IMG/VR virus record: IMGVR_UViG_3300045988_090210
Strand: one strand, 5' to 3'
Source: a virus
DNA length: 64,000 nucleotides
The notes under the pieces: model-generated
Told to the model about the DNA's origin: nothing
Database searches by the model: none
What the model saw: the letters and a program-made list of their open reading frames with translations, nothing else
Position numbers and translations under genes: made by a program
Part shown: piece by piece, positions 1-64,000 of the stretch
Layout: each line of letters opens with the position of its first letter
How positions within the stretch are numbered: the first letter of the stretch is position 1

Positions 1-2050
1 GATTCATAGTTGATTCATTTGCTTGTTCAACCTGAGATGGTAATTTGTCTTTAGCAAATTGAAAGAAATATGGAACGTTTGCCTTAGTATAAGATTTAAT
101 GATTTTGTCGATTTCCTTGGGACGAGTTGGAATGTATAATGTTTTAGCAGCATCAATAACAAAGTTGTTCTCCATACACAACCAACGCACAACATTAACC
201 TCTTGTTGCCCCACATGGCCATTGTTCCAAATCTTAGTAATATTGTTACTGATAGGCCCTATGTTACCAGTTGTATAAGCTTTAGTCATCCCATCATATA
301 GCGCCTGATTGCTTAACTCACCCCCTTTAGCCTTTTTCATCTCATAATACAGAGGTACGATATTTTGCATATTGCGTTTAGCAATCTTAGTCAAAACCCT
401 GTCTTTAATAACCAATGTTTTGTCCCCGTCAACGTCAAACTGAAGAATCCTTGAGATCGTATCATGGCAACTTGTGTATACACATTTGGTCATGCCAAAC
501 CACTTATCCAATTCTTCATTCCGAACATTGTTTCTAATCGGCCATTCACGATACAAGTGGGGACTTCTCAGACAAGCCAACTCATCACCGTCACGATAAT
601 CTCTGCAATAGACTTGCCCATCCTCTAACAACCCTTTAGGGTTTTGTTCGCCTAAGAATAACCATTCACAAAACGCATACAAATCAGGACTGAGAAAAGT
701 ATAATGACCATTAACTCTAAGCCGACCAGCCTTAGCCTGTTTAACCAAACTCTTTTTAGTCTGCTTTAGCACATCTCGTGAATACTGATCTCTGAACAAT
801 TCAGGGTAAATTGTTAAAGCCTCTTGAAAATAACTCTTATCCGTGTTATAATCCGTAGCCCCCAGCAATCTCATGGTTGTTTGATAATTGGAACCGATTG
901 TTTCAATTTCATCGACCGTATGCTTAGTAAGTTTAGCTATTTCATCGTCTGTTATATCCGTTAATGTCTGAAGCATCTGGTAGTTGATTCTGGCCTTTGG
1001 AATATAATTTTCTTCGATATTGCAGTAACAAGCCTCACAGCCAAAATACTTAAACTTTTCTTTGTAACATTCCCAACTATTATAATACTTAGCCATCTTA
1101 AACTGGCTTTTAGTAAAAATATACTTTATGCCCTCAGCAATAATATTATGTTCATTGCCATAAATATCGTAAACAGTGGCCTCACCCCCGCATTTTTCTT
1201 GAATAAACTTGTCAAACGGAAAATTAACCAGCAGCCCTTTAACCCAAGGCAGCCTTACCATTCTGGTCTTTTCGTCCAACACCATGCCACAACCATCCGT
1301 ATGGGGAATTGACACGCCCATTTCTTTACGTTCAATTTGGTAAGTAATATCGCTGATATAGTCCACAAGGCCGGGAACAAGGGTTTCAAAGTCATCTACA
1401 ACGATAGACTTATCAATATCAAAATCTTCCCAAACATCCGTTGCAGAATTGTTAAGGGCGAGATAAGCAAGAAATTTATTTGGGTTAATTCCTCCACAAT
1501 AGTTTATCTGGTCAGTGGTAAGACCGCAGGTTAACCGACCAGCCACCTCATCATAAGCCGATTCTTTAACAAAAACCGCTCTTTTTGTGCGGATTTGTCC
1601 AGCAGAGGCCGTCAAGAATATATATCTCTCACCATTATACTCAAATCCGTCAAGCACCAGATTCTTAAACACCTGAAAAAAATAAACATTGACAACCATA
1701 ATAGCGTCAGTCAGTTCATTTTGCTTTAACTTTAACGCACGAGTCAAGCTACTTTCAAACAATGAGATAACATTTTTTGTATTTAAGACATCTGGGTTGA
1801 GTTTTCTTGGTGTTCTATCTTCGGCCCTGTCATCAAGAATTTTTGATAGCTCGGATTTTTTCTTAGACAACACTCTGTTAATAGCAGATTTTTTCCAAGC
1901 TAAATCTTTATCACCCCATTTATCCTTGTCTTTGTATTTTTTTCTAAGTTGGTACAGTCCCAACATCTGCTTGTGATAAGATTGTTCTATTGGCTCATAA
2001 AATGCGTCCGTGCCAATGGAAAATACAAAAACTTGACGTGACAGGCTCAT
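1..2050 (-). CDS. YonO-like / QDE-1-like single-subunit two-barrel RNA polymerase. About 683 N-terminal codons are present and the C-terminus lies beyond the window start.
   Basis: My manual translation of the minus strand from ATG 2050 is stop-free to position 1. The gene is absent from the ORF track because it has no stop inside the window. It contains LRSPHLYREWP followed by ILQFDVDGDKTLV, which is an R-x-P...DxDGD metal-binding signature of double-psi beta-barrel RNA polymerases. Confidence 0.55.
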   Translation of the reverse strand, partial: MSLSRQVFVFSIGTDAFYEPIEQSYHKQMLGLYQLRKKYKDKDKWGDKDLAWKKSAINRVLSKKKSELSKILDDRAEDRTPRKLNPDVLNTKNVISLFESSLTRALKLKQNELTDAIMVVNVYFFQVFKNLVLDGFEYNGERYIFLTASAGQIRTKRAVFVKESAYDEVAGRLTCGLTTDQINYCGGINPNKFLAYLALNNSATDVWEDFDIDKSIVVDDFETLVPGLVDYISDITYQIERKEMGVSIPHTDGCGMVLDEKTRMVRLPWVKGLLVNFPFDKFIQEKCGGEATVYDIYGNEHNIIAEGIKYIFTKSQFKMAKYYNSWECYKEKFKYFGCEACYCNIEENYIPKARINYQMLQTLTDITDDEIAKLTKHTVDEIETIGSNYQTTMRLLGATDYNTDKSYFQEALTIYPELFRDQYSRDVLKQTKKSLVKQAKAGRLRVNGHYTFLSPDLYAFCEWLFLGEQNPKGLLEDGQVYCRDYRDGDELACLRSPHLYREWPIRNNVRNEELDKWFGMTKCVYTSCHDTISRILQFDVDGDKTLVIKDRVLTKIAKRNMQNIVPLYYEMKKAKGGELSNQALYDGMTKAYTTGNIGPISNNITKIWNNGHVGQQEVNVVRWLCMENNFVIDAAKTLYIPTRPKEIDKIIKSYTKANVPYFFQFAKDKLPSQVEQANESTMN

Positions 2051-2169
2051 TCAGTAATCCATCCAATCCATTCTTCTAAAGTCGGCTCATATATCTCATC
2101 CCAAACTTCTGGTTCAGTCTCTTGACCTGTTTGGGTATATACTTCATAACTCATCTCTCGCCACACCAT
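2047..2169 (-). CDS. Small acidic protein (40 aa), translationally coupled to the downstream RNA polymerase gene by an ATGA overlap
   Basis: Start ATG at 2169 is preceded by AAGGAGAG. The longer track ORF (to 2235) would run through its own promoter. Confidence 0.4.
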   Translation of the reverse strand: MVWREMSYEVYTQTGQETEPEVWDEIYEPTLEEWIGWITE

Positions 2170-2205
2170 AATCTCACCTACTCTCCTTGGCGATTTTTCT
2201 AACTT

Positions 2206-2236
2206 GATTATACCATGTTTTGTGCAATTTGTCAAG
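2206..2236 (-). promoter_or_regulatory. Sigma-A type promoter driving the small ORF and the RNA polymerase gene
   Basis: Minus strand reads TTGACA, 17 nt, TATAAT with a TGg extension. Confidence 0.6.
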
Positions 2237-2262
2237 TATTGTTTTGTTTACAATTTGTTAAC

Positions 2263-2291
2263 TTGACAAATAGACTGTTTTGTGTTATAAT
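2263..2291 (+). promoter_or_regulatory. Sigma-A type promoter, divergent from the promoter at 2206-2236
   Basis: TTGACA at 2263-2268, 17-nt spacer, TATAAT at 2286-2291. Confidence 0.55.
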
Positions 2292-2351
2292 AAAAATAGA
2301 ATATATAAATATATATATATTATTATAATTTACATAATTAAGTTAATCTAT

Positions 2352-2385
2352 GTATTCACAGTATTCACATATAAGAGTATTCACA
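2352..2385 (+). repeat. Three direct copies of GTATTCACA (operator-like)
   Basis: Exact 9-mers at 2352, 2361 and 2377, lying between two plus-strand promoters. Confidence 0.7.
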
Positions 2386-2501
2386 TATACTCTAACATAT
2401 ATATTCTATATTGTCAAGTATATATAGAGTTTTGATTTTAATAACTATGAACGTTAGTGAATAGTTATTAAAAGAAAAACTCAAGTAAAAAGAAAATTTG
2501 C

Positions 2502-2530
2502 TTGACATTTTCTCACCGTTGTGCTATACT
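2502..2530 (+). promoter_or_regulatory. Sigma-A type promoter with extended -10
   Basis: TTGACA at 2502-2507, 17 nt, TGcTATACT ending at 2530. Confidence 0.6.
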
Positions 2531-2549
2531 CTCCTTGAGAGGTGAAAAT

Positions 2550-2789
2550 ATGGCCAGAACAAAGCAACTAAATCTTATTGTCCGATTTGGTGGAACGCCT
2601 TATGTAATCAATGACCTTGGGCTTGGCAAGTCTCCACGTTTTGAGCTTTACAACGAAACCACTAAGACTGTTGAAGCCAAAACAGATAACCCAAGAGACT
2701 TTGACAATATCGTGTGGAAGGAAGATATGGATGTTGAATTTTTTGAAACGCCTAAAAACAGAAAAGGCCGAAGAAGAAAAGAAACTTAA
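2550..2789 (+). CDS. Hypothetical protein (79 aa)
   Basis: ATG at 2550 follows GAGAGGTG. The track start at 2502 is the TTG of the -35 box. Confidence 0.5.
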   Translation: MARTKQLNLIVRFGGTPYVINDLGLGKSPRFELYNETTKTVEAKTDNPRDFDNIVWKEDMDVEFFETPKNRKGRRRKET

Positions 2790-3852
2790 AGAACTTAAGC
2801 AACAGCAACTCGCCCTTAAAAACAGTATTGATGAGCTAACTGTTCAGAATACTAAACTTGAACAAGAAAACCAGTCTTTCCAGTTCATTGCTACTGGATT
2901 TAATACTCTTGAAGAAGTTGGTTATGAGCGTTATGTTCCTACCACACCAAACGATATTCTTGAAGGTAAGATTTATGAGGCCGAAAACAAAATGGCAAGA
3001 ATGGCCGGTGAAGGCACTATTATCCAGTACAATAGGATTTATCGTATTGATGGGTCTGAGGCCAAGGGTAAGAAATTTCAAGAAGCATTTGGCAGAAATC
3101 TGTTTATTGGATTTAACACTTATGTCCAGACTAAAACCAAATCAATCACAGATGGGAATTATTATAATACCTGCGATTTAATCAAAAAGTCTTTTGACAA
3201 ATACAACAGGCAAGGCGAAATGTTAGGTATTAGTCTAAACCCATATTATCTTAATCTTCGCCTTGAAATCCTACAATATACACTTGAGTTAAAAATTAAA
3301 CAGGCCAAAGAAAAAGCCCAACTTCGTGAAGAGCGTAAGAGGATGCGAGAACAAGAAAAGTTGCTGGAAGAAATCGCCAAGGAACAAGAACAACTTGAAA
3401 AAGAACGCAAGTCTATGGATATTGCCTTTGCTAAGGCCCTAACAGAAGAAGAGCGGGAACTAATCAAGTCTAAAATGAGTGATATTGACAAGCGCATGAA
3501 TAACTTAAAATATCGCCGTGAACACAATAATGCTGGCTGGTTGTATGTAATTAGTTCGCCCAGTTTGCCTAATATGTGTAAAGTCGGTTGCACTCGCCGT
3601 CTTAATCCCACAATTCGTGTAAAGGAGCTTAGTTCAAGTTCTCTGCCTTACGCTTTCAGAACTCATGGTTTTGTGTTTAGTGATAATTGTTTCGAGCTTG
3701 AAACACAAATGCACCATTATTTTGATGACAAGCGCGTAGCTCCTGATAGAGAGTTCTTTTATATCACGCCACAAGAAGCGATTGATGTATTAAAGAATAA
3801 ATTTAATCAAGAAGTCCATTTTGAAGAAGAAAATATGGAGGATATTGTATGA
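2731..3852 (+). CDS. DUF4041 / T5orf172 (MUG113, GIY-YIG-like) domain protein with a coiled-coil N-terminal part
   Basis: The C-terminus GWLYVISSPSLPNMCKVGCTRRLNPTIRVKELSSSSLPYAF...REFFYITPQEA matches the T5orf172 pattern. The start was chosen at ATG 2731, which follows GGAAGGAAG, and it overlaps the upstream ORF by 59 nt. Confidence 0.6.
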   Translation: MLNFLKRLKTEKAEEEKKLKELKQQQLALKNSIDELTVQNTKLEQENQSFQFIATGFNTLEEVGYERYVPTTPNDILEGKIYEAENKMARMAGEGTIIQYNRIYRIDGSEAKGKKFQEAFGRNLFIGFNTYVQTKTKSITDGNYYNTCDLIKKSFDKYNRQGEMLGISLNPYYLNLRLEILQYTLELKIKQAKEKAQLREERKRMREQEKLLEEIAKEQEQLEKERKSMDIAFAKALTEEERELIKSKMSDIDKRMNNLKYRREHNNAGWLYVISSPSLPNMCKVGCTRRLNPTIRVKELSSSSLPYAFRTHGFVFSDNCFELETQMHHYFDDKRVAPDREFFYITPQEAIDVLKNKFNQEVHFEEENMEDIV

Positions 3853-4238
3853 TTGATAATGTTAATCACCCGTCTCATTATACCCAAGGCGGTATTGAGT
3901 GCATTGACGCTCTAAAAGCTGCAACAATTGGTAAGACAGGAATCGAAGCCGTATGTGTGGCCAATGTAATTAAGTATCTTTGGAGATATGAAGAAAAAAA
4001 CGGTTTAGAGGATGTAAAAAAAGCCCAATGGTACATCAAACGTCTAATTCAAGAGCTTGAATACAAGAAGGAAAATAACACTTTCTATGACACAGATGAT
4101 GTCGTTGGTGATTGTCTTGACTGTGCTAATTTTAATATGAACGCAGATTCTGAACCTTGTTGTAATTGCAAAAACACTGCTGTTCCCGGTACTCCTGAAT
4201 ACACTAGTCGTCCCTTACTGTTTAAGTGGCCCGATTAA
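3849..4238 (+). CDS. DUF3310 family protein (T7 gp1.7-like family)
   Basis: HPSHYTQGGIECIDALKA...NVIKYLWRY...LEDVKKAQWYIKRL pattern. Confidence 0.6.
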   Translation: MIDNVNHPSHYTQGGIECIDALKAATIGKTGIEAVCVANVIKYLWRYEEKNGLEDVKKAQWYIKRLIQELEYKKENNTFYDTDDVVGDCLDCANFNMNADSEPCCNCKNTAVPGTPEYTSRPLLFKWPD

Positions 4239-4247
4239 AATTTTCTA

Positions 4248-4276
4248 TTGACAAGGTAATCAAACTGTGCTATAAT
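4248..4276 (+). promoter_or_regulatory. Sigma-A type promoter
   Basis: TTGACA at 4248-4253, 17 nt, TGcTATAAT ending at 4276. Confidence 0.6.
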
Positions 4277-4298
4277 AGCTTTATAAAGGAGCGATATT

Positions 4299-4730
4299 AT
4301 GGCACAGTTTAACAACACAAAAATTATTAGATACTTGAAAATGGCGAAAGAGGCCAGTAAGCAGTCTAACTTTAAGCAACACCATCTTGGAGCTGTAGCA
4401 ATTTATAAAGGCAGTTTGCTGGCCACAGGCCATAACAGTACAAAGACCAATCCCCGACAGAAAGAACTTAACCGTGAACGCGGTTGGGATGTTGAAGCCA
4501 GCGATGCTCATAATACTGTCCATGCTGAGTGTGCTTGTTTGAGCAAGATTAGATACCTTGATATTGACTTTAGCAAGGTTAAGCTCTATGTTTATCGTGA
4601 ACATAAAAATGGAGTCAAAGCCCTTGCGAGGCCATGTCCAGCTTGTCAAAAGATGATTAAGGATATGGGGATTAAAGAGGTCTATTTCACGACAGAGAAT
4701 GGCTTTGGGTATGAATGGATGGAGGATTGA
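4299..4730 (+). CDS. dCMP / cytidine deaminase-fold zinc enzyme
   Basis: HAE (VHAECACL) and PCPAC zinc-ligand motifs at the spacing typical of dCMP deaminases. Confidence 0.75.
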   Translation: MAQFNNTKIIRYLKMAKEASKQSNFKQHHLGAVAIYKGSLLATGHNSTKTNPRQKELNRERGWDVEASDAHNTVHAECACLSKIRYLDIDFSKVKLYVYREHKNGVKALARPCPACQKMIKDMGIKEVYFTTENGFGYEWMED

Positions 4731-4909
4731 TGATGATTAACTTGGAGTCTTGTCCGTTTTGTGGTGGAGAAGTAATACTCGAAACATTAGAGGACAATAG
4801 CCCAGAAGGGTACTATATATACTGTCCAGAGTGTGATTTTGAAAGCGGCGTATATAGTGAACCCAAATTTATCGTCGAAAAGTGGAACAGGAGGGCTGAC
4901 AATGGCTGA
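4730..4909 (+). CDS. Lar-family restriction alleviation-like zinc-ribbon protein
   Basis: CPFCGG ... CPEC ... EKWNRRA pattern. Confidence 0.5.
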   Translation: MMINLESCPFCGGEVILETLEDNSPEGYYIYCPECDFESGVYSEPKFIVEKWNRRADNG

Positions 4910-5219
4910 GTATATCGAGCGGGAAGCGTTGATGCGCCGAATAAAAGAAATTCATTGTGCTGAGTGCGATAGCTACCACGGAGTAAGGTGCAGAGCGTGC
5001 TGGGTAGATGATACTTTGGTCTATATAGACAGCGAGCCAGCCGCTGATGTGGCCCCGGTGGTGCATGGCGAGTGGTTACTTCGTCACGAAGGGTACGGGC
5101 ATTATTGGGAATGTTCTTCATGCCATAAAAACCCGTGCATTTATGTGACAAAAGATACCAGATACTGCCCCAACTGCGGAGCGAAGATGGACGGAGGGGA
5201 CGACTATGCGAGTACCTAA
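4902..5219 (+). CDS. Cys-rich hypothetical protein with a C-terminal zinc ribbon
   Basis: MAEYIEREAL start. It has several CxxC pairs, including CPNCGAKM, and lies in a locally GC-rich segment. Confidence 0.5.
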   Translation: MAEYIEREALMRRIKEIHCAECDSYHGVRCRACWVDDTLVYIDSEPAADVAPVVHGEWLLRHEGYGHYWECSSCHKNPCIYVTKDTRYCPNCGAKMDGGDDYAST

Positions 5220-5430
5220 CTACATTCGCACCAAGATGCATCTATGCGCTTCACACGCCGCACAAGCTGCGAAGTATGACGCAGAAATTGGCATTTGGCT
5301 TGAGCAACACGATATTGACGCAGAAAGTATCAGCACTGGCGATGGTTCCTCATTTGAGGAATTGTTATACGGAAATGATGTGACTGATGAGCTGTGCAAT
5401 CGCATAGAGAAGATGATAATAAATACATAA
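5206..5430 (+). CDS. Hypothetical protein
   Basis: ORF overlaps the upstream stop. No recognisable motif. Confidence 0.4.
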   Translation: MRVPNYIRTKMHLCASHAAQAAKYDAEIGIWLEQHDIDAESISTGDGSSFEELLYGNDVTDELCNRIEKMIINT

Positions 5431-5502
5431 TCTGTTGTAGACTTGGCGTTGGTATGGAATTTGATGATTTTTGTTCTTATAGCGAGAGAAAGGACAAAGC
5501 CA

Positions 5503-5823
5503 ATGAATCTTGAATGGAATGTCTGGCGTAATGAGCTTAACACAGACAAAATTCAGCCATTTAATATTTTTAACCATTATAGCTTTAAAAAAGCCGTAAC
5601 AGATATTTTTTCCAAATCCTTCATGCACATGGACGAGTTTGAAGAAATGATAGACAAAGAGGCCATGTATTATTTCTGGTGTAAGGCTGAGTATGAGGTT
5701 ATGATTGGCGGTTTATTTGAGAGAGGACAAAAAACCAAGATTGATATTTATAGTCAATTAAAGTTGAATTGGGATAGGTTTATTGATTATTTGTGGAATG
5801 AATATATCAATAAAATAGACTAA
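5503..5823 (+). CDS. Hypothetical protein
   Basis: ATG at 5503 follows GAAAGGA. No recognisable motif. Confidence 0.45.
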   Translation: MNLEWNVWRNELNTDKIQPFNIFNHYSFKKAVTDIFSKSFMHMDEFEEMIDKEAMYYFWCKAEYEVMIGGLFERGQKTKIDIYSQLKLNWDRFIDYLWNEYINKID

Positions 5824-5835
5824 AGGAGAAAATGA

Positions 5836-7068
5836 ATGGATAAAATCTTTGAAATTATCAACAATGAACAAAAACGCCAAGACAACACAGTAGAACTTAT
5901 TGCTTCAGAGAACTTTGTCAGTGATAGAGTCAAACAGGCCGTTGGGTCTTGTATGATGCTCAAGTATACTGAGGGGTATCCTAGCAAAGAGAGTATCGCA
6001 AAGTTCCAAGAAAAATATCCTGATTATGTACATACTGGTAACATGGGTAGATATTATGGCGGGTGCGAGAATTTTGATGAGCTTGAATTGTATTGCCGCT
6101 ATATGTGGCAAAAAGTATTTAAGACTGATTACCATGTAAACGTTCAGCCCCACTCAGGCTCTTCTGCTAATATGGAAGTTTATGCCAGTGTACTTGAGCC
6201 GGGAGATACTGTGCTGAGTATGAGCCTTAATAATGGAGCGCATCTCACTCACGGCTCTCCTGTAAACTTTAGTGGCAAGTTGTACAACATGGTATTTTAT
6301 GGCGTAAACCAATATGGTCGAATTGACATTGATGACATCTATAACAAAGTCATTGCATACAAGCCTAAGATGGTGGTTGTTGGAGCGTCTGCGTATGCTA
6401 GAGCAATCCCTTATCATACCATCCGAACAATCATTGATTTGGCTGCAATGAAGGCTAATATTGACACACCCTATATGTTTGTGGATATGGCGCATATCGC
6501 TGGACTTATTGTCAGTGGCGACCATGAAAGCCCATTTGGTGTGGCTGACTTTATTACTACTACAACACAAAAGACGTTAAGAGGTAATAGAGGAGGCATT
6601 ATCTTTTGTAAGCCTGAATATGCAAAGAAAGTTGATAGCGCTGTGTTCCCCGGTAATCAAGGCGGTAGCCTAATGAATGAGATTGCTGGTAAAGCTGTAA
6701 CGGCTGATGAGGCACTAACGTCTGAATTTAAGGAATATGGACACCAGATTATCAAGAACGCCAAAGCTATGGCAGATGAGTTTATCAAGTTGGGATTTAA
6801 ACTGGTTACTGACGGCACAGATAACCACTTAATTTTGCTTGATTTGACTGACTTTGGTGTGAACGGCAAGCAGGTACAGGACGAACTTGATAAGTATGGT
6901 ATTACACTAAATAAGAATATGATTCCTAATGATCCAAGAAGTCCAGCCCAGACAAGCGGTGTACGGATTGGTGTTCCGGCCATGACAACAAAGGGCTGGA
7001 AGGAAGAGGATTTTATCAAGTGCGCTGATAAGATTGCTGAAATTATTAAAAACATGAAAACAGAGTAA
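5836..7068 (+). CDS. glyA: Serine hydroxymethyltransferase
   Basis: VELIASENFVS, YYGGCE, NVQPHSGSSAN, SPVNFSGKLY and TTTTQKTLRGNRGG (PLP-lysine region) are collinear with bacterial GlyA. Confidence 0.9.
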   Translation: MDKIFEIINNEQKRQDNTVELIASENFVSDRVKQAVGSCMMLKYTEGYPSKESIAKFQEKYPDYVHTGNMGRYYGGCENFDELELYCRYMWQKVFKTDYHVNVQPHSGSSANMEVYASVLEPGDTVLSMSLNNGAHLTHGSPVNFSGKLYNMVFYGVNQYGRIDIDDIYNKVIAYKPKMVVVGASAYARAIPYHTIRTIIDLAAMKANIDTPYMFVDMAHIAGLIVSGDHESPFGVADFITTTTQKTLRGNRGGIIFCKPEYAKKVDSAVFPGNQGGSLMNEIAGKAVTADEALTSEFKEYGHQIIKNAKAMADEFIKLGFKLVTDGTDNHLILLDLTDFGVNGKQVQDELDKYGITLNKNMIPNDPRSPAQTSGVRIGVPAMTTKGWKEEDFIKCADKIAEIIKNMKTE

Positions 7069-7073
7069 AGATT

Positions 7074-7106
7074 AAGAGGACTGAGAAATCAGCCCTCTTT
7101 TTTTAA
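7074..7106. terminator. Hairpin with T-run between convergent genes
   Basis: AAGAGG ... CCTCTT stem followed by TTTTTTT. It overlaps the 3' end of the minus-strand gene. Confidence 0.5.
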
Positions 7107-8027
7107 TTCTTCTGCTGTTGCGAAAACGGCCTTATGATATTTAATTAATTCTTCTACCAATTGTTCATTCATATCTTTTGGGATGGAGTTAAACCGCTTG
7201 CTTTTCAGATACCTATTGACTTGCATTTCATTGAACTCAGGGGCAAGGAACTTCACCATTCGATTAAGCTCTGAGGCCCTTGTGATAACAAAGGCTCTAG
7301 CGTATCTATCATAGCCTAACGTCTTAATATAATTAACCAAAGCCCTGTAATAGCCTTGCTGAATGATTTTGCTTTTGTTATACAATTCGCCAACATTCTT
7401 ACATCCGACCTTGTTCAAGTATTCAATACCAACCTGTAAGAACTGGGCTTCTTGCTCATCTGTTGCAAGTTCAGGTTTACTGGACACTGTATTGCCGTTG
7501 GGAAGTTTGATATGTTTATAAAATACATGGGTTTCTTTGATGCTGATTAATCGTCTATCACTTAGTTTCCTCAACGCGGCCTTAATCGCATATTCATCAT
7601 GGCTGTCGGCATTATCAAACCAAATCTTCTTTAGCGCCTCAGTAAGTTCGGCAGTATACTTATGAGATACTTTAATATTTAATTCTTTCTGGTAATACTT
7701 AACAGGAAAGTAGTTGGGGTTGACCATCATCAAATGCTCACGAATGTCACGATAAGTATAGACAGTTGTGCTGGCTTCACTCTCAGATAGGAATTGTAAT
7801 AATGTGGCCTGAAGAAAGTTAGCATAGTTTTTTCTATCTTTAATAACCTGAGATTCTTCTTTAGTTAGCTGGCCATGGATAATATATTTACCTCGGCCAA
7901 TCTTCTCTATATTATACTCTTCTTGTAATTTTTCAATATGAACTTTTCTATTATGCCCCCCTTTCTGTTCTTGTTCATTTAACTCTTGGCACAGCTCTGG
8001 ATAAGTTAATTCTTTTTCTTTGTTCAT
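7089..8027 (-). CDS. Hypothetical protein (312 aa), the only minus-strand gene in a plus-strand block
   Basis: Clean ORF with an AAAGGAG ribosome-binding site, its own promoter and a long palindrome-rich leader. Confidence 0.6.
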   Translation of the reverse strand: MNKEKELTYPELCQELNEQEQKGGHNRKVHIEKLQEEYNIEKIGRGKYIIHGQLTKEESQVIKDRKNYANFLQATLLQFLSESEASTTVYTYRDIREHLMMVNPNYFPVKYYQKELNIKVSHKYTAELTEALKKIWFDNADSHDEYAIKAALRKLSDRRLISIKETHVFYKHIKLPNGNTVSSKPELATDEQEAQFLQVGIEYLNKVGCKNVGELYNKSKIIQQGYYRALVNYIKTLGYDRYARAFVITRASELNRMVKFLAPEFNEMQVNRYLKSKRFNSIPKDMNEQLVEELIKYHKAVFATAEELKKEG

Positions 8028-8044
8028 GTGAAAGCTCCTTTCTT

Positions 8045-8162
8045 ATACCATTGGTATCAAAAATGAGAAGTGCAGCATAACGCTCTGCGTTTGCGTCCCG
8101 CCCCTATCTCAAATGGTATAAAAATTTCCTTAATAATTACTAAGGAAAAAGTTATACCATTT
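8045..8162 (-). promoter_or_regulatory. Leader of the 312-aa gene containing TGGTATA/TATACCA palindromes
   Basis: ATACCAtTGGTAT at 8045-8057 lies next to the ribosome-binding site. AAATGGTATAA at 8111-8121 is inverted as TTATACCATTT at 8152-8162, enclosing a TTCCTTA/TAAGGAA hairpin. Confidence 0.5.
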
Positions 8163-8190
8163 TGGTTTTATATCTGCTCTTCCACCTCTA

Positions 8191-8221
8191 CCATATTATC
8201 ACATCTTAACGCTATTGTCAA
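8191..8221 (-). promoter_or_regulatory. Sigma-A type promoter for the 312-aa gene
   Basis: Minus strand reads TTGACA, 17 nt, TGaTAATAT. Confidence 0.55.
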
Positions 8222-8261
8222 TATATATAAACATAAGTTAATAGATTGTTAATAATTATAT

Positions 8262-8356
8262 AAAGTGGTGGATAGAAGAAAAGAAAATGGATGTAATGAG
8301 ATAAAAGTGGGGATGAGATGATGAATTGTGAGGCTATTTGGGGTTAAAGTGGGGAT
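8262..8356 (+). repeat. Three AAAGTGG(T/G)GGAT repeats spaced exactly 42 bp apart in a C-poor tract
   Basis: Copies start at 8262, 8304 and 8346. The surrounding tract of about 125 nt is almost free of C. Confidence 0.7.
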
Positions 8357-8619
8357 TGTGTTGAGTTAGGCGGTTGTGTTGTGTGGGTACTACAAGGTGT
8401 TTCGCTTTCGCGCTTTAAAGCGTCATCCATAATCCACCCCGGCGGTGGGTTGACATAACGCTCTGCTGATAACATCAGTTATCCGCTAAAATGGCCAATT
8501 TTGAGAACTTTTTCAGGTAAAAAAATTTTTTGTTAGCACACCAACAATTTTGTGGATCTGAAAAAACACAAGACAAACATGCCTTATTAGGCGTGATTCT
8601 TGCGTTTGCAACACACAAC

Positions 8620-8950
8620 CACATCATACACTACCCATCTTCACATCACATCACACTAACAACCATATCCTTTATATCCTTCACACTTTACTCAACATCA
8701 CGCCATACAATCACCACAACTATTATATACTATATCAATACCATACAATACAGTTATCAAAACCATATTCAATCATATTATAAACCATATTTATATATCA
8801 TTCATACAACCATACAATCTATCAATCATTATCATATCATATAGTATTAAAGACTATAAAGACTATATCACCACCTACACCAGAACAATAATTATTATCA
8901 TATTTTATAATCATTATAACTATATCATATAATCTCAATCTCTATATAAT
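8620..8950 (+). repeat. G-depleted low-complexity tract with AACCATA repeats
   Basis: I counted about 5-7 G in roughly 330 nt. AACCATA occurs at 8661, 8761, 8783 and 8808, with variants. The track ORF 8530..8844 here is low-complexity and not credible as a gene. Confidence 0.7.
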
Positions 8951-8996
8951 ATAGTTTTGAAAATCATATTGAATCATACATTAGGCCGAAATTCCT

Positions 8997-9112
8997 ATAT
9001 TCATTTATTCATGGATATTCATTGAATATTCATATCAATATCAGAGCCAAAAGTGAATATCTGAACTTTTTAAGTGAATAAATGGCGAAAAGTTAATTAA
9101 ATCTATGAATAT
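8997..9112. repeat. Inverted array of ATATTCAT-type 8-mers
   Basis: Forward copies lie at 8997, 9005 (TTATTCAT), 9015 and 9026. Reverse copies (TGAATAT, TGAATAA, ATGAATAT) lie at 9054, 9075 and 9105. Confidence 0.65.
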
Positions 9113-9459
9113 CATAACGTTATAAATATACAAATCCAAGTTAAGGCGTTCAGAGTATAATTATAACCCCCATGCCTAAAAGCAAAACGTAACCGTTTAC
9201 CTTACGTTATAAGGGTGTTTTTGTGTGGTGGACATTTGTATGTAAATAGTATCATCACTATATCACATCATAAAATATATAGTTTACAAAGGCCAGGCGC
9301 AAGCCGCAGCCGTGTAAACAACTGGTGCGGGCGTTAGCAACCGCCCAATACTATAATATAGTATAAGATCTTTCATTCTCTTTTTTATTCCTATATTATA
9401 TATAAATAATATAATACAATATCACTAAAAATCTTTTAATATTTTAGTTATTTTGCCTA

Positions 9460-9487
9460 TTGCAATCTAAGCCAATATAGATATAAT
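9460..9487 (+). promoter_or_regulatory. Promoter of the CTATTGCAA class
   Basis: CCTATTGCAA provides the -35 (TTGCAA at 9460-9465), followed by 16 nt and TATAAT at 9482-9487. Confidence 0.5.
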
Positions 9488-9534
9488 AATAATCACAAGG
9501 CAAACGAAAAAGAATAGAATATCGGAGGTTTAAC

Positions 9535-9621
9535 ATGGACTGGAATACATTCTTTATTATTATTGGGGTTAGCACAATAAGTTATTATATTTGTAAGTTT
9601 TTATTTTGGTTGGATAAATAA
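9535..9621 (+). CDS. 28-aa hydrophobic peptide
   Basis: A GGAGG ribosome-binding site is followed by MDWNTFFIIIGVSTISYYICKFLFWLDK. It falls below the track length cut-off. Confidence 0.4.
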   Translation: MDWNTFFIIIGVSTISYYICKFLFWLDK

Positions 9622-9634
9622 GGAGGAAATAAAA

Positions 9635-9847
9635 ATGAAACTCTATGAACTGCCTGCACGTTATGACGCACGAAAGAGCTTTTACGGCAAGGCCCATGTT
9701 ATTGACTATGAAAACGGAACACTTGAATTACAAAGCTATAATACTATTGTTTCCCGTTGTGTTAATGGAAAAGTCGAAGAGTTGGGCAAGTGGAGCCAAA
9801 CCACAACAAGACATCAAAAAGAGTTTAGAAAGCAGTTTGAATATTAA
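9635..9847 (+). CDS. Small hypothetical protein (70 aa)
   Basis: AAGGAGG ribosome-binding site. Motifs are KSFYGKA, YNTIV and TTTRHQKEF. Confidence 0.55.
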   Translation: MKLYELPARYDARKSFYGKAHVIDYENGTLELQSYNTIVSRCVNGKVEELGKWSQTTTRHQKEFRKQFEY

Positions 9848-9860
9848 GGGGGGTTTGAAA

Positions 9861-10085
9861 ATGGAAAATATTTATTTCAGTTCGGATTACGATACTATAA
9901 ATAAACTGATAAAAAAGTATGGGGCGAAAGGTCTATTTACTACCGGAGAAAATGAAGATGGAGAAAGTATTATTATAACAATTTATTCTGATCGTATTAT
10001 TACAAAGACATTGCAAAAAAATAATTGGATGCGTATTAATACATATTGGGAAGATGGGAACATAGATGAGATCTATGAACGTTAA
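9861..10085 (+). CDS. Small hypothetical protein (74 aa)
   Basis: ATG at 9861 follows GGGGGG. Confidence 0.5.
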   Translation: MENIYFSSDYDTINKLIKKYGAKGLFTTGENEDGESIIITIYSDRIITKTLQKNNWMRINTYWEDGNIDEIYER

Positions 10086-10123
10086 GTTTATTAAATAATA
10101 GAGGAAAGAAAGAGGAGAGAAAA

Positions 10124-10357
10124 ATGACTGAAAGAATGACACAAAAAGAAATTAAACGTTTTGTTACTTTGGGTGTGGCCGAAGCTATTACTCGCCTATC
10201 CTTTGACGCTTGCAACGTTTTGAGAAAAGCACATAGTTTTACAACACTAAACGTTAGTATCGGCGTTTATGGTATGAATGGGGCATTGTTCCGTGATGAA
10301 AACAGCAAACTTTACGCTATTACTTCCAGAACGTCAACACTTTTTCAGATGGTATAA
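10124..10357 (+). CDS. Small hypothetical protein (77 aa) with a GVYGMNG motif
   Basis: GAGGAGAG ribosome-binding site. It shares a G-x-YG-x-N motif with the product of 11312..11644. Confidence 0.55.
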   Translation: MTERMTQKEIKRFVTLGVAEAITRLSFDACNVLRKAHSFTTLNVSIGVYGMNGALFRDENSKLYAITSRTSTLFQMV

Positions 10358-10369
10358 GGAGGCTTGAAA

Positions 10370-10606
10370 ATGAAATACTTGAAATACTTTTGGATTGCTG
10401 CTATTGTGCAGGAAAACGGGCGGCATTATGCTTTTACTTTCAGAGTATCCGAGAACGATAACTTAAAATGCCGGTTAGACGGTGTACAAAATTTATCTTC
10501 TGCAAATATTATGCCCACAAAGAAGGCCGCCCGCGATCTTGTCACTTTTTGGAATGATAGTTTCAAGGCAAATGGAACATATTTATTTGACAAGCCAGGT
10601 TTTTAA
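10370..10606 (+). CDS. Small hypothetical protein (78 aa)
   Basis: ATG at 10370 lies 8 nt after AAGGAGG. Confidence 0.5.
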   Translation: MKYLKYFWIAAIVQENGRHYAFTFRVSENDNLKCRLDGVQNLSSANIMPTKKAARDLVTFWNDSFKANGTYLFDKPGF

Positions 10607-10622
10607 AAAGGAGGGTTTACAA

Positions 10623-10808
10623 ATGCTTTTACGGAAAGATATTGAAGCCATTATGTCAACGCCTGAATTATGGCAAATGTTCCACGAGTTAGAAAAAGCA
10701 TACTCTACCAAAAGAAATAGCCCAGAGATGAACGCACGATATAAGGCCGCTTTTCAAGTGTTTCGTTCACAAGTAGAAAGGCAGAAAGGGCAGCCTATTC
10801 CGTTTTAA
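10623..10808 (+). CDS. Small hypothetical protein (61 aa)
   Basis: ATG at 10623 follows AAGGAGGG. Confidence 0.5.
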   Translation: MLLRKDIEAIMSTPELWQMFHELEKAYSTKRNSPEMNARYKAAFQVFRSQVERQKGQPIPF

Positions 10809-10821
10809 GGAGGTTTAGAAA

Positions 10822-10992
10822 ATGATTGTTTATGTAATTATGGGCGGGATGCAGTTTGGTTGCTGTGTTGATGATGTAAGCATCGAAGCAATTTACACAA
10901 GCAAGAAAAAAGCGGAAAAAGCAAGAGAAAACATAGTGAAAGAAAATAAATACCGGGATTATTGGATTGAAGAATGGGAAACGGAAAAATAA
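10822..10992 (+). CDS. Small hypothetical protein (56 aa)
   Basis: ATG at 10822 follows AAGGAGG. It falls below the track cut-off. Confidence 0.45.
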   Translation: MIVYVIMGGMQFGCCVDDVSIEAIYTSKKKAEKARENIVKENKYRDYWIEEWETEK

Positions 10993-11027
10993 CCAAAAAA
11001 CTTTCCAAATCTTGTGCAAAATGCCTA

Positions 11028-11056
11028 TTGCAAAAGCCTTTGGAATTTGATATCAT
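11028..11056 (+). promoter_or_regulatory. Promoter of the CTATTGCAA class
   Basis: CCTATTGCAA provides the -35 (TTGCAA at 11028-11033), followed by 17 nt and TGaTATCAT ending at 11056. Confidence 0.5.
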
Positions 11057-11059
11057 ATA

Positions 11060-11300
11060 ATCACCGAAAGGAACAAAAAACCTCAACAACTGAACACCGC
11101 CCGGAACCCGAAAGGGCTAAGGCCAAAAGCGCCGGGTCGAAAACTGAAAGAACGGAGCCACAGCCAACGACAGCCAGCCCAGAAGGGCCGATGGTGTGAC
11201 GCTCTGGTGGACAAAGATGGAAGGCCGTTCAATTAAGTAGAGGATTAACGGAAGTTACCACAAGGCTGAAAGTGGGAGAGGAACAAAACAATATTTTTTG
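11060..11300 (+). ncRNA. Candidate structured leader or ncRNA (T-poor, GNRA-hairpin rich)
   Basis: About 240 nt lie between the promoter and ATG 11312 with no credible ORF. GAAA loops occur in CCGAAAGG, CCCGAAAGGG, CTGAAAGA and CTGAAAGT contexts, a GCCC-AGAA-GGGC hairpin is present, and CCCGG/CCGGG helices enclose part of the region. Confidence 0.35.
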
Positions 11301-11311
11301 GAGGTTATATT

Positions 11312-11644
11312 ATGAAATACAAGACTACTACTAAGGCCCTTCGCGCTGGTTCTTGCAATCTTCGTTGTGCTGGTTATTGCGATTTGCAAAACCTCTTAAG
11401 AGCACATGATGCAAACGCATATACTTGCGGCATGTATGGCTGGAATTTTGATGTGTATGAAGTTTATGGTTTGACTATCTGCACGGGCTATCGTGGTATG
11501 CCGGGGAAACGGCTTGAAGGTATCGCAGAGTATGAGAAAAAAGCCGATGCTATCTGGGGCGATTATAATAGGCCGTATGAAGAACAGCGTGAAGAAGTTG
11601 AAAAGCTATTGCATGAGTTTTGCAAGGCCAACGGCGGTTATTAA
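11312..11644 (+). CDS. Small hypothetical protein (110 aa) with GYCDLQNLL and GMYGWNFDVY motifs
   Basis: GGAGG ribosome-binding site. It shares a motif with the product of 10124..10357. Confidence 0.55.
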   Translation: MKYKTTTKALRAGSCNLRCAGYCDLQNLLRAHDANAYTCGMYGWNFDVYEVYGLTICTGYRGMPGKRLEGIAEYEKKADAIWGDYNRPYEEQREEVEKLLHEFCKANGGY

Positions 11645-11660
11645 GAGAGGAGGAAAGAAC

Positions 11661-11873
11661 ATGAACGAATACAAGGACATTATTTCCGTTATCGTGCGGC
11701 ATGAAGGCGGGTACAGGGAGAAGGAAATTTGGAAAAAACCGCATACAATGGAACGAAGCGAAACGTGGAATAAATCCCACAAAGTTATAAACATTTTAGC
11801 GGCAGAACCAGAAGAAGATGGTTATTTTCCCGGTTTTGCGGTTGACCTTGTAACACGGTCTATTTGTGGCTAA
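11661..11873 (+). CDS. Small hypothetical protein (70 aa)
   Basis: ATG at 11661 follows AGAGGAGG. Confidence 0.5.
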   Translation: MNEYKDIISVIVRHEGGYREKEIWKKPHTMERSETWNKSHKVINILAAEPEEDGYFPGFAVDLVTRSICG

Positions 11874-11961
11874 AAAAGAAAGGAATAAAACAACCGGCTT
11901 TCTAAGGGATCTTGAGCCTGTCAAGCCCCATTCCAGAAATGTTTTTTAGGAGGTTTAAAAT

Positions 11962-12132
11962 ATGAACGCTTATAAAGTTAAACAGTTAAAAGAAATGCTT
12001 GCTTATGAAAAAGATTTGGTGAATGGTGGATATGGCGCACACTTGAGTTATAAAGGTAGCGAAGCCGCCTCTATTCAATTAGATGCGGGGGCGCTGGAAT
12101 TGCTTATTGTGTATTATTCACATTGTGGTTAA
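11962..12132 (+). CDS. Small hypothetical protein (56 aa)
   Basis: ATG at 11962 follows TAGGAGG. Confidence 0.45.
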   Translation: MNAYKVKQLKEMLAYEKDLVNGGYGAHLSYKGSEAASIQLDAGALELLIVYYSHCG

Positions 12133-12148
12133 AAGGAGGGTTAAAACA

Positions 12149-12295
12149 ATGTATTTGTTAGAACGTATTAGAGATGGTAGCGACTGGAAAAAGGGCGACA
12201 AAGTATGGAGCGATACAAAATTACCGGGATGGCGTGTCATTGAGTCAACCGGGAAAAAGAAAGAAAAAAAGAGAACAAAAGGAGAATATTATTAA
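12149..12295 (+). CDS. Small basic protein (48 aa)
   Basis: ATG at 12149 follows AAGGAGGG. Confidence 0.45.
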   Translation: MYLLERIRDGSDWKKGDKVWSDTKLPGWRVIESTGKKKEKKRTKGEYY

Positions 12296-12304
12296 AAAAA
12301 GATT

Positions 12305-12332
12305 AGAGGCTTTCGGGCCTCTTTTCTTTTTG
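12305..12332 (+). terminator. Rho-independent terminator
   Basis: AGAGGC-tttcgg-GCCTCT stem-loop followed by a T-run. Confidence 0.65.
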
Positions 12333-12536
12333 CCTATTACCTGTAAAAATCAATCAAAAACGGATCTACAATCGCTTCTGTATCGTCTGCCGTATGTTTT
12401 TACGTCTGACATTGGAATGGCTGTAAGGGGCCTTAAAATGGGCTATAGAGGCATTGCTAAAATAAGCCGTTGTTTTGTTGCTTTTGCAATAGTAGAAACG
12501 TCTAAAAATTTTTTGAGTTTTTGTATAGTTTGACTA

Positions 12537-12565
12537 TTGCAAAACGCTGTAAGATGTGGTATCTT
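12537..12565 (+). promoter_or_regulatory. Promoter of the CTATTGCAA class
   Basis: GACTATTGCAA provides the -35 (TTGCAA at 12537-12542), followed by 17 nt and TGgTATCTT ending at 12565. Confidence 0.45.
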
Positions 12566-12618
12566 ATAACCATAGCAAGGGAAACAACAACAAAGGCCAT
12601 AGGCCGGGAGGAACAAAA

Positions 12619-12786
12619 ATGAAACTGATAGTCGTAAATAGAAACAATATTGAATTAATCGCAAAAATTGAAGCGTTGGGGACATGGGAAGAAGAAAGAT
12701 ATATTGCTGATGAACATAACAGTTTTGACGTCTGGACATGGAATGGAAAAGCATATAAGATTTATAAAGACAGTAAAAGGATTTGA
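12619..12786 (+). CDS. Small hypothetical protein (55 aa)
   Basis: ATG at 12619 follows GGGAGGAAC. Confidence 0.45.
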   Translation: MKLIVVNRNNIELIAKIEALGTWEEERYIADEHNSFDVWTWNGKAYKIYKDSKRI

Positions 12787-12929
12787 AGGAGCTTCGGCCC
12801 CTTTTTCCTTTATCGCTTTAGCGATTTAAAGTGTAACGGTTTAGTTGATTAAATCACTAAATCAAAAAATTTTTCAAATTCCACGTAAATGAGCGTGTAA
12901 TTAAGTGTGTTTTTTAAATTTCCGGCGAT

Positions 12930-13330
12930 ATAGTATATATATGTATATAAATATATGTATATATGAATCTATATTGGATAAATGTGTAAGGTTTTGAATA
13001 TATGGATGGATCTTATATGGATAGATGGATAAATTTAATGGATTGTATAGAGGGGGTTGGATAAATGGATAGATGGGTGAATTTAACGCCATAGGCATGA
13101 ATTTAGATAGGTGGTTGTATATAGCTCAGTCAACGCATAAACCAATCCATGTGCAAAATTCTGTAGATATGTGGATAAGTTGATTGATGTTTGAATAGAT
13201 ATGTAGACGTATAGACAAATAGACAGATGGCCAAAGTTGATATGTAAACCCATCAACCTATTAATAAATACATACAAAATCGCCAAGCTGTGTATGAATA
13301 TATGTGTTTGTAGGCGTGGTTATGTCAATG
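12930..13330 (+). repeat. C-depleted low-complexity tract with GGATA(A/G)ATGG-type repeats
   Basis: TGGATAAATG, ATGGATGGAT, ATGGATAGATGGATAAAT, TTGGATAAATGGATAGATGGGTGAAT and GTGGATAAG occur within about 200 nt. C is scarce throughout. Confidence 0.65.
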
Positions 13331-13407
13331 TAAATATGACTGTTTTTGTATCTGTAAATGGTAATGTAGTTAATTGTGTAGATGCACATAAAAAATTTTT
13401 ATGTCTA

Positions 13408-13436
13408 TTGACAAAGCTAAACGGCTGTGCTATAAT
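13408..13436 (+). promoter_or_regulatory. Sigma-A type promoter
   Basis: TTGACA at 13408-13413, 17 nt, TGcTATAAT ending at 13436. Confidence 0.6.
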
Positions 13437-13513
13437 GGCTTCATAAAATAAAAATGTAAAACCATATGGAAATTTGATTTTTGTTTTTGAGTTAATGAGA
13501 ACGATTCCCATTT

Positions 13514-14206
13514 TTGAATTTGATTTTTGAATTTCAATTTTCAGTTTTGTATTTGCAGAAAGGAAATTTGGTTTTGAGTAAAAAAAATATAAATAAATTT
13601 TTGATTTTAATTTTAGTACTTGAGATCTTAACTACAATTTTTGTTGTTGGATATAAAATTACAGAAATTAAAATAGAAACACAAAAACAAGATCTAAAAA
13701 AAATTATAAATAATAGTATTAAAATTATCAATTTAGAAAGCCAAAATCAATACTTAAAGTTATATATTATAGAATATGATAAGCCGTTTTATGTTATCAC
13801 AGAAGATGATAGATATATGATTGAATGTATTGTGGCAGGTGAAGCCAAGGGAGAATCTATAGAAGGTAAAATGGGTGTTGCTCAATGTTTACTTAATGCT
13901 ATGGCCAAAGACAACCTCTCTGCATCTGAAGTGCGTAAAAAATATCAATATTCTGGTTGGGATGACGAACTGCAAAATTCAAATCCTGATTATTGGGGTG
14001 AGGTCTGTGAGGCTGTAAGCCGTGTTTTCAACGATGGTGAATTTGTGTCTGAAAATCCAATTTTGTTTTTCTATGCGCCTAAACGGGTTTATAGTCGTTG
14101 GCATGAAAGCCTAAACCATGCTGTTACAGTAGGTGACCATAAATTCTTTTATCTTGATGAAGATGTAAATGCAGATTGGTTTTTGAATTTGAAAGGAGAA
14201 GTTTAA
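13514..14206 (+). CDS. Membrane-anchored SleB-like cell-wall hydrolase
   Basis: N-terminal hydrophobic segment, then IVAGEAKGESIEGKMGVAQCLLNAM (the Hydrolase_2 pattern). The start is uncertain, and TTG at 13574 is an alternative. Confidence 0.55.
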   Translation: MNLIFEFQFSVLYLQKGNLVLSKKNINKFLILILVLEILTTIFVVGYKITEIKIETQKQDLKKIINNSIKIINLESQNQYLKLYIIEYDKPFYVITEDDRYMIECIVAGEAKGESIEGKMGVAQCLLNAMAKDNLSASEVRKKYQYSGWDDELQNSNPDYWGEVCEAVSRVFNDGEFVSENPILFFYAPKRVYSRWHESLNHAVTVGDHKFFYLDEDVNADWFLNLKGEV

Positions 14207-14664
14207 TGTTCTGTAATTGTTACCATGTAATCGAGGAAAAGCCGGGTAAATTTAGTGGTGAGTGCTGGGGTACAAGAGAACGTGAAAGATGTTATTGCAA
14301 TGGGGATACGTGTTATTGTACGTATTATCCTGAAAAGCGGAATACAACAATCGATGTCGAAAACAAGGACGAAAATATGGGCAAGGAAAAGACTATCCTG
14401 AATACTGCTGAAATGTGGCTCAAGGCGCAAGAGGATGGTAAAACTTATGTGTCCGATTGTGCTATATATTCTAAGACTGCTGGTTATATGAATAGAAGAT
14501 TTCATGATTCTGCTTGGGGACCAGCTACTTGGGCACATAGCGAGGACAATGAAGATAAAAAGCGTGAACTAGACAATCTAATGTCGACCCAATGGCATGA
14601 AGAAGTGCCTACTATGACCCGTGCAGAAGCAGAATCAAAATTAGGTGTAAAAATTGTTGATTAA
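14206..14664 (+). CDS. Cys-rich hypothetical protein
   Basis: ATG at 14206 follows GAAAGGAG and overlaps the upstream stop. Confidence 0.5.
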   Translation: MFCNCYHVIEEKPGKFSGECWGTRERERCYCNGDTCYCTYYPEKRNTTIDVENKDENMGKEKTILNTAEMWLKAQEDGKTYVSDCAIYSKTAGYMNRRFHDSAWGPATWAHSEDNEDKKRELDNLMSTQWHEEVPTMTRAEAESKLGVKIVD

Positions 14665-14679
14665 ATTTCAATTTATCTA

Positions 14680-14708
14680 TTGACAATACCATTTTTCTAT
14701 GATAGAAT
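14680..14708 (+). promoter_or_regulatory. Sigma-A type promoter upstream of the tRNA
   Basis: TTGACA at 14680-14685, 17 nt, TGaTAGAAT ending at 14708. Confidence 0.55.
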
Positions 14709-14753
14709 CTAATCAAGATAAAGGTTTGCGGTTAGCCTGTAAAACCGCTTTAT

Positions 14754-14829
14754 GGGAGGTTCATATAGTGGTCAAGTATGTACGACTTATAATCGTGTCA
14801 CAGGTGTTCGAATCACCTACCTCCTACCA
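14754..14829 (+). tRNA. tRNA-Ile with anticodon UAU and an encoded CCA end
   Basis: I folded this cloverleaf by hand. The acceptor is GGGAGGT/ACCTCCT (first pair G-U) and the D arm is ATAT/GTAT. The anticodon stem is TACGA/TCGTG with loop CTTATAA. The T arm is AGGTG-TTCGAAT-CACCT, followed by discriminator A and CCA. Confidence 0.8.
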
Positions 14830-15355
14830 GACCGCCTATTGGGGTTCTCGTGCGAAATATAAATAACGAAGTGGGATAATAAAGGTTGTAGAAGATGGGG
14901 GATGCGAAGCATCTTTCCAAATTCAAACCTCCCAACGGCTAAAATCAACTGACCCATAGTTGATGAAAGAGAACAAGGTCACATATCCCCATGAAAGTAG
15001 GATAGTGGGGCACACCAAGCAATCAAACATAGCCGAAGATGCGGAATGTGTGGTAGGGTGAAAGAGCTTTTGGCCAAAGCGTGTAGGTCATGTTTGATTG
15101 TGGAGAACGATAGCGCATGAGCTTGAGTTTTCCTTTGTATCCTTTCTGTTTTAGAAGGTGGCTCCTTCTATAATCCTCATACTCGCTACCTGTTGCCGTA
15201 GGTTGGATGAATAAAGGCGAGACTATATTGAACGAGGCTTCTCAAGGGTTGAGCCTATCAGCCCTATCCCAAAGCCATGTTCCCCATGGCATGGTTTACC
15301 TCCTATACTTCATAATATACTTCCATCACATGGCTCGAATTTGTTTAGAAAAAAC
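14830..15355 (+). ncRNA. Candidate large structured ncRNA (ROOL/GOLLD-like context)
   Basis: About 525 nt immediately 3' of the tRNA are ORF-free and relatively GC-rich. An 11-bp long-range helix pairs 15020-15030 with 15090-15100. Hairpins lie at 14901-14913 (GATGC-GAA-GCATC), 14944-14964, 15152-15170 and 15233-15256. The track ORF start at 15207 is an artefactual 5' extension of the recombinase gene. Confidence 0.4.
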
Positions 15356-15357
15356 TC

Positions 15358-15386
15358 TTGACAAGTTCGAGCCGTTGTGGTATCAT
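15358..15386 (+). promoter_or_regulatory. Sigma-A type promoter for the recombinase gene
   Basis: TTGACA at 15358-15363, 17 nt, TGgTATCAT ending at 15386. The GGCTCGAA/TTCGAGCC inverted repeat straddles the -35. Confidence 0.55.
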
Positions 15387-15413
15387 AAAGACAAATCAAA
15401 GGAGGCCAATAAA

Positions 15414-16253
15414 ATGATTGAGAGTTTTGTTAATTATATGAAAGCTGAGAAGATGTCTGAGAATACCATGCGTGGCTACACTAATCACATTAACCAAATG
15501 CTCAAGACCATTAACAAGCCTGAACAGGACATTACCTACCTTGACCTGATTGACTGGAAGGCTGGTATTGCTAATCAGGCCAGTGCAACGGTGGCCAATA
15601 AGGTTGCTGCTGTTCGGTCTTACTTTAAGTTTTTGACTGATGTTGGTGTGGTTGAGACTGACCCAAGCAAGAACCTCAAGCGCCCCAGCAACATCAAGAG
15701 TAAGGAAAAGCCCCGCATGACCGAGGAAGATGCAAGACAGCTTATCTCCTATGCTCGTACCCCTCGTGACAAGGCCATGTTCAGTTTCTTGCTTTCTACT
15801 GGTGTTCGGTTCTGTGAGATGGCCAATATCACCATTGATCAATATAAGAAGGCTATGGAGAACAACCGAGAGATTGAGTTGCCCGTAACCAAGGGTGATA
15901 AGGGCGGCAAGGTTTATATTAATCAGTCTACTGAACAGGCGATTGAGCGGTATTTGCGTCTGCGTGATGATGATTGCCCCTATCTGTTCGCTTCTTTCCA
16001 GAATCATCAACTAAGCGACAATAGCGTGTCTCAGACTATTAAATCTGCTGCTCGTAGGGCTGGATTGAGCTATTGGAATGAGCTTAGTTGCCATGGGTTG
16101 AGAGCCGGTTGTGCAACGATTATGAGTGATAAAGGTGTTCCAGTGGCCACTATTAGTAAGGTCTTACGTCATAGCTCGTTGGCTGTGACTACAAGATATA
16201 TCAAAGCAAATCAGGATAATGTCAATAATGCTACAGCATTGATGGAATTTTAA
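15414..16253 (+). CDS. Tyrosine recombinase (XerC/D-like, comparable to SPbeta YopP)
   Basis: ATG at 15414 follows AAAGGAGG. The N-terminal SAM-like domain reads FVNYMKAEKMSENTMRGY. The catalytic signature is TGVRFCEM, HGLRAGCAT and LRHSSLAVTTRY. Confidence 0.85.
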   Translation: MIESFVNYMKAEKMSENTMRGYTNHINQMLKTINKPEQDITYLDLIDWKAGIANQASATVANKVAAVRSYFKFLTDVGVVETDPSKNLKRPSNIKSKEKPRMTEEDARQLISYARTPRDKAMFSFLLSTGVRFCEMANITIDQYKKAMENNREIELPVTKGDKGGKVYINQSTEQAIERYLRLRDDDCPYLFASFQNHQLSDNSVSQTIKSAARRAGLSYWNELSCHGLRAGCATIMSDKGVPVATISKVLRHSSLAVTTRYIKANQDNVNNATALMEF

Positions 16254-16263
16254 GGAGGTAAGT

Positions 16264-16755
16264 ATGAGTAATTTGGCAAAGGATTGGCAGGAGGGTAGTT
16301 ATACTGTCCGTGTAATGGGTAACTTAGTTGAAGCCTCAAAAGTCTATCAGGACAAGGTTGATGGCCATATTTGTTACAAGAAGAGTTCTGCACAGGCCAA
16401 GTGTGACCCCGAAGATGAGTTCAGTCTAAGCATGGGTGTTGCGTTGGCTATGGATAGATTAAATAAAAATTTAAATCAATATATTAAAGTAGGTGATAAA
16501 GTTAAAATTACTTCTATTAAACAAATTTATCGTACTTATTCTGATTGGGTTGTTGACAATGTAAAAAATAATAAAACCATAGCTGAATTTGCTTATAATA
16601 GCATTCCATGTATTTACGATAATAATAATTATAAAGTTATTGCGATTGCTCCTCATGGAGATAATAAAAATATTACATTAGCTTATATTCAAAATACTAG
16701 CGATTTTACTCATCCTTGTTATCTAATTGACATTAACGGATTGGAGAAGGTGTAA
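16264..16755 (+). CDS. Hypothetical protein
   Basis: ORF with a GGAGG ribosome-binding site. The N-terminal half carries an AKCDPEDEFSLSMGVALAMDRL motif. Confidence 0.55.
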   Translation: MSNLAKDWQEGSYTVRVMGNLVEASKVYQDKVDGHICYKKSSAQAKCDPEDEFSLSMGVALAMDRLNKNLNQYIKVGDKVKITSIKQIYRTYSDWVVDNVKNNKTIAEFAYNSIPCIYDNNNYKVIAIAPHGDNKNITLAYIQNTSDFTHPCYLIDINGLEKV

Positions 16756-17030
16756 TGTATCCAAAAATGATGAGTGAGGTCATCGAGGCCATTGAAACTC
16801 ATTTTTGTGACGAACCTGATGTTATGGTAGACTGTATGCTATACTTAATGAATGCAAGTGCCAGAGTCGAGGATGTGCACAGAATTGAGCAATGGTTTGA
16901 TGATAATGAACGATGCTATGAGTGTGGTACAAAAATCAGATATGAGCAAGTAAAGGAATATCATAGTGAGGTCGATGCTTATGAGACTTTGTATGAGCCT
17001 TACTGCCCACATTGCGATAGAGGTGAATAA
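16755..17030 (+). CDS. Hypothetical zinc-ribbon protein
   Basis: CYECG ... CPHC pairs. Its start and stop are coupled to the neighbouring genes. Confidence 0.5.
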   Translation: MYPKMMSEVIEAIETHFCDEPDVMVDCMLYLMNASARVEDVHRIEQWFDDNERCYECGTKIRYEQVKEYHSEVDAYETLYEPYCPHCDRGE

Positions 17031-17353
17031 TGGATAAGAGAACTCGTGAACGGCTTGAACGTGAAAAGCTAAGACAGATGATTGACAACAATCCTAAGCT
17101 CAAGGCTTTTCTTGATGCAGCCACAGAAGAAACAGGCAATAAAGACCTGAAAGAGTTAATTCAGCCGGTGCTTGCAGATACGTTTGATAAGATTCGTCTA
17201 CAAGGGATTCAAACAGGCTGGTATACTCATTCTTTGAGATGTGTAGATAAGATTAAGGATTGTAAGACAGTTGATGAGGCCATTGAAATCTTAAAGGAAG
17301 ATGTAAAGATGGCTCAAGAAAAACTAGGAATTAAGGAGGATGATGATAGTTAA
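17030..17353 (+). CDS. Hypothetical protein
   Basis: Coupled ATG (TAATG overlap). No recognisable motif. Confidence 0.5.
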   Translation: MDKRTRERLEREKLRQMIDNNPKLKAFLDAATEETGNKDLKELIQPVLADTFDKIRLQGIQTGWYTHSLRCVDKIKDCKTVDEAIEILKEDVKMAQEKLGIKEDDDS

Positions 17354-17440
17354 TACATAATTTTATTAATTTGCATTAATAGGTTAATAACACAGGCCCT
17401 TTCTGTGTTAAAATTATAATAATTTATAGAGGTATGAAAA

Positions 17441-18508
17441 ATGGATATTCTAAACAAGAGTAAGAATTTTTATCGTTGTGTTGGTACGGTCTATGAATTG
17501 GGCCTGAAAAAGGAAGATTGTGAGGTTAAGCTATATACGGATGGCAAGCCTACAGGTGAGAAGGTCAATGCTGAGTGCATCAAGGGCAAGTTTGGTGTTC
17601 GCACTGATGGCGGCATTGTCACCTTTATGATTTACTTTGCATCCAAGGGACTGGATGGTAAGGAATCTCGTCAGTGGAAGATGGCCACTGATATGATGGA
17701 ACTAAACCCTGAAGTTAATGGCGATGGCAACGCCCCTTCTGTTGTTGTGGTTGAAGGCCGTCTTGAGAACAATATGTTTATGAGCCGTGACGGTAAGGAG
17801 GTTAAGGAAGCCCCTCAGTTCCGTGTAAGCAAGGTATCCACTACTGCCTACAAGGAAGGTATGGAATATGGTATTACCGTCAATATGAGCGGTTGCATGA
17901 CCAAGAACGTGCCTGAGACTAAGATGGTTGATGGTGAGGCTGAGGAAACTGGCCGTGGTGTGATGACTGTGTATATGGCCAATGGTAAGGGCGAGGTATT
18001 CCCTGTTACTATTATCGTGCCTGATGACCTTGTGGATGACGTTAATGACGCTGTTGAAGCTGGTTGTACCATTGACGCTACTCTGGACGTAAACACTATT
18101 ACCTTTGGTGGTGTAGCTAAGAAGCATGGTATTGGTCGTGCTGGTAAGATTGATACCTCTAACGTGTCTACCCGCACTGAGTTTGTGCTAGCTGGCATGG
18201 ATATTGTTGAGGAGCCTGATGAGCTATATATCGAGGATGAGGACGGTAAGCAGACCCCTGTTAAGACCCTATGGATGGATAGCTCTGTGGTCAAGAAGGC
18301 CATTAAGATGTATCAGGTTAAGAAGGATGAGTTTGCCAAAAATGGTGGTAACAAGACCACTAAGAGCAATTCCACCCCCAATTTAAAGGATAAGAAGGCC
18401 GAGTATAAGTCTAAGCGTGTTGGTAAGAGGGCTACCAATGAGTTTGATGAATTTGGCGATGATGAGAATCCTTGGGGTGATGATGTTGACCCAAATGATG
18501 AATTTTAA
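17441..18508 (+). CDS. Possible non-canonical single-stranded DNA-binding protein
   Basis: The acidic C-terminal tail ends DENPWGDDVDPNDEF, resembling an SSB-type tip. The gene sits at the head of the replication module. The fold was not verified. Confidence 0.35.
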   Translation: MDILNKSKNFYRCVGTVYELGLKKEDCEVKLYTDGKPTGEKVNAECIKGKFGVRTDGGIVTFMIYFASKGLDGKESRQWKMATDMMELNPEVNGDGNAPSVVVVEGRLENNMFMSRDGKEVKEAPQFRVSKVSTTAYKEGMEYGITVNMSGCMTKNVPETKMVDGEAEETGRGVMTVYMANGKGEVFPVTIIVPDDLVDDVNDAVEAGCTIDATLDVNTITFGGVAKKHGIGRAGKIDTSNVSTRTEFVLAGMDIVEEPDELYIEDEDGKQTPVKTLWMDSSVVKKAIKMYQVKKDEFAKNGGNKTTKSNSTPNLKDKKAEYKSKRVGKRATNEFDEFGDDENPWGDDVDPNDEF

Positions 18509-18594
18509 TGGTACGGGGCTATGTTAAAGGTGCCCAGTGGCACGATGAAAATGGTTGAAACGAAGAAAAAATCACTAAGGCAATAAAGGAAAAG

Positions 18595-19134
18595 ATGGAT
18601 GAATTACACATCCATCATTTTCCTTCACAAGTGGAGTTAAGAAATAATGGTGGTAGTAACTTAGCAAGTGTTATTAACCGTACTGGTGGTTTTTTATATT
18701 GGAAGGACAAAATGGGACTCAGTGAGTCTCCGTGTCATAGTGAAGTCGGTTGGCATGGGGAATCTATTGTGGCTGAAAAATTGACTGAACTTGGTTTTAA
18801 GTTCCAAAAAGAGAGCGTAACTTGTCGTTTTGATTTTACTGTAGGCGATTTTGTACGGGTAGATTCTAAATATGCACACATTTATCACAGCAAGAACGGC
18901 GATTTTTATAGTTTTAATCTTAAAGGTAATTGGCGAGATTGTGATATTTTTATTGGCGTTTGCGAGGACGAAGAACAAAATCGCAAGTTTTACGTTATTC
19001 CTCATGTCGTTGTGTTTAATCAAACTCAAATTTCCCTTGGGATTGAAAACACAAAATGGTCACGATTTGAAAACCGTTTTGATTTAATTGAAAAATATGA
19101 TAAATTTTATAAAAAGATAAAAGAGGAGGAATAA
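18595..19134 (+). CDS. PD-(D/E)xK-like nuclease
   Basis: GESIVAEKLTELGF ... FDF ... RVDSKY arrangement (E, D, D-x-K). Confidence 0.4.
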   Translation: MDELHIHHFPSQVELRNNGGSNLASVINRTGGFLYWKDKMGLSESPCHSEVGWHGESIVAEKLTELGFKFQKESVTCRFDFTVGDFVRVDSKYAHIYHSKNGDFYSFNLKGNWRDCDIFIGVCEDEEQNRKFYVIPHVVVFNQTQISLGIENTKWSRFENRFDLIEKYDKFYKKIKEEE

Positions 19135-19140
19135 AATAAA

Positions 19141-20232
19141 ATGGCACTTGATATTACAAATCTTGAGGAAACTACAATTACCACTGGCCTTGAGGGCAAG
19201 ATTCTGGCTTGGTATGGCACGAACAATGTTGGAAAAAGCCATGTGGCCTCCAAGCTATTTCCCGGTAAGACGCTATGGTTAGCCACAGAAAAGGGCTATA
19301 ACGCCATTTCTGGTATGCGTAAAGTAGATGTTGAGTCTTGGAATGATTTTCGACAGGTTGTGTCTCAGCTTACTGTTAAGAACGAAAAGAAGCGTGAGAA
19401 GGTACGAGCTATGTACCAATGCGTTGTAGTGGATGTTGCTGACCGCCTGCCTAATTTGGCTACTGCTTATATTATCTCCACCTATAACACTCAGAACGCT
19501 GAAAAGTCTGATTTCACCCCCATTACCGAGTTGTCTGGTGTTCCTTATGGTGGTGGTTATGCCATGCTAAACAAGGAGATGGATAGCCAAATCAATAAGC
19601 TGGCACTATCTGGTTACTGTGTTGTTCTAATCTTCCATGATGAAATCCGTAAGGTTAAGGATGGTCGAGAGGAATATGAGTACATTGTACCTAAAAACAC
19701 TTTTAACAAGGCTGGCAACGCCCTAAAGGATATTCCTGACTTTATGATTTATCTTGAGTCTCAGGGCGTTGACGAGGATGGTAAGGCACTGCTGTCTATT
19801 GGCCATTGTGTACAGCATAAAGAGTATTTTGCTCGTAGCCGGTTTACTGAGTGCCCTGAGACAATCAGCCCCTTTACTGCTGACAACCTAAAGGAAACTG
19901 TACGCATTGCGTGTGAGCGTGAGGCTGAAAAGCAAGGTGTATCCACTATCACCTATGCAGAGGAAGAGGCTCAGCGTGAAAAGGAAAAGACTGAAAAGAA
20001 AAAGTCTGCGTCTGAATTGATTGATGAGGTTAAACCCATCTATGGTGCTTTGCGCAAGGCCAAGCTAACCGCAGCAGTTAATAAGATTGTAGGCGATTTT
20101 CTTGGTTATGATGAGAACGATAAGCCCAATAAGATTAGTGAGGCTGATGATTCTCAAGTCGAGGCACTACAATACATTTATGATAAGTTGGTAGACTTGG
20201 CAGAAGAAAAGGATATTAGCTGGGAAGAATAA
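19141..20232 (+). CDS. AAA_24 / Sak4-like ATPase
   Basis: Walker A YGTNNVGKS and Walker B-like CVVVDVAD, plus an acidic C-terminal extension. Confidence 0.55.
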   Translation: MALDITNLEETTITTGLEGKILAWYGTNNVGKSHVASKLFPGKTLWLATEKGYNAISGMRKVDVESWNDFRQVVSQLTVKNEKKREKVRAMYQCVVVDVADRLPNLATAYIISTYNTQNAEKSDFTPITELSGVPYGGGYAMLNKEMDSQINKLALSGYCVVLIFHDEIRKVKDGREEYEYIVPKNTFNKAGNALKDIPDFMIYLESQGVDEDGKALLSIGHCVQHKEYFARSRFTECPETISPFTADNLKETVRIACEREAEKQGVSTITYAEEEAQREKEKTEKKKSASELIDEVKPIYGALRKAKLTAAVNKIVGDFLGYDENDKPNKISEADDSQVEALQYIYDKLVDLAEEKDISWEE

Positions 20233-20242
20233 ACCAAACCAA

Positions 20243-20272
20243 AGACGGCTGGCCAACGCTGGCCGTCTTTTT
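20243..20272 (+). terminator. Rho-independent terminator
   Basis: AGACGGC ... GCCGTCT stem followed by TTTTT. Confidence 0.7.
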
Positions 20273-20286
20273 CAATAGGAGAGTAT

Positions 20287-20664
20287 ATGGCCACCTCTAA
20301 ACTAACAGAACAAGAACAGAAAGACCGCCGTAAAGTTACAGATTTAATTCAATCTATGTGGGGCGAAGATGCCAACTGGAAGTTGCTCACCGCTCAACTC
20401 AAGAACATTATGAAAGAATATGATCTGACACATAAAGATGTGTATTATATTCTTAAATATTGTAAGGATTATGAGCAAGTAATGATTGATGGCGATTATG
20501 GATTGTATCAGTTATTCCCAAAATATATTGATGCCACGCAAATGTTCAGAGATAAATTGGTTGAAGCCAAAGAGAGAGCAGATGAAATAGGTACAATTCT
20601 ACCTATTAAGGTCAAAAAATATCGGCCTCAAAGAAAGATTAAAGATGACTTGACTTTTGATTGA
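20287..20664 (+). CDS. Hypothetical protein
   Basis: ORF with a GGAGAG ribosome-binding site. Confidence 0.5.
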   Translation: MATSKLTEQEQKDRRKVTDLIQSMWGEDANWKLLTAQLKNIMKEYDLTHKDVYYILKYCKDYEQVMIDGDYGLYQLFPKYIDATQMFRDKLVEAKERADEIGTILPIKVKKYRPQRKIKDDLTFD

Positions 20665-20703
20665 GATGGTGGTATGATTAAGATAAAGGAGGGATAATAA
20701 TGT

Positions 20704-22230
20704 ATGTTATACAATTCTAACATGGCCTCACTCTTACTTGGTTGTCTAATGAACAATACCCAACTTCTATTCAATCCATCTTATCCTTTAGCCAAGACCG
20801 ACTTTGACCCTGAGCCTGTACATCGTATCATTTTTATCGCCACTTGTAAGTTGGCTGAAGCTGGGGCTGGTAGCGTTAGTGAGGTCGAGATTGATAATTA
20901 TGTCAAGAACTACCCAGCCCAATACGAAACCCTAAACAATAGCAATTTTCTTGACTTTGTGCCCACTGTAAAAGAGCTATGTTCACCTGAGAGCTTTGAG
21001 CTATATTATACCACCTTGCGTAAGTTCAGCTTATTGCGTGAGCTTAAAGAGGATGGGTATAACATTGCTGATTACTATGATGAAATGCTCGATGAGACAG
21101 AGCAGATGGCCAAGTTAAACAAGTGGACTATTGGCGAGATTCTTACTGACATTGAGTTTAAGTCGGCAAAGCTGAGAACTAAGTATGATGTTAAGTATGT
21201 GCGGAATGAAATCAAAGCTGGTGAGAATGTAGCTGAACGGCTTGAGGCGTTTAAGGAACAGCCGTCATTTGGTGCTTTGTTCCAAAGTGGTTATCTAAGT
21301 ACAATCTGGAATGGATGGTGTAGAGGGCATTTAGGGTTAAGAGGCGGTGGATCTGGCACGGGTAAAAGTCGCCTTGGTGTAGCTGATTTGGCCAAAGTCG
21401 GGGCAAAAGAACTATGGTCAGATGAGGTCGGGGACTTTATTGTTAATGATAATTACCAATCGCCTACTCTATTCATCGCCACAGAGCAAGACATTGAGAC
21501 AGAGGTTGAACCAATGTTCTGGTCTGCTGTGAGTGGGGTTGAGTATAGGTCTATTAAGAATGGCCTATGTACGCCTGATGAAGAAGCCCGTGTTATTAAA
21601 GCTGGTGAGATTATCGCCCAATCCAATCTTCACATTACGTCTATGCCCAACTTTAACACAAAAGCCCTCAAACGTAAAATAAAAGAGATGGTTGAATGTG
21701 AGGGTATTGGGTATTGTGTATTTGACTATATGGAGCAACAGGGCGATATTAGCCAAGAGTATCGTGAGGTTGTAGGTAATGCTGGTAGACAAGACCAAGT
21801 GCTGCTGTATCTGGCCACTGAGTTAAAGACAATGGCTGAAGATATGAATGTGGGTATCTTAACAAGCCAACAACTAAATGATACATGGAAAGCCCTTAGC
21901 TTTGTCGATGAAACAGCTTTGGCTGGTGGTAAATCGACTAAGAACAAAATTGATTTTGGCTCTATTATCATTCCAACATCTTATCTACGTAAAGACATGA
22001 AGCAGATTGAGCCTTATCTAAAGCGTAATGGAGTAGGTAATAACCGTCAACCAATGCCTAATATCTGTGAATTTATCATCAAGTCACGCTATGGTATTTA
22101 TGGCGATAAACGCCTAAAGCTATGGTCATACTTTGACCGTGGCACATTCCAACGCCACGATTATTTTGTCACAGACGATGAAAATAATGTATTGGCCGAC
22201 ATTAGACCAACCGAATTGGAGGATTTTTAA
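20704..22230 (+). CDS. DnaB-like replicative helicase
   Basis: DnaB-type N-terminus (LLGCLMNN) and Walker A GGGSGTGKS. Its size and position match SPbeta YorI. Confidence 0.75.
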   Translation: MLYNSNMASLLLGCLMNNTQLLFNPSYPLAKTDFDPEPVHRIIFIATCKLAEAGAGSVSEVEIDNYVKNYPAQYETLNNSNFLDFVPTVKELCSPESFELYYTTLRKFSLLRELKEDGYNIADYYDEMLDETEQMAKLNKWTIGEILTDIEFKSAKLRTKYDVKYVRNEIKAGENVAERLEAFKEQPSFGALFQSGYLSTIWNGWCRGHLGLRGGGSGTGKSRLGVADLAKVGAKELWSDEVGDFIVNDNYQSPTLFIATEQDIETEVEPMFWSAVSGVEYRSIKNGLCTPDEEARVIKAGEIIAQSNLHITSMPNFNTKALKRKIKEMVECEGIGYCVFDYMEQQGDISQEYREVVGNAGRQDQVLLYLATELKTMAEDMNVGILTSQQLNDTWKALSFVDETALAGGKSTKNKIDFGSIIIPTSYLRKDMKQIEPYLKRNGVGNNRQPMPNICEFIIKSRYGIYGDKRLKLWSYFDRGTFQRHDYFVTDDENNVLADIRPTELEDF

Positions 22231-22481
22231 TGAATGAAAAAAGAAAACATGATCTAACTTATTTATATGCTGCACTTGGGGCAGTTGCCTTTTTTGTAGC
22301 TGGGGTTCCTGCCCTTGACGCTATCGGTGGATGGGTAAGTAACGTGTTTGGTCTGAAGTCGGTTAAATTGAATTACGAAGCATCTAAGTACGCCACTGAA
22401 GAACCTGAAGAGACGCATACTCAAGTTATTGGATTCCAAACAAACAATGAGTGTGAAGATGGGTGCTGTGAAGATGAGTGA
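22230..22481 (+). CDS. Small membrane protein
   Basis: One hydrophobic segment and an acidic, Cys-rich tail. Confidence 0.45.
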   Translation: MNEKRKHDLTYLYAALGAVAFFVAGVPALDAIGGWVSNVFGLKSVKLNYEASKYATEEPEETHTQVIGFQTNNECEDGCCEDE

Positions 22482-22677
22482 AAGAATTAAGTATCTAAAA
22501 GAAAGCCCTTGCTATCAGTGTGGTGTGGCGCAGCAATGTTTAGCTAAGATTACCAGATGTCCAAGGCTGCAAGAAATCAGTGATTATGTAATGCCAAGGG
22601 CAGATTATGATTACCATGATTGTATGCTATACAAGGTGTTGATGATGGAGGCGGAAAATGGGAAGCGGCACAGCTAA
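22474..22677 (+). CDS. Small Cys-containing hypothetical protein
   Basis: ATG at 22474 overlaps the upstream ORF. Confidence 0.4.
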   Translation: MSERIKYLKESPCYQCGVAQQCLAKITRCPRLQEISDYVMPRADYDYHDCMLYKVLMMEAENGKRHS

Positions 22678-24046
22678 ACCTTATGTTAAGTTCTCATCTA
22701 ATGCCTCTGTTGCGGTAGCTGGGTCATCTCATCTTGTGAGATTTCAGCAGTACGGGATTTTGTTAGATTGTGGGCTTTCTCAAGGCCATGATATAGCCAC
22801 AGACTACCAAAACAATAAAGATTTCCTCAAATCTGTTCGTGTGAAAGAAATCCAGTGGGTTATCCTCTCCCATCCCCATGCCGATCATAGCGCCCTTATT
22901 CCAGCTTTATTCGCTAAAGGTTCCCAAGCCCATGTTTTTGTGCCATTAGGGTCTAAGCCAATTTTGAGACTGCTATGGGAAGATAGCCTAAAAATCCATC
23001 AATCTGACTGTATCAAGCTAAACAATAAGCATGGTAAAGGGTACAGCCCATTTTATACTGCTGATGATATTGAAACGGCATTGGATAGATGTATTGAGGT
23101 TGATTATCATCAAAAGACCAACCTAACAAAAAACATTTGGTTTGAATACTATCCTGCTGGCCACATCTTATACTCCGCTCAAGTATATTTGTCTATGACA
23201 CAAGGATATAAAGAATATAGAGTAGGGTTTAGTGGCGATGTAGGTGGTCAAATTGAGCGCCCCTATACAATCCCTTATGAGCCATTGCCCTTTGTAGATA
23301 TGCTTATCCATGAGTGTACTTATTGTCAACCTACCAGACCAAATAGTGTGAAAGATAGGCCCAAGGACATTGAGAAGATTGAGGCTGTGGTTAGAGATAG
23401 CCATAGAATCCTGTTCCCTTGTTTTTCTCTACAACGGACTCAAGAGCTGTTGACAGCGTTATATGAAATGTGGGAAGAGGGGTTGTTACCTGATATTCCT
23501 GTTTATCTTGATAGTCCATTGGCCATTAAGATTAGCAATATTTGGCCTGAGACTGAACAATGGCTAAGAGTAATGAAGTGGCCAAGACTCAAATTTATCA
23601 GTGAGACAACGGATAGTAAGGCGTTGCAGATGTCTAATGAGCATTGTATTATCATCGCTGCGTCAGGGTTTTTGTCCGGGGGGAGGATTTTAAGTCACCT
23701 AACAACGGCTTTACCTAATCCTAATAATACTCTTATGTTCATTGGTTACAGTGGTGAGAACAACCTTGCGTTTAAGATTAAATCTGGTGAGCCATTTGTA
23801 GAGGTTAATGGTGTAGTGCTTGAGAACAAGGCTAAGATTGTTGAGTTAAGATCTTGGTCAAGCCATGCAAGCTATGAAGAACTAATGGATTACTTGACTA
23901 CTCTACGGTATAATAAGGTATGTCTCGTGCATGGTGATATGGATGGTAAAGTGTCCTTTGCTAAGACACTTAAAGAAAAGTTGGTAGAGCAAGGCAAATC
24001 CAGCCGTGTTGTAGCTGTAAATCAAGACTCAAAACTATATATTTAA
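22658..24046 (+). CDS. Metallo-beta-lactamase / beta-CASP family nuclease
   Basis: ILSHPHADHSALIP (HxHxDH) motif, later conserved D/H motifs, and a size typical of beta-CASP enzymes. Confidence 0.75.
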   Translation: MGSGTAKPYVKFSSNASVAVAGSSHLVRFQQYGILLDCGLSQGHDIATDYQNNKDFLKSVRVKEIQWVILSHPHADHSALIPALFAKGSQAHVFVPLGSKPILRLLWEDSLKIHQSDCIKLNNKHGKGYSPFYTADDIETALDRCIEVDYHQKTNLTKNIWFEYYPAGHILYSAQVYLSMTQGYKEYRVGFSGDVGGQIERPYTIPYEPLPFVDMLIHECTYCQPTRPNSVKDRPKDIEKIEAVVRDSHRILFPCFSLQRTQELLTALYEMWEEGLLPDIPVYLDSPLAIKISNIWPETEQWLRVMKWPRLKFISETTDSKALQMSNEHCIIIAASGFLSGGRILSHLTTALPNPNNTLMFIGYSGENNLAFKIKSGEPFVEVNGVVLENKAKIVELRSWSSHASYEELMDYLTTLRYNKVCLVHGDMDGKVSFAKTLKEKLVEQGKSSRVVAVNQDSKLYI

Positions 24047-24049
24047 TCC

Positions 24050-24106
24050 TTGACAAGCCGCCTCCTTTGTGATATAATTCAAGTATCTTAGAAAAGGAGG
24101 CGGCTT
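24050..24106 (+). promoter_or_regulatory. Promoter nested inside a 13-bp inverted repeat whose 3' arm contains the ribosome-binding site
   Basis: TTGACA at 24050-24055 and TGaTATAAT ending at 24078. AAGCCGCCTCCTT at 24055-24067 pairs perfectly with AAGGAGGCGGCTT at 24094-24106. Confidence 0.6.
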
Positions 24107-24109
24107 ATT

Positions 24110-24373
24110 ATGGTAAAATTCTATCTTGGTCAAATGGTTAAGTATGTGGGGAGAGAGGGTTTTTGGAGTCCACCTGTGGGCACTGTTGGTACAGTAATTA
24201 AAATCAACCATTGGGATACTAATTTTCTTGTAGATTTCCCAAAAGAATCTATCGTTTCTATTGATCAGCTTCCTGATAATAGTTATTTCTGGTTTAGTGA
24301 AGACGAGCTTGAACCGGCCAATAGCCAAGATATGATTAAAAAAGTCAAAGTCCGCTGTATTAAACGGAATTAA
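24110..24373 (+). CDS. Hypothetical protein
   Basis: ATG follows AAGGAGG. Confidence 0.5.
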   Translation: MVKFYLGQMVKYVGREGFWSPPVGTVGTVIKINHWDTNFLVDFPKESIVSIDQLPDNSYFWFSEDELEPANSQDMIKKVKVRCIKRN

Positions 24374-24387
24374 GGGTGGACGAGAGT

Positions 24388-24639
24388 ATGATGTTTAACA
24401 TAAATAGTCTGTTTGATACAACAGATTATCTTGTAGAGATTTATGAGGGCAACGCTCTTGTCCAGCGTCAACGAATGTCTATGCCAGAACAGATGGCGCA
24501 AGGCCAGTTTATGCAGTTGTGTCAGCAACTTAAAGAGACAGGTCGACCAATGAAGGTTAAGATGATTAGGTATCAAGAGATTGAAGGGCGCAATACACCC
24601 ATTGAGTGCTCAATAGAATATCAGACATGGAGGGATTGA
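24388..24639 (+). CDS. Hypothetical protein
   Basis: ATG at 24388. Confidence 0.45.
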   Translation: MMFNINSLFDTTDYLVEIYEGNALVQRQRMSMPEQMAQGQFMQLCQQLKETGRPMKVKMIRYQEIEGRNTPIECSIEYQTWRD

Positions 24640-24640
24640 T

Positions 24641-24835
24641 ATGGGCGAGATTATTGCTTTTTTGGTGTATGTACTATTAGGTATTTGTTTAGCTAACACT
24701 GTAATTGGCAATAGCGGTCATAAGATGGATGAGTTTGAAGAGCTTGTTGCAATCGTTATGTTGGCTACATTTTGGCCTGTTGCTTTAGTTGCTTTGATGG
24801 TTATTACCTTAGATAACTGGTTGAATGAGAGATAA
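24641..24835 (+). CDS. Small membrane protein (two predicted transmembrane segments)
   Basis: Two hydrophobic segments. Confidence 0.5.
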   Translation: MGEIIAFLVYVLLGICLANTVIGNSGHKMDEFEELVAIVMLATFWPVALVALMVITLDNWLNER

Positions 24836-24851
24836 GTAAAGGAGAAAGAAA

Positions 24852-25025
24852 ATGTTTGAGGTTGTATTAACTGGATTGTTATTGGTTCTAGCCTTTGTTA
24901 ATCTGTGGACGGCTAAGACCGCTTATAAAGACAAGCGATATAGCTCTGCTTGTGTAGGTTGTTTTGTGAGTGGGATTTGTTTCTCCGGGGTTGTGTTTGA
25001 TGTGTTACATTTGATTGGAGGGTAA
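24852..25025 (+). CDS. Small membrane protein (57 aa)
   Basis: A GGAGAAAG ribosome-binding site is followed by MFEVVLTGLLLVLAFVNLW... It falls below the track cut-off. Confidence 0.45.
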   Translation: MFEVVLTGLLLVLAFVNLWTAKTAYKDKRYSSACVGCFVSGICFSGVVFDVLHLIGG

Positions 25026-25026
25026 T

Positions 25027-25302
25027 ATGGTATACGCAGATTACGCCTCTACTTGTCCTGTAGTTAAGTATCCTCAACAGCTATATCGTAATGTGTTGGG
25101 CGAAGGCTATTTCTTTAACCCCAACGCTAATTATGCTTACAAGGAAAAGCGCCTACTATCTGAAGCAGAAAACAGAGTAAAAAAGGCTATCGGGGCTAAA
25201 GAAGGCAAGGTTGTTTTTGGTGGAACAAGTAGTCAGTTGATTGAGAATTTGATGGCGGCTGTTATTTGTGAACAAATTATAAACAATAAAGAACCTACTT
25301 GA
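25027..25302 (+). CDS. Class V aminotransferase / NifS-IscS-like cysteine desulfurase, N-terminal fragment
   Basis: VYADYASTCPV ... FNPNANYAY ... VVFGGTSSQLIENLMAAV is collinear with the N-terminus of IscS/NifS. The reading frame then ends. Confidence 0.65.
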   Translation: MVYADYASTCPVVKYPQQLYRNVLGEGYFFNPNANYAYKEKRLLSEAENRVKKAIGAKEGKVVFGGTSSQLIENLMAAVICEQIINNKEPT

Positions 25303-25992
25303 CTTTCGATTAAAATTATGGTATAATACAATAAAAGAGGTTAATAAGTAATGGCCATTGCTTATTATTTAAGGAAGGTGCTTATCTCACCTTCCTACTC
25401 TTAATATTATTCTTAGATAAGGAGAATGTATATGGAAGAGATTTGGAAAGATGTTGTTGAATATGAAGGGTTGTATCAAGTCAGTAATTTAGGAAGAGTT
25501 AAAAGCCTACAAAGAATAGATTCTAATAATCACATTGTAAAAGAGAAAATTAAAAAGTTAAGCACAGACAAAGATGGTTATAAATGTGTATTTCTATCTA
25601 AAGGAAATAAAAATATACAATATAAAGTTCACCGTCTTGTTGCTTTTGCGTTTATCCCTAATCCGGACAATCTCCCTCAGGTAGGGCACAAGGATGAGAG
25701 CAGAGATAATAATATAGTCACAAATTTAGAATGGACTAATTCTAAAGAAAATAATAATATGCCTTTAAGGATTGCAAGAAGCATACAATCTCATAAAGGC
25801 CAAAATAAATACGGAGACAACCCAAGAGCTATTAAAGTTGAATGCGATAATATTGTTTTTGATTGTATTAAACGTTGTGCTGAATACTACAAAGTAAACG
25901 ATAGAACAATGCAACAATGGTTATCAGGAATAAATCCAATGCCACAGTTTTTTCAAGAGAAAGGATTAAAGTATGCTTTGTATAGGGAGTAA
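25303..25992 (+). mobile_element. HNH homing-endonuclease gene cassette inserted within the cysteine desulfurase gene
   Basis: It has its own promoter (TTGACT at 25300-25305 ... TGgTATAAT), two hairpins and an HNH ORF. The ORF's 3' end overlaps the downstream desulfurase fragment. Confidence 0.6.
25432..25992 (+). CDS. HNH homing endonuclease with an N-terminal NUMOD4-like motif
   Basis: EIWKDVVEYEGLYQVSNLGRVKS, then YKVHRLVAFAFIPN ... VGHKDESRDNN ... NLEWTNSKEN. Confidence 0.8.
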   Translation: MEEIWKDVVEYEGLYQVSNLGRVKSLQRIDSNNHIVKEKIKKLSTDKDGYKCVFLSKGNKNIQYKVHRLVAFAFIPNPDNLPQVGHKDESRDNNIVTNLEWTNSKENNNMPLRIARSIQSHKGQNKYGDNPRAIKVECDNIVFDCIKRCAEYYKVNDRTMQQWLSGINPMPQFFQEKGLKYALYRE

Positions 25993-26806
25993 TTACGAAC
26001 ATGATGCCATAGACCGATGGCTTGATATTCGTGTTTCAAATCTTGAAGAGCTTGAAAAGGCCCTTCAAGATAATCTTAATGATACCAAGTTTGTATTCTG
26101 GTTGGGTGTTTTAAACATTACAGGCGAAATTTTTCCTGTAAAAGATATTGGCCACCTATGCCATAAATATAACGCCTTCTATATTTGTGACGCAACGGCC
26201 CTTTTGGGTCATGCTGCTATCGAACCTAATATCGATGATTGGTGCGATTTTTTAGTTCTTGATGGTCACAAAGCCGGGACTGAACTTGGTATTGGTTGTT
26301 GTTGGGTATCAGATAGGTTAGACAAATGGCTCAATGGGTTCAAGTTACATGGCACACCTAATCTCGCTGGTGCATTAGCTATGACTCAAGCTGTTGAGGA
26401 TGCTTGCGACAGCCGTAAGCTCAGCCAAAATAGCGCTCATTATGGGGAGCTGTTAGACTATTTGATTGATGGTTTGATTAAAAAGGATATTGATTTTCAA
26501 CTTGTTCCCGAATATGAAGAAAATGAACCTCCCAATAAGTTCGTTTTAGCAATCAACGCCATTCGTCTGCCCGGAATTAATGCCGATTCCCTCCAACAGT
26601 ATCTTGCATCTCAACAAATTTATGTATCTATTGGCGGCTCTGCTTGCGCTGAGAAACATGATTATCGAGTGCTAAATGCTTATGGGCTGAATAATGATGA
26701 GGCCAGTGAGGTTATTAGAGTTAGTTTTGGTGAGGATAGTAGTATTGAGGATGTTAAGGCATTGGTTGAAGGAATTAAGGAATTTCAAGATACTTATGTA
26801 AAGTGA
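25973..26806 (+). CDS. Class V aminotransferase / cysteine desulfurase, C-terminal fragment
   Basis: SNYEHDAI (the EH region), ICDATALLGH and LDGHKAGTELGIG (PLP-lysine region). The ATG at 25973 has only a weak ribosome-binding site. Confidence 0.65.
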   Translation: MLCIGSNYEHDAIDRWLDIRVSNLEELEKALQDNLNDTKFVFWLGVLNITGEIFPVKDIGHLCHKYNAFYICDATALLGHAAIEPNIDDWCDFLVLDGHKAGTELGIGCCWVSDRLDKWLNGFKLHGTPNLAGALAMTQAVEDACDSRKLSQNSAHYGELLDYLIDGLIKKDIDFQLVPEYEENEPPNKFVLAINAIRLPGINADSLQQYLASQQIYVSIGGSACAEKHDYRVLNAYGLNNDEASEVIRVSFGEDSSIEDVKALVEGIKEFQDTYVK

Positions 26807-26816
26807 GGTAAGAATA

Positions 26817-27908
26817 GTGGCCAAAGTGGACGTTAAAAAATTAAAGAAAATGCTCACTTTAAGCCACTATGACACCATCCTTCGTGAGCTTGGCATCCCT
26901 ATCTTTAGCAAGAGCAATACAGAATGGCGTTGTTGGACAGGAGATAAGAACAAAGACCCATATCAAGGTAGCCCAGCCCTTGTCTTTTATACCGATACCA
27001 AGATATTTTTCGGCATGACTATGGGGCGTTCATATGATTGCATCTCTCTTGTCCAAACACGTCTAAATCTGCTTGGCCAAACTTGCTCATTCCTTGATGC
27101 TTGCAACTGGATTCTTGAGAAAACTAGTATTGACCCAACCAAGATAACCAAGCCCTTTACAAACAACCATGTTTATGATTGGTCTGAACTTGAACGGTTT
27201 GTTAGAGTAAGAAAGTATGGTAATCAATTACCAGAATACAATCGCAACATCATTGACACTTTACCCCCATTATACCCACAAGCATGGATAGATGAGGGTA
27301 TAAGCGAAGAAACAATGGCCAAATATCAGATACGATATTATGAGCGTTGTAACCAAACTGTGATACCATGCTTTGATGATGAGGCAAGGTTGATTGGGGT
27401 TAGAGTTAGAAACTGGGACAAGGATAGGGTTGAACAGGCCAAGTATATGCCGTTGATTACATTAGACGGCCAATGTTATAAGTTCAATACCAATCAAGTG
27501 TTTTATGGAATTAACTATAATAAGCCTATGATTGAACAAACTGGTGAAGTTTGGTTGGGTGAATCAGAAAAGTTCACGATGAAACTCGATACATGGTTCG
27601 GCCCTAAGTCCTGTGCTCTTGCTATGTATGGTCATCAACTTGGTATGCAACGTAGAAACCAATTAATCAAAATGGGCGTTAAACGAGTGGTGTACTGTCC
27701 TGACATGGACTTTATTGGGCAAGACGATGCTTTTTTTGAGGAGTGGTGTAAGTCTGTAAGACGGCTATGCGATATGTTCAAAGGATATTGTCAGGTTGAT
27801 ATAGTATGGGATGACAGCGGTGAGTTGTTAGGGCCAAAGGAAAACGCAACAGACAGAGACAAAGAAACATGGGATAAATTGTGGGAGAGCAGAGAGAGGT
27901 ATTTATGA
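26817..27908 (+). CDS. DnaG-like primase (TOPRIM) with a degenerate zinc-finger region
   Basis: TOPRIM-like GESEKF ... YCPDMDFIGQDDA. In the N-terminal region the CHC2 cysteines are mostly replaced. Confidence 0.6.
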   Translation: MAKVDVKKLKKMLTLSHYDTILRELGIPIFSKSNTEWRCWTGDKNKDPYQGSPALVFYTDTKIFFGMTMGRSYDCISLVQTRLNLLGQTCSFLDACNWILEKTSIDPTKITKPFTNNHVYDWSELERFVRVRKYGNQLPEYNRNIIDTLPPLYPQAWIDEGISEETMAKYQIRYYERCNQTVIPCFDDEARLIGVRVRNWDKDRVEQAKYMPLITLDGQCYKFNTNQVFYGINYNKPMIEQTGEVWLGESEKFTMKLDTWFGPKSCALAMYGHQLGMQRRNQLIKMGVKRVVYCPDMDFIGQDDAFFEEWCKSVRRLCDMFKGYCQVDIVWDDSGELLGPKENATDRDKETWDKLWESRERYL

Positions 27909-28210
27909 AAATGTTTTTATTAGGCTTTTTGGCATGTTATATTATTGCTTCTTTGTTAATTTATAATGACAATGACGAATGGCTTGATAGATTTATCACC
28001 CCATTCTGTGCGGTTGGTATTGTTGTTTTAATTATCCCTTCTTTTATTTGGCGATTTGTGCGACTTTGTTTTGTGCCAGTAAGACCGGATGTTATGGATT
28101 ACTTAAAAGATGCTTATATTAAACGTCTATTTGGTAATATTTATTTTTGCCATGATGAAAAAGCTAAGAATTGGTTTAATAAAATTTTTTTGTTTAGATA
28201 TAAAAATTAA
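27905..28210 (+). CDS. Membrane protein
   Basis: Two hydrophobic segments. ATG at 27905 overlaps the primase stop. Confidence 0.45.
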   Translation: MKMFLLGFLACYIIASLLIYNDNDEWLDRFITPFCAVGIVVLIIPSFIWRFVRLCFVPVRPDVMDYLKDAYIKRLFGNIYFCHDEKAKNWFNKIFLFRYKN

Positions 28211-28219
28211 AAATAGCCC

Positions 28220-28248
28220 TTGACAAAAGCCTTTTGGTGTGGTATTAT
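28220..28248 (+). promoter_or_regulatory. Sigma-A promoter nested in an 8-bp inverted repeat
   Basis: TTGACA at 28220-28225, 17 nt, TGgTATTAT ending at 28248. AAAGCCTT at 28226-28233 pairs with AAGGCTTT at 28260-28267. Confidence 0.55.
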
Positions 28249-28290
28249 CATTACATCACAAGGCTTTGCCTATTATGAGGAGGTTTGTAT

Positions 28291-28722
28291 ATGTACGAAC
28301 AATATACTGATAAGCAGATTGTTGAAATGCTAAAGCCAAAGTTGGCAAAGTTAGGTTGGGGCAAGGACGTTGATAATATTTATTATTATTTTCCAGAGAC
28401 TTGCAAAATGATTGCTACTATCTACCGTTCAGCCTACATTCGTGGCCAGCTTGGTCGGAGTTTTATTATTGGTGAATCTAAGCGGACTGAACATTGGGTT
28501 CCTGCGACCAGAGACAATGTTAAGGTTGATCGTCAGGTTAAAATGATTGATGAAGAAAGTCATAGAAGCAATCCTTGGTTTTTTCCTGATGTTGGAACGG
28601 TGGGTATTGTAACTGAACTTAGTTATAATAAGTGTAAAATTCAATGGCCAAAAGACATTACTATCAAACCTAGTAGATGGTGGTGCAATTACGAACGCCT
28701 TGAGGTGCTACTATGCGAGTAA
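28291..28722 (+). CDS. Hypothetical protein
   Basis: ATG at 28291 lies 7 nt after GAGGAGG. Confidence 0.5.
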   Translation: MYEQYTDKQIVEMLKPKLAKLGWGKDVDNIYYYFPETCKMIATIYRSAYIRGQLGRSFIIGESKRTEHWVPATRDNVKVDRQVKMIDEESHRSNPWFFPDVGTVGIVTELSYNKCKIQWPKDITIKPSRWWCNYERLEVLLCE

Positions 28723-30353
28723 AACCACTACTATCTAAAATCAACCCCTCTACGTTTATTGAGGATTATCTACAAGCTCACGGTATCGAGCAAACTAACT
28801 TATACCTAAATCCAGAAGAAGGATGTTTAGACAATCCTCGATTTTATCCTAACATGGACAAAGGAACTGAATTGCTGAAGCAAGCAGTTGATGATGACTG
28901 GTCTATCGGCCTATTGGTTGATGTTGATTGTGACGGTATGTGTTCTGCGACCATTGTTCGTCAGTTCCTTAACACTCAATATAACATTGACCCTGTTATC
29001 TATATTCGCAAGGGCAAGGCCCATGGCCTAAGAAAGTCGGCCTCAGATGATATTGTGCCGAAGATTATTGAGGATGGCTGCCAACTGCTGATTATGCCAG
29101 ATGCCGGGTCGAATGACGTTGATGAATGTCAAGAGTTGTTAATGCACAGATGTCATACCTTGGTTTTAGACCATCACAAGATTGAGGTTGGCAATCCTTG
29201 GGCTGTTGTCATTAATCATCATTTGGGCGAAGGGCTGAACACGGCTCTATCTGGTACTGGTGTAACGGCTAAGTTTATTGAGTATTACTGTCAGAAATAT
29301 GGCTTGTTTATCCCCTATGTAGATGATCTTGTGGCCATGTCTATTATCTCTGATAGCTGTGACCTAACGGCCTTAGAGAACAGATATTATGTCCATAACG
29401 GCCTACACAACGTCCAAAACCCCCTAATTCAAGCCATGTTGCCTTCAGCAGTCAAGCATTACGGCCTAACGCCCACTGGCTATAGTTGGGCTATGATTCC
29501 ACTAATCAATGCTGTATGCCGCAAGGAAGAGACAGATGAAAAGCATGAATTGTTTGACGCTTTTAGTGGACATGGTGATATTGAGTCTACCTTAAAAATG
29601 TGCCGTTCAGCACATCGCCTACAGACAGAGACAGTAAAACAAGCTGTAGAGGAAGTTGAGCCTACTCTTGACCTTGACCATAAGGTGATTATTGGGTTCT
29701 GTGACAGCGGGTTAGCTAATCAAATCGGCCTGATTGCTAATAAGTTTCAAGGCAAGTACAACAAGCCCACTATTCTACTACGCCAAGCAAGCTCTACAAC
29801 ATGGTCTGGCAGTCTAAGAAGCCCTGTAGATTTGACTGATGTGGTTAATGAGTCTGGTTTGGCTAAGGCTATGGGTCACAATCAAGCTGCTGGCGTGTTG
29901 GTTCGTAAGTCTAATCTTAACCGCCTGATTGCTTATCTTGATGAGGCTGATTTTCCGCTTGAGCCTGAGATTGATGTGGCTGGGTATATTGCTCCTGAGC
30001 AAATCAATAACAAGCTCTGTAAGGCTTGCGAGGATAATGCAGAGCTGTGGGGGCAGGGGGTTAGAGAACCCACCTTCTACATCAACACCGAGATTGACGA
30101 GACTAACGTACAGGTCTTTGAAAAGCGCACTACAACAGTAAAAATTACAGTAAATGGCGTTGATTTTCTGTTGTTTATGGCTACCCCTGAGCAAGTAGAC
30201 AAGTTGACACAAAAGGGCAAAAAAAACCTATCTTTGATTGTAACTTTATCTACAAATGAATGGAATGGCGTGGTCAAGCCTCAAGGCAAGATTAAGCAGT
30301 TTGAGGTTGATAGATTTGAAGATAAGGATGAAAGTTGGGAGGATGATTTTTGA
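28713..30353 (+). CDS. RecJ-like DHH-family single-strand exonuclease (YorK-like)
   Basis: DHH motifs LLVDVDCDGMCS, MPDAGSND and LVLDHHK, followed by a DHHA1-like GHNQAAG. Confidence 0.8.
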   Translation: MRVKPLLSKINPSTFIEDYLQAHGIEQTNLYLNPEEGCLDNPRFYPNMDKGTELLKQAVDDDWSIGLLVDVDCDGMCSATIVRQFLNTQYNIDPVIYIRKGKAHGLRKSASDDIVPKIIEDGCQLLIMPDAGSNDVDECQELLMHRCHTLVLDHHKIEVGNPWAVVINHHLGEGLNTALSGTGVTAKFIEYYCQKYGLFIPYVDDLVAMSIISDSCDLTALENRYYVHNGLHNVQNPLIQAMLPSAVKHYGLTPTGYSWAMIPLINAVCRKEETDEKHELFDAFSGHGDIESTLKMCRSAHRLQTETVKQAVEEVEPTLDLDHKVIIGFCDSGLANQIGLIANKFQGKYNKPTILLRQASSTTWSGSLRSPVDLTDVVNESGLAKAMGHNQAAGVLVRKSNLNRLIAYLDEADFPLEPEIDVAGYIAPEQINNKLCKACEDNAELWGQGVREPTFYINTEIDETNVQVFEKRTTTVKITVNGVDFLLFMATPEQVDKLTQKGKKNLSLIVTLSTNEWNGVVKPQGKIKQFEVDRFEDKDESWEDDF

Positions 30354-30745
30354 TGAAGTATGAATTTCATGTAGGCGATTACGTTGAGACTAAAAACGAT
30401 GCCAGAGGATACGTTGGCGATGTAGATGAAATAATATGGCAATGTACCCAAAGTTCAAATGATTATATGTATGCCGCTGGGTATACTTATCACATCCCTG
30501 TAGAAGAGCTTAATGGTTGCTTCAACCGTATCGGCCAGTATGATTTCACTAAGAAGGATGAGGGTAAGATTGAGCCTTTGTGTGAAGAATATATCAAATT
30601 TTTCCCCATCTATAAAACAACTACTACTGGGAATGATTTGGAATGGTGTGGTATTGACATTGGTGTTGTGGGCAAGAAAATCAACGAGCTTGTCGAGGCC
30701 GTAAATCGTTTGGAGGAGAAAGCTAATGAAATGGCACAAAGTTGA
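30350..30745 (+). CDS. Hypothetical protein
   Basis: Coupled start (TGATG overlap). Confidence 0.5.
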   Translation: MMKYEFHVGDYVETKNDARGYVGDVDEIIWQCTQSSNDYMYAAGYTYHIPVEELNGCFNRIGQYDFTKKDEGKIEPLCEEYIKFFPIYKTTTTGNDLEWCGIDIGVVGKKINELVEAVNRLEEKANEMAQS

Positions 30746-30808
30746 GGATTATACGGTCGGGTTTAACTACTGATTAGTTCATTAATAAAATAAAAGGAGA
30801 AATAAATA

Positions 30809-31126
30809 ATGATTTTTAGACTTCCTACCTTACAGGATACCGAATTCTTGATGAATTCTAATGATTACAAAGATAGATTTGTAGCAGAGTATTGGCAGAC
30901 TGAAATTCGCTATGCAAAGTTACATGAAATGACAGTGAAATATCAGGCTAACAAGCTTGATTTTACTCCTAATTGTCCTTTAGATGTACTTCTAAAGCAG
31001 AAAGTTGCCATGGGACAGTATCTTAATATGCTGGAAATTCGTGCTGAGATTGAGGGTATTAACCTACTAATGGATAATTATTTTACTGTACAAACAAATG
31101 CTACAGCTAAATATAAGGAGGATTAA
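30809..31126 (+). CDS. Hypothetical protein
   Basis: AAGGAG ribosome-binding site. Confidence 0.5.
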   Translation: MIFRLPTLQDTEFLMNSNDYKDRFVAEYWQTEIRYAKLHEMTVKYQANKLDFTPNCPLDVLLKQKVAMGQYLNMLEIRAEIEGINLLMDNYFTVQTNATAKYKED

Positions 31127-31194
31127 AAATAACAACTCTAATAGAACTCATTGAATGAAATAATGAATAGAGTCAAAAAAGGGCATAAAAATTA

Positions 31195-31255
31195 TTGACA
31201 ACCATAATTAAATATGTTACAATTAAACCGTGGAGAAATCTACGGTTTAATTTTT
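31195..31255 (+). promoter_or_regulatory. Promoter overlapping a terminator-like hairpin
   Basis: TTGACA at 31195-31200, 17 nt, TGtTACAAT ending at 31223. TTAAACCGT at 31223-31231 pairs with ACGGTTTAA at 31242-31250, followed by TTTTT. Confidence 0.55.
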
Positions 31256-31267
31256 AGGAGGGGTTGG

Positions 31268-32002
31268 ATGTACCAGCTTTATAATGGTGACTGTCTTGAA
31301 GTCATGAAGAATATTCCAGATAAATCAGTTGATATGATTTTATGCGATTTGCCTTATGGAATCACAGCCAGAAACAAATGGGATACGGTTCTTCCTTTAG
31401 ATACTTTGTGGGAGCAATATAATAGAATCATTAAAGAACACGGAATGATTATGTTATTTGCTGACGGCTTGTTTATGGCTGATTTAATGAACAGCAATAA
31501 GAAAATGTGGCGTTATAACCTAATTTGGCACAAAACCACTCCGACAGGATTTCTTAATGCTAATCGTATGCCATTAAAAGCACATGAAAATATATGTTGT
31601 TTTTATAAAAAATTACCAGTATACAATCCTCAAAAAACTACTGGACATCAAAGAAAAACAAGCACCGCAAATCAAAAACGAAACTGTGTTAAAACATTAA
31701 ATTATAATGAACATAATTTAACTACTTATGATAGTACAGAACGATTTCCTACAAGCGTATTAACGTTTTCAACTGATAAACAAAAATGCGCTTTACACCC
31801 TACGCAAAAACCAGTAGCCTTGCTTGAATGGTTAATTAAAACCTATACCAATGAAGGTGAAATTGTATTGGACAACTGTATGGGTTCAGGTAGTACAGGT
31901 GTTGCTTGTTTAAATACAAATAGGAATTTTATCGGTATTGAGTTAGACGAAGGGTATTTTAAGATTGCAGAGAAAAGGTTGAGAGAAATTGAGTTACTTT
32001 AA
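31268..32002 (+). CDS. DNA methyltransferase (N6A/N4C, beta class)
   Basis: SVDMILCDLPYG (DPPY-type motif IV) lies N-terminal to HPTQKP...VLDNCMGSGSTGVA (motif I). Confidence 0.85.
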   Translation: MYQLYNGDCLEVMKNIPDKSVDMILCDLPYGITARNKWDTVLPLDTLWEQYNRIIKEHGMIMLFADGLFMADLMNSNKKMWRYNLIWHKTTPTGFLNANRMPLKAHENICCFYKKLPVYNPQKTTGHQRKTSTANQKRNCVKTLNYNEHNLTTYDSTERFPTSVLTFSTDKQKCALHPTQKPVALLEWLIKTYTNEGEIVLDNCMGSGSTGVACLNTNRNFIGIELDEGYFKIAEKRLREIELL

Positions 32003-35000
32003 CAATCATAATCATACAGATATGAGTAATGCTTTACTTGGTTTTCCAGATGTTATTTGTAAAATTCCTGATTTAATTCAAAGAGCATATGATTTAGGTC
32101 TTAAGGGCATTTCAATTTCTGAACATGAAGGAATATCTAGTCATATTAAAGCTCTTGATTATTATGAAAAAATGGAAAAGACACGCCCATTTACGTTAGC
32201 TTTAGCGAATGAGATTTATTTGCTTACTGAGGAAGAAGATAACCTTAATCGCCAAATCCCTAATACCGTCCCTTACTATCACTTTATCTTAACCGCTCTT
32301 GATACTGAAGGCCACCATCAACTACGCCTACTCTCAACTCGTGCTTGGTTAAGGGGGTGGAGACAGGGTAAGATGTTCCGTAGGCCGACTTATTACTCTG
32401 ACCTTGAAGAAATTATTAAGCCTAATCAAGGCCATGTTATTGCCAGTACAGCTTGTTTAGGGTCGAGGATTGATAAGCTACTACTACAAGAATACAATGA
32501 TGGGCGTGGTATGGATACAGCGTTTGGCGAAGCCATGAGTTTACAAAACATCTTTGGCCAGGGCAATTTTTACCTTGAAGTTCAGCCCGCTAAAGACGCT
32601 AATTCTGACCAAAGCCATGTTAATACCTTAATGTGGGAACTTCATAAAAAAACTGGTGTACCCATCATCCCAACTACTGACTCGCATTATCTCCGCAAAG
32701 AGGACGCTTTTATCCATAAGGTTTATTTACAGTCACAAGAGGGCGATAGAGAGGTTGATGATTTCTATGCCACGGCTTATCTTATGGATGAGGCCGAATT
32801 AAGAGAGCATCTGTTGATTGATTTTAATGATGCTCAAATTGACCAGATGTTTGAATGGAGTTGTGAGTTGGGTGAAAGAATCAAGGGGTACAATATCCAG
32901 CACAATCCAATTATCCCGCAACTTCCGCTTGACAAGATACCAGACTTTACTATTAGTCATGTATTCAGTGATTATTATGATAAGTACCCAAACTTTGGTT
33001 GGTACTCTAATCGCCCTGAAATACACGAGCAATATTTCTTTAGTCAGATTGAACAGGGACTTCAAGATAAAATTGTAAACAAAGGCAAGCCCATTGAACA
33101 ATATATCGCTCGACTGGATGAAGAATGGAAAGAGCTAAAGATTATCAGTGAACAGCTTGATACGTCTATGGCCAGCTATTATTCAACTATGTCAGAGATT
33201 GTTGAGCTTATTTGGCAAGCTGGTAGTTTGGCTATGCCAGCGAGAGGTAGTGCAGCGGGGTTCTTAACGTGTTATCTGCTTGAGGTTACACAGATTGACC
33301 CTGTGCCGTTGGGTGATTATATGCCAAGTTGGAGACATTTGAATCATCAACGGGGCGTTGAGTTGCCCGACATCGACAATGACTCAGAAGCCTCAAAGAA
33401 AAAGGCCATAGTTGACAAGATGAAGGAATATTTTGGTGAAGATAAGGTTATCAACGTAGGCACATTCTCTAAAATTTCCTCTAAAACAGCCATTGAACGG
33501 GCTTGTAAGGGTCTTGATATACCAAATGATAAGGCGGCTTATTTTAAGTCTTTAATCCCTGTCAACCGTGGTAAGGTCAGCAAGCTAAAAGATGCTGTGT
33601 ATGGCAACAAAGACAAAGGTATCAACCCAGCACCCGGCCTCAAGTCCGAACTAAGCCAATACCCCCATTTGCTTGAGTCCGCATTAGCTCTTGAAGGGTT
33701 AATTACTAACCGTGGCACTCATGCGGCGGGTGTATTGGTATGTAACACCCCTTATACAGACTATATAGCCGCTATGCGTTCAGCGGATGGAACGTTAATC
33801 AGTTGCTATGACCTATGGGATGATGAGGTTGCTGGATGTATTAAGTTCGACATGCTCACGGTCGAAGCCGCAGATAAGATTCACCGTACAATGGATTATC
33901 TGCTTGAAAACGGCAAGATTAAGGACGAAGGGTCACTAAAAGAGACTTATTACAAATGGGTACATCCTGATGTATTAGACTATAAAACACCTGATATGTG
34001 GGATATTCTACCCACCATTTATTCCGTATTTCAGTTTGACACCCCAATCAGCACCAAAGCCCTGTCTGCTACCCATCCTCATAGTGTAATGGATTTGTCA
34101 GCCGCAAACAGCTTACTTCGTCTTATGCCAGACAATGCGGATGAAACACCTATTGACAGATATATCCGCTATAAACAGTCAAAAGATGCTTGGTTGAAAG
34201 ATACAACTGATTTTGGTTTGAACAAAGATGAACAAGCTATTCTATGGAAATATCTTGCAGACGCTTATGGTATGGCTGACAGCCAAGAAAAGGTGATGCG
34301 GTTGAGTATGGATGAACATACCGCTGGTTACACTCTTAAAGAGGCCAATAAACTCCGTAAATCTATTGCTAAGAAAGATGAAAAATTACAGGCCGAAGCC
34401 AAACAATTGTTCTTTGATTGTTGTGAATGCCAAGGTACAAGAGAAATCTTTGCTGATTATATCTGGAATGTAGTGTTTGCAGCCAGTATGGGCTACTCTT
34501 TCAGCCAATTACACTCTTATAGTTACTCTATCATCGCTCTACAAGAGCTTAATCTTAACTATTACTATCCTCGTGTTTATTGGAACTGTGCTTGTCTATC
34601 TGTAGAAGCATCTAGTACAGACGAAGAAAATACAGGCTCAACAGACTATGGTGAAATGGCTAAGGCTATCTACAAGATGAAAAAGTATGGAGTTGGGGTT
34701 CATGCGCCCTCTATCAACGACTCTAACATCGACTTTACCCCTCGTGAAAAAGACAGTGCTATCTTGTTTGGACTTGGCGGTATAGCTGGTATTAACATTG
34801 ATATTTCTCGCCAAATCCTCTCCAATCGTCCTTACACATCCTTTACTGACTTCTACAACAAAAATGCCTACAAAGGCTCACTTGTTACCAAATCTAAATT
34901 CATCCAACTAATCAAGGCTGGGTGTTTTGATGAGTTTGAGCCTGATAGACGTATTGTGATGAGACAATATTTTGTCTTATCCACACCCAATGTCACATCT

Positions 35001-35900
35001 CTTGCTATGAATAATATAGGCCAAATCAAGGCTGCAAGAGTGCCCATCCCCAAGTCTATCATTGGCCCATATAACTTTAGAAAGTATGTATGTAGCAGAC
35101 AGTTCAAGTTCGGCCCCCACCCCAAATTCAAGAGCAAGACCCTGTACTGGCTTGATGATATGGCACAGCGTTATTTTAACGCACGTTGTAAGAACAGCTT
35201 AGCCGAAGGCGTAGATTATTGGTTTGATAGTGATGCTGAAAATTGGGTTGTTGTCGATAAAAGCCTTGAAAAGTTACTTGCTCCGTCTATTGAAACGCTA
35301 AAAACCTATATCAATACACCTGAGTTCTTGGATAAGTTCAACAAGGCCAGAGCTAAACAAAGCATGATTGAGAGTGTAGATGGGTTGGATGTAAATAGGT
35401 GGTCTTTCCAGTCTTGTGCATTTTACAGCCAAGAGCATGAGCTTGCTAACGTTGACTTAACCAAATACAGTATTTCCCATTTTTCTGACTTACCTGAAGA
35501 ACCTCAGTTTGTTGAGCGTTCTTTTGGTAAGCGGTCTTGGAAACAATTTGAGCTGTCTGCTATCTGTGGGACGGTTATAGGACGAACGGATAGCCACCAT
35601 CTTGTTACTATCTTAACGCCTGATAATGAGGTTGTTAATGTTAAAATGAATGATGGGGCTTTTGCCCATTACAAAGCCCAACTAAGCACAATCAATCCAG
35701 ACGGTACTAAAACAGTCATTGAAAAATCTTGGCTTGAGCGTGGCAATTTATTGATTTGTTGCGGATACCGTAGAGGAACAGATGAATTTGTAACGAAAAA
35801 ATATAAAGCCAGCATTTTCCCATCCCAGCTTATGAAAATAACTAGTATTAATGGCTCAGACATTGAAATCCAAACTGAACGATATTCTGAAGGAAATTAA
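31989..35900 (+). CDS. DNA polymerase III alpha (DnaE-like, YorL-like) with an N-terminal PHP domain
   Basis: PHP motif FNNHNHTDMS and GSAAGFLTCYLLEVTQIDPV. It is 1303 aa with a TTG start. Confidence 0.85.
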   Translation: MSYFNNHNHTDMSNALLGFPDVICKIPDLIQRAYDLGLKGISISEHEGISSHIKALDYYEKMEKTRPFTLALANEIYLLTEEEDNLNRQIPNTVPYYHFILTALDTEGHHQLRLLSTRAWLRGWRQGKMFRRPTYYSDLEEIIKPNQGHVIASTACLGSRIDKLLLQEYNDGRGMDTAFGEAMSLQNIFGQGNFYLEVQPAKDANSDQSHVNTLMWELHKKTGVPIIPTTDSHYLRKEDAFIHKVYLQSQEGDREVDDFYATAYLMDEAELREHLLIDFNDAQIDQMFEWSCELGERIKGYNIQHNPIIPQLPLDKIPDFTISHVFSDYYDKYPNFGWYSNRPEIHEQYFFSQIEQGLQDKIVNKGKPIEQYIARLDEEWKELKIISEQLDTSMASYYSTMSEIVELIWQAGSLAMPARGSAAGFLTCYLLEVTQIDPVPLGDYMPSWRHLNHQRGVELPDIDNDSEASKKKAIVDKMKEYFGEDKVINVGTFSKISSKTAIERACKGLDIPNDKAAYFKSLIPVNRGKVSKLKDAVYGNKDKGINPAPGLKSELSQYPHLLESALALEGLITNRGTHAAGVLVCNTPYTDYIAAMRSADGTLISCYDLWDDEVAGCIKFDMLTVEAADKIHRTMDYLLENGKIKDEGSLKETYYKWVHPDVLDYKTPDMWDILPTIYSVFQFDTPISTKALSATHPHSVMDLSAANSLLRLMPDNADETPIDRYIRYKQSKDAWLKDTTDFGLNKDEQAILWKYLADAYGMADSQEKVMRLSMDEHTAGYTLKEANKLRKSIAKKDEKLQAEAKQLFFDCCECQGTREIFADYIWNVVFAASMGYSFSQLHSYSYSIIALQELNLNYYYPRVYWNCACLSVEASSTDEENTGSTDYGEMAKAIYKMKKYGVGVHAPSINDSNIDFTPREKDSAILFGLGGIAGINIDISRQILSNRPYTSFTDFYNKNAYKGSLVTKSKFIQLIKAGCFDEFEPDRRIVMRQYFVLSTPNVTSLAMNNIGQIKAARVPIPKSIIGPYNFRKYVCSRQFKFGPHPKFKSKTLYWLDDMAQRYFNARCKNSLAEGVDYWFDSDAENWVVVDKSLEKLLAPSIETLKTYINTPEFLDKFNKARAKQSMIESVDGLDVNRWSFQSCAFYSQEHELANVDLTKYSISHFSDLPEEPQFVERSFGKRSWKQFELSAICGTVIGRTDSHHLVTILTPDNEVVNVKMNDGAFAHYKAQLSTINPDGTKTVIEKSWLERGNLLICCGYRRGTDEFVTKKYKASIFPSQLMKITSINGSDIEIQTERYSEGN

Positions 35901-35908
35901 ATAATCCC

Positions 35909-35963
35909 TTGACAAACCTCCTTGTGGCATGGTATACTTAAACCATCAAACAAGGAGGTTTGT
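35909..35963 (+). promoter_or_regulatory. Promoter nested inside a 13-bp inverted repeat whose 3' arm contains the ribosome-binding site
   Basis: TTGACA at 35909-35914 and TGgTATACT ending at 35938. ACAAACCTCCTTG at 35912-35924 pairs perfectly with CAAGGAGGTTTGT at 35951-35963. Confidence 0.6.
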
Positions 35964-35966
35964 TTT

Positions 35967-36152
35967 ATGAAAGTTGATGATGTTCTCCGCTATGGTACAA
36001 TTCTTACAGATGATGAACTTTTCGACCGTTGCGATGATATGGCGGCAGAAATTCGTATTAGATTGTTTAGTTATGAAAGCGCTATCTATTATATTAAGAT
36101 GATTAACGGCGAAGTTGAAGAATTTAAGAAAGTAGGCACCGATGAGTATTAA
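35967..36152 (+). CDS. Small hypothetical protein (61 aa)
   Basis: ATG at 35967 follows AAGGAGG. Confidence 0.45.
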   Translation: MKVDDVLRYGTILTDDELFDRCDDMAAEIRIRLFSYESAIYYIKMINGEVEEFKKVGTDEY

Positions 36153-38355
36153 AATCAAACTAAAGCCAATCAAGCGAATTTTCTTTAATCCGTCTAATGG
36201 CTATAAAGTCCTAAGTTGTGAACCTATTGGTAGTTACCCTAACCTAATGCTCAACTCGTACAATAACTTTACTTTGGCCGGGACTAACCTTGGCATGGTT
36301 GATGTGGGCGATGAATATGAACTTGAAATCAGAGAAAACCAAAAGGCCAAATACCCAGCAAGCTATGTTTTGGTTGGGTTTGCTGATATTGATGTTAGTG
36401 CCGGGGGCATTAAAATCACGCCTGAGCAAGAGCTAAAAATCTTGCGCCACATCTGTGACGGTAACCAACCCCAGTATGTCCATGAAGCATATCCTGATTT
36501 TATTCAGATGGTGCTTGATGGGCGAGAAGAAGAAATCGACCATAAGAAGATTTACAATGTTGGCCCTGTGCGGTTTGAAGAATATGTGAATAAAATCAAG
36601 GGTTATTTCGCCACTATCCGATTCTTACCTATTGCTTCTGATTGGGGTATTGAAAATGATAATGATGTCAAGAAGTTGATTGATGTTTTCGCTACACCAG
36701 CAGAACTAAACCAAGCCCTTGAAAGTAGCCCCTATCATATTTTCTTTGATTTGCTTAATTATTCCTTTGACAAGTCTGATAGATATGTCTTAGACAAACG
36801 GCCTGATTTGATTGATTCTAAGGAGCGTTGTGAGTTTGCTTGTTTAGCTATTCTGCAAGAGAACGAAGATGAGGGCGACACAAGAATCTATACAGATTTG
36901 CTTGAGGAATTGGCCGAAGAAAAAGTACCTGAGTGTGTTAAATATGTAAGAGATGCTGTGCGTAATAGTGAAAGAATCTATTATGATGCAGAACAAGAGT
37001 ATTCCAGTAATAAAGCCACTTACGAGGCCGAAGTCAACATTGCTGAGAATATCCTTGATCGCCTCGCCTTAGAGAAAAAGCAAGACTGCAACTTAGGTAT
37101 GAATGTTGATGACTTCACAAGCGTTGATGGGTTTGAGTGTACAAATGAACAGAAGCAAATCCTTACCTTAGCCAATGAACACATGGTTGCTATGTTGAGG
37201 GGTTATGGCGGTTCTGGTAAGAGTACGGTAATGAAGGCACTGGTGTTGATGCTTGAGGCCAACCATAAAGATTATACCCAACTCGCTCCAACGGGTAAAG
37301 CAGCCAAACGCCTAAGAGAAACAACAGGCCGACCCGCAAGCACCATTCACATGGTATTGGCTCAAGATGGTCATATCGACTCTGATTTTGTCATTGTTGA
37401 TGAGTGTAGTATGGTTGGTGTTGATTTGTTGTCTAAGCTGTTTGATATATGCGAGTCTAATACACGATTTATCTTTGTGTGTGATGAAGCACAGTTGGCC
37501 TCTATCTCTTGTGGTAATGTTGTACAAGACATCATTGACTCAGGTGTTGTGCCTACGGCCACACTAACCAAGATTTTCCGGTATGGTTCATCCGGTCTTG
37601 CAACTGTGGCCACTGATACTCGTGAAGGCAAGGTTGGCCCAAGACAAAACAGCAATTATCCTGATTACCAGTTTATCTCTATTGGTGACAGCCCTATGGT
37701 GCAAATCCTTGATGCCTATAATTCTCTGCTTGACAAATACACTAAAGATGATATAATGATACTGTCCCCATTCAACAAAGGCTTGGTTGGTACAGTGGCA
37801 ATTAATAAAGCCATTCAGTCTAGATACAACCCAAACCCTGATACTAACGCTAAACGCAAGACAAGTGGTGGTGAGGAAATCATGTTCAAGGTGGGCGATA
37901 AGGTAATTAATACCCATAACGAATACCACTGCCCTTGCTTTAGAATTGATGAAGATGGGTCTTTGGTGGAGAGTATGAGCGACATCATGGTTATGAATGG
38001 TGATATGGGCTATATTCGGTATATTAAAGAGACCGATACAGGCATTGTTATGGCTGTTGAGTTCGATACTGGTATGGCAAGGATTTATGGGCCTTATATG
38101 AACAACTTACTGCTTGGGTATGCTATTAGTATTCATAAGAGTCAAGGTAGTGAGGCTAAGGCCGTGATTGTGATTACAAGCCCTATGCACAAGCGTATGT
38201 TAAGCAGCAATTTGTTGTATGTAGCCGATAGCCGTGCAAAAGAGCAGTTGGTTGAGATTGGCGATGTTGAGACAATCAAGGAAGGGCTTAAACGGCATGA
38301 ACAAAAAGAAAGAGAGACTTGGCTCTGTGAGCTATTAAAGGAGGAAAATAAATGA
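36142..38355 (+). CDS. RecD-like SF1 helicase
   Basis: Walker A GYGGSGKST, Walker B FVIVDECSMV, and motif VI AISIHKSQGSEAKAV. Confidence 0.8.
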   Translation: MSIKIKLKPIKRIFFNPSNGYKVLSCEPIGSYPNLMLNSYNNFTLAGTNLGMVDVGDEYELEIRENQKAKYPASYVLVGFADIDVSAGGIKITPEQELKILRHICDGNQPQYVHEAYPDFIQMVLDGREEEIDHKKIYNVGPVRFEEYVNKIKGYFATIRFLPIASDWGIENDNDVKKLIDVFATPAELNQALESSPYHIFFDLLNYSFDKSDRYVLDKRPDLIDSKERCEFACLAILQENEDEGDTRIYTDLLEELAEEKVPECVKYVRDAVRNSERIYYDAEQEYSSNKATYEAEVNIAENILDRLALEKKQDCNLGMNVDDFTSVDGFECTNEQKQILTLANEHMVAMLRGYGGSGKSTVMKALVLMLEANHKDYTQLAPTGKAAKRLRETTGRPASTIHMVLAQDGHIDSDFVIVDECSMVGVDLLSKLFDICESNTRFIFVCDEAQLASISCGNVVQDIIDSGVVPTATLTKIFRYGSSGLATVATDTREGKVGPRQNSNYPDYQFISIGDSPMVQILDAYNSLLDKYTKDDIMILSPFNKGLVGTVAINKAIQSRYNPNPDTNAKRKTSGGEEIMFKVGDKVINTHNEYHCPCFRIDEDGSLVESMSDIMVMNGDMGYIRYIKETDTGIVMAVEFDTGMARIYGPYMNNLLLGYAISIHKSQGSEAKAVIVITSPMHKRMLSSNLLYVADSRAKEQLVEIGDVETIKEGLKRHEQKERETWLCELLKEENK

Positions 38356-38612
38356 AAACGTATATGATTCGAGAGACTGTACAGCATTTCCACTCCATCG
38401 AGGTCGATGATGAAGTAGACATTTGTAATGTTATCGGAAAGGCAAAAACCCTACTACATCAGGCCACTGGGTTTGAGGCCATTGAAGAAGTGCTTAATGA
38501 CTACCAAAACAAATATGGCTTTGATTATACAGTTAAGCCCAACTATTGTGGCACTTGTTCAGAGGGACTTGAGATTGTCGGATGTAATGATGATAGCCCT
38601 GAACTTGATTAA
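38352..38612 (+). CDS. Hypothetical protein
   Basis: Coupled start. Confidence 0.45.
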   Translation: MKTYMIRETVQHFHSIEVDDEVDICNVIGKAKTLLHQATGFEAIEEVLNDYQNKYGFDYTVKPNYCGTCSEGLEIVGCNDDSPELD

Positions 38613-38699
38613 AGTTCATAGAATGTTTACATTTATTTAATATTGATGTAACATTTTTATGATATAATTATCGTCTTAACTCAAAGAAAGGAGGATAAT

Positions 38700-38903
38700 A
38701 TGGTCACATTTTACTCAACTCATTGCCCCAAGTGTAACATTCTTGAAAAGAAACTTAAAGCAAGCAACATCGACTATACAGAAAATAATGACGTTAATAT
38801 TATGTTATCTAAGGGATTACGAACAGCGCCAGCACTTGAGGTTGATGGGGAAATTTATACATTTACTCAAGCAATTGAATGGTTAAAAAATCAGGAGGGG
38901 TAA
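38700..38903 (+). CDS. Glutaredoxin/NrdH-like redoxin
   Basis: CPKC active site after beta-1, 67 aa, immediately upstream of nrdD. Confidence 0.7.
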   Translation: MVTFYSTHCPKCNILEKKLKASNIDYTENNDVNIMLSKGLRTAPALEVDGEIYTFTQAIEWLKNQEG

Positions 38904-38906
38904 AGT

Positions 38907-39428
38907 TTGGATATTACACTTAAACTAAGTAAAGACTTTGAACGTTGTCTTGAGGATTTAAAGAAAAAGTACGGAGAAGATTTTGAATACATCAACGGCC
39001 TACACCCAAATCAGCTTGATTTCTCCGAGTTTCTTGATAAGTTCGTTGCCGAAGATACCATGGCTGACGCAACTATTGACCCCAATGCCAACGCTCGCCA
39101 CAAGGACATTCGTTCCTTTATGACTGAAAAAGGCAAGTCTGAAGATAAGTTGTTTGGTCTAAATAAAATTTTTACCGAAATCAAAAAACAATGGGGTCTA
39201 AGAACAGCAAAACAATGGCTTGAACAGGAGTTTAGTAAGGGCTTTTATCTAAACGATAGTGCAACAGCCAGTTATTTCCCATATTGTTGGGCAAATGATT
39301 TTACTCGCCTCGCCACTGAAGGTTTGTTCTTTATCAATGAATACAATAACCAACCCCCTAAGCACCTTACTACTTATCTTGATGATGTTATTGAATTTGT
39401 GTCGTTTCTATCTAATCGGCAGTCGGGT
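38907..39428 (+). CDS. nrdD: Anaerobic ribonucleoside-triphosphate reductase, exon 1
   Basis: NrdD-like N-terminus ending ...LSNRQSG. The frame then runs into intron sequence. The splice site follows U 39428. Confidence 0.75.
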
Positions 39429-40562
39429 GAACATTACTGCGCCCATTTGCTTCTTTTCTGCTAATCAGCGGGGTTACAATTATGTAGCTAACGGTGAAGG
39501 CTAAGTCTTAATGATATGCTAATACCGTGGGAATGTTTTATAAGGTAGTTTAATGAAAAAAGACATTTATGTAATAAAAAACAGAGTAAATAACATGGTT
39601 TATGTGGGGCAAGCAATAAATTCTGCCGAAAGATTTATCGCTCATTGTAAGCCAAGTTCTGCAAAACAAGACAAATCCATTATTGATAAAGCCATTCAAA
39701 AATACGGTGCCAATAATTTTTGGTTTGAAGTAATCGAACATCAGATTGAAGATTATAACGAACGAGAAAAATATTGGATAAAAAAACTGAATTCTTTAAC
39801 ACCAAATGGATATAACATACAGGCAGGAGGCGAAAATCCGCCTGTATATCATGGGGTTGACCATTCGCTGTCCACATTTGATAACATAGAGACGGTTAAT
39901 CTTATCAAGGACGATTTGAGGAATACTTGTTTGAGTTTGTCTGAAATAGCTAACAAGTATAATTCAAGTAAGAGAACAATAATGAGGATAAATCAAGGGT
40001 TACATTATGAATCTATTGATGATGTTTACCCTATTAGAAAAGAACCCTTGCAAAATGGCAAGCTATCAAATGGACAAATAGAAGAAATCATAGAGATTCT
40101 AAAATACACATACAGGCAATATAATGATATTGCTCGTCAGTATGAGGTATCTCCGTCAACTATAAAACAGATAAATTCTGGTGTTGTCCATTTTGACTCC
40201 AAAGAATCTTATCCCATTAGAAAATACAAAAATAGTGGCAAACCAAACTGTACTTATGCCCAAGTTACAGAAATTATCGATTTGCTAACTACTACAGATA
40301 TGTCTTGCAACCAAATTCATAAATGTTATAATGTCGATTTACAGACCATATATATGATAAAAAATGGTACTGCAAAAAGATATAAACGAGAAGGATATAA
40401 ATATCCTCTCAGAAAAAACAACCCTATAAAATAAGCCTGTATCGACTATCCCAGTGAATGGGAGTACATTTGCTATTGATACGCAAATGGAAAGAGAAGC
40501 ACTACAAATTTAATTTTGTAGCAAAATATAGTCAGTCCTTATAGAAATATAAGATGTCTACG
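39429..40562 (+). mobile_element. Group I intron in nrdD
   Basis: The internal guide CTGCGCCC (39437-39444) pairs with the 5' exon GGGU in P1 (with a U-G pair) and with the 3' exon GCAG in P10. P7 is GACTAT at 40444-40449 paired with ATAGTC at 40528-40533. The last intron base is G 40562. Joining the exons restores ...SNRQSG|AVGMPNV... Confidence 0.7.
39553..40434 (+). CDS. GIY-YIG homing endonuclease (intron-encoded)
   Basis: IYVIKNRVNNMVYVGQA ... RFIAH ... EREKYWIKKLNSLTPNGYN, followed by repeated helix-turn-helix-like C-terminal modules. Confidence 0.8.
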   Translation: MKKDIYVIKNRVNNMVYVGQAINSAERFIAHCKPSSAKQDKSIIDKAIQKYGANNFWFEVIEHQIEDYNEREKYWIKKLNSLTPNGYNIQAGGENPPVYHGVDHSLSTFDNIETVNLIKDDLRNTCLSLSEIANKYNSSKRTIMRINQGLHYESIDDVYPIRKEPLQNGKLSNGQIEEIIEILKYTYRQYNDIARQYEVSPSTIKQINSGVVHFDSKESYPIRKYKNSGKPNCTYAQVTEIIDLLTTTDMSCNQIHKCYNVDLQTIYMIKNGTAKRYKREGYKYPLRKNNPIK

Positions 40563-41963
40563 GCAGTAGGTATGCCCAATGTTCTAATTTGGGCTTATTA
40601 TTTCTGGAAGCACGATATTGAGAATGGGTACTATTTGAAAGACCCTGACACTTATCTACGTCAGTGTTTCCAAAAACTAATTTATCGTCTAAACCAGCCC
40701 TTCCTACGCATTGACCAAGCTAGCTTTACAAACGTAAGCATTTTTGACCGGCCTTATCTTGAAAGCCTGTTTGGCGGCATGGAGTTTCCTGATGGCACTT
40801 TCGCCATTGACCAGATTGAGGAAATGCTTGAATGTCAAAAGGTGTTTATGGAGGTTGTGAGTGACATTCGTGAAGAACAGATGTTCACTTATCCTGTGTT
40901 AACCTATTCTCTACTATATAAAGACGGTAAGTTCGTAGATGAGGACTTTGCTCGGTGGTGTAGCAATCACAATATTAAGTGGTCTGATAGTAATTTCTTC
41001 GTAAGTGACAATGTGGGCGTTTTGTCCAACTGTTGTCGTTTGCTCAGTGATACTAATAAGCTGGATGCTTTTATCAACTCTATTGGTGGCACAGCCCTAT
41101 CTGTCGGTTCTTGCCGTGTAAGCACTATCAATCTTGTTCGTATTGCTTATGAGAGCAAGATGAATAAGAAGAAGTATTTAGACATTCTGCGAGACAGGGT
41201 GTTGCTGGACTGCAAGGCACTAACCTCTATGCGTCATATCCTAAAGCGCAACATCGAAAAGGGCCTACTACCCAACTATCAAGATGGTGCTGTTGAGCTT
41301 GACAAGCAATTCTGTACCATTGGTGGTATTGGTATGTATGAGGTTATGGATTTGTTTAGCCTTATCAATACAGATGAGTTTGGTAACAAGTCTTATAGTG
41401 ATGAAGCTGTTGAGTTCGCCACTCAAATCCTTGACACCATGAACGATGTTAAAGACCATTTTGAGTGCGATTTTACCTTTAACATTGAGATGATTCCCGC
41501 TGAGAATTGTGCTGGTGTTATTTGCACTGCTGACAATCTACTATACGAGCAAAACAAGTATTTCATCTACTCTAACCAGTGGATCCCCCTTATGGAAAAG
41601 TGTACTATTCAAGAAAAGTGCCGTTTAGGTCATCTGTTTGATGCTAAATGTGGCGGTGGTTGTATTGCTCATATTGATATTGAGAACCGGTTCCCCAACG
41701 AAGAAGCCGCTTGGGATATGCTGAATTATGTGGCCAAACAGGGCGTAATTTACTTTGCTTTTACCACTAAGATTAACGTTTGTGAGGATAAACACGCTTT
41801 TATTGGTACTAAAGAGTGCCCCCAGTGTGGCAAGCCTGTGGCCGACCAATATGCTCGTGTGGTAGGGTTCTATACCCCTGTTTCTGGTTATCAGCGCATC
41901 CGCAAGAGCGAGTTCAACCAGCGCAAATGGTATGATGTTCTAAACAAGGATGGGATTATGTAA
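40563..41963 (+). CDS. nrdD: Anaerobic ribonucleoside-triphosphate reductase, exon 2
   Basis: C-terminal zinc ribbon CPQCG plus the glycyl-radical-type motif ARVVGFYTPV. Confidence 0.8.
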   Translation, partial: AVGMPNVLIWAYYFWKHDIENGYYLKDPDTYLRQCFQKLIYRLNQPFLRIDQASFTNVSIFDRPYLESLFGGMEFPDGTFAIDQIEEMLECQKVFMEVVSDIREEQMFTYPVLTYSLLYKDGKFVDEDFARWCSNHNIKWSDSNFFVSDNVGVLSNCCRLLSDTNKLDAFINSIGGTALSVGSCRVSTINLVRIAYESKMNKKKYLDILRDRVLLDCKALTSMRHILKRNIEKGLLPNYQDGAVELDKQFCTIGGIGMYEVMDLFSLINTDEFGNKSYSDEAVEFATQILDTMNDVKDHFECDFTFNIEMIPAENCAGVICTADNLLYEQNKYFIYSNQWIPLMEKCTIQEKCRLGHLFDAKCGGGCIAHIDIENRFPNEEAAWDMLNYVAKQGVIYFAFTTKINVCEDKHAFIGTKECPQCGKPVADQYARVVGFYTPVSGYQRIRKSEFNQRKWYDVLNKDGIM

Positions 41964-42457
41964 TGGCAGATACCATAGCACTAAGAGATGTGGTAGTTGA
42001 AGATTTTTGTAATTATAAACTCCCCTCAATGTTCCTTATCTCATCTTACTGCGATTGGAAATGTTGCCATGAGGCCAATATTGATGAGTCCGTGTGTCAA
42101 AATCACGGACTTGTCTCTGGCCCCATTAAACAAATTTCCTATGGAAGCCTGTATCAAGCATATATTAACAACGATATAACCAAAGCAATCGTTATTGGTG
42201 GTCTTGAACCCATACTTCAAATTAACGAAGTAGTTGGTCTTATACATTATTTTAGAAAAAAATCATGCCAAGACACGTTTGTAATCTATACTGGGTATTA
42301 TCCCTCTGAGATACCTAAACCCCTTTCTGAGCTTAAAAAACTACACAATATTACTATCAAATATGGGCGTTATGACCCCAACCTCAAGGCCAGATATGAT
42401 GATGTGCTTGGAGTTATGTTGGTAAGTGAAAATCAATATGGGGAGGTTTTAAGTTGA
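41963..42457 (+). CDS. nrdG: NrdG-like activating enzyme
   Basis: It lies directly after nrdD, with an N-terminal Cys cluster (YCDWKCCHE) and IGGLEP...IYTGY. The cysteine spacing is atypical for the radical-SAM CxxxCxxC motif. Confidence 0.5.
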   Translation: MADTIALRDVVVEDFCNYKLPSMFLISSYCDWKCCHEANIDESVCQNHGLVSGPIKQISYGSLYQAYINNDITKAIVIGGLEPILQINEVVGLIHYFRKKSCQDTFVIYTGYYPSEIPKPLSELKKLHNITIKYGRYDPNLKARYDDVLGVMLVSENQYGEVLS

Positions 42458-42645
42458 CTAAAATTAAACTAACTGATGACATTGAACTCCGGCAAGAAAT
42501 TATCAAAAAGTTAAAAGAAAACCATGGTTTTTGCCCATGTGCCCTGACTAAAACACAGGACACTGTATGTATGTGCAAAGACTTCCGTGAAAATGTCCAA
42601 TCTGGCCCGTGTCACTGTGGGCTATATGTAAAGGAGACAACATAA
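42454..42645 (+). CDS. Ferredoxin-thioredoxin reductase catalytic-subunit-like Cys-rich protein
   Basis: CPC ... CMC ... CHCGLY spacing resembles the FTR catalytic chain (CPC...CPC...CHC). Confidence 0.45.
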   Translation: MTKIKLTDDIELRQEIIKKLKENHGFCPCALTKTQDTVCMCKDFRENVQSGPCHCGLYVKETT

Positions 42646-42860
42646 TGATTAGTGAGATTACAGATATTGGCGTTTATCTTGGCCAATTCGGCAATGAGAC
42701 CCGACTATGTGAACTACCCCCTGAGTCCGACATTATCCCTCAAAAGGGCGACTTTATCTTTTATGATAGTGAGCCTTACAAGGTAATGTATTGTATGGTT
42801 GATGTAGACAATGGCGAATATTCTATCTTTGTTCGCAGAGCGATTGAGGAGGATTTTTGA
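42645..42860 (+). CDS. Hypothetical protein
   Basis: ATG at 42645 follows AAGGAGAC. Confidence 0.45.
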   Translation: MISEITDIGVYLGQFGNETRLCELPPESDIIPQKGDFIFYDSEPYKVMYCMVDVDNGEYSIFVRRAIEEDF

Positions 42861-43057
42861 TGGTTGAACTTAGAAAATGGCCAACAGACACAGATTGGGC
42901 TTGGTGTAAAGAATGTTGCCTTAATACAGTAGGCAAGACCTCTACAACCCTACCAACAGAAGAATGGAAACGTAAGCTAATTGCAGCTGAACACAGCCCC
43001 CTAAGAGAGCTATGGTTTGGTATCAAAATGACCATTCCTTATTGGGTTTCCGTGCAT
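42857..43057 (+). CDS. ThyX-like (Thy1 family) flavin-dependent thymidylate synthase homologue, exon 1
   Basis: It ends ...AEHSPLRELWFGIKMTIPYWVSVH. The in-frame stop at 43058-43060 belongs to the intron. Confidence 0.6.
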
Positions 43058-44078
43058 TAACATAAAAGTGCCCTTACACAGTAATGTGTATTGAAAACTC
43101 CGTTAACTTGTAATTGCAAGGTGTGAAGTTGACTTTATAAGGTCGGTAAGGAAATGTACCGTTTGCAACTTTGCTAACAGGGGAAATCTAAGGTTGACAC
43201 TATGACAATCCTGTGCTATAATTAGAATGTCCAGAAGATATAAAGGAGGTGAAAATTTTGAAAAAAATAGATATTATTGGCAATGTTTACTCTTCCAATC
43301 ATTATGGAGACTTCATTGTAGAAAAAGAATTGTACCCACAAGGAACAAATGTTTATTATCAAATCCGTTTCTTAAGTACAGGAACAACAACTAAAGCTGA
43401 AAAGCATAATATAAAGAAAGGCTCAGTAGCAGATTGTTACGCTAAAACAATTTATGGCGTTGCTTGTCGTGGGCGTGCATCTTCTAAATACCCTGTGTTA
43501 AACAAAGTGGCTTTCAAACGTTGGTTGGCCATGTTGTCTCGTTGCTATAATAAAAACGATATTGGGTATAAGTCTTATGGTGCCAAGGGGTGTGTTGTTT
43601 CTGAAGATTGGCTTTGCTTTGAAAATTATGTGCGAGACATAATTAACATTAAAGGCTTCAACAAAGAAGAATATCTAAAGGGTATTATCCAGTTGGACAA
43701 GGATGTTAAGATTCCTGATAACAAAGAATATTCTGTTGACAAATGTATTTTTCTAAATGCTTCAGCCAACAAGAAAAATCAACCTTCAAAGCAAAGATAT
43801 TTTTATGCAATTTCGCCACAAGGCCAGCAATTTATATACAACAACGCCAATTTGTGTGCACAAGAACACGACTTAACCGCAAGAACCATCTTAAAATGCT
43901 TAAAAGGTCAATTCAAGCAACACAAAGGCTGGACATTCAAACTTGTAGTCTAACGACTATCTCGAAAGAGAGTAGGGCGATTATGAAACGAATTGCTCGA
44001 AAAGCGGAGAACCCATATATATGGGTTGTGATATAGTCTACTCCCCTAATAAATATCGGGAAACCGAGGGTATAAAGG
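43058..44078 (+). mobile_element. Group I intron in the ThyX-like gene
   Basis: GTGC at 43068-43071 pairs with the exon GCAU in P1 (with a U-G pair). The AAA immediately 5' of it pairs with the 3' exon UUU in P10. P7 is GACTAT at 43955-43960 paired with ATAGTC at 44033-44038. The last intron base is G 44078. Joining restores WVSVH|FVRHHIG. Confidence 0.65.
43249..43953 (+). CDS. Intron-encoded endonuclease-like protein (family not assigned)
   Basis: It has its own promoter (TTGACA ... TGcTATAAT) and an AAGGAGG ribosome-binding site. The likely start is TTG at 43258. The motif WLAMLSRCYNKNDIGYKSYGAKGCVVSEDW is common in phage proteins annotated as homing endonucleases. Confidence 0.5.
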   Translation: MKILKKIDIIGNVYSSNHYGDFIVEKELYPQGTNVYYQIRFLSTGTTTKAEKHNIKKGSVADCYAKTIYGVACRGRASSKYPVLNKVAFKRWLAMLSRCYNKNDIGYKSYGAKGCVVSEDWLCFENYVRDIINIKGFNKEEYLKGIIQLDKDVKIPDNKEYSVDKCIFLNASANKKNQPSKQRYFYAISPQGQQFIYNNANLCAQEHDLTARTILKCLKGQFKQHKGWTFKLVV

Positions 44079-44417
44079 TTTGTTCGTCATCACATTGGAT
44101 GCAATCATTATGTTCAGTCCCAACGCAATGACCGACAAAACAAGTATGACCGCAACAAGGCCTCACAAGACGAACTGGTAAGCCATATTATGTCCATCAA
44201 CGCACAAGAGCTTGTGTTTATGGCTCATAAGCGTCTATGCAACCAAGCCTCTCCTGAGACTCGTGCTGTAATGCGAGAAATCGTAGATAAAGTTACTGAA
44301 AAATGCCCTGAATTTAAGGGTTTTCTTGTCCCATTGTGCGAGTATAGAGGTGGGGTCTGCACAGAGTTTTACCCCTGCGGATATAATAAAACAATCAAGG
44401 AGAAAAACGATGCTTGA
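44079..44417 (+). CDS. ThyX-like protein, exon 2
   Basis: FVRHHIGCNHYVQSQRNDR aligns with the ThyX RHRxxSxxxQSxR motif. LCEYRGGVCTEFYPCG aligns with the ThyX C-terminal Cys motif. Confidence 0.6.
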   Translation, partial: FVRHHIGCNHYVQSQRNDRQNKYDRNKASQDELVSHIMSINAQELVFMAHKRLCNQASPETRAVMREIVDKVTEKCPEFKGFLVPLCEYRGGVCTEFYPCGYNKTIKEKNDA

Positions 44418-44889
44418 ACTAAAGATTAAACGTTTATCTGAAACAGCGACAATCCCTACTAAAGCCCACCCTACTGATGCTTGTTTTGACCTATATGCGG
44501 ATATTGGTTACATTACCGCGAGATATGTAGACGGTCTAAGGAAAGTCCCCGACTCTATCATCATTCGTCCCCATGAAACCGTTAAGATTCACACGGGTAT
44601 TGCTACTAACATTCCTCATGGTTATTGGGGCGCTATTTTTGCCCGTTCTGGGCTTGCTACTAAACAGGGGCTAAGACCAGCACAGGGAGTGCCTGTCATT
44701 GATGAACCTTATACAGGTGAGTGGTTAATCCCCTTACATAATGATACCGATGAAGACAAAATTGTACATCACGGAGATAGAATTGCACAGTTTATGTTAC
44801 TACCTTGGTATGAAACTGCAATTACCGAAATTGATGAACTTGAAGCCACAGACAGAGGCGCTGGAGGCTTCGGCAGTAGTGGTGTCTAA
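44410..44889 (+). CDS. dut: dUTPase (trimeric)
   Basis: AHPTDACFDLYA, ARSGLA, GDRIAQ and RGAGGFGSSG motifs. Confidence 0.9.
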   Translation: MLELKIKRLSETATIPTKAHPTDACFDLYADIGYITARYVDGLRKVPDSIIIRPHETVKIHTGIATNIPHGYWGAIFARSGLATKQGLRPAQGVPVIDEPYTGEWLIPLHNDTDEDKIVHHGDRIAQFMLLPWYETAITEIDELEATDRGAGGFGSSGV

Positions 44890-44891
44890 CC

Positions 44892-45248
44892 ATGATTATT
44901 GCAGTCGATTTCGACAAAACATTATCCCTTGGCGCACAGTATCCTTACATCGGTGAACCCAACACAGAACTAATCTCAATCCTCAATCAACTACAAGCCC
45001 TTAAACATACCATCATCCTGTGGACTTGTAGAGAGGGTAAAGAGCTAAATGAGGCCGTAGAATGGCTAAAATCTAAAGGTCTAACGCCTGATTATGTAAA
45101 CTCTAACGTTCCTTGGTTGGGCTTTGATAGTCGTAAGATTGTGGCCGATTATTACATTGATGATTGTGCTGTTCATGTCCGCAATACAATCAAGCTAAAA
45201 GCCATTTTATATGACGGCAAGTTAAGACGTAATGATTGCCAAGGCTAA
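44892..45248 (+). CDS. HAD-superfamily phosphatase-like protein
   Basis: The N-terminal sequence IIAVDFDKTL is a DxD nucleophile motif. Confidence 0.5.
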   Translation: MIIAVDFDKTLSLGAQYPYIGEPNTELISILNQLQALKHTIILWTCREGKELNEAVEWLKSKGLTPDYVNSNVPWLGFDSRKIVADYYIDDCAVHVRNTIKLKAILYDGKLRRNDCQG

Positions 45249-45265
45249 CTAAACATCGAAAAAAA

Positions 45266-45305
45266 TAGGGAACTTAGACAGAGTAAAATCCATCTAAGTT
45301 CCCTA
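45266..45305. terminator. Bidirectional terminator hairpin between the convergent early and late blocks
   Basis: A 12-bp stem pairs TAGGGAACTTAG with CTAAGTTCCCTA. Confidence 0.7.
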
Positions 45306-45330
45306 TAGTTATATATTAGATAGTTATATA

Positions 45331-45861
45331 TTAGCCACCAGCGGCCTCAAGTGTAATCTCAACAGTCTGGTCGCTATTGTTCACAACAGTCTGAGTCTTG
45401 GTAGTATACCCAGTCTTGCTTACGGTCAGAGTATAGCTATCACCAAGGCCAGAGAGTAGGAAAGTATTGGTTGTGCCAGTGATAGGAGCAATCTCAGCAC
45501 TATCAACGTCAGTTACTTTAATAGTAGCATCAGCAGGGGTGGCATTGATAGTTAGTAGAAAACCGTCTTGTAGGCTTACAACGCCCTTATTCAGCTTAAA
45601 GAAACGGCCATCAAGACCAACGCCACAGTTACCCTTAGCAATAACAGCTTCACCAACACCATTACCTTCACTATTATGTAGGGTTACAACCTTACTGTCC
45701 CCAACTTTAACAACAGTAAACAAGTCACCGTCCCAAAGCTGGCCACAAGTAGACACAGCATCTTCAATATTCACACTGTCAGCAGTTGCATCACAAATAA
45801 CGCCATTGATTACTTTCAAAGTAATGCCATCAAGTTTAATACCACCACAAAATTTAGCCAT
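45331..45861 (-). CDS. Hypothetical protein with a beta-rich (PEGA-like) C-terminal domain
   Basis: ORF with an AAAGGAAG ribosome-binding site. It is the last gene of the late block. Confidence 0.5.
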   Translation of the reverse strand: MAKFCGGIKLDGITLKVINGVICDATADSVNIEDAVSTCGQLWDGDLFTVVKVGDSKVVTLHNSEGNGVGEAVIAKGNCGVGLDGRFFKLNKGVVSLQDGFLLTINATPADATIKVTDVDSAEIAPITGTTNTFLLSGLGDSYTLTVSKTGYTTKTQTVVNNSDQTVEITLEAAGG

Positions 45862-45882
45862 ATATCATCTTCCTTTTTATTG

Positions 45883-46103
45883 TTAAATTTTATTAACCCA
45901 AGCTAAAGCTTCATTAACAACACCTAAAACCTTACCATTGTCCACTTCAGTAAACGTAGGTAAAATAGCATCTATATAACTCTTGATCACAGCTTCATTA
46001 GCATCACTGGGGTACCAGTTAATTTTAACTTACCCACCATAGTACCACCAAATTTAAGAATAGCACTAGCCTGAATAGCACCTGTCTTGCCATCTACATT
46101 ATA
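45883..46103 (-). pseudogene. Frameshifted, start-less remnant of a tail-fibre C-terminus
   Basis: Minus-strand translation gives NVDGKTGAIQASAILKFGGTMVGKLKLTGTP. After a 1-nt frame change near 46010-46015 it continues SDANEAVIKSYIDAILPTFTEVDNGKVLGV. There is no start codon or ribosome-binding site. Confidence 0.5.
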
Positions 46104-46123
46104 AATATAAAAATTAGATTATA

Positions 46124-46501
46124 TTAACCCTCTAAAATATCCTTTAATTTTGTATAAGCGTCTTTAACATATTTAGTAGTCGCCACTACAAACGCCGTAA
46201 TAATTACAATGCTATCCAATACTTGCATAGTTTCTTCTGCAATATCAATTCCTACGTAAACCATGTAAATAGGTAGTGTACTTATAACAATAGAAAGCAA
46301 ACCAATGCCAACGCCAAGGACAATAAATTTAATCAGGCTTTGCCCAACCAACTTCCAATCAAAATCATATCCTTCAATCTTAACACTGCGCCAAGCACCA
46401 AGACAAATATTAGACAAATATGCGCCTAAAAACAATACAACACCAATACCAACTTTTTCAAGATTATCTATAATAATAGTCATAATATTCATTTTATGCA
46501 C
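46124..46501 (-). CDS. Holin
   Basis: 125 aa with three or four hydrophobic segments and a charged C-terminus, immediately downstream of the endolysin gene. Confidence 0.6.
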   Translation of the reverse strand: MHKMNIMTIIIDNLEKVGIGVVLFLGAYLSNICLGAWRSVKIEGYDFDWKLVGQSLIKFIVLGVGIGLLSIVISTLPIYMVYVGIDIAEETMQVLDSIVIITAFVVATTKYVKDAYTKLKDILEG

Positions 46502-46502
46502 C

Positions 46503-48131
46503 TCATTTTAATAGATTTAATCTATACAATACAACTGCAAGTTGCCTACGAGTAACAGCACCGGTTGGATTAGTACCATCAAAGATACCCATATCACAAG
46601 CCTTATCCCATGCTAGTTCAAGTTCACCTTGAGCATCGGTCTTATCATTAGGCGTTTCAACAATATCATCGCTGGCATTATAAGGTAATATACCCGTGTT
46701 CACATACTTTATCACGTCTTCTCTAAAATCATCCATTGACTTACCATGTTTAGGCCACCAATGCCCCACATCAGCATGAGCACTAGCAATTCCCTTAATA
46801 TGTCCTTCTGCGTGTGAAAGCACAGTATTATTATCTATAGTTTTTTGCCCCAATTTATTTAATATATAAGCGCATGTAAACACTGCCTTACGATAAACAT
46901 TTTCAAAATAAGCTTGGTTTTCTTTTACATTATAAAGTAAATAAGACCCTTTACGCTTCTGCAAGGCATGGAGAGTACCAAGACCAACAATACCATCAGC
47001 CGTCAACCCTAGTTTCTTTTGAAATGCTAAAACAGCATTTTTTGTACCAGATCCAAAAATACCATCGATACCATTAGGATTATGCCCCCAAGCTTGTAAC
47101 TCCTGTTGAAGCAACTTTACAGCATAAATAGTATTATTAGAACTACCTTGGCTCAAATTCTTCCAGTTTACGTCAAGCAATCGAGTATTTAGAGGTTCAC
47201 ATACTTCACATCCAACATGAGTACTATTTCCCGTACCACCACAATGCCATGTTCGGATACCAATTGGCATCATTTGATAAATACCAGTATCGTCAATAAT
47301 AAATTCTGTTTCAGCCGCTGCACTTGTGCTATTCCAAGTTTTAATAAAAGCAGATGCTTTAGCGCCCGGCGTGCCTGTACTATGTTGCATATATCCAGTC
47401 TTAATCTTTTTCTCTTGTTTTTTATATCTAGGGTTATTTGTTAAAAAGGCTGGTTGAATAGTAAATCCTGTGTCTGTGGTAATAGTAGTCTCCTCCTGTT
47501 TTGGATCGGTCGTAGGCTGAGTAGTGATTTCATTACCTTTTTTTAAATATACTAAAATTAAATTCTGTGACTTGGAAATACCTTGCATCGTAGTCCCATC
47601 GCTATAAAAATTAACCTTACCTCCACCGTCACCCATGATAAATTCCGTCACGCCTTTGGCAAACATATAGTCTCTTAATTTTTCAGGCGTTTTAGCATCG
47701 GATGTTCCATCTTTACTTGCATACAATACCAAATTCTTACCTTTAATACCAATCCCCGTTCGGCCTCTCACCCCACCAACATCTTTATTATAAATAACAA
47801 GATTATTAGGATAAGCAGACCCATTCGCAATTAATGTGCAGCAAGTATAATAATTATCATATCCATCAGCTTCAGTGGGAATTCTACATTGACCAAAATC
47901 ATCAGGAGTGTTCCATCTAAAACCTCTACATACATATGGCGCAGACACTAAAACAACACCATCTTTTTTTAATGGACAAGTGGCTTTCCAAGACGTATTA
48001 TAAAAATTGCCTGTTACAGCATAATCACAACCAGTTTGCTTTACAATTTGTGATAAAGATAGCTTTTTAGAGTTGATATAAACTTCAATCTTTTTAATTT
48101 TATTAAAAGGAATATAAGAAATTCTTTCCAT
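46503..48131 (-). CDS. Multidomain endolysin
   Basis: Four parts are recognisable. A GDGGG-containing domain resembles phosphodiester glycosidases. Amidase_2-like motifs are HSTGTPGAKA...WHCGG...GCEVCEP. A PG_binding_1-like repeat reads IDGIFGSGTKNAVLAFQKKLGLTADGIVG. The C-terminal tail VTRRQLAVVLYRL resembles an SLH domain. Confidence 0.75.
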   Translation of the reverse strand: MERISYIPFNKIKKIEVYINSKKLSLSQIVKQTGCDYAVTGNFYNTSWKATCPLKKDGVVLVSAPYVCRGFRWNTPDDFGQCRIPTEADGYDNYYTCCTLIANGSAYPNNLVIYNKDVGGVRGRTGIGIKGKNLVLYASKDGTSDAKTPEKLRDYMFAKGVTEFIMGDGGGKVNFYSDGTTMQGISKSQNLILVYLKKGNEITTQPTTDPKQEETTITTDTGFTIQPAFLTNNPRYKKQEKKIKTGYMQHSTGTPGAKASAFIKTWNSTSAAAETEFIIDDTGIYQMMPIGIRTWHCGGTGNSTHVGCEVCEPLNTRLLDVNWKNLSQGSSNNTIYAVKLLQQELQAWGHNPNGIDGIFGSGTKNAVLAFQKKLGLTADGIVGLGTLHALQKRKGSYLLYNVKENQAYFENVYRKAVFTCAYILNKLGQKTIDNNTVLSHAEGHIKGIASAHADVGHWWPKHGKSMDDFREDVIKYVNTGILPYNASDDIVETPNDKTDAQGELELAWDKACDMGIFDGTNPTGAVTRRQLAVVLYRLNLLK

Positions 48132-48152
48132 TCTTTCCCTCTTTTCATTTTT

Positions 48153-48183
48153 ATAAAAATATAGGGGCGCTTAGGCCCCTATA
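48153..48183 (-). terminator. Rho-independent terminator upstream of the lysis cassette
   Basis: On the minus strand, the ATAGGGGC ... GCCCCTAT stem is followed by a T-run. Confidence 0.6.
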
Positions 48184-48186
48184 TCT

Positions 48187-48507
48187 TTACCCAATATGAA
48201 CAGCTTTAACAGCATAACCATCCTGATTATAATGAATTTCATATTTGTTACCAGATACATATTGAGTCTGAACAGTATTTGCAAACTCAATCTTACGGCT
48301 CATATCTAAAGAACGTTGAACAGGATTGTTTTTCCCCTCGGAGGCCACAAAGCCTTCTTTCATCTCTTGTTCAGTCCAGCCACCTTCTTTACCTTCAACT
48401 AGACGAACATTGGATCCAGCGGCTTTTAATTCAGCATTAATTTGTTCATAGGTTTTTCCATCTTCCATGCCTTTACGAATAATATCTTCAATCTTATTAT
48501 TTTTCAT
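48187..48507 (-). CDS. Hypothetical protein
   Basis: ORF with a GGAGG ribosome-binding site. Confidence 0.5.
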   Translation of the reverse strand: MKNNKIEDIIRKGMEDGKTYEQINAELKAAGSNVRLVEGKEGGWTEQEMKEGFVASEGKNNPVQRSLDMSRKIEFANTVQTQYVSGNKYEIHYNQDGYAVKAVHIG

Positions 48508-48522
48508 AATGTTTTACCTCCA

Positions 48523-48681
48523 TTAGTTTTTTGTATCTTTTGCAGCCAACATTGCCACAAGCTCTTGATATTCCTCTGTAGTTAGTCTATCTGCCGCCAG
48601 ATAAACATCCATCTTCTCTTGGAGACCATTTGTGCGCCCTTTTTGAATAAGCAGTTTACAAAGATTAAATACAGATGCCAT
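48523..48681 (-). CDS. XkdX-like small protein (52 aa)
   Basis: An AAAGGAG ribosome-binding site is followed by MASVFNLCKLLIQKGRTNGLQEKMDVYLAADRLTTEEYQELVAML. It falls below the track cut-off. Confidence 0.45.
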   Translation of the reverse strand: MASVFNLCKLLIQKGRTNGLQEKMDVYLAADRLTTEEYQELVAMLAAKDTKN

Positions 48682-48711
48682 GATTAAACTCCTTTCACAT
48701 TAAAGCTATTT

Positions 48712-49002
48712 TTATGCATTCAATTCCAGCATACAGATCCGCTCTTCATGCTCTGCCATCAAATCAAGAGCAACATCTTCTGCTGTAGGCTCAGGCTCGG
48801 GTTCTGGTTCGGGTTCTGGAACAACGCCAGCTGTCATACTTGTGACGGTGTTTCCATCCAACTCAATCAAGACAAAGGGGAATGTCGCAGGAATCGGCAT
48901 AGTTTCAGGAATGACAGCCCAGCCTTCCGGTACGGTCTGAAAACTACCTGTTTGGTTTCTATGCGCTCCGTTTTCAAGCGCAGTAATCTCAATAATTTTC
49001 AT
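48712..49002 (-). CDS. Hypothetical protein with a (PE)5 linker
   Basis: ORF with a GGAGG ribosome-binding site and a PEPEPEPEPEP repeat. Confidence 0.5.
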   Translation of the reverse strand: MKIIEITALENGAHRNQTGSFQTVPEGWAVIPETMPIPATFPFVLIELDGNTVTSMTAGVVPEPEPEPEPEPTAEDVALDLMAEHEERICMLELNA

Positions 49003-49014
49003 GTACGCACCTCC

Positions 49015-50061
49015 TTAACCGAAAACAATATATCGATACGTAACATTTGAAGCGTTGCCCTGGGACTGCGGCCCATACGCTGCATTGTCCGTATCATTTG
49101 TGTACCAAGAAATAGATTTGCCATCGAATGTGCAGTACACCATATATCCGATTGTATGTGTGCCGGTTCCTACATAAGAAACGGTGTTACCATCGTTGAT
49201 TAGGAACATTCCGGCATTTCCTCCGGCTGTGATATATACAATCTTTGGGATGCAGTTAAACGTCAGGCTGTTCGGATTTGCCTCACCATAAGCACCAGTA
49301 CCCACATAACTTCCAATTTCTACACTACTTGCCACAGGTAATTTCTCAAAAGGCACCCCAATATATTCATACTCATACCCACCAGAAGAACCGCTATCTG
49401 GATATGCGTTTCTGTTGTTGGATTGCAAGTATTCCCAATCCGTGTATCCTTGGGTACCTACAGAAGAAACAACAGTAACGTTACCGGAGCTGAAATACAA
49501 GCTATACCTAGACGTATCTCTACCATACGCTGGAGTTGTAGCAAATTTATATACGGTAGAAGGATCTGTATATAGATTTGTTACATATTTTCCCGCCAGT
49601 GTTCCATCAACAGTGGTACCTCTGTTTGAATAGCTGACATCAACTGTTTGTGGATTAACAAGGCTAATTGTTCCGGTAGATTGATCAACAGAAATAGAAT
49701 CTGAATAATTGATTGGTCTAGTAGCAGACGTAGACCCAGGATTGTAAATAATATATACCTGTTTTGTGCTTGGTGATTCAGTTGTGGTATACACCGTGGT
49801 CGGCTGTCTTCTCCGCCACCAATACTGTGCATACTTTCCAAGGAATGCAAATACATCATCTGGGACTGCACTTGCACTTAACTGATATTTAGCCAAAGTA
49901 TCACTAGTTAACGTCTGTTCACTTGTAAAAACACCATCAACTTGTGTACCGATTGTTTTTGGGTATAAAGTGTCATAATCTGTACCGTTAAATTCTTTCA
50001 TAACGATATTCTTTTCAACTGCCAAAAAATTCCACTCCTTTACTCTATAATTTGAAACCAA
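49015..50061 (-). CDS. Tail fibre / receptor-binding candidate
   Basis: Beta-rich and S/T/G/Y-rich protein in the distal tail module. The start is uncertain: alternatives are TTG at 50025 after AAGGAG, or ATG at 50001. Confidence 0.45.
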   Translation of the reverse strand: MVSNYRVKEWNFLAVEKNIVMKEFNGTDYDTLYPKTIGTQVDGVFTSEQTLTSDTLAKYQLSASAVPDDVFAFLGKYAQYWWRRRQPTTVYTTTESPSTKQVYIIYNPGSTSATRPINYSDSISVDQSTGTISLVNPQTVDVSYSNRGTTVDGTLAGKYVTNLYTDPSTVYKFATTPAYGRDTSRYSLYFSSGNVTVVSSVGTQGYTDWEYLQSNNRNAYPDSGSSGGYEYEYIGVPFEKLPVASSVEIGSYVGTGAYGEANPNSLTFNCIPKIVYITAGGNAGMFLINDGNTVSYVGTGTHTIGYMVYCTFDGKSISWYTNDTDNAAYGPQSQGNASNVTYRYIVFG

Positions 50062-50315
50062 ACCTCACCAACATTTTGAGAAGGTTGTGCTGTTTGGCAA
50101 GGAATTTTATCAGTTTTAAAATTTGGATCGTTTAATCCTTCAACTTGCGTAATAAAATTTGTTAAATCATTAAGATTTGTTGCTGTTAAAGACTTTAATG
50201 CAAGTTGAGTTTTTTTAAGCAAAGCAACAGCTTCTGCATAATTACCAGCCTGATATAAAGTTTGAAATTGTGTCCATTTATCTTTATCTTCTAAATGAAT
50301 ATCTTGATATTTCAT
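50040..50315 (-). CDS. Small tail-module protein ending ...QPSQNVGEVWFQIIE
   Basis: Its C-terminal motif is shared with the products of 50326..50640 and 54083..56218. Confidence 0.5.
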   Translation of the reverse strand: MKYQDIHLEDKDKWTQFQTLYQAGNYAEAVALLKKTQLALKSLTATNLNDLTNFITQVEGLNDPNFKTDKIPCQTAQPSQNVGEVWFQIIE

Positions 50316-50325
50316 ATATTACCTC

Positions 50326-50640
50326 TTATCCTGTAACTTGAAACCAAAAATCAGATTTTTCTTGGTTAACAGGTTGAGTTTCTGATACAACATAAGCAGG
50401 AGAATAACGCGCCCCAAAATATTTTTGTACAGCAATTACAGTATCATTTATTGTATTGAGATAATCAGCGGTTACAATCTTATTCTGATTGTTAGGAATT
50501 TGAGCAAGAATCTGTTGAGCAAGAGACAAATTACCAACTTGCATAGCATTTTGATATTGTTGAACTAATATTGCGTCTTGTGCTGTAATATCTTGCATTT
50601 GAGGAAAATTTTGAATCTGGTTTGGGAAAGATGTTGCCAC
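50326..50640 (-). CDS. Small tail-module protein ending ...QPVNQEKSDFWFQVTG
   Basis: It looks like a paralogue of 50040..50315. Confidence 0.5.
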   Translation of the reverse strand: MATSFPNQIQNFPQMQDITAQDAILVQQYQNAMQVGNLSLAQQILAQIPNNQNKIVTADYLNTINDTVIAVQKYFGARYSPAYVVSETQPVNQEKSDFWFQVTG

Positions 50641-50654
50641 AGATTATCACCTCC

Positions 50655-52079
50655 TTAATAAATTGGATAATACGGATAAAAACTAATCATTGATACTGAC
50701 ATTGTTGAGCTAACACTACTATAATCCACAGAGTAAGACTTGACAATGTATCTGTTTTGTATTGTACTATCTTTGGGGGCATGAGATACAACGATATTTA
50801 CATCTATCCAAGGGATAGGGATAATGTCAAGTGTAAGACTATCATTTAGTCGACATTTCCAATAGATCTCAACTTTAGCCCTTTCCAACGCCAATTCATC
50901 AGATATAATATTGTCATACTCTCCCCCGCACAGCACCTGTCTAATCACCCCAACCGACCCATTCACATAAAATGGGCTATCAGGGTTTTCATCTTTCCAT
51001 GTGGCCTTAGCTTGTTGGTGACCCAAGAACAACCATGTTCCATTGGCCTGATACTGTGCAACGTAATACACATTATTTTGTAATGAAGTAATGTGCGCCC
51101 CGTTAGAATCAACCAAATCCTTAGCCCCAAACGAATTAATGGCCAGTTGTATATTACCAGATACAGCACTATTAGGAGTGAATCCTATAATGTCATATTC
51201 GTTGAGTTCTGTCAACTTGGCAATGGTCATAGTAATCACGGCCCCAGACACGCTAATTTCAGATGGGTAATACTCAGGATTGTGGGTTCGGCCATACACC
51301 TCAATGTAATTCTTTACACTGGCAAAATCGGTGCTAACGTTCTCCCCAACCAACACACTCTCCCAAATGTCATCGTCAATCATAACAGGCTCATCTTTCC
51401 CAGAGGGGATAAGCTCATAGTGAAACACGCCATCTACATCAAAGTAAATCTGATATTGGGGTAGAATGTCCCGCAAGGCCGACAGTATATCAAATACATA
51501 ACCGCCTTGGTCAATCTCTATATCGTAAGGAACAGCCTGTACCGTACCATCTTTGTTCTTGCACTCACTAACGATGTACTTACTAAACCCACCCAACTTG
51601 AGCGTTGCAATCATGGCCTCACGCACAGACTCTCCCTTCTTAATAACAGTAGGAATACCCTCAAGTTGACCATTTCTGGCCCCAGTCAGCTTAGACATCA
51701 AATCAAGGCCAGAGAAGGACAGGGTATTATTAGTTGCATCGTATTGCCAAGTGGGTGTATCAATCAGATAAATTCCTTGATTATACCATTGAATTTCGTC
51801 CGTATAAATGTTCTTGAGGCCGATATATACTTGTATATACCTGTCTAAGAAAATGCGTCCTCCGGGCTGAATATCAAATGTTTTATTAACCGCTACAAGG
51901 CTCACATTACAACTGCGCCTCAAATCACTATCAGCGTCACACTGAATAGAGCAAGACAGCATATTACCGCTAACCTCATCTACCGTCCTATACTGAAAAT
52001 CAAGCAAATTGAGCTTAATATACCGCTCTACATTGCGTTGTTTGATGATATTATAATCATTCTGAGTGATGTTTAACAT
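50655..52079 (-). CDS. Baseplate / minor structural protein
   Basis: 474 aa, assigned by position in the distal-tail block. No diagnostic motif was recognised. Confidence 0.4.
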   Translation of the reverse strand: MLNITQNDYNIIKQRNVERYIKLNLLDFQYRTVDEVSGNMLSCSIQCDADSDLRRSCNVSLVAVNKTFDIQPGGRIFLDRYIQVYIGLKNIYTDEIQWYNQGIYLIDTPTWQYDATNNTLSFSGLDLMSKLTGARNGQLEGIPTVIKKGESVREAMIATLKLGGFSKYIVSECKNKDGTVQAVPYDIEIDQGGYVFDILSALRDILPQYQIYFDVDGVFHYELIPSGKDEPVMIDDDIWESVLVGENVSTDFASVKNYIEVYGRTHNPEYYPSEISVSGAVITMTIAKLTELNEYDIIGFTPNSAVSGNIQLAINSFGAKDLVDSNGAHITSLQNNVYYVAQYQANGTWLFLGHQQAKATWKDENPDSPFYVNGSVGVIRQVLCGGEYDNIISDELALERAKVEIYWKCRLNDSLTLDIIPIPWIDVNIVVSHAPKDSTIQNRYIVKSYSVDYSSVSSTMSVSMISFYPYYPIY

Positions 52080-52083
52080 ACCA

Positions 52084-52992
52084 TCACCTCTTTGTAGGAA
52101 TCAAGCCGTTTTCATACAGGTCGGTTTTATCGTTGGGGTCGCCGACCTCTGTCCATTCGGCGTTTACTTTAACCATACCTTGGCCATAATTGTTATCATA
52201 GCTCAAGGTGGGATTACCAGTAAAGTAAACAAGCCAATTATTGCCATTCATGTCCTTGATGATTTTGGGTTTCTTGTTCAACAAGAATTTAAGCAAAGCC
52301 TCTTTTTCTTTAGTTATATCCACTCTATTTAGTTGCCGATTATTATCAAAATCATCAGGCAACACCCAACCACCAAATGTTCCCGTCTGATAGTTAATGA
52401 TACTATTACTTACTACCACTGGGTATTGGCGATTATAAGGTTGGAATACACCCACCTGTTGATTGGATGTGTTATTGTTATATTCAATTCCCGCATGGAA
52501 CTTGAACACAGTATCCACATCACATACAAACACACCCTCAAACTTGCTCAAGATAGACTCAATGATATAGCTACCCTCAACATCTTCCATAACAGGCACA
52601 AAGGCATATTCATACTCAGTATTATAGGCGTTTAAATTGTCGGTTACAATAAAACTCAAATCCTCTGGTTTTGAAACAGGAATTTGTTTAATAGTAATCC
52701 AATCAAATGTACCTTTAACACGGCGTTTAATACGAACAGATGTAATACCAGCAGTCATTTGCTCAACATTACCAGCAGATGCGTTTCCTTCAAAATCAGC
52801 ATTCATAATAGTATTAATATCCCAATCAGTAGGGACGATACTGCTGTAATCAAAAGCTACATTTCTTGTCACATTAAAATGGTCAAAAATGCCGTTTTGC
52901 AATCTTGTATTAGTAATGTTATTAATATTAGTAGGCGTTGGATCTACTGAGTTACTATCGCTACAAAAATTATATCCAATCAACCCAATCAA
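52084..52992 (-). CDS. Minor structural protein
   Basis: Assigned by position. Its start overlaps the upstream stop. Confidence 0.4.
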   Translation of the reverse strand: MIGLIGYNFCSDSNSVDPTPTNINNITNTRLQNGIFDHFNVTRNVAFDYSSIVPTDWDINTIMNADFEGNASAGNVEQMTAGITSVRIKRRVKGTFDWITIKQIPVSKPEDLSFIVTDNLNAYNTEYEYAFVPVMEDVEGSYIIESILSKFEGVFVCDVDTVFKFHAGIEYNNNTSNQQVGVFQPYNRQYPVVVSNSIINYQTGTFGGWVLPDDFDNNRQLNRVDITKEKEALLKFLLNKKPKIIKDMNGNNWLVYFTGNPTLSYDNNYGQGMVKVNAEWTEVGDPNDKTDLYENGLIPTKR

Positions 52993-54071
52993 ACCACAAC
53001 ACCTCGATTCTCAATTTTTAATTCATATAGATTGTCTACTCGCCTCAGCCAAGTAAACAGTTGTTCAGTATTCTCGGGCAGGGCGATATGCTGAGACTCA
53101 ATCGTATAAGCCCAAGTATCACCACTATGCCAAGCCCTCATCTCAAACCAACATTGTGTATCGTCAACACAATAAACAACAGTGATAATATCGCCATTGG
53201 CATTACTAAACCTAAAAATTTCTTTGTTAGGCCGATAATGCCGACCCCACAACCGCATCGTCCAGTTGCCATTTATCTCATACCCCTTAACCCATTTCAC
53301 ATAATTGCCATCAGCCCTCACATCAATTTCCTTGTTATCAATGTAAGTGGCAGGGTCAGGATTGGTCTCACCATCAATACCAATAATGTTAGATTCAATG
53401 GTAATATAACCACCCTTACAGTTGTTGGTTAAAAATAGAAAACTAAATACATTGGGTGCAATATAATTAGTTACAAAATTAATTTTACCAGTTGTAATTT
53501 GTGTGCCATTTGCAGTAACGCCAGTTGCTTCAATACTATAACTAGCCCTATCTTCCAAACCACTGAACAAATATGAAATTGTTAAAGGTAAAGTAGAGTC
53601 GGTGTTATACATTGTCCCTGATGTACTAATCAAAACGCCAGACGCACTATATAGATTAAACACATAGGCGTTTAGAGTCTCGCCTTGCTCCTGATTATAA
53701 GTCACATTAAAAGCAAAGCTACTATTAGTTACTACATTACCAGTCGGCATATTGCTGATAACAAACGTGGGTTGACTATAACAATAAAATTGAATAGGAG
53801 TAGATGGGCTTGATTCATTACCTTGAGCATCTTTTGTAGTTAATGTGGCTTGATAATACGTACCATTTGTTAGCGTATTGGCAGGTAAAATATGTTCAAA
53901 TTTAAATGTAGATTGAGTTTGTGAATACACAGTTGCTAATGTTGTGTTATTTTTTATTGTCAATGTATTTGCAACTACCTGAGAACCACCAACAACATTA
54001 AATGTGAATGTTTGTACTTGTGTAGCGTCAAACGCTGGAACATTATATAAAATAGGCGTAGTTAAACCCAT
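52989..54071 (-). CDS. Structural protein with FN3/Ig-like repeats
   Basis: Two beta-sandwich-like, T/S/N-rich segments. Confidence 0.4.
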   Translation of the reverse strand: MGLTTPILYNVPAFDATQVQTFTFNVVGGSQVVANTLTIKNNTTLATVYSQTQSTFKFEHILPANTLTNGTYYQATLTTKDAQGNESSPSTPIQFYCYSQPTFVISNMPTGNVVTNSSFAFNVTYNQEQGETLNAYVFNLYSASGVLISTSGTMYNTDSTLPLTISYLFSGLEDRASYSIEATGVTANGTQITTGKINFVTNYIAPNVFSFLFLTNNCKGGYITIESNIIGIDGETNPDPATYIDNKEIDVRADGNYVKWVKGYEINGNWTMRLWGRHYRPNKEIFRFSNANGDIITVVYCVDDTQCWFEMRAWHSGDTWAYTIESQHIALPENTEQLFTWLRRVDNLYELKIENRGVVV

Positions 54072-54082
54072 TTAATCACCCC

Positions 54083-56218
54083 CTATATTTCTTGATACCA
54101 AAAGTCGCCCGTATTCATATCAGTAGGTTGACTTGCTGATGTTACTATTTTTATACCAGCACTTATTATTACATCGCCCGTTTGACCGTTTACAGATTTT
54201 ACAGGTGCTTCAGATGCAGTAATATATCCAGATCCATTGATAAGTTGATTATTATTAGTGGGAACCGCAATATTTACTTCTTTGTTGATTATTGGTTGAG
54301 CAGTCCCATTGACTTTAATAGTATCAATTTTACCACCATTAGCTTCAACATAAGCTGGAATACCACCTGCTGTGGCTACATTACCATTAGGGTCATATGT
54401 GGCTTTAAGCATATCACCAGCCCCAGCCGCACTCAACGCATCACTAACAGCTTTCTCACTCGGTACTTTGCTTGTACTTGTTCCAAGAGTTGTAGTAACA
54501 TCGGACGTAGATACTGCGCCCACATCAGACGCACCCAACGACACCGCCCCAGTCTGACCATTGACAGAAGTAACAGGATATGGAGGTGGGTTAGATGCTG
54601 AATATTGCTTAACATTATCAACATTGCTTAGACCAATATCTGATTTAACAAGAGTAACTGCACCTGTTTTTGTGTTTACAGATGTAACAGGTGCTTGAGC
54701 AGATGTGATAAATCCACTATCATTATCTAACTCACTCGTCTTAGATGGAATAGATGTAGTATCAGGCAACGCTCCTACATCACTGGCTTTAGTAGGTACA
54801 GTAATATTGATTGTTTTATCAGTTGAGGCATTAGCTGTAAAAGTGCCAACAGAAACGCCATTGCGTTGGACATCTAATGTTGCATCATTAACAATAGGAA
54901 TAATTGTAGTATCAGATAGAGCACCAACATCAGCCGCAGTAAGCACCACTACCCCGGTTTTGCCATTCACGCTTGTAACAGGCGCAGATTCTAACTTCTT
55001 ATCAAGTTGTGTTTGTATATTACTTGTTATACCATTAAGATAACTAAGCTCAGTAGAGGTAACTAGACTAACAGCAACTTTACCAGACGCATTAGAAATT
55101 AATGCTCTATTAGCAGTTAAATTGCTGTCGGTAATGGTACTTGCGCCACCAGCAATAACATCTTGTTTAGAACCAAGCGCTGTGGTTAATGTTGACACAT
55201 TGCCTTTTAATGTAGTAATATCAGCCTGAGCCATGCCCATATCAGAATCAAGTATGGCTATATTATCTTCATTGGTATTAATTTGAGTTTTAGCGGCATC
55301 AGTAAAATCATTGTGAGTACGTACATATGTAGACCCATCACCAACATCATCTTGTGTCAACACAACTGCGCCAGTTTTAGTATTAACTGACGTAACTGGT
55401 GCTGACTGCAATGCCGTGTCGGCCTTATCTAAACTCCCCTGTACGTCAGAAGCGAGGTCAGTTTTAGGTATACCGGTAGTAGGTTTAGTATACTTGGCAT
55501 TAACCTGAGATTCAGTAGCATAGTTACTATCATTCTCAAGTTGGCTCACTTTGGTAGGTATAGTAGGTTTATTAGACAAGCTCTCATAGTCTCCGTCAAA
55601 CGAACTTGTACCCGCACCAATATTTGTACGAGCTTGAGCTTTTTGCGCATCTGTTAAAGATTGAGAAGTGGTCTTGACTGCGTTTGTTACAACTGTGCCA
55701 GTCGAACCATCCACGCTCTTTACTGGCACGTCATTTGCTGTGATAAAACCACTATTATTGATTAGCTGGCTGGTTTCAGTAGGAATGTCTGTGGTCTTAG
55801 CATACCCATCCAATACACTGCTATCAATAAAGCCAGAATCGTTGTCAAGCTGGCTGGTTTTTGTAGGAATAGTAGTTGTATTAGGTAATGCCCCAACATC
55901 ACTTGCAGTTAAAACAACAGCGCCAGTCTTGCCGTTGACACTGGATACACCTGTCTCAGGGTCTTGACCACCAGCACCCGGAACGATAATAAAAGCTGCA
56001 GACATATTACCAAATGGGATGAATACTTGATATACTGTACCCACAGTTGGTGTTCCACCATAATATTTTACTGTATTATCTTTTCCGTTAATAGTAAGTA
56101 CACAAGTTGAGGTGGCAATAGTTTTACAAATACCCGTATATATTTTTGTAGTGTTGTCTTCAACAACTTGTTTTACCATAATTTCAATAGCATCAAGTAT
56201 CTCATTAGCAAAACTCAA
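54083..56218 (-). CDS. Tail fibre protein with repeated SVNGKTGAV-type motifs
   Basis: It has at least seven copies of P-V-(T/K)-S-V-N/D-G-x-T-G-x-V-x-L-x-x-x-D-V/I-G. It starts at TTG and ends SQPTDMNTGDFWYQEI. Confidence 0.65.
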   Translation of the reverse strand: MSFANEILDAIEIMVKQVVEDNTTKIYTGICKTIATSTCVLTINGKDNTVKYYGGTPTVGTVYQVFIPFGNMSAAFIIVPGAGGQDPETGVSSVNGKTGAVVLTASDVGALPNTTTIPTKTSQLDNDSGFIDSSVLDGYAKTTDIPTETSQLINNSGFITANDVPVKSVDGSTGTVVTNAVKTTSQSLTDAQKAQARTNIGAGTSSFDGDYESLSNKPTIPTKVSQLENDSNYATESQVNAKYTKPTTGIPKTDLASDVQGSLDKADTALQSAPVTSVNTKTGAVVLTQDDVGDGSTYVRTHNDFTDAAKTQINTNEDNIAILDSDMGMAQADITTLKGNVSTLTTALGSKQDVIAGGASTITDSNLTANRALISNASGKVAVSLVTSTELSYLNGITSNIQTQLDKKLESAPVTSVNGKTGVVVLTAADVGALSDTTIIPIVNDATLDVQRNGVSVGTFTANASTDKTINITVPTKASDVGALPDTTSIPSKTSELDNDSGFITSAQAPVTSVNTKTGAVTLVKSDIGLSNVDNVKQYSASNPPPYPVTSVNGQTGAVSLGASDVGAVSTSDVTTTLGTSTSKVPSEKAVSDALSAAGAGDMLKATYDPNGNVATAGGIPAYVEANGGKIDTIKVNGTAQPIINKEVNIAVPTNNNQLINGSGYITASEAPVKSVNGQTGDVIISAGIKIVTSASQPTDMNTGDFWYQEI

Positions 56219-56244
56219 TTATCACCCCTCCTTTTTATTACATG

Positions 56245-56277
56245 AATAAAAAATAGAGGGCGTAAACTACGCCCTCT
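56245..56277 (-). terminator. Terminator-like hairpin overlapping the tape-measure stop codon
   Basis: On the minus strand, the AGAGGGCG-tagttta-CGCCCTCT stem-loop is followed by ATTTTTTA. Confidence 0.55.
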
Positions 56278-59200
56278 TATAAGCTCGTTGATAGGCCATT
56301 TGTTTAAGACCTGTAATCAACGTTTGTGCATCTCTTGCATTGGGCAGTGTAAGATTATCAATATTAAAAATATTACTCATATTACTTGTTATGGCGTTTG
56401 GATTAATTTTACCCCAACCCCACAGATTTCTGGTTACATCAGCAGGGATAACACCGTCACCTTGGTCAAGCACCCTTAACTCAGGCCCTTGTTCACCTAC
56501 TAAACTTAATCCACCAACAGCGTTTAATGTGCCACCCGCATATTTTTTGCCTTTTAAAGCTTTTATTGCAGTGGTTTTAGCTGTACTAGAACTACTATGG
56601 AACCCTTCTCTCATTTCCGCTTCTGTCCAACCACTACCACCAGTAGTTTTTGAGAAGTCAAAATAATAACCTTTACCACTTTGGGGTGCTGCAGATGTAT
56701 CAGTCTTCTTGGTACTCTTACTACCGTTCAAAGAAGCCATAATACTATTATATTTGTCCGCAAAAGTCTGAGCGTTCATTAATCGCTGTTCCCAATTCTT
56801 TTGCTCCAAATCAATACCCAATACTTGCTCAGCAATTAGCCGGTTTTGTTCTTCCGTATATTGATCTACAACACCAGACCATTCATCTTTATATTGATTC
56901 CATTGTTCAATTTGCGCATCAATACTGGCTGTAGCTTGGTCTTTGAGTTTATTTAAATTCTCTATCTCTTTACGGAGAGCTTCATCACGCTCATAAGCAT
57001 CAAGTTCAGCCTGAGCCGCAGATATGGCCTCAACGTCTTGCATATACTGGAATTGGCCATTAGAGAATACATAAAGCCCCTTGTCCTTGGCTTGAGCCAG
57101 ATTGTTGAGCAATTGTTCATATTGGATCTGCCGTTCAAGTTCGTCATTAGTGTCTTGTAGAGCTTGAATTTGGTCTTCATAGAATTTCTCTATTTCAGAT
57201 TTTTGTGTTTCAAGTTCATCTATTTCTTCTCTAATCTTTTGAACAACATAACTTGCCGCTATCTCATAATTGGATTTTTGAGCCTCGGCCGCTTTTTTAG
57301 CTTCTTCTTCTTGTTTAGATGCTAATTCTTCAGCCAACTTAGCACGACCACTGTAAATCTTTTCTTCATAACTATACATGTTCTGATTAATCTGATTTAC
57401 ATTAAGGCCATACTCCTTCATATGAGCCGTAGCGTTTGTTTTATATTGCTCCACAAGTTTCTCAAGTTGATTATAATAATCTTCTTGAGTAATTTTGCCC
57501 ATAGCAAGCAAATGGTCTAAATCTTTTTGTAAAGATTGGAAATTTTTAAGAGCTAAATCCGTAACAGACTTACTCCCAGAAGATGAAGATTTAGCTCCAC
57601 CAGAACCAGAAGAACCAGATACTATACCAACATCTCGTACATCATAGCCTTCAACAGAAGAAACATTTAATGCACGCCCAAGATCTCGCAACGCAGTTTG
57701 CGCCGCAATGCTAATTGAAGCAGCTTGGTTTAATTTTTCACGATTTGCTTGAGTTGGATTTATTGAATATTCAGTTAAAATTAATCTAGCTGTTGCTTGA
57801 TACCCTTTTGCGACAAGTTGTAATTGTTGTAAAGTTTTTTGTGCTTTGTCTTTAGCATCTAAATAAATCCGACCATTGGCACTTATAAAACCACTTACAG
57901 AATTAATAGCCTCGTTTTGCGCCAAATAATAACTATCACCAACTTGGGTGATATTGGCTGCCAGTTCTGGATATTTAGATTTAATTGCATCTACTTGCGC
58001 CGCATTAAGTTCAATTGAATTACCAAACTTTTCAGTATGTTGAGCAGCATCTTCATAAGCAGTTGCAAGACTATCAAGAGCATCACGAGCACTTGTAGAC
58101 TCATCACCCACGAGTTGGTGAGCTTGGGCTAATGTACCAAGTTTACTTGTAACTTCATCATATAGTTTTAAATCTTCATCTGTTAAACTATGATTAGTTT
58201 TAAGCTTTTCAGTTAATTCATTAGCCTGCTTAATAAGTTCTTGTTCATAGGCTTCACCAGTTTTATAAACTTCACCTTGAACTGTTTCAAATTGTACACC
58301 AAGAGCTTCTAATTCTTGCCTAGTTTTCTTAGAAGCATTCGGAATATAATTATCAAGATACTTTACAAGCTCTTCATAGGTTTCAAAACTCTGGCCTTGT
58401 AACCCACTATCAAATCTACCAGCATATTCCCCAGTAATACCAGAAACTTGAATTCTTTCACCAGTGACATATCCGCCTTTTAAGGATTGTTTGGCTTTCT
58501 TTTCAGATAACGTTTCAAGTTTATCTATCTGAGCTTGTAGCTCGTCATTCTCTTTCTCAAGAGCTTCTTTTTCATCTAAAATCTCTTGAGTGCGCTCATT
58601 CCAAGGCAAGTCACTGATTTCTTTAAGCCGCTCTTTATTAGTTTTAAGCTTGCCATTAGTATCGCTAATTTTTGTTTCAAGCTCTTCAAAAGATTTTCTA
58701 CTATCTTCGGTAGCTTTCCATAAAGCGCCACCAACAACTAAAACACTAGCAATGCCAAGAATAATAGGCAAGGTAATACTACCAGCCGCACCAACACCCG
58801 TAATAACTCCTGCTAGATTTTTAAATTGTTCAATACCAACCTTAAAAATGCCAAGTGCCTTAGTTAAAGATGTTGCGCCCCAGCCCAAACTAGTAAGTAG
58901 CACAATCTGTGTAACAATCTGACCAAGATCAGTGTTTGCTATCTGCAACAGGCCGTTAGCCAAGTCAAGAACGGCTTTGGCTAAATCGCTGCTGATAACA
59001 TTATTAGCAAAATCTTGAAATGTGGATTGAACTTGAGATAACTTAGCCTGAATAGACTCCATATATGCAGAGTTTTCACGCATCGCAGAGCCTTGAGAAT
59101 CAAGGGCTTTGTTGGTTGCGTCAACTGCATGGCCGAAGTTGTTCATTAAGGCCAAGAAATTGTTTAACTGTGTTGTACCCGCTATTGTAGTGGCAATATA

Positions 59201-59767
59201 CTTTTGACTGTTATTGTCAAGAGTATCCCACTTTTCAGCCAAACCAGCAAGCAAATCATAGCCACTTTTAAGTTGGCCGTTTTCATACATCTCAACACCA
59301 AGTTGTTCAAAGATTGTTGTTATTTTCTTGCCGTTAGATGAAGCATCATCTAGAACTTGAGCAAGGTTGGCCATAATAGCATTAAGGCCACGAGAAGCCT
59401 TGCTTGCGTTCTTGGTTTGCTCTGTGATTGCGGTCATGAGGCCGATAGTTTGTTCAAAACTGTTGTTCATACCAGCGGATGAAGAAGCAACTACCTTGAG
59501 GCCGGTCGCCAAATCGCCAGTGCCTACGGCAAAGTTGTTTGCTACTTCATTCAACGCATCAGCAATGTGCATAGCATTGCCTTCTACATCGCCAGTTGTT
59601 TTATTAAACGCTATTAACTGAGAAATTAAAAATTGTGCGGCATCGCCAGTAGAAATAGATTCATCTGCTACGTTTTGGAATATAGAGCTGACCTGTGCCA
59701 ATTGAGCAGCGTCTTTGTCATTAAATCCATTTTTACGGTATTCAGTCGCCGCACTAACCATCTCTGA
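56267..59767 (-). CDS. Tail tape measure protein, exon 2 (or the C-terminal 1166 aa if the gene is truly split)
   Basis: SEMVSAATEYRKNGFNDKDAAQLAQVS matches the TP901-type tape-measure core. Long coiled-coil regions and a hydrophobic central segment follow. There is no ribosome-binding site before the first ATG (59761). Confidence 0.75.
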   Translation of the reverse strand, partial: SEMVSAATEYRKNGFNDKDAAQLAQVSSIFQNVADESISTGDAAQFLISQLIAFNKTTGDVEGNAMHIADALNEVANNFAVGTGDLATGLKVVASSSAGMNNSFEQTIGLMTAITEQTKNASKASRGLNAIMANLAQVLDDASSNGKKITTIFEQLGVEMYENGQLKSGYDLLAGLAEKWDTLDNNSQKYIATTIAGTTQLNNFLALMNNFGHAVDATNKALDSQGSAMRENSAYMESIQAKLSQVQSTFQDFANNVISSDLAKAVLDLANGLLQIANTDLGQIVTQIVLLTSLGWGATSLTKALGIFKVGIEQFKNLAGVITGVGAAGSITLPIILGIASVLVVGGALWKATEDSRKSFEELETKISDTNGKLKTNKERLKEISDLPWNERTQEILDEKEALEKENDELQAQIDKLETLSEKKAKQSLKGGYVTGERIQVSGITGEYAGRFDSGLQGQSFETYEELVKYLDNYIPNASKKTRQELEALGVQFETVQGEVYKTGEAYEQELIKQANELTEKLKTNHSLTDEDLKLYDEVTSKLGTLAQAHQLVGDESTSARDALDSLATAYEDAAQHTEKFGNSIELNAAQVDAIKSKYPELAANITQVGDSYYLAQNEAINSVSGFISANGRIYLDAKDKAQKTLQQLQLVAKGYQATARLILTEYSINPTQANREKLNQAASISIAAQTALRDLGRALNVSSVEGYDVRDVGIVSGSSGSGGAKSSSSGSKSVTDLALKNFQSLQKDLDHLLAMGKITQEDYYNQLEKLVEQYKTNATAHMKEYGLNVNQINQNMYSYEEKIYSGRAKLAEELASKQEEEAKKAAEAQKSNYEIAASYVVQKIREEIDELETQKSEIEKFYEDQIQALQDTNDELERQIQYEQLLNNLAQAKDKGLYVFSNGQFQYMQDVEAISAAQAELDAYERDEALRKEIENLNKLKDQATASIDAQIEQWNQYKDEWSGVVDQYTEEQNRLIAEQVLGIDLEQKNWEQRLMNAQTFADKYNSIMASLNGSKSTKKTDTSAAPQSGKGYYFDFSKTTGGSGWTEAEMREGFHSSSSTAKTTAIKALKGKKYAGGTLNAVGGLSLVGEQGPELRVLDQGDGVIPADVTRNLWGWGKINPNAITSNMSNIFNIDNLTLPNARDAQTLITGLKQMAYQRAYKRA

Positions 59768-59777
59768 CGGTTAATTA

Positions 59778-60026
59778 TTAACGCTTAATCTTTTCTTCAA
59801 ATTCGATTGTGCCATTTTTAGATTCTTTACGTTCTTTAACAAAATTACGATAAGCATTGTCATATTCATCTTGCCGTTTAAATTGATTTCTGGTGCTTTG
59901 ACTACTTCCAGTTGACAGCACAAAAAACACAATTGTAAATAACCAAAACCCTAACGCCAATCCAATATTATTAGCCTGAAACCCCATAATAAAACACAAT
60001 ACAAACCAAATAATAGCAACAATCAT
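59778..60026 (-). CDS. 82-aa membrane protein encoded inside the tape-measure intervening sequence
   Basis: Strong GAAAGGAG ribosome-binding site, two hydrophobic helices and a charged C-terminus. It does not resemble an endonuclease. Confidence 0.6.
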   Translation of the reverse strand: MIVAIIWFVLCFIMGFQANNIGLALGFWLFTIVFFVLSTGSSQSTRNQFKRQDEYDNAYRNFVKERKESKNGTIEFEEKIKR

Positions 60027-60054
60027 ATTATATACTCCTTTCTAATGTGAATAC

Positions 60055-60083
60055 ATAATATCATATAAAAGATTAAATGTCAA
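60055..60083 (-). promoter_or_regulatory. Sigma-A promoter inside the intervening sequence, followed immediately by GTATTCACA
   Basis: Minus strand reads TTGACA, 17 nt, TGaTATTAT. GTATTCACA (60054..60046) follows immediately downstream. Confidence 0.55.
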
Positions 60084-60388
60084 TAATTTTTCCAAAGTTT
60101 TTCAGACTTTGCCTGAGTAATTCTTCACCCTATAATTGGAGGGCCGCTCTGTATACTCGATTGACACACCGCTCATCACGGCTTCGTGCCCAATCTGCCC
60201 TTTTTAACAGTACTTAGGGCTTTCGCCCATATACCATCCTTATCGTTTTAATGATTTCTCACATTCACACTTAGGCTTATCTCATCCTTATGTTGTAGTG
60301 ATAAGGCTCTTGAGGCTTTCAAGGGTTTAGGAGCTATTCTCGGTGCTGGTTTACCATCCCATCACCCCGGCTCAGACCGATTTGGTTT

Positions 60389-60718
60389 ACCGGTTCGCCC
60401 TACTGCCAGACCCATCTTTGATAACTTAGATACATAATCATCAAGGGAACTGCCAGATAAGTCAGATACTTTCTTAAATTCAGTTATGGAATTATCAAGC
60501 TCTAATACTTGACTTGCAAGCGAACTTATAATATCTATGGTTTTAGAGAATACCTCATTTGCTGAGTTAAAGTTAAGCTCTAAATCCTGAATATCTTTGC
60601 TTGCTTGCTTAACACTACTTGTGTCAAGGTCAATCTTGGCACCTTTTATTTTATTTAGTTGTTCTTGAATTTGTTTTGTTTGTAGATTAACGTCTACAAG
60701 TATTGAGTAGTTCGCCAT
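60389..60718 (-). CDS. Tail tape measure protein, exon 1 (110 codons)
   Basis: ...FKKVSDLSGSSLDDYVSKLSKMGLAVGRTG is a tape-measure N-terminal core. The track ORF continues 8 codons into the intervening sequence. Confidence 0.65.
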
Positions 60719-60731
60719 TCACTCACTCCTT

Positions 60732-61256
60732 TTATAGTGAATTTGGCTTGCCAATATGCTTGACTTTGATTTGGCTGTAAGCAATCAATATTGCATCACT
60801 TTGGTCGTCATTATTAAACTTACTACTATCAGACTTCCACACCAAATTAAGCCCAAACAAATCATTGGCTTTTTCTATTGATTTTCTTTTCATTTCGGCT
60901 CGTTTAGTACCATTTCTCGTTCCATCAAACAAGCCCATATGACTGCGCCACTGGCTTGGAATTAAAAACTCAATGGGTATATTAAACGAGGCCGCAACAC
61001 CATAAAAAAATCCTTGCACAGCGCCTAACTGCACAAGGATTTTAGGATTCTGCGCCTTTAAGGGCACATCTTCCATATATATCTTATCAGGATGATATTT
61101 GTTCAATATCTCTATTAGCTTAGGGGCTTGATTAACAGTGCGTTCACGCCAATCTTGTCCTTCAGACTTAATCACACCATAAGCTACTAGTTCTTTTCCA
61201 TCAAAGATACTCCAACCCGTGCTCTTAGTGGACGCATCAATTCCGCAAACCACCAT
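60732..61256 (-). CDS. RuvC-like Holliday junction resolvase
   Basis: VCGIDASTKSTGW ... IYMEDV ... DDQSDAILIAY supplies the catalytic D/E/D residues. Confidence 0.7.
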   Translation of the reverse strand: MVVCGIDASTKSTGWSIFDGKELVAYGVIKSEGQDWRERTVNQAPKLIEILNKYHPDKIYMEDVPLKAQNPKILVQLGAVQGFFYGVAASFNIPIEFLIPSQWRSHMGLFDGTRNGTKRAEMKRKSIEKANDLFGLNLVWKSDSSKFNNDDQSDAILIAYSQIKVKHIGKPNSL

Positions 61257-61266
61257 AAACTGTCTC

Positions 61267-61803
61267 CTAATCTTTTACAAAGAAAATGGCCAAGTTATGT
61301 CGGGTAAAATTTAACCCTTGTCTTCTCATGCCCTCTTCAAATAATTTTCTCATTCTATTTGGCCCAAGCCATTTAATAAGTGTATTCCATACATTGCGCT
61401 TTTTTGTCCATGCTTGACCTTTGAATCGTTTACTATTTTTAGCGTACCCCTCTTGATAGATAGCACCAGCTAATCCTTCATAGATAATATCGGCCAAATA
61501 TTCTTGTATTGGTTGACCATCTACAATAGAAGCATGATGATTACCAAAAGCCATCATCTTATCAGGGTCATAAGCCATTTCACCTGTTGCCATATCACCC
61601 GTAATATGTGTATTGGTATCCCACGCTTTTTTAAACTGGCCAGTTCTATCATATTCAATTGGTTCATATCCATCATAAACAATTTGCTGAACTAACTTTT
61701 CGTTTTCAGCTAAAATTTGTTTGACAACATAATCAACAGCCCCTTTTAATGCTGGCATAAGCATGGTTTTAACTTGAGCATCGTTCCTCGCATTACTTAC
61801 CAT
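61267..61803 (-). CDS. Tail-associated structural protein
   Basis: YEPIEYDRTGQFKKAW motif, as in HK97 gp10-like tail components. The assignment rests on position. Confidence 0.35.
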   Translation of the reverse strand: MVSNARNDAQVKTMLMPALKGAVDYVVKQILAENEKLVQQIVYDGYEPIEYDRTGQFKKAWDTNTHITGDMATGEMAYDPDKMMAFGNHHASIVDGQPIQEYLADIIYEGLAGAIYQEGYAKNSKRFKGQAWTKKRNVWNTLIKWLGPNRMRKLFEEGMRRQGLNFTRHNLAIFFVKD

Positions 61804-62212
61804 AATTTTTCATTACGGCCTTAAAAGTATCGGTCTTAACAACTTTAGAGGCATCTTTCAGCAGTTTATAGCCAGCACGAGTTAAAGATTCTGTATAGTC
61901 AAGTGCTTTGTAAACCTCATCAATATTGATAACATTATCTCTTACGCAATCCATTAGCCCACTCATAACAAACATCTCATGGCCAACTTCCTCAAGTTTC
62001 TCTTTGCCAATATCAGTAGTGTGCATCAGTACAAGCATATCAATATTAGTTTGTCTTGCAGACCAACTATCATCTTCTTTACTCGCCATCTCAACCGCAT
62101 TAACAATCTGCTGAATCTGAGCATAAGTTAGATATTGCCGGATATCAATATCGTAAATATTACTATGAATTACCTTTTCTTTTAATTCTACCATTCCATT
62201 CATTCCTTTCAT
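61793..62212 (-). CDS. Possible tail assembly chaperone
   Basis: 139-aa acidic protein between the major tail gene and the tape measure. Confidence 0.35.
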   Translation of the reverse strand: MKGMNGMVELKEKVIHSNIYDIDIRQYLTYAQIQQIVNAVEMASKEDDSWSARQTNIDMLVLMHTTDIGKEKLEEVGHEMFVMSGLMDCVRDNVINIDEVYKALDYTESLTRAGYKLLKDASKVVKTDTFKAVMKNYGK

Positions 62213-62216
62213 TCAA

Positions 62217-62618
62217 TTAAAATTTCACATATTGCGAAACGTATAACACTCCCATACCCAAAACAACCACAATCCAAGGGAAATTATGCTTTAAGTAAGC
62301 CCGAATATCAAACTTGCCAGCCTCTTCCAAAGTTGTTACCTTAGACTCAACAGTGCTTAACTTATCAGCCGTAGCCTTATTAGCCCTTTCAAAGTCTGCT
62401 TTCATTTCTTTCATTTCCCTTGCTTGTTCATCCATTTTATCATTTAATTTAACCATAGACATTTGTACATCTTGCATAGTCTGAGTCAAAATCTCGTTAC
62501 TCTTGACACTGCGCTGAATTAAATCTTGAAGAAATGGTCGTGTGCTTTCAAGTTTAGTAAGCCTGTGGTCATGATCATCTAATTTTGCGTAAATTTTACT
62601 GGTTTCGCCCTCTGCCAT
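62217..62618 (-). CDS. Coiled-coil protein with a C-terminal transmembrane anchor
   Basis: Heptad-rich sequence followed by FPWIVVVLGMGVLYVSQYV. Confidence 0.5.
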   Translation of the reverse strand: MAEGETSKIYAKLDDHDHRLTKLESTRPFLQDLIQRSVKSNEILTQTMQDVQMSMVKLNDKMDEQAREMKEMKADFERANKATADKLSTVESKVTTLEEAGKFDIRAYLKHNFPWIVVVLGMGVLYVSQYVKF

Positions 62619-62628
62619 TATCGCTCCC

Positions 62629-62925
62629 TCACTCTCTTAATTTATATTCGCCGGACTTCATTTTCCTAACACGGACATAAAGAGGTGTGTGGTCAAATGG
62701 ATTTTTTACCTTAATAGTTATGTCATTATAATCAATATATAGCCAGCCCTTGCGTTCGTCCCTTACTCTACAATACCCTGTTGGGGTATTTGCTTGTTGC
62801 TTAACCTTACAATCGTTAGGCATATTGGGAGATGGTTTAAATCCCCTAATTTTATCACAATAATACATATAGGGGCATACAGATTGGGTTACTCTACATT
62901 GATTCCCACTTACATATTCACACAT
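62629..62925 (-). CDS. Cys-rich small protein
   Basis: ORF with a ribosome-binding site and 7 Cys residues. Confidence 0.45.
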   Translation of the reverse strand: MCEYVSGNQCRVTQSVCPYMYYCDKIRGFKPSPNMPNDCKVKQQANTPTGYCRVRDERKGWLYIDYNDITIKVKNPFDHTPLYVRVRKMKSGEYKLRE

Positions 62926-62990
62926 TTCTTACTCCTTAAAAAAATTGGGGGGGAAGGTTATTCACCAACCCTCCCAAAAGAAAGATTAAA

Positions 62991-64000
62991 TTAAGCAGTA
63001 ACGGTTACGGTGGCATAAGCAGGGGGCACGTTAGGAGCATTCTTTAGAGAAACCTCAATAACAGCCACACCATTAACACCGCCAGCACTAACAACGCCTG
63101 TTTCAGCCGCCACCTGAACACCAGTGGCAGTAGCAGCAGGGCTAGTTTCAACAGTAAAGGTAAAGTTGCTGTTGTCCTTACGCTGAGAAGCCATACCCTT
63201 ACCAAACACAGCACGGACAATTAGAGCCTCAGTATCGTTTTGATTCATATCAAGTTCAGCATTTTCAATAGCCAAAGCGATAACGTCATCTTGCCACTTA
63301 GCACCATAAATCTCTTCAGTCATAGTGCCATAATAGGGGTCATCCTCACAAGTAGCGCCATCAAGCACAGCCAGAGCCATACCAGTTAGGTTAATAGTAG
63401 CAGCAGAAGTAGCAGTCAAAGACAAATTTTGATTACCTTCAAGCTGGAACTGAGGAATATCAACAATCAGACGGCCATAACGAGTAGCATCAGACTGAGT
63501 ACCAACCTTGCCACTATACAGGTCAGTCATAACAACGACATGCAAAGTAGCAGGAACGTACTGAGATTTGATAGTAATACTCTTGGCATTCTCATTCTGA
63601 TAGAAATACTTAACACAATAAACCTGACCAGCAGTAGCGCCAGCAATGGTCATAGTAGTGCCAGTAATAGTACCAATCTGCCAATCACTATCAGTAGGCT
63701 TCTTATACCAACCAATCATAGTGCCATCAAAAGCTACAGGGGTTTCAGTGACGGTAACAGCCCCAGCAGTAGCAGTTAGTTCCTCTTCTTTAACAGAAAG
63801 GCCACCAGATTCAATATTAACACCCAGAGACAGTGCCATATAGTTTAGGTCAAACATTGCATCAGTCAAAGTAGCAGTCAGAGTAGAATCGTGGAAATAG
63901 CGACCAAGCAAACCATTACCCTGACCACCACGAATATCCTCAGCAGTAATAGCAAAATCGAAGGTGCTTTCAGTCAGAGTTTTGGCAACACCAACAAGGT
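62991..64000 (-). CDS. Major tail-like structural protein with a C-terminal Ig-like domain. The N-terminus lies beyond the window end.
   Basis: The reading frame stays open upstream of the track start (…TESTFDFAITAEDIRGGQGNGLLGRYFHD). The C-terminal portion of about 90 aa resembles a Big_2 domain. The gene lies upstream of the chaperone-like genes and the tape measure. Confidence 0.4.
   Translation of the reverse strand, partial: LVGVAKTLTESTFDFAITAEDIRGGQGNGLLGRYFHDSTLTATLTDAMFDLNYMALSLGVNIESGGLSVKEEELTATAGAVTVTETPVAFDGTMIGWYKKPTDSDWQIGTITGTTMTIAGATAGQVYCVKYFYQNENAKSITIKSQYVPATLHVVVMTDLYSGKVGTQSDATRYGRLIVDIPQFQLEGNQNLSLTATSAATINLTGMALAVLDGATCEDDPYYGTMTEEIYGAKWQDDVIALAIENAELDMNQNDTEALIVRAVFGKGMASQRKDNSNFTFTVETSPAATATGVQVAAETGVVSAGGVNGVAVIEVSLKNAPNVPPAYATVTVTA

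Follow-up and report, generated by a model that had tools for sequence, protein, structure and literature searches.

A hypervariable island of small genes around a widespread DUF8033–g8–g9 core in an SPbeta-like phage of gut Clostridia

The window, a stretch of 64 kb of viral DNA analyzed as a whole, contained a dense island of small genes that we interpret as a hypervariable accessory-gene island driven early by host promoters, with counter-defence or host manipulation as its most likely role; we consider the odds of this reading to be about even. The main new result is the conserved core of the island, a widespread three-gene module consisting of DUF8033 (g2), g8 and g9. Comparison with relatives resolved the island into this core, joined by a membrane peptide, and a set of cassettes that were gained, lost or replaced between close relatives. 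Gene content changes quickly from relative to relative.

The window belongs to a temperate phage of gut Clostridia that is SPbeta-like and 80–100 kb in size. It encodes a fragment of a YonO-like (YonO-type) RNA polymerase, YorF, homologues of DNA polymerase III alpha, DnaB, RecD and NrdD, as well as a tape measure protein and a lysin. The assignment as temperate was based on an integrase encoded 2.4 kb downstream of the island, and relatives of g8 are carried by Clostridia genomes. The island itself is located at the head of a rightward block that continues into the replication genes, and 4.5 kb upstream there is a gene of the Lar-like restriction-alleviation type, which we counted in favour of an anti-defence association. 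A blastn search of the INPHARED phages yielded no match to the island.

An initial sequence-only reading had proposed thirteen tiny open reading frames of 28–110 aa with strong ribosome-binding sites. The size range and the ribosome sites held, whereas the count was reduced to twelve convincing genes, all on the + strand. Each of them starts with ATG, located 5–10 nt past a GGAGG-type site, and 11 of the 12 terminate with TAA. At five junctions the stop codon is nested in TAAGGAGG/TAAGGGGG, leaving gaps of 12–16 nt. Such an arrangement of stop codons inside strong Shine–Dalgarno sites is suited to coupled, efficient translation. The candidate thirteenth gene (31 aa, 12438–12533) was rejected because of its weak ribosome site, its overlap with the -35 box of promoter P3 and the mostly non-synonymous changes seen in the relative L011. 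Coding of g2, g6, g8, g9 and g11 was backed by a substitution bias at third codon positions in comparison with relatives. In the case of g1 (9535–9621, GGAGG followed by ATG), which encodes a hydrophobic membrane-type peptide of 28 aa, coding was backed by a small membrane peptide kept at the same position in relatives; in L011, L009, L008 and L106, a gene for a short hydrophobic peptide stands ahead of DUF8033 or g8. The other 11 products lack membrane or secretion features.

The first member of the core module, g2 (9635–9847, 70 aa), matched phrog_4264 (E 5e-21). A precomputed Pfam assignment to DUF8033 (PF26096) covers a protein identical to g2 and 120 homologues; the local Pfam copy gave no match for g2. 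The family comprises 773 clusters, and its conserved motifs (RKSFYGKA, SYxT, TTxRH) are basic and polar. The AF2 model of g2 (pLDDT 75.5) found no convincing counterpart in the PDB by Foldseek (best TM 0.46, E > 0.01), and a PDB sequence search was empty as well. The largest gene of the island, g8 (11312–11644, 110 aa), is the putative hub of the core and belongs to a large uncharacterised family with 1379 clusters at 90% identity and 1128 representatives at 50% identity (E ≤ 1e-3). Its model (pLDDT 82.7) likewise retrieved nothing significant from the PDB (best TM 0.33, E > 0.01; no sequence match), and all BFVD matches were uncharacterised phage proteins. A tblastn search of phages with g8 returned three weak matches, none of them in SPO1. 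The partner of g8, g9 (11661–11873, 70 aa), adjoins g8 in L009, L011, L016 and L047, and a g8–g9 fusion occurs as a single protein (P0169) on three contigs. Core genes are 70–92% identical across many phages, with mostly synonymous changes.

DUF8033 was present in 52 of 88 g8-bearing loci; all 52 have it on the same strand as g8, 49 place it upstream, and in 46 the two are within 203 nt of each other. By HMM search it was detected in 63 of 114. The gene usually found directly upstream of a g8 relative is DUF8033, an order that recurs across dozens of unrelated phages. Single partners were found too: DUF8033 is missing from at least 51 of the 114 loci with g8, and g8 from five loci with DUF8033. 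In unrelated 45-kb siphoviruses, the DUF8033–g8 pair adjoins a small-terminase-like gene and the packaging module, with a GP3_package-like gene on one side and those for terminase and portal on the other; this is not an early locus, which we counted against the main reading. In the window, g2 and g8 are 1.5 kb apart, with promoter P2 directly upstream of g8. A further link within the island emerged from g4 (10124–10357, 77 aa), a variable cassette with 94 clusters that are confined to this phage group. The G-x-YG-x-N motif that had been noticed in two of the products is indeed present (GVYGMNG and GMYGWNF), and profile–profile alignment of g4 with the g8 family by hhalign (probability 88%, E 3e-6) supports a remote paralogy between the short g4 and the N-terminal domain of g8; this homology gained no support from BLASTP (E 0.055) or from the g8-family HMM by itself (E 0.32).

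The cassette structure became apparent from L011, a relative of 85% identity. Both share the promoters, the terminator, g1, g2, g6 (10623–10808, 61 aa), g8, g9 and g11 (12149–12295, 48 aa, with a lysine-rich tail). Specific to the window were g3 (9861–10085, 74 aa), g4, g5 (10370–10606, 78 aa), g7 (10822–10992, 56 aa), g10 (11962–12132, 56 aa), g12 (12619–12786, 55 aa) and a 210-nt leader insertion. Among the shared genes, g6 retained 79% amino-acid identity with a third-position substitution bias, and g11 was 96% identical with seven synonymous and two non-synonymous codon changes. As for the variable genes, g3 had no family match in Pfam, PHROGs or NCBIfam, was absent from all fetched relatives and belongs to a 90% cluster of 58 members. 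In other phages, five loci (L035, L036, L051, L059, L075) have homologues of g5, 40–50% identical, next to g8 relatives. A DUF7336 protein is encoded by g7 (PF24024, E 5.9e-9), which is missing from L011, and g10 is missing from both L011 and L009. The slot of g12 is occupied in L011 by three other genes; g12 itself showed weak matches to RmrA (E 0.0016) and the spr1629 antitoxin family (E 0.0075). Some of the L011 breakpoints coincide with P2, T1 or P3, and most fall at stop/Shine–Dalgarno junctions.

Three promoters on the + strand were assigned to the island, P1 (9457–9487; CTA-TTGCAA, 16-nt spacer, TATAAT), P2 (11025–11056; CTA-TTGCAA, 17-nt spacer, TG-n-TATCAT) and P3 (12534–12565; CTA-TTGCAA, 17-nt spacer, TG-n-TATCTT). 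The bidirectional intrinsic terminator T1 (12305–12322; -17.5 kcal/mol, z-score -3.55), identical in L011, was the sole strong terminator found and lies 210 nt from a promoter without being joined to one; the interval between g7 and P2 contained none. In this layout, g1–g11 are transcribed from P1 and P2, with both transcripts stopping at T1, and g12 forms a single-gene unit behind P3. Between T1 and P3 extends a conserved non-coding spacer (12323–12533). The segment 12290–12630, which covers T1, spacer and P3, is 93% identical to L011, compared with blastn identities of 76–86% for the shared coding segments g1–g2, g6 and g8–g9 and 91.5% for g11. P1 and P3 are also kept in L011. The P2 leader carries the 210-nt insertion (11082–11291, + strand; 51% GC, T-poor), bordered by imperfect 16-nt direct repeats (..GGAACAAAA..) and unique among the fetched loci; the corresponding leader in L009 and L011 measures about 45 nt. 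The insertion gave an RNA-fold z-score of -0.42 and no Rfam match, and its exact 22–25-mers were absent from the viral and metagenome collections searched.

P1–P3 can be aligned over about 95 nt, with an anchored identity of 0.49–0.63 where other pairs of promoters average 0.40, and are paralogous sigma-A-type cassettes of that length. The common -35 context reported in the earlier reading was recovered at all three promoters, but its claim of a private class distinct from the TTGACA boxes was not sustained. We regard it as very unlikely that P1–P3 form a private regulon in which a phage-specific factor reads or controls CTATTGCAA. Such a regulon would fit the distribution of exact CTATTGCAA, since all four copies in the 64 kb (1.2 expected) fall within the island: at 9457, 11025 and 12534 on the + strand, each with a -10 box 16–17 nt downstream, and as an inverted copy on the - strand at 12492 (12484–12492) in the spacer, 41 nt upstream of P3. 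The mutual resemblance of P1–P3 and the recurrence of TTGCAA at P1 of L011, L106 and L107 point the same way. However, orthologous -35 boxes vary, with TTGACA at P1 of L009, L008 and L016 and TTGTAA (L009), TTGAAA (L011) or TTGACA (L008) at P2; the CTA context also occurs outside the island at the consensus TTGACA promoters 4245, 13405 and 14677; the -10 boxes, two of them with an extended TG, and their spacing follow the usual sigma-A pattern; and the inverted copy is not kept in L011.

On both sides the island is bordered by regions that are ORF-free, as had been noted; their description as arrays has to be revised to degenerate low-complexity tracts with strong strand skew (GC skew extremes +0.68, -0.84 and +0.68). 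The left region (8028–9456) is AT-rich with degenerate repeats, G-rich at 8200–8400 and C-rich at 8530–8900 on the + strand, and 83–87% identical to L011. The right region (12787–13513; 78% identity to L011) is G-rich and C-poor on the + strand, its GC skew reaching +0.68; a consensus promoter at 13408 marks its end.

The proposal of a host-takeover or anti-defence module was supported in part: a distinct accessory island of small, strongly translated genes with fast turnover, host-type promoters in a phage with a YonO-like RNA polymerase of its own, and a link between g8 and AcrIC5 speak for it, and the private promoters and the thirteen genes did not stand. Searches of the island proteins against Pfam, PHROGs, NCBIfam and PADLOC revealed no known anti-defence, defence or host-takeover match; in PHROGs at least 9 of the 12 had no match, and the matches, to g2 and g7, are both of unknown function. 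Sequence and Foldseek searches of the PDB, which covered g2 and g8, gave no match either. The anti-defence reading is therefore one of guilt by association. AcrIC5 has been validated as an anti-CRISPR of type I-C (PMC7913775). One 1.9-kb contig of low coverage carries a g8 relative fused to AcrIC5 (PF22147, 42.6 bits); the g8–g9 fusion has a gene with an AcrIC5 domain immediately upstream; and AcrIC5-like ORFs occur near g8 in L086 and L088. As a raw count, this amounts to four contexts among about 114 loci, and none is in the window. An early accessory or counter-defence role of the island is plausible, and the three-gene module may act against host defences.

We propose that the island is probably switched on early from ordinary host-type promoters. 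The host RNA polymerase would read P1–P3 as soon as it has access to the DNA, be it after infection or after induction, and island transcription would precede the takeover of late genes by the phage YonO-type polymerase, in line with SPbeta, whose late genes are transcribed by YonO (PMC5467207). The products, small single-domain proteins devoid of catalytic signatures, would probably bind factors of the host or of competitors, with counter-defence or manipulation of the host as their likeliest role. The g8 domain may be a hub working with DUF8033 and g9, joined to AcrIC5-like domains in other phages. We tentatively suggest, as a possibility well short of an even chance, that DUF8033–g8–g9 is an undescribed widespread module neutralising an immune system of gut Clostridia, with g8 accepting grafted inhibitor domains of the AcrIC5-like type.

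The strong conservation of the core was counted against counter-defence because most anti-defence genes evolve fast. Together with purifying selection, it would rather suit a core that serves the phage's own biology (DNA binding, regulation, or an accessory role in replication or packaging), leaving the surrounding cassettes as the conflict genes. The DUF8033 motifs, which we judged compatible with nucleic-acid binding, and the siphovirus pair beside the packaging genes agree with this, but each gene also occurs alone, occurrence among related phages is patchy, the locus changes position between lineages and g8 is associated with AcrIC5-like domains, so that we consider such a core rather unlikely. 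Unlikely, too, is a role of the island genes as morons or lysogenic-conversion genes expressed from the prophage for the benefit of the lysogen, e.g. in superinfection exclusion. Superinfection-exclusion and conversion factors often bear membrane or secretion features, as does g1 but none of the 11 other products, and the island heads a block leading into replication genes, even though a temperate phage with a nearby integrase, host-type promoters, the self-contained P3–g12 unit and insulation of units by T1 would be expected of morons. Finally, DUF8033 and g8 resemble a phage-borne toxin–antitoxin or abortive-infection pair in being small co-directional neighbours, usually less than 120 nt apart and patchy in prophages. 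Yet the 1.5 kb and P2 between them in the window, the many loci with one partner alone, which make co-occurrence non-obligate, and the lack of a PADLOC match render this highly improbable.

Phages of gut Clostridia are numerous but hardly studied by experiment, and their counter-defence repertoire is essentially unknown. The candidates are now specific: a set of clearly delimited swappable cassettes, and the conserved module DUF8033–g8–g9, whose relatives run into the thousands, which has no known fold and which is linked to an anti-CRISPR domain. Should counter-defence be the function of the core module, the system would be both new and very common, and if it indeed neutralises immunity, the variable slots beside it would be rich in further counter-defence genes that are new as well. 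If not, the island would still provide a clean case in a Firmicutes phage of cassette turnover at stop/Shine–Dalgarno junctions and of repeated promoter cassettes.

Like the SPO1-type host-takeover module, the island belongs to a large Firmicutes phage and groups mostly small genes in several short operons, with strong ribosome sites and strong predicted early promoters of host type. It differs in showing no homology to SPO1 gp37–gp60 (blastn against INPHARED, PHROGs, g8 tblastn) and in belonging to a temperate, SPbeta-like phage. With acr loci it shares small, dense, quickly exchanged genes under predicted early promoters and, elsewhere, the linkage of the g8 family to an AcrIC5-like domain. 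Unlike these loci, it contains no Aca-type helix-turn-helix regulator (Pfam search) and no homologue of a validated anti-defence protein, g8 relatives are not found in PLSDB plasmids, and its core is far more conserved than typical Acr proteins. Compared with the PeSL hyperplastic regions of T4-type phages (PMC2839356, PMC4122927), there are just three promoter copies with 49–63% identity, only one of them paired with a terminator at a distance of 210 nt, most L011 breakpoints lie at stop/Shine–Dalgarno junctions instead of promoters, and there is no mini-circle evidence. Like the PeSL regions, however, the island holds orphan small genes among repeated sigma-70-type promoter cassettes, and regulatory landmarks stay conserved while the gene cassettes between them are inserted, deleted or replaced from one close relative to the next.

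On the plus strand of the island (about 9440–12800) we recognised 12 convincing genes, g1–g12 from left to right, where the sequence-only reading had counted 13. Every one of them starts with ATG 5–10 nt after a GGAGG-type site (12/12) and all except one end in TAA (11/12). Most neighbouring genes are spaced by 12–16 nt, and at five of the junctions TAAGGAGG or TAAGGGGG includes the stop codon. Substitutions relative to the related loci L009 and L011 were concentrated at the third codon position in g2, g6, g8, g9 and g11. The 28-aa g1 was counted as a gene because a small hydrophobic peptide gene sits at the equivalent place in L011, L009 and two further relatives, L008 and L106. The thirteenth candidate (31 aa, 12438–12533) was rejected: its ribosome site is poor, it overlaps the –35 box of promoter P3, and its changes relative to L011 are mostly non-synonymous.

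Comparison with L011, a relative of 85.7 kb that is about 85% identical, showed that the island is a mosaic. Common to both are the left ORF-free region with promoter P1, g1 and g2, then g6 with promoter P2, g8 with g9, g11 with the terminator T1, the spacer and P3, and finally the right ORF-free region. g3, g4, g5, g7, g10 and g12 are missing from L011, and other small genes occupy their places. Ten further relatives, reached through the DUF8033 domain of g2 (9635–9847), had only g2 in common with the island, or g2 and g8 in half of the cases. The anatomy of genes, promoters and mosaic is established. Illegitimate recombination between island genes is shown by the protein P0484, a natural chimera of two half-proteins, the N-terminal one from a g4 relative and the C-terminal one from DUF8033.

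Apart from g2 and g8, searches of Pfam, PHROGs, NCBIfam and PADLOC returned nothing informative for the island genes except DUF7336 for g7. The literature likewise yielded nothing on DUF8033, on DUF7336 or under the accession numbers from PHROG and Pfam. In g12 (12619–12786), two libraries gave weak matches over the same 50-residue stretch, to the RosmerTA antitoxin RmrA (E 0.0016) and to the spr1629 repressor/antitoxin family (E 0.0075), with scores far below the family thresholds. An antitoxin mimic is possible, with this similarity as a lead only. The idea that g12 is a piece captured from a 378-aa antitoxin was discarded: the 378-aa members of its 90% cluster are unrelated, luciferase-like oxidoreductases, hence a clustering artefact.

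The regions bracketing the island, previously described as ORF-free arrays, are indeed ORF-free, but they are degenerate low-complexity tracts with extreme strand asymmetry, not regular arrays. In the left flank the GC skew flips from +0.68 (8200–8400) to –0.84 (8600–8800) around a GC-richer, hairpin-rich centre (8400–8530); the right flank contains an asymmetric tract at 12900–13330 with a skew of +0.68 at 12900–13100. Both are 78–87% conserved in L011. As to their role, a putative origin or a putative non-coding transcript are guesses.

The island promoters P1 (9457), P2 (11025) and P3 (12534) had been assigned to a private class on account of a shared –35 context. The shared context was borne out: the window has exactly four copies of CTATTGCAA (1.2 expected), all inside the island, and the three plus-strand copies are followed 16–17 nt downstream by a –10 box, with an extended TG in two of the three. 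The private class did not hold. CTA also precedes the –35 box of consensus TTGACA promoters at 4245, 13405 and 14677, and the orthologous boxes vary: that of P2 reads TTGTAA in L009, TTGAAA in L011 and TTGACA in L008, while that of P1 reads TTGACA in L009, L008 and L016 and TTGCAA, lacking CTA, in L106 and L107. P1, P2 and P3 can be aligned with one another over about 95 nt, comprising an upstream A/T block, both hexamers and a shared leader (ATAAYCA..AAGGnAAAC), with an anchored identity of 0.49–0.63; the other promoter pairs of the window average 0.40 and reach at most 0.52. The three are therefore sigma-A-type cassettes, paralogous to one another and weakened in the –35 box, and not a new promoter type.

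T1 (12305–12322), a bidirectional terminator, is strong (–17.5 kcal/mol, z-score –3.55); a weak hairpin follows g12, and no terminator was found between g7 and P2. The spacer between T1 and P3 (12323–12533) harbours an inverted CTATTGCAA copy, 41 nt upstream of the one in P3. An antisense RNA driven by a minus-strand promoter at 12492 was considered and dismissed, since this promoter has a poor –10 box and L011 has not kept the motif. Over the segment 12290–12630, from T1 through the non-coding spacer to P3, identity to L011 is 93%, more than in the shared coding segments g1–g2, g6 and g8–g9 (76–86% by blastn), although g11 reaches 91.5%. The spacer may be a regulatory region.

The P2 leader, which precedes g8, measures about 45 nt in L009 and L011 and carries an extra 210 nt in the window (11082–11291). 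This insertion is T-poor and has 51% GC compared to 38% for the phage; on either side of it lie imperfect direct repeats that contain GGAACAAAA. A structured RNA in the 270-nt leader was rejected in favour of an insertion, the fold being no better than shuffled sequence (z-score –0.42) and giving no Rfam match. Exact-word scans of viral and metagenome collections revealed no other copy. In another phage (L117, 1152–1499), a long (349-nt), GC-richer non-coding stretch precedes a g8–g9 fusion gene; its sequence is unrelated to the insertion.

The most interesting content of the island is the uncharacterised module formed by DUF8033, g8 (11312–11644, 110 aa) and g9, a conserved core. The g8 family is very large and uncharacterised, with 1379 clusters when grouped at 90% identity and 1128 representatives when grouped at 50%. 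A DUF8033 gene was present in 52 of 88 loci with a g8 relative, always on the same strand (52/52); in 49 it lies upstream, and in 46 the two are within 203 nt of each other. HMM detection raised the co-occurrence to 63 of 114 g8-bearing loci. The pair also occurs in unrelated 45-kb siphoviruses with an SPP1-type portal and a D5-type primase. In the window, g3–g7, P2 and the leader insertion have driven g2 and g8 1468 nt apart. g9 adjoins g8 in L009, L011, L016 and L047, and is fused to a g8 domain in P0169 (186 aa; three independent contigs; E 2e-28 and 3e-23). g4 has 94 clusters, all within this phage group, and by profile comparison (hhalign probability 88%, E 3e-6) is remotely paralogous to the N-terminal domain of g8, a similarity below significance by BLASTP and single HMM. 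This remote homology explains the G-x-YG-x-N motif already noticed in two of the products. No signal relating DUF8033 to g8 or g4 was detected.

The 64-kb window represents a large tailed phage. Its plus strand has genes for a DNA polymerase III alpha subunit, helicases of the DnaB and RecD types, a RecJ-like nuclease, an anaerobic ribonucleotide reductase and an integrase, and its minus strand genes for a tape-measure protein and an amidase lysin. A tRNA-Ile gene (anticodon TAT, 14754–14829) lies directly upstream of the tyrosine integrase gene (15207–16253). A fragment of a YonO-type two-barrel, single-chain RNA polymerase at 1–2050 on the minus strand (PF05183, E 1.3e-13) marks the phage as SPbeta-like in transcription strategy; in SPbeta, late structural and lysis genes are transcribed specifically by YonO (PMC5467207). 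The exact g8 protein is also found on contigs of some 81 kb that share these genes and add a YorF homologue. In its gene content the phage is therefore SPbeta-like. Cultured phage records contained nothing similar at the DNA level. The host is probably a gut member of the Clostridia, since g8 relatives are present in Dorea, Eubacteriaceae, Lachnospiraceae and Oscillospiraceae genomes.

To the left of the island, a 312-aa gene (7089–8027, minus strand) is transcribed away from it. Neither Pfam, PHROGs, INPHARED nor PDB gave a match, and a YopR-like repressor identity was consequently dropped. Homologues were found by tblastn in L009 and L011, and relatives fetched through DUF8033 have a gene of similar size (328 aa) at the same position and on the same strand. 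The leader (8040–8165) contains a 52-nt near-perfect palindrome (8111–8162) as well as TATACCATTGGTATC, and the gene is a candidate for regulating the switch region.

A role of the island in host takeover or anti-defence had been proposed. Just upstream lies a nucleotide-metabolism and anti-restriction cluster (3849–7068, plus strand) encoding DUF3310, a dCMP deaminase, a serine hydroxymethyltransferase and a Lar-like restriction-alleviation protein (4733–4909; phrog_599, E 1e-11), which raises the possibility that the phage DNA bases are modified. P0188, a g8 relative from a 1.9-kb low-coverage contig, has a C-terminal AcrIC5 domain (42.6 bits, cut-off 27); independently of P0188, an AcrIC5-domain gene precedes the g8–g9 fusion gene on two contigs, and AcrIC5-like ORFs lie 3–4.5 kb from g8 in L086 and L088. 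AcrIC5 has been validated as a type I-C anti-CRISPR, and Firmicutes have orthologues of it (PMC7913775). These links are associations with counter-defence, not tests of it, and against such a function speak the high conservation of the core and its position beside packaging genes in siphoviruses. DUF3849 was abandoned as a polyvalent-protein marker of conjugative elements (P0207, 24.3 bits, just under the threshold of 25; the polyvalent-protein paper does not contain the term). AlphaFold models were obtained for g8 (pLDDT 82.7; N-terminal helix, small sheet, C-terminal helical hairpin) and g2 (pLDDT 75.5; five strands and one helix). Fold searches with both gave no significant match to any solved structure; PDB sequences gave no match either, and the BFVD matches of g8 were uncharacterised phage proteins only. 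Cysteines and a histidine invariant in close g8 relatives are not conserved across the wider family, making a metal site unlikely.

We infer the timing of expression and the protein functions. In the most likely mechanism, host sigma-A polymerase would start at P1–P3 once the DNA is accessible; transcripts from P1 and P2 would pass g1–g11 and end at T1, with P3 giving a separate g12 message. The nested stop/Shine–Dalgarno junctions suit efficient coupled translation, and the products are probably small binding proteins acting on host or competitor targets. New cassettes would come and go through recombination, with the repeated junctions and the promoter cassettes as its sites. We class the island as a presumably early accessory island of a kind already known: it is alike in layout, though not homologous, to SPO1's host-takeover module (PMC6873191), and likewise resembles in layout the T4-type hyperplastic regions with promoter-early stem-loop (PeSL) cassettes (PMC2839356), whose definition it matches only in part.

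Follow-up and report, generated by a model that had tools for sequence, protein, structure and literature searches.

A conserved, covarying structured RNA family in the tRNA arrays of gut tailed phages

Structured RNAs located in phage tRNA islands, such as GOLLD, ROOL and the stable RNAs of phage T4, are a long-standing puzzle, and a 64,000-nucleotide stretch of viral DNA (IMG/VR record IMGVR_UViG_3300045988_090210; hereafter the window) raises the question of whether the DNA between its tRNA-Ile gene and a downstream recombinase gene encodes another of them. A sequence-only reading of the window had proposed a giant ROOL/GOLLD-like RNA of about 525 nt behind the tRNA or, if it matched neither family, a new large phage RNA. 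The unit begins with a sigma-70-type promoter at 14680-14708 (+ strand), where that reading had placed one; our promoter scan gave TTGACA-17-TAGAAT with a TG, an 11/12 match from which its function is predicted, and the promoter position is kept in three relatives (L003, L005 and L006). The 5' leader of tRNA-Ile follows at 14709-14753 (+), with a hairpin GCGGTT (14728-14733)/AACCGC (14743-14748) read from the sequence. Copies of this leader also lie upstream of tRNA-Ile in L001 and L008, and L002 has a leader copy with tRNA-Ile itself undetected. The tRNA-Ile(UAU) named earlier was recovered at 14754-14829 (+) by ARAGORN and by the Rfam tRNA model (53.9 bits), with its CCA encoded at 14827-14829. 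It is the sole tRNA that ARAGORN detected in the window, and no other tRNA-clan match was obtained in 14600-15500 at E<=10. A + strand scan from the tRNA to the recombinase gene found nothing terminator-like, in agreement with the earlier claim. The region was also said to be richer in GC than its surroundings, which holds against the upstream DNA (0.435-0.465 vs 0.34-0.42) but not against the recombinase gene, which is equally GC-rich.

Rfam includes ROOL, GOLLD and OLE profiles (PMC12286853). With the 4227 models of Rfam 15, the window at gathering score matched the tRNA only. The interval 14600-15500, searched at E<=10 with permissive filters, gave no ROOL, GOLLD, ribozyme or HDV-type match, and its chance miRNA and snoRNA matches lay far below gathering. 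Seven relatives (43 kb) searched at E<=1 contained tRNAs and a sub-threshold 'drum' match in L157, with no ROOL or GOLLD. Since no covariance-model match, the universally conserved 3' region of GOLLD included, was found in any of these searches, the assignment to a ROOL/GOLLD-like RNA falls. Group I and II introns, RNase P RNA, small ribozymes and riboswitches were rejected as well, no model for them among the 4227 matching, and so was a tRNA, tmRNA or tRNA-like pseudogene, as neither ARAGORN nor the Rfam tRNA model gave a cloverleaf for the element.

Copies of the element were collected by sequence patterns drawn from the conserved parts of the family itself. The covariance model R1 has a single match in the window (14829-15015, 108.6 bits, E 4.5e-21), whose start is one base before the first helix, P0; in 87 loci its matches at E<=1e-8 were 70 copies, 62 of them distinct. 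Family members are 220-387 nt long, and the window copy spans 14830-15100 (+, 271 nt; a 5' domain plus a 3' hairpin, delimited by R1 and the minimum free energy (MFE) fold). All copies come from uncultivated human-gut phage contigs of 60-170 kb, where they are abundant, and the nearest isolates of the phages that carry them infect Enterocloster. Searched by blastn with the L149 copy and the locus of the window, 50,697 sequenced phages yielded a flanking tRNA-Glu but no match to the element, and the family pattern had 0 matches in 185,579 reference genomes. In the closest isolate group, Enterocloster phage PMBT24 has no annotated tRNA in 12.8 kb around its recombinase. The pattern CTATTGGGGNNNTCGTG gave at least 119 matches in IMG/VR, mostly protein-coding or chance (e.g. 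a PPYWG methylase motif), and a handful were real. The family motifs were not found in the first 200 of 408 supplement files of Fremin 2021 or in the supplements of the theta-ribozyme paper (PMC10879173). We found no description of the family, and it may already be listed without a name, for example among the 10,006 candidate RNAs of viruses catalogued in 2023 (PMC10690425). Copies are mosaic and include deletion variants (L121 6215-6464, L002 and L157), so the element can decay or its domains are separable.

In the R1 alignment 99.0% of cells were paired, a count that overstates independent events because many copies are closely related, and double changes occurred in 18 of the 29 pairs. The covariation score was 0.310, against 0.130 for shuffled alignments (0/500 reached the observed value) and at most 0.058 with partners slid; covariation among homologues, one of the checks that the earlier reading had named, is therefore present. 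The 3' strand of helix P1 and the loop of hairpin H3 are partly invariant by construction because the copies were gathered by patterns from the family's own motifs. G-U wobble changes in the alignments are compatible with the + strand only. For the tRNA-to-recombinase region the folding-energy z was -2.28 on the + strand vs -0.11 on the - strand, and the two parts 14829-15103 and 15104-15357 gave -1.66 and -1.63. Folding energy is modestly better than chance, and the weight of the case lies with the comparative evidence, which backs about 271 nt, not 525. A decayed tRNA-array spacer, rejected for the whole region, is a true description of 15101-15357, whereas 14830-15100 has divergent full-length homologues. 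These results establish 14830-15100 as a copy of a structured RNA that is conserved as a family inside the tRNA arrays of human-gut tailed phages. The suggestion of a new phage RNA accordingly survives for the 5' half, which covaries and has no Rfam match, but not for a unit of about 525 nt, whose 3' half is modular.

The comparative data show a fold with closing helices P0 and P1, a variable arm H1, two hairpins with invariant loops (H2 and H3) and a long 3' hairpin H4, that is, one three-way junction plus hairpins. The MFE fold of 14829-15103 recovers P0, P1, H2, H3 and H4. The 5' strand of P0, GACC (14830-14833, +), begins right after the CCA of the tRNA and pairs with GGUC (14977-14980). 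P0 is absent from the R1 model structure, yet it was predicted independently by RNAalifold, with 99.1% of cells paired, double changes in 3 of 4 pairs and alternation among AU, GC, GU and UA. P1 pairs GUUCUC (14844-14849, +) with GAGAAC (14969-14974) in 99.7% of cells, and its variants include GAAGUC/GACUUC in L004 and AUUCUC/GAGAAU in L007 and L008. The arm H1 (14850-14938, +), folded by MFE only, varies by lineage in sequence and in length (about 30 to about 105 nt); the GATGC-GAA-GCATC hairpin singled out earlier (14901-14913) is just the tip of this arm. H2 (14944-14964, +) consists of AUCAACU, the loop GACCCAU and AGUUGAU. Its pairing (14944-14950/14958-14964) had been proposed as ATCAACT/AGTTGAT, and strong covariation bears it out, with 99.7% of cells paired and double changes in 5 of 6 modelled pairs. 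H3 (14987-15010, +) closes CCCCA on UGGGG around the conserved loop UGAAAGUAGGAUAG; the same loop is carried on at least 7 different stem sequences, and 4 of 4 modelled pairs have double changes. The suggested ATGGGG/CCCCAT pairing gives way to this hairpin, in which CCCCA (14987-14991) has TGGGG (15006-15010) as its partner.

Between P0 and P1 lies an invariant strand, GCCUAUUGGG (14834-14843, +), complementary to the H2 and H3 loops: CCUAU (14835-14839) to GUAGG (14997-15001) in H3, and UGGG (14840-14843) to CCCA (14953-14956) in H2. Both pairings are 99.5-100% pairable across the alignment, with one mismatch in L148, and a single compensatory change backs each of them (in L004 for CCUAU/GUAGG, in L177 for UGGG/CCCA). 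Because most of these columns are invariant, the two putative pseudoknots are tentative.

H4 (15020-15100, +) has a basal stem 15020-15034/15086-15100 and an apical hairpin GCUUU/AAAGC. The 11-bp helix noticed earlier (15020-15030/15090-15100) proved to be the base of this longer conserved hairpin. Of 26 variants, with 20 distinct 5' arms among them, 25 keep 10-15 of the 15 basal-stem positions paired and L166 keeps 8; in an anchored arm comparison an arm makes on average 12.3 pairs with its own partner vs 9.4 with that of another member, and compensatory changes occur in L192 and L174. This comparison superseded a MAFFT-based pair count (75.7% vs 71.6%), which is weak because of register shifts. 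The interior of H4 is purine-rich and contains a conserved internal loop, CCGARG/GUAGG. Three resemblances were set aside, no model matching any of them: an RNase P-like or T-loop likeness of GGUAGGGUGAAAG in H4, a GAAA-receptor likeness of CUAAG/UAUUGG, and a K-turn or loop-E reading of CCGARG/GUAGG.

The sharpest feature of the family is its register with the flanking tRNAs. In 36 of 40 distinct junctions P0 follows an encoded CCA without a gap, which places the opening base of the first helix immediately behind the CCA. In 41 of the 62 distinct copies ARAGORN called a tRNA (Glu, Met, Ile, Thr or Pro) whose 3' end lies no more than 5 nt from the start of the R1 match. At the other end, the next tRNA begins 0-5 nt past H4, the last helix, in 9 of 36 contexts. 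Copies have a median of 4 tRNAs within 3 kb, and the arrays that hold them can include suppressor tRNAs. The context named earlier as typical of ROOL and GOLLD, in phages and near tRNA genes, is therefore shared by the family, which lies directly 3' of a tRNA in those 36 junctions.

From this arrangement we hold, with moderate confidence, that the element is most likely excised from a tRNA precursor by tRNA-end processing and then kept as a stable folded RNA. It would be co-transcribed with tRNA-Ile from the 14680 promoter and released on maturation of the flanking tRNAs, its 5' end being made by cleavage between CCA and P0 and its 3' end, in copies with a tRNA behind them, by RNase P as it cuts the 5' end of that tRNA. 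The freed element would persist, in parallel with the T4 stable RNAs, ROOL and GOLLD. Which enzyme would make the CCA|P0 cut is not obvious, since an encoded CCA generally inhibits the RNase Z of Firmicutes. No tRNA follows in the window, and half of the excision model is therefore inapplicable there; the 3' end is undefined because the downstream tRNA-Leu has been deleted, and transcription probably continues towards the recombinase gene. As to function, we favour a role that would be tied to phage tRNA supply or to takeover of translation.

The same embedding would suit a structured pre-tRNA spacer that acts in cis only, for example by insulating neighbouring tRNAs from misfolding or by directing or blocking nucleases, before being degraded. 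The element always lies between tRNAs or tRNA remnants, its copies are mosaic with deletion variants, and it has no conserved partner protein. However, invariant loops and junction strands maintained despite diverged helices exceed what an insulating hairpin needs, optional extra domains extend members to 387 nt, and most tRNAs of the same arrays have no such spacer; we regard this explanation as unlikely.

The position of P0 at +1 after CCA also raises the question of whether the RNA cleaves itself. Theta ribozymes, the minimal HDV-like class, have a conserved G1 and a catalytic C; in gut phages they are positioned so as to cut at the 3' end of a tRNA (PMC10879173). Like them, the element is a structured RNA of gut Caudoviricetes whose first nucleotide is at a phage tRNA 3' end, and in both cases the tRNA arrays can include suppressor tRNAs. 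A self-cleaving element would cut its own 5' end exactly after CCA and mature tRNA 3' ends without host nucleases, working as theta ribozymes do but with an unrelated, larger fold. The 36 junctions and the invariant unpaired nucleotides of the 5' domain are consistent with this, and so would be, if the pseudoknots are real, a crossing of P0 with the tentative CCUAU/GUAGG like that of P1 with P2 in the nested double pseudoknot (P1/P2/P3/P1.1) of HDV-like ribozymes. Against it, helix order and content differ from the HDV fold, each pseudoknot depends on a single compensatory change, and no Rfam ribozyme matched at E<=10. Although the position agrees with that of the HDV-like G1, the nucleotide does not: the base that follows CCA can be G, A or U (GACC, AGCC, AACC, UGCC and UUAGC in different members). 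Nor was a candidate for the catalytic C identified, and the element alignment shows no conserved C at the position that corresponds to HDV J4/2. The element is 4-6 times larger than theta ribozymes and follows an encoded CCA, which only 4.5% of theta-linked tRNAs have (PMC10879173). About 90% of theta ribozymes are predicted to infect Bacteroidota through their phages (PMC10879173), whereas the nearest isolates of the element phages are on Enterocloster. Self-cleavage is in our judgement a doubtful explanation of the junctions. Equally speculative, and in our view improbable, is the broader proposal that the 5' domain (P0/P1/H2/H3, with its invariant strand paired to the two loops) would be a new self-cleaving class that cuts precisely behind the encoded CCA and, though structurally unrelated to theta ribozymes, would do their work in Firmicute-infecting gut phages, or else that the RNA would dock onto or cage neighbouring tRNAs as proposed for GOLLD.

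Like the element, ROOL and GOLLD are phage-encoded, lack an ORF, have an elaborate conserved secondary structure and lie in or adjoin tRNA islands, and GOLLD sometimes carries tRNAs internally. They differ in size (about 580 to over 800 nt vs 220-387 nt) and in their set of helices, and the element has a 5' helix that abuts the tRNA CCA exactly. Species 1 and 2 of the T4 tRNA cluster are small stable RNAs of about 120-140 nt, co-transcribed with tRNAs in a Gram-negative host and freed by tRNA-processing enzymes, and their function is unexplained; they are shorter than the element. It was recently shown with theta ribozymes that phage RNAs next to tRNAs can process tRNA ends, and the present family adds a third architecture. 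Being compact (about 220-390 nt), well-covarying and abundant in gut phages, it is a practical experimental target.

The rest of the proposed 525 nt, 15101-15357, is not part of the structured RNA; it consists of modules that occur independently in relatives. A lineage-specific spacer comes first (15101-15168, +), seen in the window's lineage only and outside the family core, with a hairpin GGAGAAC (15102-15108)/GUUUUCC (15127-15133) around the loop AGCGCAUGAGCU and then a pyrimidine-rich run. After that run, TAGAAGG (15152-15158) can pair with CCTTCTA (15165-15171), but this hairpin, cited in the earlier reading, is not conserved, L163 and L177 having unrelated sequence in its place. Positions 15169-15227 (+) are the orphaned 5' leader of a tRNA-Leu(CAA) that is itself deleted in the window's phage: the same 59 nt end 1-4 nt upstream of tRNA-Leu in L002, L004, L007 and L008. 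The arrangement of leader and then tRNA-Leu is alike in L121, and in L170 the tRNA-Leu lies 128 nt past H4. Next comes a widespread intergenic motif, GGCTTCTCAAGGGTTGAGCCTATCAGCCCTATCCCA (15236-15271, +), followed by a hairpin GCCATG (15275-15280)/CATGGC (15286-15291). The window has one copy of the motif, with 0 expected by chance; many unrelated contigs, from phages as well as metagenome-assembled genomes, carry it after stop codons, L011 at three places, and its copies in metagenome-assembled genomes lie between ORFs, not at tRNA flanks.

That 14830-15357 is nevertheless a single ROOL/GOLLD-type RNA of about 525 nt is very unlikely. The lack of a terminator up to the recombinase gene, the somewhat better than shuffled folding of the whole + strand (z -2.28) and the habit of ROOL and GOLLD of adjoining phage tRNAs would fit it. 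Neither family matched at any of the thresholds used, however; 15169-15227 is a tRNA-Leu leader in relatives and 15236-15271 stands free in unrelated phages, the relatives' element stops at H4 against the next tRNA, and the long-range pairs proposed between the halves are unsupported (the arms of the suggested GGATAG/CTATCC pairing sit in unrelated modules). Where a tRNA array varies, the orphaned leaders left behind can pass for one long non-coding region.

A protein-coding gene, or an attP-type DNA site of the adjacent recombinase, would remove the need for an RNA gene. The recombinase is XerC/D-like, a tyrosine recombinase of 279 aa (15414-16253, +; Pfam Phage_integrase 4.5e-28), and inverted repeats at 15236-15271 and 15324-15383 lie close to it. 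Yet the RNA helices are preserved by compensatory and G-U changes, copies in most other lineages have no recombinase nearby, and there is no conserved ORF; the 0 family-pattern matches in the reference genomes mean that no attB-like identity was found. We consider either alternative extremely improbable. Neighbourhood comparison showed that the recombinase adjoins the RNA in the window's phage lineage only and that no protein neighbour is common to all RNA-carrying lineages, and a recombinase guide RNA or integron-like cassette array was rejected since the RNA is present without the recombinase elsewhere. Apart from ORFs of at most 46 aa, the only reading frame in the tRNA-to-recombinase region is a 69-aa stretch that prolongs the recombinase ORF upstream and has no protein-family match. 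L002 and L007 do not have this extension, their ORF beginning at the ATG, and in L001 and L005 a 5-nt indel shifts its frame. The sequence-only reading was right in seeing no credible ORF here and in taking the ORF over the 3' half as a mere extension of the recombinase gene, as it was in giving that gene its own promoter (TTGACA-17-TATCAT, 15358-15386) and ribosome-binding site (AGGAGG, with the ATG at 15414). An inverted repeat covers this promoter (15324-15386, +; arms 15324-15341/15358-15376). Rfam gave only a chance miRNA-type hairpin match for it, and the palindrome is maintained by compensatory changes in L183 and L177.

The region has a strong sigma-70-type promoter (14680-14708, + strand; TTGACA-17-TAGAAT, 11/12, with TG) upstream of tRNA-Ile(UAU) (14754-14829, + strand), which was called by ARAGORN and matched the Rfam tRNA model at 53.9 bits. 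A second + strand promoter (15358-15386) lies upstream of an AGGAGG and the ATG (15414, + strand) of a 279-aa XerC/D-like tyrosine recombinase. Between tRNA-Ile and this ATG, no terminator-like site was found on the + strand, and the only ORF longer than 46 aa was one that prolongs the recombinase frame upstream by 69 aa. This extension had no match in Pfam or PHROG, is missing from the related loci L002 and L007, and in L001 and L005 is thrown out of frame by an indel of 5 nt. The landscape is thus as the sequence-only reading described it, including both promoters and the lack of a terminator or credible ORF. The raised GC content that it reported was also found (0.435-0.465), but the recombinase gene is equally GC-rich. 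Thermodynamic support for structure in 14830-15357 was modest, with a folding z-score of -2.28 on the + strand versus -0.11 on the - strand, and the parts folded singly gave -1.66 (14829-15103) and -1.63 (15104-15357). The phage itself carries its own replication module (DnaB-like helicase, DnaE-type polymerase, RecJ and exonuclease V), and its closest isolates are Enterocloster bolteae phages, with 49% amino-acid identity in the polymerase.

The 5' half of the region is a real conserved structured RNA, which occupies 14830-15100 on the + strand. Helix P0 (GACC 14830-14833/GGUC 14977-14980) is followed by the invariant strand GCCUAUUGGG (14834-14843) and helix P1 (GUUCUC 14844-14849/GAGAAC 14969-14974), which encloses the variable arm H1 (14850-14938) and hairpin H2 (14944-14950/14958-14964, loop GACCCAU). 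Hairpin H3 (14987-14991/15006-15010, loop UGAAAGUAGGAUAG) and the long hairpin H4 (15020-15034/15086-15100), whose interior is purine-rich and whose internal loop CCGARG/GUAGG is conserved, complete the element. In the model-based alignment, 99.0% of cells were paired and 18 of the 29 pairs showed changes on both sides. The covariation among homologues was strong for this half, with a score of 0.310 versus 0.130 for shuffled alignments (none of 500 reached 0.310) and at most 0.058 when partners were slid by 1-3 columns. P0 lies outside the structure of the model, yet it was 99.1% paired, alternating between AU, GC, GU and UA. RNAalifold independently predicted P0, P1 and H2, and the single-sequence fold recovered every helix. 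At least seven different stem sequences surround the one loop of H3. The basal stem of H4 is kept across 20 distinct 5' arms: all but one of the 26 variants form 10-15 of its 15 pairs, L166 forms 8, and the mean is 12.3 pairs with the own partner versus 9.4 with the partner of another member. Two pseudoknots are tentatively proposed from the sequences, CCUAU with GUAGG of the H3 loop and UGGG with CCCA of the H2 loop; both are 99.5-100% pairable, with one compensatory change each (L004; L177), one mismatch (L148) and most columns invariant.

A divergent homologue of 14830-15100 was found in L004 between two tRNA-Thr genes, and motif scans recovered copies from several phage lineages in IMG/VR and in 50 metagenome loci, many of them on 60-170 kb contigs and every named source being human gut. 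No copy was found in 185,579 species-representative genomes or 50,697 sequenced phages. The covariance model of the 5' domain, R1, matched 70 copies at E ≤ 1e-8 (62 distinct, including the more divergent ones of L007 and L008), which had been retrieved by patterns from the family's own conserved parts and many of which are close relatives. In the window, R1 matched exactly once (14829-15015, 108.6 bits). Whole elements measure 220-387 nt. One 108-kb phage contig (L121) holds a second copy (6215-6464) between tRNA-Trp and an odd tRNA-like gene, which retains the 5' strand, H1, an insert module and H4 and lacks H2, the 3' strand of P1 and H3; this points either to separable domains or to decay of the copy.

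The proposed membership in ROOL or GOLLD was not borne out. The tRNA was the sole match of the window to Rfam 15 (4227 models) at the gathering score, and searching 14600-15500 at E ≤ 10 added only chance miRNA and snoRNA hairpins far below threshold. Seven relatives, including the largest versions, gave no ROOL, GOLLD, ribozyme, intron or RNase P match at E ≤ 1, the exception being a sub-threshold 'drum' match beside the L157 copy. This copy (4269-4679, - strand) is a variant with a 5' domain at 4547-4679 and without H4, and the full-length 'drum' match lies about 180 nt downstream (35 bits, below the gathering score of 43; E 0.005). The idea of a new large phage RNA therefore holds for 14830-15100, which is conserved and has no Rfam 15 match, and fails for the rest of the ~525 nt. 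No description of the family was found in Rfam 15, the searchable literature or supplementary files of two relevant papers; the models of a 2023 catalogue of 10,006 viral candidate RNAs were outside the search, so an unnamed listing is possible. The kind of element, a function-unassigned structured RNA in a phage tRNA island, is already known; what appears to be new is this family, together with its fold and its exact placement against CCA.

Upstream regions were compared among eight IMG/VR contigs of 80-92 kb (one a 14-kb fragment) with the same recombinase at 74-98% identity, in which the tRNA array ahead of the recombinase is variable. The modules of 15101-15357 vary or occur separately in relatives, so the 3' half does not form one RNA with the 5' half, contrary to the single ~525-nt transcript first suggested. 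The spacer 15101-15168 is present in the window's lineage only, and its TAGAAGG/CCTTCTA hairpin, previously listed as a structural feature, is replaced in L163 and L177. The counterpart of 15169-15227 ends 1-4 nt ahead of tRNA-Leu(CAA) in L002, L004, L007 and L008 and is arranged likewise in L121; this tRNA was lost from the window and its nearest relatives. A nearly invariant intergenic motif of ~36 nt, GGCTTCTNAAGGGTTGAGCCTATCAGCCCTATYCCA (15236-15271), is found between genes, immediately 3' of stop codons, in many unrelated phage contigs and in metagenome-assembled genome contigs of Oscillospiraceae and Ruminococcus; there are three copies in L011 (5383, 6943, 7644) and others in L010, L012, L017, L018, L021-L025 and L211-L217. 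Every copy is followed by a small hairpin that varies in sequence, no Rfam family matches the motif, and it could be a terminator, processing site or regulatory element. The inverted repeat CACAUGGCUCGAAUUUGU ... ACAAGUUCGAGCCGUUGUG (15324-15383) encloses the -35 box of the recombinase promoter, is kept by compensatory changes in L183 (AAAGCTCG/CGAGCTTT) and L177 (GGCACGAA/TTCGTGCC), and could serve as an operator or form an RNA hairpin upon read-through. A hairpin at 15102-15133 carries the conserved loop AGCGCAUGAGCU on GGAGAAC/GUUUUCC; the same loop sits on GCCAU/GUGGC in L121 (~6600-6640) and may be a separate small motif of these tRNA arrays.

Our data show an RNA whose fold is conserved and whose boundaries are fixed relative to tRNA ends. 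CCA forms the three bases directly before P0 in 36 of 40 distinct junctions, and 41 of the 62 copies have a tRNA called by ARAGORN (Glu, Met, Ile, Thr or Pro) whose end lies no more than 5 nt from the start of the R1 match; upstream of the L001, L002 and L068 copies, the sequence resembles a truncated or odd tRNA. On the 3' side, 9 of 36 distinct contexts have the next tRNA starting 0-5 nt past the final pair of H4, and 16 have a tRNA within 130 nt downstream. The RNA would be co-transcribed with tRNA-Ile from the promoter at 14680, freed by the maturation cuts of flanking tRNAs (between CCA and P0 and, if another tRNA follows, at its 5' end) and then persist as a stable RNA. RNase Z of Firmicutes is generally inhibited by encoded CCA, so the 5' cut would be left to self-cleavage, to an endonuclease or to RNase P with a helix mimic as its substrate. 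Self-cleavage has a functional precedent in theta ribozymes, minimal HDV-like ribozymes with a cleavage site adjoining the 3' end of a phage tRNA (PMC10879173). The element shares this position, but its G1 is not conserved and no HDV-type model matches, so that cleavage between CCA and P0 could at most work like that of theta ribozymes. Under release by tRNA maturation, the 3' end would be undefined in the window because the downstream tRNA is missing there.

None of the protein-coding neighbours is shared by every lineage, and the recombinase adjoins the RNA in the window's lineage only. An 11-tRNA array in L068 that also carries the RNA includes a tRNA with anticodon CUA (2828-2902; amber suppressor type), a hint of stop-codon recoding in some of the host phages. 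Rfam tRNA matches of 117-156 nt in L004 (767-905), L002 (983-1115), L149 (1899-2018, 6834-7100) and L068 (3827-3982), those in L004 and L002 not called by ARAGORN, may be phage tRNAs with insertions of ~50-80 nt, possibly introns. The tRNA arrays of relatives (L004 1664-1730, L007 2353-2424 and L002), unlike the window, contain a conserved micro-ORF, M..(E/D)..LYGTNYNVHSTK*, which has its own ribosome-binding site and is followed by a GC hairpin. L002 (2117-2815) and L004 (~2054-2746) carry a 232-aa ORF with several CxxC pairs between tRNA-Leu and the intergenic motif, which may be a homing-endonuclease-like insertion.

Follow-up and report, generated by a model that had tools for sequence, protein, structure and literature searches.

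Open reading frames (ORFs) in the group I introns of phage T4 are looped out of the ribozyme and carry promoters of their own, and td offers a precedent for a ribosome-binding site (RBS) masked in the pre-mRNA. The sunY ORF is located 3' of the core, and terminal pairings return the distant 3' splice site. The T4 introns td, nrdB and nrdD/sunY are said to have been presented as 'genes within genes' in Gott et al. 1988 and Michel et al. 1992. Group I introns with a cargo other than an endonuclease include the IStrons (PMC10690162), and group I introns interrupt late virion genes of phages in the Bastillevirinae (PMC11878797) and in capsid and tail genes of Cluster J mycobacteriophages (PMC3706429).

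The present study concerns a 64,000-nucleotide stretch of viral DNA (IMG/VR record IMGVR_UViG_3300045988_090210; hereafter the window), for which an earlier note, made from the sequence alone, had proposed that the tail tape-measure gene is interrupted by an intron-like element carrying a promoter and a membrane-protein gene instead of a homing endonuclease. Introns in phage structural genes, promoter-bearing intron ORFs and non-endonuclease cargo are all known already; this locus stands out by the nature of its cargo and by a predicted promoter that also serves as a strand of an RNA helix.

Exon structure of the tape-measure gene

The tape-measure gene lies on the minus strand in two parts, on either side of a 621-nt insert:

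60389..60718, minus strand: tape-measure exon 1, 110 codons (M1 to G110), 3' end ...ACCGGU, from the ORF list and the sequence
59768..60388, minus strand: predicted group I intron, 621 nt, beginning with A at 60388 and ending with the terminal G (omega-G) at 59768, from a covariation-supported structure (8 and 28 sequences)
56267..59767, minus strand: tape-measure exon 2, 1166 codons plus stop, 5' end UCAGAG

Coordinates and sequence verified the earlier assignment of a 118-aa ORF (60718..60362, minus strand) to the tape-measure N-terminus and of a 1164-aa ORF (59761..56267, minus strand) to the rest of the protein. The proposed join of GGU (60389) to UCA (59767) is in frame, places the intron between codons G110 and S111, and yields a tape measure of 1276 aa that reads ...GLAVGRTG|SEMVSAATEYRKNGF... 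across the junction (nucleotides ...GGGCGAACCGGU|UCAGAGAUGGUU...). Enterocloster phage PMBT24 has an uninterrupted tape measure with which the joined protein aligns gap-free; its counterpart of the junction region is ...GLTVARTADEMVEAATEFKKM..., with GRTG|SEMV standing opposite RTADEMV. Pfam PhageMin_Tail covers the junction in the joined product (residues 100-307), and tblastn against phage genomes returned single unbroken alignments to tape measures, the best of them to Enterocloster phages at ~40% identity. Read without splicing, the exon 1 frame reaches a stop 26 nt into the insert. The first two codons of exon 2 (S and E) lie upstream of any start codon and, as the earlier note had stated, its ORF lacks an RBS, with no GGAGG-like (Shine-Dalgarno) sequence to be read 5' of the ATG at 59761. 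Judged by the tape measure, the closest cultured relative is PMBT24, a virulent phage (PMC11035940). A tyrosine recombinase is encoded in the window itself, adjoining a tRNA gene.

Occurrence of the intron in gut phages

A search with the Rfam group I model, suggested in the earlier note, was run and left the tape-measure intron unmatched. RF00028 gave zero matches at E<=10 in 59000-61500, scanning the entire window at the gathering threshold likewise failed to match this intron to group I, and the intron homologue in L038 was also undetected by RF00028. Neighbouring introns are given 43-101 bits by the same model. The missing score reflects a limit of the model, and such a score is not among the biochemical features that define a group I intron. 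In blastn against phage genomes, 60299..60196 matched segments in three phages, namely SP-15, LY2 and one of Clostridioides. For the Bacillus phage SP-15 the matching segment belongs to an annotated capsid-gene intron (joined CDS with an endonuclease), and for the Bacillus phage LY2 it lies in the gap between two 'portal protein' halves; Rfam scores these elements as group I with 38 and 85 bits, respectively. Alignment with LY2 places the piece common to its intron and that of the window in an insertion inside P5.

Homologues were recovered by motif scans and a protein-based scan of IMG/VR, with further copies obtained from context look-ups. In the IMG/VR scans, ~40 contigs of 47-108 kb had this element at an identical tape-measure codon, and a total of 28 distinct complete intron versions were obtained at the tape-measure site, from gut-phage contigs of ~80-100 kb. 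An exact 22-nt core motif had zero matches in a collection of bacterial and archaeal genomes, and an IMG/VR search for the DNA pattern of the ligated junction, as an intron-less allele would have it, returned one match, which was unrelated. Between the window and the diverged clades, the two compared ribozyme segments share 70-92% nucleotide identity (51% for the clade-D 3' segment) and the flanking exons ~55-71%; the cargo is unalignable.

Secondary structure of the predicted ribozyme

The predicted core helices follow one another as is canonical for group I, with the P3/P7 pseudoknot and the P4-P6 and P3-P8 domains:

60367..60376, minus strand: guide sequence UCUGA|GCCGG, pairing in P1 and P10 in 28 of 28 introns
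60393-89 (CCGGU, exon 1) with 60371-67 (GCCGG), minus strand: P1, with U.G at the splice site
60376-72 (UCUGA) with 59767-63 (UCAGA, exon 2), minus strand: P10
60366-59 with 60349-42, minus strand: P2, GGUGAUGG / CCAGCACC, hairpin 60342..60366
60334-29 (GCUCcU) with 60150-46 (AGAGC), minus strand: P3, enclosing the P4-P6 domain
60325-23 (CCC) with 60191-89 (GGG), minus strand: P4
60316-13 (GCCU) with 60200-197 (GGGC), minus strand: P5
60306-00 with 60244-38, minus strand: P5a
~60261-52, minus strand: P5b hairpin, capped by a GAAA tetraloop
~60228-17, minus strand: P5c hairpin, UAUGG...CCUAAG, resembling the 11-nt tetraloop receptor
60188-86 with 60167-65, minus strand: P6
60182-79 with 60171-68, minus strand: P6a
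60160 and 60158-54 (U-[bulged C]-GAGUA) with 60119-14 (UACUCA), minus strand: P7
60143-40 (CCCU) with 60131-28 (AGGG), minus strand: P8
within 60114..60160, minus strand: J8/7, UGAAGAAU
60111-06 (CAAAGU) with 60098-93 (ACUUUG), minus strand: P9 hairpin
60113-12 (GG) with 59770-69 (CC), directly before omega-G, minus strand: P9.0

The 5' exon ending in U, the intron ending in G and the single guide pairing in both P1 and P10 are all as the earlier note described them. Its group I proposal was borne out; P3 to P9, which it could not locate, have now been placed and, P4 apart, covary across the 28 introns. In an alignment of eight sequences, 97.1% of cells are standard pairs and 19 pairs are changed on both sides, versus 0-2 when the partners are slid by 1-3 columns; none of 500 shuffles reached the observed covariation score. 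All helices except P4 show compensatory or wobble-compatible changes across the 28 introns.

The relatives with the same split retain the guide pairings throughout. The U.G wobble of P1 is present in 28 of 28 introns, with compensatory changes at two positions (window CCGGU/GCCGG, clade B GCGGU/GCCGC, L066 CUGGU/GCCAG). For P10, the guide and exon read UCUGA and UCAGA in 27 versions and UCAGA and UCUGA in clade D (L058), so that the central pair is swapped. The terminal intron G is found in all 28. Five of the eight P2 pairs are changed on both sides among the eight sequences, around a nearly invariant loop (GAUGGUAAA), and the P2 stems of other clades are wholly different (UAUGUACA/UGUGCAUA and UAUGUUGC/GCAGCAUA). 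Pairing is likewise kept while the stem sequence shifts in P5a, P5b, P5c, P6a and P9 (28 sequences), the P9 stem being CAAAG, AAGUA or AAGGG depending on the clade. One pair of P3 is U-A in nine sequences versus C-G in 18, in perfect correlation, and P5 alternates between G-C and U-A. The third pair of P7 differs by clade (G-C in 7, C-G in 2, A-U in 18), and its closing pair is U-A (18) or C-G (9). The nucleotide bulged 5' of the P7 G-C pair is C in the window and A in other clades, the G-C pair itself being present in 27 of 28 sequences; at the level of sequence and secondary structure, the predicted P7 arrangement matches the canonical guanosine-binding site. P9.0 is paired in 25 of 28.

The weak point of the structure is P4, which consists of three C-G pairs followed by invariant U.U, U.U and G.A oppositions; its strands are invariant except in the most divergent clade (L058, clade D), where they read CCAGU/AUUGG. 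Two other arrangements of this region were considered and discarded. A first core, from a MAFFT alignment with Rfam-recognised relatives, had P4 as GCUC/GGGC, P5 as CCCUU/AAGGG and no P3, and was ruled out by the larger set, in which GC[U/C]C covaries with AG[A/G]GC as P3. The alternative of GCCuCAA/UUGGGC as P4 is at odds with P5a, which covariation establishes, and with the substitution of C by A in clade C.

Recurrence of the element at one site in 28 versions with compensatory changes goes far beyond chance. This body of evidence supports the assignment of 60388..59768 (minus strand) to a divergent group I intron subfamily not modelled before, which on the predicted fold is atypical in sequence and not in architecture. 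In every structural feature examined the element is a bona fide group I intron, and only the Rfam score disagrees. The covariation of the guide with both exons makes sense only if the exons are ligated, and selection for exon-guide pairing implies splicing. We infer that the intron very probably splices to give a single tape measure.

Two other readings of the insert were weighed against these data. The earlier note had left room for a tape measure genuinely split by a moron, in which a promoter-plus-ORF insertion would separate two polypeptides with no RNA splicing, and the lack of an Rfam intron match, together with a promoter and a gene belonging to the insert, fits such a split. However, a covarying group I fold occupies the ~300 nt ahead of the promoter, its guide sequence covaries with both exons, the second polypeptide would have neither an RBS nor a start codon ahead of its codons S and E, and the gap-free junction reproduces uninterrupted homologues exactly. 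We therefore reject the split as extremely improbable. The second reading, a decaying intron that no longer splices while a functional tape measure is supplied otherwise, would account for the short P4, the absent Rfam match and the lack of a homing endonuclease to maintain the intron; against it, the core is better conserved than the flanking coding sequence, the stem changes are compensatory, and neither an intron-less allele nor a second tape-measure gene was seen. Decay has hardly any likelihood on these data, and a splicing-competent group I intron is the interpretation carried forward below.

Predicted promoter and 3' domain

Downstream of P9, the intron contains a predicted promoter that overlaps one strand of a long-range helix, here termed P9.x:

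60055..60083, minus strand: predicted sigma-70/sigA-type promoter, TTGACA at 60083-78, 17-nt spacer, TG-n-TATTAT with the -10 box at 60060-55
60067..60088, minus strand: P9.x 5' strand, AAUUAUUGAC-A-UUUAAUCUUUU, overlapping the -35 box and the spacer
59773..59794, minus strand: P9.x 3' strand, AAAAGAUUAAG-C-GUUAAUAAUU, covering the last codons of the cargo gene, its stop and a few nt beyond

The TTGACA-17-TATTAT promoter recognised in the earlier note is the best match in a 3-kb scan, with 11 of 12 positions plus the TG of an extended -10. A match to TTGAC[AT]-17-TAnnnT is present in 28 of 28 unique introns, with a spacing of 17 throughout, and a TG precedes the -10 box by one base in the clades inspected by eye. 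The 'operator-like box' described alongside it (GTATTCACA) is indeed present; an operator function is unsupported, the box being no inverted repeat and having been seen only in the window's intron clade.

P9.x is a helix of ~21 bp that ends 5 nt before the 3' splice site. Its predicted duplex energy is -20.2 kcal/mol, compared with -9.8 ± 2.3 for shuffled sequences (0 of 300 as good), and folding of the 3' domain predicts it in the MFE structure as well as in the centroid. Its relative position is taken in other clades by helices of 11-20 bp whose sequences are quite different, for example AAAUUAUCUAAUAU/AUAUUAGAUAAUUU, in which L073 has U-A in place of a C-G pair; the closing helix was not significant in clade B. 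Closing of the 3' domain by this long-range helix places the cargo in the loop of a peripheral helix. No terminator was found in a search 3' of the cargo ORF.

The promoter partly overlaps RNA helices (P9 and P9.x), and part of its conservation could thus be structural. Taken to its full extent, this overlap leads to a reading in which the element is a group I intron and the 'promoter' is simply the DNA image of P9/P9.x, the ORF being translated from the pre-mRNA or the excised intron. The -35 box and spacer do coincide with the P9.x 5' strand, and in other clades with the P9 3' strand as well. Judged by eye, however, the paired surroundings change completely around a constant TTGACA (TTGACT in clade D) and TGnTAnnnT, and the 17-nt spacing never varies; we argue that a motif constant despite changing partners is kept as a promoter and not by RNA structure alone. 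In addition, the -10 box lies outside the helix in the window's clade, and a -35 GACA in clade C is explained by no pairing that we found. The image reading is accordingly considered unlikely, and the motif is treated below as a predicted promoter.

The cargo protein

The promoter precedes the only ORF of the intron:

59778..60038, minus strand: cargo gene, RBS GGAG at 60038-35, ORF 60026..59778 (82 aa)

In agreement with the earlier note, the sequence contains an 82-aa ORF that ends 10 nt before 59768, encodes two hydrophobic segments, has its own promoter motif and is no endonuclease. The hydrophobic segments span approximately residues 2-17 and 21-38 and are followed by a charged, K/E-rich C-terminal tail. 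Among six alleles, dN/dS over all 82 codons ranges from 0.06 to 0.18 with dS up to 0.88, and the cargo ORF is real and under purifying selection. Close homologues form 36 protein clusters with 69-91% identity, nearly all of 80-85 aa, and a cargo profile search extended these to 143 clusters, nearly all of 63-96 aa. Searches of Pfam, PHROGs, NCBIfam and PADLOC with the cargo protein yielded nothing significant, domain and family searches detected no nuclease domain in it, and no endonuclease gene occupies the cargo position in any intron version whose cargo was examined. Other clades encode different proteins of 63-92 aa at the same position, again with an N-terminal hydrophobic segment and a charged tail, which often ends in a motif such as KYDNDWGYI or NEWGLDDDWRWGKL. 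Relatives hold one to three very divergent small membrane-protein genes, arranged in tandem in some introns. The cargo family was not encountered outside the intron: the contexts inspected, from human gut metagenomes, always showed the same tape-measure intron, with tail-tube and RuvC-like genes upstream and the cargo between exon 1 and the remainder of the tape-measure gene. An RBS and AUG hidden in the pre-mRNA and free in the promoter transcript were also considered; mean unpaired probabilities of 0.53 vs 0.46, with no consistent direction, led us to drop this idea.

The combination of a host-type promoter, predicted membrane location, hypervariability, copy-number variation and tight linkage to the tape measure points to a possible function at the cell envelope, in conflict between phage and host or among phages, for example superinfection exclusion. 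The cargo may tentatively be viewed as a membrane-acting accessory protein, expressed early or constitutively, such as a blocker of DNA injection by competing phages. A holin- or antiholin-like protein that times lysis, instead of an exclusion or host-takeover factor, would share its small size, one or two transmembrane segments and highly charged C-terminal tail. This alternative appears quite improbable, as the endolysin-like amidase (46503-48131) is ~12 kb from the cargo and not adjacent, a host-type consensus promoter is ill-suited to late lysis timing, relatives carry one to three extremely divergent copies, and holin families gave zero matches.

Model and implications

Combining these elements, we propose that in the tail-operon transcript the 5' ~300 nt of the intron would fold into the ribozyme core (P1-P9), and P9.x would pair the stretch after P9 with the stretch before the 3' end, looping out ~270 nt of cargo. 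P9.x, P9.0 and P10 would jointly position the terminal G, along with exon 2, at the core, and guanosine-initiated splicing would join ...ACCGGU to UCAGAG... so that one 1276-aa tape measure is made. The cargo would be expressed as an independent gene whose promoter host RNA polymerase should read without phage factors. Transcripts initiated there would lack the ribozyme and the P9.x 5' strand and would accordingly serve as cargo mRNA only.

One possible explanation for the persistence of this arrangement, which we put forward cautiously, is that the intron, formerly a selfish homing element, now acts as a 'safe harbour' for a hypervariable, self-promoted membrane-protein cassette within an essential tail gene. 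The cargo might then act in phage-phage competition, for example by blocking the tape-measure-mediated DNA injection of rivals, and what maintains the element might be the advantage that its cargo confers together with its tape-measure linkage, rather than homing. If true, the cargo of viral introns would include a new functional class.

More broadly, a whole group I subfamily that is common in human-gut phage contigs is missed by the standard Rfam model, so that tape-measure genes there will be mis-annotated as two genes plus a 'hypothetical protein'. The cargo range of phage group I introns extends beyond endonucleases and transposases to an accessory cassette whose sequence and copy number differ among close relatives. 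These findings suggest that ribozymes may let phages place accessory genes inside essential genes at no cost. The predicted promoter would at the same time be a strand of the helix that positions the 3' splice site, giving one sequence a use at both the DNA and the RNA level. A tractable, related cultured pair is available in Enterocloster bolteae and phage PMBT24 (PMC11035940).

Relation to described introns and morons

The present intron resembles those of phage T4 in being a group I intron in a phage gene, with a looped-out ORF, a promoter and a sunY-like remote 3' splice site. In contrast to T4, its cargo is a small membrane protein (one to three of them in relatives) and not a homing endonuclease, the interrupted gene encodes the tail tape measure, and a predicted host-type consensus promoter with an extended -10 doubles as a strand of the closing helix.

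IStron-like introns, represented by those of the LY2 portal gene (L002) and of Clostridioides phage ES-S-0173-01 (L003), are likewise found in Firmicutes and their phages, carry non-endonuclease cargo 3' of the core, and have in common with the window intron a P5 extension of ~100 nt at ~76-77% identity. They differ in that the LY2 cargo is annotated as transposases with a RAGATH-18 RNA and that RF00028 recognises the LY2 intron and not that of the window. No IS200/605 or IS607 transposase or TnpB ORF was found in the window's intron, and no RAGATH-18 or related RNA in the window. The structural-gene introns of SP-15, the Bastillevirinae and Cluster J similarly interrupt late virion genes and are spliced during infection, some of them without an endonuclease; in the cases checked, the SP-15 and Cluster J introns carry as cargo either an endonuclease or nothing, unlike the present one. 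A full-text literature search retrieved no group I intron with a promoter-driven small membrane-protein cassette, an absence of reports that is not proof.

Functional parallels may lie among the morons. A classical moron sits between genes, usually with a terminator. The tape measure mediates the passage of DNA through the membrane, and HK97 gp15, a moron-encoded small membrane protein, blocks DNA entry, with escape mutations that map to the tape measure. The cassette described here is like a gp15-type moron in combining a promoter and a small membrane-protein gene among late tail genes, with independent expression predicted, but it differs in lying inside a gene, where the ribozyme would render it harmless, and in having no terminator that we could find. 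We hypothesise from this analogy that the cargo protein may be functionally similar to HK97 gp15.

A second and a probable third group I intron in the window

Besides the cargo intron, the 621 nt group I intron that interrupts the tape-measure gene (60388..59768, - strand), the window carries a second group I intron and, probably, a third (39438-40553, + strand), the latter in nrdD, which encodes the anaerobic ribonucleotide reductase. The following features belong to these two elements:

43057-44075, + strand, second group I intron, interrupting a ThyX-like gene
43249-43953, + strand, 234-aa ORF within that intron, with an I-HmuI NUMOD-like domain
39553-40434, + strand, GIY-YIG ORF within the candidate nrdD intron

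The ThyX-like gene is broken at ...YWVSVH | FVRHHIGCNHYVQSQR..., and its intron gave a partial Rfam match (43177-43235) and contains the canonical elements AACGACUA and GAUAUAGUCU within 43945-44040. A 56 nt stretch of this region (44021-44076) has matches of 91-96% in 210 Herelleviridae-type phage records. The candidate nrdD intron was not detected by the Rfam scan at gathering threshold; the 3' part of its core includes UCGACUAUCCC...GGGAGUAC, as well as AAAUAUAGUC at 40524-40533, and the downstream exon 2 (40554-41963) was matched by the Pfam NRDD profile at positions 103-562 only.

A conserved segment of the tape-measure intron

Among the intron members that were read closely, one segment of the core has a single variable position:

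60300-60320, - strand, UUGAAAGCCU(C/A/U)AAGAG, between P4/P5 and P5a

This segment could form alternative pairings, either CUUGA/UCAAG or GCCuCAA/UUGGGC, which would be rivals of the assigned P4/P5. It may serve as a tertiary contact or as part of an alternative fold.

Tape-measure introns and their cargo in related phages

Tandem small membrane-protein genes are carried as intron cargo in some relatives, with three genes in L069, L072 and L077 and two in L074, L079, L085 and L089, and introns with such cargo reach a length of up to ~1066 nt. The only feature common to the tandem genes is a C-terminal motif of the ...YDN(D/E)WG... type. In a further relative (L066) the cargo intron is followed, after a few hundred nt, by a 300-aa ORF beginning MFPNGKRYIGITS that is putatively GIY-YIG-like as judged by eye. 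In the tape-measure gene of IMG/VR contig 3300013383_000026 (L038:7600-9700, - strand), four or more group I introns, three of them found by Rfam (43-101 bits), are packed into ~2 kb, where one exon is just 28 nt and one intron encloses a 384-aa ORF.

Integrase and lifestyle

14754-16253, + strand, tRNA-Ile (anticodon TAT) followed by a tyrosine recombinase/integrase

The recombinase has Phage_integrase and SAM-like domains. Given this tRNA and integrase, the phage may be temperate or may use an Xer-like resolvase, a question relevant to any action of the cargo in the lysogenic state.

Comparison with IStrons

RAGATH-18 RNA matches were found near the 3' ends of two introns related to the tape-measure intron, those of Bacillus phage LY2 (L002:3371-4613; 70.9 bits) and Clostridioides phage ES-S-0173-01 (L003:4650-4731; 30.3 bits). 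The LY2 intron interrupts the portal gene, and LY2 additionally has ORFs annotated as transposases. Both introns look like IStrons within phage structural genes.
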